Assembly (NCBI RefSeq): GCF_048403405.1
Contig: NZ_CP183129.1
Length of the DNA: 64,000 nt
Direction: 5' to 3' (one strand)
DNA from: Escherichia coli
GTDB lineage: Bacteria > Pseudomonadota > Gammaproteobacteria > Enterobacterales > Enterobacteriaceae
Shown: piece after piece, positions 1 to 64,000 of the stretch
Layout of the letters: every line of letters starts with the position of its first letter
Position numbering within the stretch: position 1 is the first letter of the stretch
Made by a program: the position numbers and the translations under genes
The notes under the pieces: model-generated
What the model saw: the letters and a program-made list of their open reading frames with translations, nothing else
The model's database searches: none
Told to the model about the DNA's origin: nothing

Positions 1-97
1 AGGCAAATTCTGTTTCATCAGACCGCTTCTGCGTTCTGAGTTAATCTGTATCAGGCTGAAAATCTTCTCTCATCCGCCAAAACATCTTCGGCGTTGT
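1..97 (-). other. rrn operon spacer between 23S and the 5S gene (5S lies outside the window)
   Basis: Window begins immediately downstream (minus-strand sense) of the 23S 3' end; no 5S sequence is present in 1-97. Confidence 0.6.
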
Positions 98-3001
<2,904 letters not shown>

Positions 3002-3194
3002 TCACAACCCGAAGATGTTTCTTTCGATTCATCATCGTGTTGCGAAAATTTGAGAGACTCACGAACAACTTTCGTTGTTCAGTGTTTCAATTTTCAGCTT
3101 GATCCAGATTTTTAAAGAGCAAATATCTCAAACGTCACCCGAAGATGAGTTTTGAGATATTAAGGCAGGTGACTTTCACTCACAAACCAGCAAG

Positions 3195-3270
3195 TGGCGT
3201 CCCCTAGGGGATTCGAACCCCTGTTACCGCCGTGAAAGGGCGGTGTCCTGGGCCTCTAGACGAAGGGGAC
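3195..3270 (-). tRNA. gltU: tRNA-Glu (UUC) in 16S-23S spacer
   Basis: Reverse complement reads GTCCCCTTCGTCTAGAGGCCCAGGACACCGCCCTTTCACGGCGGTAACAGGGGTTCGAATCCCCTAGGGGACGCCA, the E. coli tRNA-Glu sequence with CCA end. Confidence 0.93.
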
Positions 3271-3355
3271 GTATCAGTCTGCTTCGCAAGACGCCTTGCT
3301 TTTCACTTTCTATCAGACAATCTGTGTGAGCACTGCAAAGAACGCTTCTTTAAGG

Positions 3356-4897
<1,542 letters not shown>

Positions 4898-5059
4898 AAA
4901 AGTTTGATGCTCAAAGAATTAAACTTCGTAATGAATTACGTGTTCACTCTTGAGACTTGGTATTCATTTTTCGTCTTGCGACGTTAAGAATCCGTATCTT
5001 CGAGTGCCCACACAGATTGTCTGATAAATTGTTAAAGAGCAGTGCCGCTTCGCTTTTTC

Positions 5060-5235
5060 TCAGCGGCGCGGGGTGTGCATAATACGCTTTCCCGCTACAG
5101 AGTCAAGCATTTATTTTTGCTTTCTCTGCCGAAGTTCTCAGGAGAACCCCTCTGACCCGGCGGCGTGTTTGCCGTTGTTCCGTGTCAGTGGTGGCGCATT
5201 ATAGGGAGTTATTCCGGCCTGACAAGAGGAAATTT
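5060..5235 (-). promoter_or_regulatory. rrn tandem promoters P1/P2 with upstream AT-rich UP/Fis region
   Basis: Minus-strand reads TTGTCAGGCCGGAATAACTCCCTATAATGCGCCACC (P1) and TTGACTCTGTAGCGGGAAAGCGTATTATGCACACC (P2), classic rrn promoter sequences. Confidence 0.8.
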
Positions 5236-5377
5236 AAAATAATTTTCTGACCGCGCATTTTTTCAGCAAAAGCCCCGTTAATGTGCCATAAAACAAGCAA
5301 TTTGCCGTTTTTGCAACCGTAATCACACTTCCTGGTGGCATACTAAGGAGGAATAAAAAGAAAAAGGAAGATTAGTA

Positions 5378-6070
5378 ATGCCTTTAAGCGCACAACAGTT
5401 AGCTGCACAGAAAAACCTTTCGTATGTTCTGGCTGAGAAGCTGGCGCAACGCATCTTAAAAGGTGAATATGAACCCGGCACCATTTTGCCTGGTGAGATT
5501 GAGCTGGGCGAGCAATTTGGAGTGAGTCGTACAGCGGTACGCGAAGCGGTCAAAACGTTAACGGCAAAAGGGATGGTTTTACCGCGACCGCGAATTGGTA
5601 CCCGGGTCATGCCACAATCAAACTGGAATTTTCTTGATCAGGAATTGCTTACCTGGTGGATGACAGAAGAGAACTTTCATCAGGTCATCGATCACTTTCT
5701 GGTTATGCGTATCTGTCTGGAGCCGCAAGCTTGCCTACTGGCTGCAACGGTTGGCACCGCGGAACAGAAGGCGCATCTCAATACGTTAATGGCCGAAATG
5801 GTGGCATTAAAAGAGAACTTTCGCCGTGAACGCTGGATTGAGGTCGATATGGCTTGGCATGAGCATATCTATGAAATGAGCGCCAATCCGTTTTTGACCT
5901 CATTCGCCTCGCTATTCCATTCGGTTTATCACACTTACTTCACGTCAATTACCAGCGACACAGTGATAAAGCTGGATCTGCACCAGGCGATTGTTGACGC
6001 GATTATCCAAAGCGATGGCGACGCGGCATTTAAAGCTTGTCAGGCGCTGCTACGCTCACCTGATAAGTGA
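5378..6070 (+). CDS. yieP: GntR/FadR-family transcriptional regulator
   Basis: 230-aa ORF with N-terminal winged-HTH signature (GEIELGEQFGVSRTAVREAVKTL) and FadR-type C-terminal domain; position next to hsrA as in E. coli. Confidence 0.85.
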   Translation: MPLSAQQLAAQKNLSYVLAEKLAQRILKGEYEPGTILPGEIELGEQFGVSRTAVREAVKTLTAKGMVLPRPRIGTRVMPQSNWNFLDQELLTWWMTEENFHQVIDHFLVMRICLEPQACLLAATVGTAEQKAHLNTLMAEMVALKENFRRERWIEVDMAWHEHIYEMSANPFLTSFASLFHSVYHTYFTSITSDTVIKLDLHQAIVDAIIQSDGDAAFKACQALLRSPDK

Positions 6071-6092
6071 CACCCCGATAACAGGACATTGA

Positions 6093-7520
6093 ATGAGCGA
6101 TAAAAAGAAGCGCAGTATGGCGGGTTTGCCGTGGATCGCGGCGATGGCCTTCTTCATGCAGGCACTTGATGCCACTATTCTGAATACCGCCTTACCCGCA
6201 ATCGCTCATAGCCTTAATCGTTCTCCTCTCGCGATGCAATCAGCCATCATCAGTTATACGCTGACGGTGGCGATGCTTATTCCGGTAAGCGGATGGCTAG
6301 CCGATCGCTTCGGTACGCGTCGCATATTTACCCTTGCCGTGAGTCTGTTCACGTTGGGTTCTCTGGCCTGCGCACTTTCTAACTCGCTACCACAGCTGGT
6401 TGTCTTCCGGGTTATTCAGGGGATAGGCGGCGCAATGATGATGCCTGTTGCTCGGCTGGCCTTACTGCGCGCTTATCCTCGTAATGAGCTTCTTCCTGTA
6501 TTGAATTTTGTCGCCATGCCGGGTCTGGTGGGGCCAATTTTAGGCCCCGTTCTTGGCGGCGTGCTGGTCACCTGGGCAACCTGGCACTGGATATTTTTAA
6601 TCAATATCCCCATAGGTATTGCGGGCCTTCTTTACGCGCGCAAACATATGCCCAATTTCACCACCGCACGACGCAGATTCGATATCACTGGCTTTTTGCT
6701 GTTTGGCCTTAGCCTTGTTCTCTTCTCAAGCGGAATAGAGCTATTCGGGGAAAAGATTGTCGCCAGTTGGATTGCCTTGACGGTAATTGTCACCAGCATC
6801 GGGTTACTGCTTCTCTATATTCTCCATGCACGACGCACGCCAAACCCATTAATTTCATTAGATTTATTTAAAACCCGCACTTTCTCGATCGGTATCGTAG
6901 GCAATATTGCAACCCGTCTGGGGACCGGCTGTGTACCGTTCCTTATGCCATTGATGTTACAGGTAGGATTTGGTTATCAGGCGTTTATTGCCGGCTGTAT
7001 GATGGCACCGACAGCGTTAGGTTCCATTATTGCAAAATCGATGGTTACCCAAGTCTTACGTCGTCTGGGCTATCGCCATACGTTAGTGGGGATCACGGTG
7101 ATTATTGGGCTAATGATCGCTCAGTTCTCTTTGCAATCACCAGCAATGGCGATATGGATGCTGATCTTGCCGTTGTTTATATTAGGGATGGCTATGTCGA
7201 CGCAATTTACCGCAATGAATACCATCACACTTGCCGATCTGACCGATGACAACGCCAGCAGCGGTAACAGTGTTCTGGCGGTCACGCAGCAACTGTCTAT
7301 CAGTTTAGGCGTTGCTGTAAGTGCGGCCGTCCTTCGCGTTTATGAAGGGATGGAAGGTACAACGACTGTCGAACAATTCCACTATACGTTTATCACAATG
7401 GGCATTATTACTGTTGCTTCAGCAGCAATGTTCATGCTTCTGAAAACAACCGATGGTAATAATTTGATCAAAAGACAGCGTAAATCTAAGCCGAACCGCG
7501 TTCCATCAGAATCGGAGTAA
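6093..7520 (+). CDS. hsrA: MFS efflux transporter (14-TMS drug:H+ antiporter type)
   Basis: 475-aa hydrophobic ORF with MFS motifs ([11 protein letters not shown]); synteny yieP-hsrA-rbsR. Confidence 0.85.
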
Positions 7521-8478
7521 GTTGTAATCGTTGTTGCTGAAGGGTCGGTTGGGTTATCCGATGGATGAGTACATCAATCGCCAGCTCCCCCAGTTCATCT
7601 TTCGGTTGGTGGATAGTGGTTAATGGTGGCGTCATAAAGCTTGCCAGTTCGATATCGTCATAGCCAATCACCGCGATATCCTGCGGAACCTGTAACTCTG
7701 CCTGATACAGCGCCTGGTAAACGCCAACAGCCATAGCGTCATTTCCGGTAAAGACGGCCTGAGGACGCAGCGGGTGTGATAACAGTTGGCGCATAGCGTC
7801 AAACCCGCCGTTAAATTCAAAATCACCAGTGACTTCATAGCCATCAGGAATGTTGAGGCCCGCACGTTTCATCGCCGTCCGATAACCTTCCAACCGCAGG
7901 CGCGCCGGAGTTTTATCCAGCGGACCGGTAATACAGGCGATACGGGTATGACCTTTATCGATCAGATATTGCGTTGCTAAGTCTCCGCCCAGCAACGAGT
8001 TATCCTGAATAAGATCGCTGTCGCCATCGAACGGAGCCCAGTCCATCATCACAGTAGGCACTGTCGGATAACGTTGCATGATTTCACGCGAAGGTTGATG
8101 CGTTTCGGTGCACAGTAACAGCAAGCCATCAACGCGTTTTTGCATCAGCGTTTCCAGATTGCGATTCATCCGCTGTTCATCGCCTTCGGTATTGCAAAGG
8201 ACGAGACTATAACCGCGTTCGAAGCAGCTGCGTTCAACGCCACGCACCAGTTCTGAATAGAAAGGATTGGTACTGGCAGTGATCAACATGCCAATGGTAT
8301 GTGTTTGATTGAGTTTGAGGCTACGCGCCAGGGCTGATGGCGCGTAATTGAGTTCTTTAATCGCCGCTTCAACTTTGGCGGTAATCGCTTCACTGACGAA
8401 GCGATCTTTATTGATAACGTGAGAAACTGTTGAGGTAGAAACGCCCGCCAGGCGGGCAACATCTTTCATTGTAGCCAA
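7486..8478 (-). CDS. rbsR: ribose operon repressor, LacI family
   Basis: 330-aa ORF starting [24 protein letters not shown] (LacI-type HTH); 3' end overlaps hsrA 3' end convergently. Confidence 0.9.
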
Positions 8479-8481
8479 GCG

Positions 8482-9411
8482 TCACCTCTGCCTGTCTAAA
8501 AATGCGTCGATCTCTTCACGCCACGGTACGGAAGGTTGTGCGCCTTTACGTGTTACGGCAATCGCAGCGGCAGCATGGGCAAACCGAATCGCCTCTGGCA
8601 ATGGTTTTTCTTCCAGCAATGCCGTGATTAACGCGCCGTTAAAGGTATCTCCGGCAGCAATGGTATCGACAGCCTGCACCCGGAATCCAGGAACGCGCTG
8701 ACCTTCACCATTCACGCTAACCCATACACCACGACTTCCTAAAGTAATCAGTACAGTACGGATACCTTTTTCATGCAGTACCTGCGCCGCCTTCGCTGCA
8801 TCTTCATCATTTTCAACACGAATACCGGTGAGCTTTTCTGCTTCCGTTTCGTTTGGCGTAATAATGTCCACCAGCGCCAGCAGTTCGTCAGGAAGTTCGC
8901 GAGCCGGAGCCGGGTTAAGCGCAACGATAGTCTTATTTTGATGGGCGATTTTCGCCGCTGCCATCACACTTTCGAGTGGTGATTCCAGCTGCATTAATAA
9001 TGCTGACGCGTTGGCAATACGCTCACGTTGCGCTTCCACCAGCGCCGGGGAAAGGGCAGCATTAGCGCCGGCATGAATACCGATGACATTCTCACCTTCG
9101 CCATTAACAAAAATCAGCGCCACACCTGTTGATTCGCCTTTGATCACGCTGACCGGAGAAATATCGATGTTATCAGTGGCGAGCTGCTGGCGAACGCTCT
9201 CACCAATGCTGTCATCGCCAGTGCAGGCAATAAACGCGATATTCGCACCGCTACGCCCAGCAGCCACAGCCTGATTCGCGCCTTTGCCGCCAAATGCAAC
9301 CTGATAGTGGTTACCGGTTACGGTTTCGCCTGGGGTAGGAAAAGATTGAAGATTAAGAATGTGGTCAGCATTAATGCTGCCAAGAACAACGAGGCTGCCT
9401 GCGTTTTGCAT
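8482..9411 (-). CDS. rbsK: ribokinase
   Basis: PfkB-family sugar kinase ORF; start placed at MQNAGSLVVLGSINADH to match the 309-aa E. coli protein (ORF track extends 9 codons upstream). Confidence 0.88.
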   Translation of the reverse strand: MQNAGSLVVLGSINADHILNLQSFPTPGETVTGNHYQVAFGGKGANQAVAAGRSGANIAFIACTGDDSIGESVRQQLATDNIDISPVSVIKGESTGVALIFVNGEGENVIGIHAGANAALSPALVEAQRERIANASALLMQLESPLESVMAAAKIAHQNKTIVALNPAPARELPDELLALVDIITPNETEAEKLTGIRVENDEDAAKAAQVLHEKGIRTVLITLGSRGVWVSVNGEGQRVPGFRVQAVDTIAAGDTFNGALITALLEEKPLPEAIRFAHAAAAIAVTRKGAQPSVPWREEIDAFLDRQR

Positions 9412-9536
9412 ATTCGGGATGTCCATAAAATGCGCCACCGTGTTAGGGTGGCGCGTGCCCTGCTTTTCTTTATATTACACGTTCATCTGTCGATGACGTA
9501 TTTATGTCACCATCAGGTCATACAACCTGATTAATA

Positions 9537-10427
9537 CTACTGCTTAACAACCAGTTTCAGATCAACCGGATACTTAGCCTGAACTTTCTCGCCTTTCAGC
9601 ACTTTATCTGCGGTTTCGACGCCTTTCGCGCCAATCTGATCGGGTAGCTGAGCGATAGTCGCTGCTAGTTTGCCATCATTCACCGCTTTTTCGCCATCCG
9701 GTGTACCGTCAAATCCGACGACCATCACATCCGATTTACCGGCAGTTTGCAGTGCGCGCAGCGCGCCCAGCGCCATTTCATCATTCTGCGCGAATACAGC
9801 CTGAACATCCGGATGAGCGGTCAACAGGTTCTGCATTACGTTCAAACCTTTGGTGCGATCAAAATCTGCTGGCTGGCTGGCAAGAACATTAAACTTGTGA
9901 GCAGCAACGGCCTGCTGGAAGCCTTCGCCACGTTCACGGGCTGCGGATGTACCAGCAATGCCTTGCAGCTCGATAACTTTGGCACCTTCGCCCGCTTTCT
10001 TCGCGATGTAATCACCGGCGATTTTGCCGCCCAGTACGTTATCAGAAGCAATGTGGCTCACCACTTCACCTTTCGTTGCCTGGCGGTCAAGAGTGATAAC
10101 CGGGATGTTCGCCTGATTAGCCATCTTCACAGCATTACCCACTGCGTCGGAGTCGGTCGGGTTAATCAGCAGAATTTTGGTGCCGCGAACGGTTAAGTCC
10201 TGCACGTTCGCCAGCTCTTTCGCCGGGTTGTTCTGGGAGTCCAGCACCACCAGGTTATAGCCAAGTTTATCCGCCTCTTTCTGCGCGCCATCTTTCAGCG
10301 ATACAAAGAACGGGTTGTTAAGCGTGGAGACCACCAGCGCGATGGTATCTTTTGCCATCGCATTCGCACTGACGGTGGCGCTTAGCGCAACAGCGGAAAC
10401 CAGGGTAGCCAGTTTTTTCATGTTCAT
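9537..10427 (-). CDS. rbsB: ribose ABC transporter periplasmic binding protein
   Basis: ORF with signal peptide [25 protein letters not shown] followed by periplasmic binding fold; start chosen at second ATG (296 aa) by recollection. Confidence 0.88.
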
Positions 10428-10451
10428 ATTCAAGATGTCCTGTAGTCGTTA

Positions 10452-11417
10452 TTACTGCTTTTTGTTGTCTACCAGCACCGCCAGCAAAATCACCACCGCT
10501 TTGACGATCATCTGGTAATAGGAGGAAACACCTAACAAATTCAATCCATTATTAAGGAAGCCAAGAATTAATGCGCCGATCAACGTCCCAACAATGCGAC
10601 CTTTTCCGCCCGCCAGACTCGTACCGCCCAGAACCACCGCAGCAATAGCATCCAGCTCATAGCCAGTCCCCGCCGTGGGTTGTGCGGAGGAGAGACGCGC
10701 CACTTCAATGATCCCGGCCAGCGATGCCAGCAGACCACAAAGAGAATAGACGATGATTTTGATTTTATTGACGTTGATACCAGAAAGACGCGTTGCCGCT
10801 TCGTTGCCGCCCAGCGCGTAGATGTAACGCCCCAGACGCGTGTGATGCAGCATGTACCAGGCCGCGAGGAAGACAATCCCCATGATCCAGACTGGCGTCG
10901 GTACGCCCAGCGGACGACCGATCCCAAACCAGCCAAACAGATCGGCGTTCTCAGTAAAGCCGGTATTCACTGGGCTACCGTTGGTATAAACCATGGTCAC
11001 GCCGCGCAGTAAAAGCATCATAACCAGCGTAGCGATAAACGCCTGGACGCGACCTTTCGCTACAATCACCCCGGTTACCGCACCAATTGCGGCACCTAAT
11101 GCGAGAGCAGCAGCGACAGCCACCAGCGCATTGACTTCAATGCCAACGATAGATGCAGCAACTGCGCCGGTCAGCGCCAACAGAGAACCTACCGACAAGT
11201 CGATGCCCGACGTCAGGATCACCAGCGTCATCCCGACTGCCATAATGGCGTTCACCGAGGTTTGCTGGAGAATATTGAATAAGTTATTGATGGTGAAAAA
11301 GTTCGGACTTAACGTCGAGACAATCGCGATCAGCACCAGCAGAGCGATAAGCGATTTCTGCTCCATCAGCCACGCTTTCGTGAAATAACGGCGACCAGAG
11401 ACAGTCTGGGTTGTCAT
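10452..11417 (-). CDS. rbsC: ribose ABC transporter permease
   Basis: 321-aa polytopic membrane ORF in rbs operon position. Confidence 0.9.
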   Translation of the reverse strand: MTTQTVSGRRYFTKAWLMEQKSLIALLVLIAIVSTLSPNFFTINNLFNILQQTSVNAIMAVGMTLVILTSGIDLSVGSLLALTGAVAASIVGIEVNALVAVAAALALGAAIGAVTGVIVAKGRVQAFIATLVMMLLLRGVTMVYTNGSPVNTGFTENADLFGWFGIGRPLGVPTPVWIMGIVFLAAWYMLHHTRLGRYIYALGGNEAATRLSGINVNKIKIIVYSLCGLLASLAGIIEVARLSSAQPTAGTGYELDAIAAVVLGGTSLAGGKGRIVGTLIGALILGFLNNGLNLLGVSSYYQMIVKAVVILLAVLVDNKKQ

Positions 11418-11421
11418 TTTT

Positions 11422-12927
11422 TTACTCCTGATTCACGCGATTAAGCTTGCCCACAGCGGCAGCCATTAACACTTCCTGGGTGGCCTGCTCACGAGTAAAT
11501 TCCCCGCTGAGATGCCCTTCATGCATGACGATGATGCGATCGCTCATGCCTAATACTTCTGGCATCTCCGATGACACCAGAATGATGCTCAAGCCATCGG
11601 CTTTGAACTGGTTAATCAGTTGATAGATCTCTTTTTTCGCGCCGACATCTACGCCACGGGTAGGCTCATCGAGGATCAACACTTTGGGGCGTGTCATCAG
11701 ACCACGGGCAATCGCCACTTTTTGCTGATTGCCACCGGAAAGCAGACCAATTGCCTGTTCCATCGACGGCGTTTTCACATTAAACAGACGAATGAAATCA
11801 CTTACTGCCTGCTGTTCATCGGCATGCTTCAAACTGCCGCCAGCGCGGCTGAAGTAGCGCAGCGCGGTCAGCGACATATTCTCTTTTACTGACATGCCCA
11901 GCACTAAACCGTCACGTTTACGGTCTTCGGAGATATACACAATGCCGTTTGCCAGGCCATCCTGCGGTGAACGGGTAACAACTTCATGCCCATCCAGGGT
12001 GACGTAACCGCTGGTGCGCGGCAGTGCGCCGTAGAGCACTTTCATCAGTTCGGTACAACCTGCGCCCATCAAACCAGAGACGCCAAGAATTTCGCCTTTG
12101 CGTAAAGTAAAAGAGACATCGTTAACGCCAGGTCCGCAGAGATTATCGACTTTCAGGCGAATATCTCCTGGCGCTTTGTCCAGGTGCGGATATTGATCTT
12201 CCAGCTTGCGGCCCACCATCATCTCAATCAGCGAATCTTCGGTCAGTGATGCTACTTCACGCTCAGCAATAAATTGCCCATCACGAAAAACGGTAACGTC
12301 ATCGCAAATCTCGAAGATTTCTTTCATGCGGTGGGAAATATAGACAATACCGCGGCCTTGCGATTTCAGCTCGCGGATGACGCGGAACAAGGATTCGGTT
12401 TCGGTATCGGTCAGCGCATCGGTCGGTTCATCCATAATGATGACTTTCGACTCAAAGCTCAGCACTTTGGCGATTTCAACCATTTGCTGGTCACCGATGG
12501 AAAGATCGCCCACTAACTTGTCGCTTTTAAAGCGCAGGTTAAGTTTAGCCAGCAATTTATCCGCTTCGGCATACATGGTTTTCCAGTCAATTTTGCCAAA
12601 GCGATTAACAAACTCACGACCGAGGAAAATGTTTTCGGCAATGGTCAACTGCGGGATCAGGTTCAGTTCCTGATGGATAATCCCAATCCCGGCTTCCTGG
12701 GAAGATTTCGGCCCGGTAAACGTCGTTTCTTTCCCCAGCCATAAAAGCGTACCGGCATCGCGAGTATAGATACCCGTAAGCACTTTCATCATGGTGGATT
12801 TACCCGCACCGTTTTCGCCCACCAGCGCCATCACGCGGCCAGGATAGACATTTAACGCTGCACCCGAGAGGGCTTTTACGCCCGGGAAGGCTTTATCGAT
12901 GCCTTTAAGCTGAAGTAATGCTTCCAT
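11422..12927 (-). CDS. rbsA: ribose ABC transporter ATP-binding protein (duplicated ABC domains)
   Basis: 501-aa ORF with two Walker A motifs (GENGAGKST and GLMGAGCTE) and two LSGG signatures. Confidence 0.92.
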
Positions 12928-12934
12928 GACGGCC

Positions 12935-13354
12935 TCAGAACGTCACGCCAGCACAGAGAATGATATTCGCATACGGAGAACATTCTCCGCTGCGAATTAC
13001 CGCCTGACTTTCTGCGGTTTGTTGTTTGAATTGTTCATGCGTGGTGTAACGAATTTCAATGGTATTTCCCTGGTGTTTTTGCAGCTGCTCAAAGTGAGTG
13101 AGCAACGTTTCGTGGAGTTGCGGATTATGTTGTTTGATCTCTTCCGCGATAATGGCTGCCTCGACCTGCATTTCATTTGTGACGACGCCCAGCACCTGCA
13201 TAAAAGAAGGTACACCCTGGGTTAATGCCATATCGATACGCGTTGTACTTTTGGGGATGGGTAAACCTGCATCACACACCACCAGCGTATCGGTATGTCC
13301 CAGTCGGGAGATCACCGATGAAATATCAGAATTAAGAACGGTGCCTTTTTTCAT
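12935..13354 (-). CDS. rbsD: D-ribose pyranase
   Basis: ORF matches RbsD beginning [34 protein letters not shown]; start trimmed to give 139 aa. Confidence 0.88.
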
Positions 13355-13520
13355 TTTTTTCTCCATCAGCGAAACGTTTCGCTGACCCGCAGTTTAATCC
13401 TGACTGAGTTGGGAAAACCATCATGACGTTACGGAAATGTGATCAACCTCGAAACGTTTTACATGGTGATTAACCATGAAAACAAAAACGCCCCCTTATG
13501 GAGAAAGGAGGCGTCTGGCG

Positions 13521-15389
13521 TTAGATTTCGACCTGAGTACCCAGTTCGATAACCCTGTTTGGCGGGATTTCAAATTGATCTGGTGCACGCAGCGCATTAC
13601 GTTGCAGCAGCAAGTACAGTTTGCCGCGCAGACGCAAATACCACGGGCGTTTGCCGAGGATCAACGACTCATGCGACATAAAGAAGGAGGTTTCCATCAT
13701 CCGGCAACTTAATCCTTCCAGACCGCAGCGGTGGAAAACTTCTTCCACGTTTGGCGTTTCTCGCCAACCATAACTTGCTACCACGCGCCAGAAAGTGGGC
13801 GACAGTTGTTCAATCTGTACCCGACGGACGTTATGGACATAAGGCGCGTCTTCGGTGCGCAGAGTTAACAGAATCACCCGCTCATGCAATACCTTGTTAT
13901 GTTTAAGGTTATGCATCAGCGCAAAGGGAATGACGTTGATTGCACGTGACATATACACCGCGGTCCCGGGCACGCGAACGGGCGGTGATTTCTCCAGCGA
14001 AGCAATCATCGCTTCCAGAGAGTTACCATGTTCATGCCTCCGCCGCAGCAAACGGAAACGTTCGCTCTTCCAGGTGGTCATCACGATAAACATCACCGTA
14101 CCGAGGCTCAATGGCAACCAGCCGCCGGAGAGCAGTTTATCGAGGTTAGCGGTGAACAATGGAATATCGACACAAAGGAAAGCAATCAGGATCAGCGCAA
14201 CAAAATACTTATTCCAGTGCCAGTTCTGACGCGCCACGGTAGTCGAGAGAATAGACGTCAGCACCATGGTTCCGGTCACCGCAATCCCGTACGCCGCCGC
14301 CAGGTTGCTGGAGTGCTCAAAGCTGACAATCACAATCACGACCGCGACATAGAGCATCCAGTTCACAAACGGAATATAGATTTGCCCTGACTCCATTTCG
14401 GAGGTGTGAATAATGCGCATCGGCGACAAATATCCCAGACGTACCGCCTGACGCGTCAATGAGAAGACGCCAGAGATAACCGCCTGCGAGGCAATTACCG
14501 TCGCCAGTGCGGCGATGATCAGCAGCGGGATCAGCGCCCAGTCCGGTGCCAACAGGAAGAACGGGTTCTTAATCGCTTCCGGGTTCTTTAACAACAACGC
14601 TCCCTGACCGAAGTAATTAAGGGTCAAGGAAGGTAATACGACGGTGAACCACGCCAGGCGAATAGGGAACTTACCAAAGTGCCCCATATCAGCATACAGC
14701 GCCTCGACCCCCGTAATCGACAGCACCACTGCCCCTAATGCAATAAAAGAAACCGTTTTGTATTCAAGGAAGAAATGCACCGCCCACATCGGATTCAGCG
14801 CATGCAGCACTTCCGGGTTAGCAATAATGCTACGTAACCCCAGTACTGCCAGAATCAAAAACCAGGTCAGCATGATCGGCGCAAACAGCTTACCGACCAT
14901 AGCCGTGCCATGTTTTTGAATCATAAATAGTAAAGTGAGAACGATGATTGAGAGGGGAACTATCCAGGTATCCAGCTGCGGGGCGACGATTTCCAGACCT
15001 TCAATGGCTGACATCACCGAAATAGCGGGTGTTATGACGACTTCACCATAGAAAAAGCTGCCGCCGATTAGCCCCATAATCACCAGCATTGATGTGGTTC
15101 GCGCCGACGTATTACGCCCGGCAAGCGACATCAACGTCAGGATCCCCCCTTCACCGGCGTTATCTGCCCGCATCACGAAGGTGAGATATTTAATGGAAAC
15201 CACAAAGATTAGCAGCCAGAAGATCAGCGATAAAAAGCCAAACACGGCATCGCGTTCAACGCCAAAACCAAACTGGCCGGACAAACATTCACGAAGTGTA
15301 TATAACGGGCTGGTACCAATATCGCCGTAGACAACTCCAATCGCCGCGAGGGTAATCGCGGGCAATGATTGCTTATTATCAGTGCTCAT
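13521..15389 (-). CDS. kup: low-affinity K+ uptake transporter (KUP family)
   Basis: 622-aa ORF, N-terminal membrane domain plus C-terminal cytoplasmic domain; sequence recognised as E. coli Kup (TrkD). Confidence 0.92.
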
Positions 15390-15611
15390 AGACTAGTCTT
15401 TCGTTGAAATATGAAATGTGTGCTTAGTCCCTTGGCCCACAAAAAAGCGCACAGTATGCACGATTAACGGCAAAATCGTACTCCTAAATGCGGCCACATT
15501 AACCTGGCTCAAAGAAAAATACCCCCCCTTTGAGACTATTTTAGCCACCAGCAAGAAACGTCTATACTCGCAATTTACGCAGAACTTTTGACGAAAGGAC
15601 GCCACTTCATT

Positions 15612-17108
15612 ATGGCTCACCCTCATTTATTAGCGGAAAGAATTTCCCGCCTGAGCAGTTCGTTGGAAAAGGGGCTTTATGAACGTAGCCACGCCATCCG
15701 CTTGTGTTTATTAGCGGCATTAAGTGGTGAAAGTGTGTTCCTCCTTGGCCCGCCAGGCATTGCCAAAAGTTTGATCGCCCGGCGCTTAAAATTCGCCTTT
15801 CAGAATGCCCGCGCGTTTGAATATCTGATGACCCGCTTCTCCACGCCGGAAGAGGTTTTTGGTCCCCTTTCTATTCAGGCGCTAAAAGATGAAGGGCGCT
15901 ATGAACGTTTAACCAGCGGTTACCTGCCGGAAGCAGAAATCGTCTTTCTGGATGAGATCTGGAAAGCGGGCCCGGCAATTCTTAATACCTTGCTCACCGC
16001 CATTAACGAGCGCCAGTTCCGCAACGGTGCACACGTAGAAAAAATCCCGATGCGCCTGCTGGTGGCGGCCTCCAACGAGCTGCCGGAAGCAGACAGCAGT
16101 CTGGAAGCGTTATATGACCGCATGCTGATTCGTCTGTGGTTAGATAAAGTGCAGGATAAAGCGAATTTCCGCTCCATGCTGACCAGTCAACAGGATGAAA
16201 ACGACAATCCGGTTCCTGCCTCCTTGCAGGTCACAGATGAAGAATATGAACGCTGGCAGAAAGAGATTGGTGAAATTACGCTGCCCGATCATGTATTTGA
16301 GCTGATTTTTATGCTGCGCCAGCAACTGGATAAATTACCGGATGCGCCTTATGTCTCGGATCGTCGCTGGAAAAAAGCGATTCGATTATTGCAGGCCAGC
16401 GCCTTTTTTAGCGGTCGCAGTGCTGTTGCCCCGGTTGATCTCATTTTGCTGAAAGATTGCCTGTGGTATGACGCGCAAAGCCTGAATTTGATACAACAAC
16501 AAATTGATGTATTGATGACCGGTCATGCCTGGCAACAGCAAGGGATGTTGACCCGTCTGGGCGCGATTGTGCAACGTCACCTGCAACTCCAGCAGCAACA
16601 AAGCGATAAAACAGCCTTAACGGTAATTCGTCTGGGCGGCATTTTCAGCCGTCGTCAGCAGTATCAACTTCCTGTTAACGTTACTGCTTCCACTCTGACT
16701 CTGCTGCTGCAAAAACCGTTAAAATTGCATGATATGGAAGTGGTTCATATCTCCTTTGAGCGTAACGCGCTGGAACAGTGGCTGAGTAAAGGTGGTGAAA
16801 TTCGCGGCAAACTGAACGGTATCGGCTTTGCCCAGAAACTGAATCTGGAAGTTGATAGTGCCCAACATCTTGTTGTACGCGATGTAAGTTTACAAGGCAG
16901 TACGCTGGCACTTCCCGGTTCATCGGCTGAAGGTCTGCCAGGTGAAATAAAACAACAACTGGAAGAGCTTGAAAGCGACTGGCGCAAGCAACACGCTTTA
17001 TTCAGCGAACAGCAAAAATGTCTGTTTATCCCTGGCGACTGGTTAGGTCGCATTGAAGCCAGCCTACAGGATGTCGGCGCACAGATTCGCCAGGCACAAC
17101 AATGCTAA
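15612..17108 (+). CDS. ravA: MoxR-family AAA+ ATPase
   Basis: ORF contains [53 protein letters not shown] (Walker A); start moved to MAHPHLL to give 498 aa. Confidence 0.9.
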
Positions 17109-18553
17109 CGCTGGATACGCTTAATGTGATGCTGGCCGTCAGCGAAGAGGGATTGATCGAAGAGATGATCATCGCGCTGCTGGCCTCACCGCAGCTGGCA
17201 GTCTTCTTTGAAAAATTCCCACGACTGAAGGCGGCAATCACTGATGATGTTCCCCGCTGGCGTGAGGCACTGCGCAGTCGGCTGAAAGATGCCCGAGTCC
17301 CGCCGGAACTCACCGAAGAGGTGATGTGCTATCAGCAAAGCCAGCTCCTCTCCACGCCGCAGTTTATTGTGCAGCTACCACAGATCCTGGACTTACTGCA
17401 TCGTCTGAATTCTCCATGGGCAGAACAAGCCCGACAGTTGGTTGATGCTAACTGCACGATCACTTCAGCGTTACACACGCTTTTTCTCCAGCGTTGGCGT
17501 TTAAGTCTGATCGTGCAAGCAACGACGTTAAATCAACAGCTATTAGAAGAAGAACGCGAACAACTGTTGAGTGAAGTTCAGGAACGCATGACGCTGAGCG
17601 GACAACTTGAACCGATTCTCGCAGATAACAATACCGCAGCTGGTCGTCTGTGGGATATGAGCGCCGGTCAGCTTAAACGTGGCGACTATCAGTTGATTGT
17701 GAAATACGGTGAATTTCTTAACGAACAGCCGGAACTGAAACGCCTGGCAGAACAGCTGGGGCGTTCCCGGGAAGCCAAATCAATACCGCGCAACGATGCG
17801 CAGATGGAAACCTTCCGCACCATGGTGCGCGAACCGGCGACGGTTCCTGAGCAGGTTGATGGTCTGCAACAAAGCGATGATATTTTACGTCTCCTGCCGC
17901 CAGAACTGGCGACACTAGGGATAACAGAACTGGAGTATGAGTTTTACCGTCGGCTGGTGGAAAAACAGTTGCTCACCTATCGCCTGCACGGTGAGTCGTG
18001 GCGAGAAAAAGTGATCGAACGTCCGGTGGTACATAAAGATTACGACGAACAGCCGCGCGGACCGTTTATTGTCTGTGTGGATACTTCCGGCTCAATGGGC
18101 GGCTTTAATGAACAGTGTGCGAAAGCGTTCTGCCTGGCCTTGATGCGCATTGCTCTCGCTGAAAACCGGCGCTGCTATATTATGCTATTTTCCACCGAGA
18201 TCGTCCGTTATGAGCTTTCAGGCCCACAAGGCATCGAACAAGCGATCCGCTTTTTAAGTCAGCAGTTTCGTGGCGGCACCGATCTGGCCAGTTGTTTTCG
18301 CGCCATTATGGAACGCTTGCAAAGTCGGGAGTGGTTTGACGCCGATGCGGTGGTGATTTCTGATTTTATCGCCCAGCGGTTGCCTGACGACGTGACGAGC
18401 AAAGTGAAAGAGTTGCAGCGGGTACATCAGCATCGCTTTCATGCCGTGGCGATGTCGGCACATGGCAAACCCGGCATCATGCGCATTTTCGATCATATCT
18501 GGCGCTTTGATACCGGGATGCGAAGCCGCCTGCTCAGACGCTGGCGGCGATAA
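17102..18553 (+). CDS. viaA: von Willebrand factor A domain protein, RavA partner
   Basis: 483-aa ORF overlapping ravA stop by 7 nt; C-terminal VWA motif region ([13 protein letters not shown]). Confidence 0.9.
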
Positions 18554-18557
18554 ACAA

Positions 18558-19550
18558 TTACAGCAGAGAAGGGACGCTCTCGCGAACAGCTGCCGGCCAT
18601 ACACCACACTGAACCTGGCCGATATGCGGCAGTTGCAGCAGCAGCATGGTCAAACGAGACTGGCCGATACCGCCGCCGATGGTCTGCGGCATTTCACCGC
18701 GCAGCAGCGCCTGATGCCACTCCAGCTGCAGACGATCTTCATCACCGGTCAGCGCCAGCTGATGCTTCAACGTATCGGCATCCACGCGGATCCCCATGGA
18801 AGAAAGCTCAAACGCATCTTCCAGTACCGGGTTCCATACCAGAATATCGCCGTTCAGACCCGCATGGCCCAGCTCTGACGGGGTGCTCCAGTCATCATAA
18901 TCCGGTGCGCGCACGTCGTGACGATGACCATCACTCAACTTGCCGCCAATCCCGACGAGGAATACCGCGCCAAGATCTTTCGCAATCGCCCGCTCACGCC
19001 CTTTGGCATCGAGATCCGGATAACGAGACAGTAACTCCTGGCTGTGTACGAAGTGGATCTGATCCGGCAGGAACGGTGCCAGGCCAAACTCTTCGCTAAC
19101 CGCAGCTTCGGTTGCTTTAATTCCCGCCCAGATCGCCTCTACCGTGCTTTTCAGAGTCGAGAATTGACGCTCGCCGTCGCCCATTACGCGTTCCCAGTCC
19201 CACTGGTCTACATAGACCGAGTGCAACGGAGAAAGACGGTCTTCATCGGGGCGAAGGGCTTTCATGTGCGTGTACAGCCCTTCGCCCGCGCTGAAGTCGT
19301 GTTGCCCTAAGGTCTGACGTTTCCACTTCGCCAGTGAATGAACCACTTCGAACTGGGCATCAGGCAGAGCTTTTACTTTTACCTGCACCGCTTTTTCACA
19401 GCCCGACAAGTTATCCTGCGTGCCATCCCCCACACGGCTAAGAATCGGCGCCTGGACTTCGATCAGCCCCAGACGTTCTTCCAGTTGACGAGAAAAGTGA
19501 GATTTCACGAAGCTAATTTGGCGTTGTTTGGCAATGTAAGCGGTTTTCAT
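18558..19550 (-). CDS. asnA: aspartate-ammonia ligase (asparagine synthetase A)
   Basis: 330-aa ORF starting [38 protein letters not shown]; divergent from asnC. Confidence 0.92.
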
Positions 19551-19701
19551 TTTTTATACTCCTGCGTCCTGTTGCTTATGATTAAGCAACAAAAACCGGC
19601 ACACATGCAATAATCATTCAATAAAAAGCCTAACTCACTTTTGATTCATTAAAAAAGAAGGCTAAAATAGAATGAATCATCAATCCGCATAAGAAAATCC
19701 T

Positions 19702-20160
19702 ATGGAAAATTATCTAATCGACAATCTGGACCGTGGCATCCTGGAAGCATTAATGGGCAATGCGCGCACCGCTTACGCCGAACTGGCGAAACAATTTGGC
19801 GTCAGTCCGGGGACGATTCACGTTCGAGTAGAGAAAATGAAGCAGGCGGGAATCATTACCGGGGCGCGTATTGATGTCAGCCCGAAGCAGCTTGGTTATG
19901 ACGTAGGCTGCTTTATCGGCATTATATTAAAGAGCGCCAAAGACTATCCTTCCGCGCTGGCAAAGCTGGAAAGCCTCGATGAAGTCACTGAAGCCTATTA
20001 CACAACCGGCCACTACAGCATCTTTATAAAAGTGATGTGCCGTTCGATCGATGCTCTCCAGCATGTACTTATCAACAAGATCCAAACAATTGATGAAATT
20101 CAGTCCACCGAGACACTGATCGTCCTGCAGAACCCGATCATGCGTACCATTAAGCCCTGA
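19702..20160 (+). CDS. asnC: Lrp/AsnC-family transcriptional regulator
   Basis: 152-aa ORF with AsnC-type HTH (DNLDRGILEALMGNARTAYAELAKQFGVSPGTIHVRVEKM). Confidence 0.92.
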   Translation: MENYLIDNLDRGILEALMGNARTAYAELAKQFGVSPGTIHVRVEKMKQAGIITGARIDVSPKQLGYDVGCFIGIILKSAKDYPSALAKLESLDEVTEAYYTTGHYSIFIKVMCRSIDALQHVLINKIQTIDEIQSTETLIVLQNPIMRTIKP

Positions 20161-20249
20161 TCGGCTTTTTTAATCCCATACTTTTCCACAGGTAGATCCC
20201 AACGCGTTCACAGCGTACAATACGCCACTCTTAATAAAGGTGGCGGTTT

Positions 20250-20693
20250 ATGGCAGATATCACTCTTATCAGCGGCAGCACCCTCGGCGGTGCCGAATAT
20301 GTGGCAGAACACCTGGCTGAAAAGCTGGAAGAGGCGGGTTTTACCACCGAAACGCTGCACGGTCCGCTGTTGGAAGATTTATCTGCCTCGGGGATCTGGC
20401 TGGTTATCAGCTCAACCCACGGTGCCGGAGATATTCCGGATAACCTTTCTCCTTTCTATGAAGCATTGCAGGAACAGAAGCCCGATCTTTCTGCGGTCCG
20501 CTTTGGCGCTATCGGTATTGGCAGTCGTGAATATGACACCTTTTGTGGGGCTATCGATAAACTCGAGGCAGAACTCAAAAATTCCGGTGCAAAACAGACA
20601 GGCGAAACACTGAAGATCAACATTCTTGATCACGACATCCCGGAAGATCCGGCAGAAGAATGGCTGGGATCGTGGATTAATTTACTCAAATAA
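20250..20693 (+). CDS. mioC: flavodoxin-like FMN-binding protein
   Basis: 147-aa ORF MADITLISGSTLGGAEYVAEHLAEKLEEAGF (flavodoxin fold), immediately adjacent to oriC. Confidence 0.92.
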   Translation: MADITLISGSTLGGAEYVAEHLAEKLEEAGFTTETLHGPLLEDLSASGIWLVISSTHGAGDIPDNLSPFYEALQEQKPDLSAVRFGAIGIGSREYDTFCGAIDKLEAELKNSGAKQTGETLKINILDHDIPEDPAEEWLGSWINLLK

Positions 20694-20704
20694 GTATACA
20701 GATC

Positions 20705-20965
20705 GTGCGATCTACTGTGGATAACTCTGTCAGGAAGCTTGGATCAACCGGTAGTTATCCAAAGAACAACCGTTGTTCAGTTTTTGAGTTGTGTATAACC
20801 CCTCATTCTGATCCCAGCTTATACGGTCCAGGATCACCGATCATTCACAGTTAATGATCCTTTCCAGGTTGTTGATCTTAAAAGCCGGATCCTTGTTATC
20901 CACAGGGCAGTGCGATCCTAATAAGAGATCACAATAGAACAGATCTCTAAATAAATAGATCTTCT
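20705..20965. other. oriC: chromosomal replication origin oriC (DnaA boxes, AT-rich 13-mers, GATC cluster)
   Basis: DnaA 9-mers TGTGGATAA (20715-20723) and TTATCCACA (20897-20905); AT-rich 13-mers GATCTCTAAATAAATAGATCTTCTTTTTAATAC near 20940-20975; many GATC sites; located between mioC and mnmG. Confidence 0.9.
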
Positions 20966-21071
20966 TTTTAATACCCAGGATCCCAGGTCTTTCTCAAGCC
21001 GACAAAGTTGAGTAGAATCCACGGCCCGGGCTTCAATCCATTTTCATACCGCGTTATGCGAGGCAATCACC

Positions 21072-22961
21072 ATGTTTTATCCGGATCCTTTTGACGTCAT
21101 CATCATTGGCGGGGGTCATGCAGGCACCGAGGCCGCGATGGCCGCGGCGCGTATGGGTCAACAGACTCTGCTTTTGACACACAATATCGACACTCTGGGG
21201 CAGATGAGCTGCAACCCGGCGATCGGCGGTATTGGGAAGGGACATCTGGTAAAAGAAGTGGATGCACTCGGCGGTCTGATGGCGAAAGCGATCGATCAGG
21301 CGGGTATCCAGTTTAGGATACTAAACGCAAGCAAGGGACCAGCGGTTCGCGCTACCCGTGCTCAGGCGGATCGTGTGCTCTACCGGCAGGCGGTACGTAC
21401 GGCGCTGGAGAACCAACCGAACCTGATGATCTTCCAGCAGGCGGTTGAAGATCTTATTGTCGAAAACGATCGCGTGGTCGGTGCTGTTACCCAAATGGGA
21501 CTGAAGTTCCGTGCCAAAGCCGTCGTGCTCACCGTTGGGACGTTCCTCGACGGTAAAATTCATATCGGTCTGGATAACTACAGCGGTGGTCGTGCTGGTG
21601 ATCCGCCGTCCATTCCGCTCTCTCGCCGTTTGCGTGAACTGCCGCTGCGCGTTGGTCGTCTGAAAACCGGGACACCGCCGCGTATTGATGCGCGTACTAT
21701 CGACTTCAGCGTGCTGGCGCAACAGCATGGCGATAACCCAATGCCGGTATTCTCGTTTATGGGTAATGCGTCCCAGCATCCACAGCAGGTGCCGTGTTAT
21801 ATCACCCATACCAACGAGAAAACCCATGATGTGATCCGCAGTAACCTCGATCGTAGCCCAATGTATGCAGGGGTGATCGAAGGTGTCGGCCCACGCTACT
21901 GCCCGTCGATCGAAGACAAAGTCATGCGCTTCGCCGACAGAAATCAGCATCAGATCTTCCTTGAACCGGAAGGGCTGACCTCAAACGAAATTTATCCGAA
22001 CGGTATCTCCACCAGCCTGCCGTTCGATGTGCAGATGCAAATCGTCCGCTCCATGCAGGGGATGGAAAACGCGAAGATCGTGCGTCCGGGTTATGCCATT
22101 GAGTATGACTTCTTCGATCCACGCGACCTGAAACCGACGCTGGAGAGCAAGTTTATCCAGGGGCTGTTCTTTGCTGGTCAGATTAACGGCACTACCGGTT
22201 ACGAAGAAGCCGCTGCGCAAGGTTTGCTGGCTGGTCTTAACGCTGCCCGTCTGTCTGCTGACAAAGAAGGTTGGGCTCCGGCGCGTTCTCAGGCGTATCT
22301 CGGCGTACTGGTTGATGACCTGTGCACTTTAGGAACCAAAGAACCGTATCGTATGTTTACTTCGCGCGCAGAATATCGTCTGATGCTGCGCGAAGATAAT
22401 GCGGATCTGCGTTTGACTGAAATCGGTCGTGAACTGGGCCTGGTGGATGACGAACGTTGGGCGCGCTTTAACGAGAAACTTGAGAATATCGAGCGTGAGC
22501 GTCAGCGTCTGAAATCGACCTGGGTAACCCCGTCGGCGGAAGCTGCAGCCGAAGTGAATGCTCACCTGACTGCGCCGCTTTCCCGTGAAGCCAGTGGTGA
22601 AGATCTGCTGCGTCGTCCGGAAATGACTTATGAAAAATTAACCACGCTGACGCCGTTTGCCCCTGCGTTGACAGACGAACAGGCGGCGGAACAGGTTGAG
22701 ATTCAGGTTAAATACGAAGGTTATATCGCGCGCCAGCAAGATGAGATCGAAAAGCAGCTGCGTAACGAGAACACCCTGCTACCAGCGACGCTGGATTACC
22801 GCCAGGTATCCGGTCTTTCTAACGAAGTGATCGCCAAACTTAACGATCACAAACCGGCCTCTATCGGTCAGGCTTCGCGTATTTCTGGCGTCACGCCTGC
22901 GGCCATCTCCATTCTGCTGGTGTGGCTGAAAAAACAGGGTATGCTGCGTCGTAGCGCATAA
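21072..22961 (+). CDS. mnmG: tRNA uridine-5-carboxymethylaminomethyl synthesis enzyme (FAD-binding)
   Basis: 629-aa ORF starting [29 protein letters not shown] (FAD Rossmann motif). Confidence 0.93.
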
Positions 22962-23024
22962 CGCATTAAAAATGCCTGGTAAGCACCCGCTTACCGGGCA
23001 ACGCATCAAGAACAGGTAATCACC

Positions 23025-23648
23025 GTGCTCAACAAACTCACCTCTCTGCTGAAAGACGCAGGAATTTCGCTTACCGATCACCAGAAAAACCAGCTAATTG
23101 CCTACGTGAATATGCTGCATAAATGGAATAAAGCGTACAACCTGACTTCGGTCCGCGATCCTAATGAGATGCTGGTACGCCATATTCTCGATAGCATTGT
23201 GGTGGCACCGTATCTGCAAGGTGAACGGTTCATCGATGTCGGCACCGGACCAGGACTGCCTGGCATTCCACTCTCTATCGTGCGTCCTGAAGCCCATTTC
23301 ACGTTGTTGGATAGCCTTGGTAAACGCGTGCGTTTCCTTCGTCAGGTGCAACATGAGCTTAAACTGGAGAATATTGAGCCAGTACAGAGCAGGGTAGAAG
23401 AGTTTCCTTCAGAGCCGCCATTTGATGGCGTAATTAGCCGCGCTTTTGCCTCTCTGAACGATATGGTGAGCTGGTGTCACCATCTTCCTGGTGAGCAAGG
23501 CCGTTTCTACGCGCTGAAAGGCCAAATGCCGGAAGATGAAATCGCTTTGTTGCCCGAAGAATATCAGGTCGAATCAGTGGTTAAACTTCACGTTCCGGCC
23601 CTGGATGGCGAACGTCATCTGGTGGTGATTAAAGCAAATAAAATTTAA
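23025..23648 (+). CDS. rsmG: 16S rRNA m7G527 methyltransferase
   Basis: 207-aa ORF with SAM-MTase motif ([16 protein letters not shown]). Confidence 0.92.
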
Positions 23649-24264
23649 TTTTTATCAAAAAAATCATAAAAAATTGACCGGTTAGACTGTTAACAACAAC
23701 CAGGTTTTCTACTGATATAACTGGTTACATTTAACGCCACGTTCACTCTTTTGCATCAACAAGATAACGTGGCTTTTTTTGGTAAGCAGAAAATAAGTCA
23801 TAAGTGAAAATATCAGTCTGCTAAAAATCGGCGCTAAGAATCATCATTGGCTGTTAAAACATTATTAAAAATGTCAATGGGTGGTTTTTGTTGTGTAAAT
23901 GTCATTTATTAAAACAGTATCTGTTTTTAGACTGAAATATCATAAACTTGCAAAGGCATCATTTGCCAAGTAAATAAATATGCTGTGCGCGAACATGCTC
24001 AATATGTGATCTGAAGCACGCTTTATCACCAGTGTTTACGCGTTATTTACAGTTTTTCATGATCGAACAGGGTTTGCAGAAAAGTCGCAATTGTATGCAC
24101 TGGAAAAATATTTAAACATTTATTCACCTTTTGGCTACTTATTGTTTGAAATCACGGGGGCGCACCGTATAATTTGACCGCTTTTTGATGCTTGACTCTA
24201 AGCCTTAAAGAAAGTTTTATACGACACGCGGCATACCTCGAAGGGAGCAGGAGTGAAAAACGTG

Positions 24265-25469
<1,205 letters not shown>

Positions 25470-25497
25470 TTTACCAACACTACTACGTTTTAACTGA

Positions 25498-25772
<275 letters not shown>

Positions 25773-25816
25773 TAAAGAGCAATATCAGAACGTTAACTAA
25801 ATAGAGGCATTGTGCT

Positions 25817-26287
25817 GTGAATCTTAACGCAACAATCCTCGGCCAGGCCATCGCGTTTGTCCTGTTCGTTCTGTTCTGCATGAAGTACGTATGGCCGCCA
25901 TTAATGGCAGCCATCGAAAAACGTCAAAAAGAAATTGCTGACGGCCTTGCTTCCGCAGAACGAGCACATAAGGACCTTGACCTTGCAAAGGCCAGCGCGA
26001 CCGACCAGCTGAAAAAAGCGAAAGCGGAAGCCCAGGTAATCATCGAGCAGGCTAACAAACGCCGCTCGCAGATTCTGGACGAAGCGAAAGCTGAGGCAGA
26101 ACAGGAACGTACTAAAATCGTGGCCCAGGCGCAGGCGGAAATTGAAGCCGAGCGTAAACGTGCCCGTGAAGAGCTGCGTAAGCAAGTTGCTATCCTGGCT
26201 GTTGCTGGCGCCGAGAAGATCATCGAACGTTCCGTGGATGAAGCTGCTAACAGCGACATCGTGGATAAACTTGTCGCTGAACTGTAA
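25817..26287 (+). CDS. atpF: F0F1 ATP synthase subunit b
   Basis: 156-aa ORF, N-terminal TM helix then long charged helix. Confidence 0.95.
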
Positions 26288-26301
26288 GGAGGGAGGGGCT
26301 G

Positions 26302-26835
26302 ATGTCTGAATTTATTACGGTAGCTCGCCCCTACGCCAAAGCAGCTTTTGACTTTGCCGTCGAACACCAAAGTGTAGAACGCTGGCAGGACATGCTGGCG
26401 TTTGCCGCCGAGGTAACCAAAAACGAACAAATGGCAGAGCTTCTCTCTGGCGCGCTTGCGCCAGAAACGCTCGCCGAGTCGTTTATCGCAGTTTGTGGTG
26501 AGCAACTGGACGAAAACGGTCAGAACCTGATTCGGGTAATGGCTGAAAATGGTCGTCTTAACGCGCTCCCGGATGTTCTGGAGCAGTTTATTCACCTGCG
26601 TGCCGTGAGTGAGGCTACCGCTGAGGTAGACGTCATTTCCGCTGCCGCACTGAGTGAACAACAGCTCGCGAAAATTTCTGCTGCGATGGAAAAACGTCTG
26701 TCACGCAAAGTTAAGCTGAATTGCAAAATCGATAAGTCTGTAATGGCAGGCGTTATCATCCGAGCGGGTGATATGGTCATTGATGGCAGCGTACGCGGTC
26801 GTCTTGAGCGCCTTGCAGACGTCTTGCAGTCTTAA
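26302..26835 (+). CDS. atpH: F0F1 ATP synthase subunit delta
   Basis: 177-aa [24 protein letters not shown]... Confidence 0.95.
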
Positions 26836-26847
26836 GGGGACTGGAGC

Positions 26848-28389
26848 ATGCAACTGAATTCCACCGAAATCAGCGAACTGATCAAGCAGCGCATTGCTCA
26901 GTTCAATGTTGTGAGTGAAGCTCACAACGAAGGTACTATTGTTTCTGTAAGTGACGGTGTTATCCGCATTCACGGCCTGGCCGATTGTATGCAGGGTGAA
27001 ATGATCTCCCTGCCGGGTAACCGTTACGCTATCGCACTGAACCTCGAGCGCGACTCGGTAGGTGCGGTTGTTATGGGTCCGTACGCTGACCTTGCCGAAG
27101 GTATGAAAGTTAAGTGTACTGGCCGTATCCTGGAAGTTCCGGTTGGCCGTGGCCTGCTGGGCCGTGTGGTTAACACTCTGGGTGCACCAATCGACGGTAA
27201 AGGTCCGCTGGATCACGACGGCTTCTCTGCTGTAGAAGCAATCGCTCCGGGCGTTATCGAACGTCAGTCCGTAGATCAGCCGGTACAGACCGGTTATAAA
27301 GCCGTTGACTCCATGATCCCAATCGGTCGTGGTCAGCGTGAATTGATCATCGGTGACCGTCAGACCGGTAAAACCGCACTGGCTATCGATGCCATCATCA
27401 ACCAGCGCGATTCCGGTATCAAATGTATCTATGTCGCTATCGGCCAGAAAGCGTCCACCATTTCTAACGTGGTACGTAAACTGGAAGAGCACGGCGCACT
27501 GGCTAACACCATCGTTGTGGTAGCAACCGCGTCTGAATCCGCTGCACTGCAATACCTGGCACCGTACGCTGGTTGCGCAATGGGCGAATACTTCCGTGAC
27601 CGCGGTGAAGATGCGCTGATCATTTACGATGACCTGTCTAAACAGGCTGTTGCTTACCGTCAGATCTCCCTGCTGCTCCGTCGTCCGCCAGGACGTGAAG
27701 CATTCCCGGGCGACGTATTCTACCTCCACTCTCGTCTGCTGGAGCGTGCTGCGCGTGTTAACGCCGAATACGTTGAAGCCTTCACCAAAGGTGAAGTGAA
27801 AGGGAAAACCGGTTCTCTGACTGCGCTGCCGATTATCGAAACTCAGGCGGGTGACGTTTCTGCGTTCGTTCCGACCAACGTAATCTCCATTACCGATGGT
27901 CAGATCTTCCTGGAAACCAACCTGTTCAACGCCGGTATTCGTCCTGCGGTTAACCCGGGTATTTCCGTATCCCGTGTTGGTGGTGCAGCACAGACCAAGA
28001 TCATGAAAAAACTGTCCGGTGGTATCCGTACCGCTCTGGCACAGTATCGTGAACTGGCAGCGTTCTCTCAGTTTGCATCCGACCTTGACGATGCAACACG
28101 TAAACAGCTTGACCACGGTCAGAAAGTGACCGAACTGCTGAAACAGAAACAGTATGCGCCGATGTCCGTAGCGCAACAGTCTCTGGTTCTGTTCGCAGCA
28201 GAACGTGGTTACCTGGCGGATGTTGAACTGTCGAAAATCGGCAGCTTCGAAGCCGCTCTGCTGGCTTACGTCGACCGTGATCACGCTCCGTTGATGCAAG
28301 AGATCAACCAGACCGGTGGCTACAACGACGAAATCGAAGGCAAGCTGAAAGGCATCCTCGATTCCTTCAAAGCAACCCAATCCTGGTAA
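26848..28389 (+). CDS. atpA: F0F1 ATP synthase subunit alpha
   Basis: 513-aa ORF with Walker A GDRQTGKT. Confidence 0.96.
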
Positions 28390-28439
28390 CGTCTGGCGGC
28401 TTGCCTTAGGGCAGGCCGCAAGGCATTGAGGAGAAGCTC

Positions 28440-30712
<2,273 letters not shown>

Positions 30713-30732
30713 CGCCTTAATCGGAGGGTGAT

Positions 30733-31152
30733 ATGGCAATGACTTACCACCTGGACGTCGTCAGCGCAGAGCAACAAATGTTCTCTGGTCTGGTCGAGAA
30801 AATCCAGGTAACGGGTAGCGAAGGTGAACTGGGGATCTACCCTGGCCACGCACCGCTGCTCACCGCCATTAAGCCTGGTATGATTCGCATCGTGAAACAG
30901 CACGGTCACGAAGAGTTTATCTATCTGTCTGGCGGCATTCTTGAAGTGCAGCCTGGCAACGTGACCGTTCTGGCCGACACCGCAATTCGCGGCCAGGATC
31001 TCGACGAAGCGCGAGCCATGGAAGCGAAACGTAAGGCTGAAGAGCACATTAGCAGCTCTCACGGCGACGTAGATTACGCTCAGGCGTCTGCGGAACTGGC
31101 CAAAGCGATCGCGCAGCTGCGCGTTATCGAGTTGACCAAAAAAGCGATGTAA
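30733..31152 (+). CDS. atpC: F0F1 ATP synthase subunit epsilon
   Basis: 139-aa [46 protein letters not shown]. Confidence 0.95.
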
Positions 31153-31171
31153 CACCGGCTTGAAAAGCACA

Positions 31172-31204
31172 AAAGCCAGTCTGGTAACAGGCTGGCTTTT
31201 TTTA
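31172..31204 (+). terminator. intrinsic terminator after atp operon
   Basis: AGCCAG...CTGGCT stem followed by TTTTTTT directly after atpC stop. Confidence 0.7.
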
Positions 31205-31503
31205 CGCGTATTGACCCGTCCTGAAGAGCGTTCACATAGATCCTGCTGATATAAAACCCCCTGTTTTCCCGTTTATTCATTGATCGAAATAAGAGCAAAA
31301 ACATCCACCTGACGCTTAAATGAAGGTACTGCCTTAATTTTCTGCAGACAAAAGGTGTGACGATGGTCGAAAATGGCGCTTTCGTCAGCGGGGATAATCC
31401 GTTATTGAACAATTTATCCTCTGTCCATTTCACGATGAAAAAAATGTAGTTTTTTCAAGGTGAAGCGGTTTAAATTCGTTCTCAAATTACAGTCAGGACG
31501 CGT

Positions 31504-32874
31504 ATGTTGAATAATGCTATGAGCGTAGTGATCCTTGCCGCAGGCAAAGGCACGCGCATGTATTCCGATCTTCCGAAAGTGCTGCATACCCTTGCCGGGA
31601 AAGCGATGGTTCAGCATGTCATTGATGCTGCGAATGAATTAGGCGCAGCGCACGTTCACCTGGTTTACGGTCACGGCGGCGATCTGCTTAAACAGGCGCT
31701 GAAAGATGACAACCTGAACTGGGTGCTTCAGGCAGAACAGCTGGGTACAGGTCATGCGATGCAGCAGGCCGCACCTTTCTTTGCCGATGATGAAGACATT
31801 TTAATGCTCTACGGCGACGTGCCGCTGATCTCTGTCGAAACACTCCAGCGCCTGCGTGATGCTAAACCGCAGGGTGGCATTGGTCTGCTGACGGTAAAAC
31901 TGGATGATCCGACCGGTTATGGACGTATCACCCGTGAAAACGGCAAAGTTACCGGCATTGTTGAGCACAAAGATGCCACCGACGAGCAGCGTCAGATTCA
32001 GGAGATCAACACTGGTATTCTGATTGCCAACGGCGCAGATATGAAACGCTGGCTGGCGAAGCTGACCAACAATAACGCTCAGGGTGAATACTACATCACC
32101 GACATTATTGCGCTGGCGTATCAGGAAGGGCGTGAAATCGTCGCCGTTCATCCGCAACGTTTAAGCGAAGTAGAAGGCGTGAATAACCGCCTGCAACTCT
32201 CCCGACTGGAGCGCGTTTACCAGTCCGAACAGGCTGAAAAACTGCTGTTAGCAGGCGTTATGCTGCGCGATCCGGCGCGTTTTGATCTGCGCGGTACGCT
32301 TACTCACGGGCGCGATGTTGAAATTGATACTAACGTTATCATCGAGGGCAACGTGACTCTCGGTCATCGCGTGAAAATCGGCACCGGTTGTGTGATTAAA
32401 AACAGCGTGATTGGCGATGATTGCGAAATTAGCCCGTATACCGTTGTGGAAGACGCGAATCTGGCGGCGGCCTGTACCATTGGCCCGTTTGCCCGTCTGC
32501 GTCCTGGTGCTGAGTTGCTGGAAGGTGCACACGTCGGTAACTTCGTTGAGATGAAAAAAGCGCGTCTGGGTAAAGGCTCGAAAGCCGGGCATCTGACTTA
32601 CCTGGGCGATGCGGAAATTGGCGATAACGTTAACATCGGCGCGGGAACCATTACCTGCAACTACGACGGTGCGAATAAATTTAAGACCATTATCGGTGAC
32701 GATGTGTTTGTCGGTTCCGACACTCAGCTGGTGGCCCCGGTAACAGTAGGCAAAGGCGCGACCATTGCTGCGGGTACAACTGTGACGCGTAATGTCGGCG
32801 AAAACGCCCTGGCGATCAGCCGTGTGCCGCAGACTCAAAAAGAAGGCTGGCGTCGTCCGGTAAAGAAAAAGTAA
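31504..32874 (+). CDS. glmU: bifunctional GlcNAc-1-P uridyltransferase / GlcN-1-P acetyltransferase
   Basis: 456-aa [31 protein letters not shown] with C-terminal left-handed beta-helix hexapeptide repeats. Confidence 0.95.
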
Positions 32875-33035
32875 TTCTGGCCGGGAAATCCGGTCATATG
32901 GGATGAGGAGATAACATAATCTCCCGCCCACAAGCAGTAACTATAAAAATAACCCCACTCTCTACAAGGCTCGGGGTGCCCGAAAAAACGGGCATACAGG
33001 TTGACCGACAACGATATAAATCGGAATCAAAAACT

Positions 33036-64000: not shown

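Follow-up and report, generated by a model that had tools for sequence, protein, structure and literature searches.

An intact oriC between mioC and mnmG in an origin-proximal segment of an Escherichia coli chromosome

A 378-bp non-coding interval (20694-21071) was identified between two open reading frames of 147 and 629 amino acids, both on the + strand, in a stretch of 64,000 nucleotides of Escherichia coli DNA (the whole of which is referred to here as the window). The 147-aa frame, mioC, carries this annotation in genomes with 100% identity to the origin sequence, and differs from the K-12 gene (b3742) at 10 nucleotides and 2 amino acids. The product of the 629-aa frame, mnmG, is exactly the K-12 protein (b3741), and the 31 nucleotide differences between the two genes are synonymous. 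The genes asnC, asnA and rsmG also occupy their K-12 positions, and the gene order (rrn-rbs-kup-ravA-viaA-asnA-asnC-mioC / mnmG-rsmG-atp-glmUS) is that of K-12. An earlier examination of the letters of the window (the sequence-only reading) had placed an intact oriC at 20705-20965 with mioC and mnmG as its brackets. Both genes were found where that reading put them, separated by the 378-bp gap, and the proposed span contains the full minimal origin with 11 bp extra on the mioC side and 4 bp on the mnmG side. The genes and signals flanking the origin are as follows.

20182..20190, + strand: DnaA box TTTTCCACA in the mioC promoter region, fitting the TTWTNCACA consensus
20250..20693, + strand: mioC, encoding an FMN-binding flavoprotein, transcribed towards and into oriC
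20991..21018, + strand: promoter-like site (TTCTCA, 16-bp spacer, TAGAAT), detected by consensus scan only, reading from oriC into mnmG
21072..22961, + strand: mnmG (gidA), transcribed away from oriC

The mioC promoter has been reported to contain DnaA boxes and to be repressed by ATP-DnaA (PMC4585315), and the box at 20182-20190 probably corresponds to one of the named boxes published for it. The site at 20991-21018 is a candidate gidA/mnmG promoter and may be the published gid promoter. Transcription of mioC and on the mnmG side would represent the known flanking transcription units.

The window was reverse-complemented and compared base by base with MG1655 (NC_000913.3, 3922500-3928500). 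In the classical numbering the BamHI site GGATCC is position 1 and corresponds to window 20983, so that classical position p equals window 20984-p, and the classical "top" strand is the - strand of the window. The limits of the minimal origin were placed immediately to the left of 13-mer L and immediately to the right of R4 (PMC4585315). The sequences of the IHF, Fis, Rob and H-NS sites, including the 15-mer of the K-12 Fis site, were taken from PMC4285127 (Table 2), and the motifs of the unwinding element were defined according to PMC10380432 and PMC4285127. The following elements were located.

20716..20961, - strand: minimal oriC, from DnaA box R4 to 13-mer L, with 1 substitution relative to K-12
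20692..20711, - strand: Rob (right oriC-binding protein) site ATCGCACGATCTGTATACTT, exact match to the published sequence
20716-20724, - strand: DnaA box R4, TTATCCACA, perfect, high affinity
20728..20769, - strand: right low-affinity DnaA array, sequence as in K-12
20755-20763: DnaA box R3, one mismatch, overlapping C2 and C3
20764..20778: Fis site, a 7+1+7 palindrome between R2 and C3, GAACAACGGTTGTTC here and GAACAACAGTTGTTC in K-12
20790-20798, - strand: DnaA box R2, TTATACACA, one mismatch
20808..20849, + strand: left low-affinity DnaA array, sequence as in K-12, overlapped by the H-NS site
20829-20844: H-NS site, exact match to the published sequence, overlapping the left array
20841-20849: DnaA box R5M, part of the left array
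20865..20877, - strand: IHF-binding core GATCAACAACCTG (IBS1), between R1 and R5M, exact match to the published sequence
20896-20904, + strand: DnaA box R1, TTATCCACA, perfect, high affinity
20918..20973, - strand: duplex-unwinding element, comprising the 13-mers and the AT cluster
20918-20930, - strand: 13-mer R, exact K-12 copy
20933-20945, - strand: 13-mer M, exact K-12 copy
20949-20961, - strand: 13-mer L, exact K-12 copy
20962-20973: AT cluster next to 13-mer L

The recognisable DnaA boxes noted in the sequence-only reading consist of two perfect boxes (R4 and R1), two boxes with one mismatch (R3 and R2) and R5M, all at K-12 spacing. Four boxes with at most one mismatch occur in 261 bp, where the density in the rest of the window predicts about 0.10 (Poisson P ~4e-6). 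Twelve DnaA boxes have been listed for oriC, among which R1 and R4 are perfect to TTATNCACA, and the strong boxes R1, R2 and R4 by which an E. coli-type oriC is defined (PMC5716108) are all present here.

Both low-affinity arrays of the E. coli-type oriC were also found. Their sites are taken to be C1 (20728-20736), I3 (20739-20747), C2 (20750-20758) and C3 (20761-20769) in the right array, and I2 (20808-20816), I1 (20819-20827), tau2 (20830-20838) and R5M (20841-20849) in the left array, with tau1 placed only approximately. At these positions the sites are spaced by 2 bp and show 3 (I1), 4 (I2) and 4 (C3) mismatches to the R-box consensus, which equal the published counts for the same three sites (PMC4585315). 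The positions assigned are therefore corroborated by the spacing, by the mismatch counts and by natural variants that fall in boxes listed as variable (PMC4585315).

The AT-rich 13-mers proved to be three tandem copies on the - strand (20918-20961). The unwinding element contains two AGATCT 6-mers (20941-20946 and 20957-20962) as well as TTGT and TTATT motifs, and the A+T content is 73% over 20918-20976. A loose 13-mer pattern was not enriched across the window (35 matches compared with 27 expected from shuffles), and of these matches only the three in tandem at 20918-20961 carry weight. The density of GATC sites is likewise as the sequence-only reading described it, with 12 sites in 20705-20965 compared with about 1.15-1.2 expected per 261 bp (P ~4e-9), and all 261-bp intervals with at least 7 GATC sites begin within 20449-21221. 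The minimal origin (20716-20961) contains 11 GATC sites, 10 of which lie at or beyond 20810, i.e., in the unwinding element and left half. The published numbers are also 11 in the minimal origin and 10 in the unwinding element and left half (PMC10380432).

The mioC-mnmG gap is 378 bp in both the window and K-12, and 377 positions are identical in an ungapped alignment over the whole intergenic region, with no indels, so that the exact spacing between the 13-mers and the 9-mers is kept. MG1655 oriC shares its locus and length with the window. No base differs in the 13-mers, in the boxes R1, R5M, R2, R3 and R4 or in either low-affinity array, and the IHF core, the sites for Rob and H-NS and all 11 GATC sites are likewise unchanged. 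The sole difference is at window 20771, which corresponds to K-12 3925934 and classical position 213, where K-12 has A and the window has G. The loss of essential DnaA boxes or 13-mers had been named beforehand as the observation that would contradict an intact origin; all DnaA boxes, 13-mers and GATC sites and the IHF core are retained, and this objection does not arise. The intactness of oriC thus stands, with all named elements at K-12 spacing.

The annotation of the origin differs among records. An origin_of_replication feature (oriC) is annotated in NC_000913.3 at 3925744..3925975, between mnmG and mioC. This feature (232 bp) corresponds to window 20730-20961, which cuts C1 and omits R4, and is narrower than the functional minimal origin (245 bp in K-12). 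PGAP-annotated genomes have no feature at all across the origin. An Rfam scan of the window (Rfam has no origin model) gave matches only to rRNA, tRNA, StyR-44 and STnc410.

Of 5,426 complete E. coli genomes, 5,424 carry the origin sequence on the chromosome, typically once (median 1), and no plasmid copies were detected among these genomes. The exact 378-bp allele occurred in 6 of 60 evenly sampled genomes (~10%), for example in strains 120899 and GE3. The non-coding interval diverges from K-12 by 0.26% (1 change), whereas the five flanking genes diverge by 2.0%, which predicts 7.6 changes (P = 0.004). The origin interval is better conserved than its coding neighbours, which indicates purifying selection.

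Eight divergent E. coli origins were aligned in order to list natural variants. The architecture is shared with the other lineages (O157:H7, BL21, IHE3034, strain 20.1 and the strains of a 59-strain survey (PMC4585315)), and the variants seen agree with this survey by Frimodt-Moller et al. (2015). In O157:H7 RV06, the first base of 13-mer R is changed (equivalent to 20930, C to A on the window strand) and one GATC site of the unwinding element is lost, a change that the window does not have; 13-mer R has been reported to vary at its outer positions (PMC4585315). BL21, AR_0119 and strain 20.1 carry an R3/C3 change and IHE3034 carries an I1 change, both of which are absent here. The O26/O111-like strain 20.1 also has a substitution in the IHF core (equivalent to 20866) and a 1-nt deletion between 13-mer R and R1 (equivalent to 20908), neither of which is found in the window. 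The same combination of IHF-core change and deletion has been published for O26:H11 and O111:H- strains (PMC4585315). The spacing between 13-mers and 9-mers has been reported to be critical, which makes a 1-nt change of spacing in the viable 20.1 lineage worthy of note.

Clusters of DnaA boxes also occur at datA, DARS1, DARS2 and the mioC and dnaA promoters (PMC10380432, PMC4585315), and datA and DARS2 have IHF or Fis sites as well. These loci lack the three 13-mers, the dense GATC cluster and the position between mioC and mnmG, and they titrate or recycle DnaA and do not start replication, whereas the element in the window has all of the origin-specific parts.

The orientation of the window is fixed by oriC, as had been claimed: the alignment and the positions of the flanking genes show that its + strand is the reverse complement of the MG1655 numbering. 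The cumulative GC skew, calculated on the scale of the 64-kb window only, is lowest at 21104, some 140 bp away from the unwinding element. The skew switches sign at oriC, with values of -0.033 to -0.065 on the left side and of +0.041 to +0.047 on the right. The genes flanking oriC mostly point outward (rrn, rbs and kup on the - strand to the left; mnmG, rsmG, atp, glmUS, lpf and pst on the + strand to the right). The site also fixes the orientation of the replichores: the + strand carries the sequence of the leading strand to the right of 20961 and that of the lagging strand to its left.

On the basis of its sequence, the segment 20716-20961, together with the AT cluster up to 20973, most probably represents the single chromosomal oriC of this E. 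coli strain at the normal mioC-mnmG locus (probability about 0.98). Lone DnaA boxes with one mismatch (29 matches) and loose 13-mer matches (35) are frequent across the window, and a chance grouping of motifs (DnaA-box-like, AT-rich and GATC) without origin function was therefore considered. The local density is far above this background for both DnaA boxes (P ~4e-6) and GATC sites (~4e-9), and the near-identity to the experimentally defined K-12 origin makes chance irrelevant and the statistics secondary, so that the chance cluster was rejected outright. A silent or redundant copy of oriC (e.g., ectopic or plasmid-derived), with the chromosome initiating elsewhere, is scarcely credible. The site lies in the same native synteny as in K-12, the GC skew switches sign at it, plasmid matches are absent and genomes have a median of one copy; in the rare cases of a second "place", a match had been divided by the start of a record, as in H85. 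Nothing in support of such a copy was found in these comparisons. The reading of the locus as a degenerate origin was rejected along with the ectopic or plasmid copy. The preferred reading, a single native oriC, is an ordinary one: the origin is intact, in its normal context and of a common allele, and it is of a kind already known.

The single difference from K-12 is located in the Fis site. Window 20771 is the central base of GAACAAC-N-GTTGTTC, with G on the classical strand here and A in K-12. The Fis site of the window still matches the consensus GNNYANNNNNTRNNC, in which the central base is N (PMC10380432, PMC4585315), and initiation has been reported to respond slightly or not at all to specific binding of Fis at oriC (PMC10380432). 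The frequencies of the alleles were determined by exact searches with 61-mers (window 20741-20801) in complete E. coli genomes, which gave the following counts.

Haplotype G (the window allele): 1,269 genomes
Haplotype A (the K-12 allele): 1,144 genomes
Haplotype C alone: 896 genomes
Haplotype C with the R3/C3 change: 1,101 genomes
Haplotype C with a change at position 236: 203 genomes

The C allele was present in at least 2,200 genomes in total by exact 61-mers, and about 790 genomes have further haplotypes around the Fis site. As G, A and C are all frequent by these counts, the site is tri-allelic and the window allele is common and natural. The G at 20771 thus occupies a degenerate position of the Fis site, and impairment of the origin is not expected from it. 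In the 59-strain survey the Fis site of oriC was described as completely conserved (PMC4585315), with which the allele counts disagree if the site surveyed is the 15-mer of PMC4285127.

An origin that works with altered regulation was weighed against this reading. The A-to-G change at the Fis centre would then shift Fis occupancy and hence, relative to K-12, the timing or synchrony of initiation at fast growth. The sole difference from K-12 does fall within the published 15-bp Fis site, and this base varies to an unusual degree, each of its three alleles being reasonably frequent. However, the position is the "N" of the consensus, Fis at oriC has been reported with little or no influence on initiation (PMC10380432), and at least 1,269 complete genomes have the same allele as the window, so that altered regulation appears very improbable. 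The alleles show no obvious lineage pattern, since BL21 and K-12 differ, as do the window and the O26/O111-like strain 20.1. That the centre at 20771 is a site of recurrent mutation or a selected polymorphic site is a speculative and unlikely proposition. Because the site is palindromic, each of the G and C alleles is the reverse complement of the other, and template switching at a hairpin, with a "flip" of the centre, would fit this relationship. Allele-dependent adjustment of Fis occupancy and of initiation during fast growth would be another possibility. The three-allele centre of the Fis palindrome is only a mildly interesting by-product of the analysis of an otherwise common oriC allele.

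The near-identity to K-12 allows the mechanism of initiation to be proposed from published work (PMC5716108, PMC10380432, PMC4285127, PMC6158602); firing of the origin, binding of DnaA, IHF and Fis, and methylation would be expected here from sequence identity. DnaA-dependent initiation in vivo would likewise be predicted, since thousands of viable strains with a single copy share this origin. The strong boxes R1, R2 and R4 would be occupied by DnaA throughout the cell cycle. A rise in ATP-DnaA would fill the two opposed low-affinity arrays (R5M-tau2-I1-I2 and C1-I3-C2-C3), and the DNA between R1 and R5M would be bent by IHF. The AT-rich 13-mers M and R, followed by L, would then unwind, and the left DnaA oligomer would hold the T-rich single strand. 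Two DnaB-DnaC complexes would be loaded, from which forks would depart bidirectionally. After firing, SeqA would bind the 11 hemimethylated GATC sites and block re-initiation for part of the cycle. Minor modulation would come from Fis bound between R2 and C3 and from transcription, inward from mioC and outward from mnmG.

Several other features of the window were located relative to the origin, with distances of the accessory blocks measured from 13-mer L and their annotation taken from E. coli MS 69-1, which is 99.99% identical to the window over 26500-64000.

98-4897, - strand: rRNA operon (16S 3356-4897, tRNA-Glu(UUC) 3195-3270, 23S 98-3001), directed away from oriC
35173-40152, + strand: lpf-O113 operon (lpfA-D), long polar fimbria, between glmS and pstS, 14-19 kb from oriC
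45408-52277: low-GC block (0.30-0.33) between phoU and yieH, 24-31 kb from oriC
61822-63987: gene of the ShET2/EspL2 family (type III effector or enterotoxin) between tnaC and mnmE, GC 0.36, 41-43 kb from oriC

The rRNA operon accounts for the markedly negative GC skew over the first 4 kb of the window, and its spacer contains an Rfam match to StyR-44 (3009-3117). A match to the enterobacterial sRNA STnc410 was found on the - strand at 31263-31420 (182.7 bits), in the atpC-glmU intergenic region. The lpf-O113 operon, downstream of glmS, has a GC content of 0.44-0.47; in strain 120899, an IS3 element interrupts the lpf operon, which shares only 89% identity with that of the window. Three genes lie in the block at 45408-52277: espY4, for the T3SS effector EspY4, one for a hypothetical protein of 832 aa and, on the opposite strand, one for a pentapeptide-repeat protein. 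A 24.5-kb query containing this block (33500-58000) was covered to at least 80% in only 410 of the 5,426 genomes.

That DNA close to the origin is present at high gene dosage during rapid growth, as the sequence-only reading remarked, is textbook knowledge. The accessory islands had been described as lying within about 25-40 kb of the origin. Their proximity to oriC was borne out, and the range is only imprecise: the blocks, all to the right of oriC, lie at 14-19, 24-31 and 41-43 kb, and the figure given earlier is approximate.

With a 1-base difference from the textbook K-12 origin, the locus is a useful landmark and no discovery. The oriC described here matters as a landmark only and adds nothing new on the initiation of replication. 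It marks the window as an origin-proximal segment of the E. coli chromosome, and it allows distances from oriC to be taken for the lpf-O113 operon and the two effector-like low-GC blocks on the right side.
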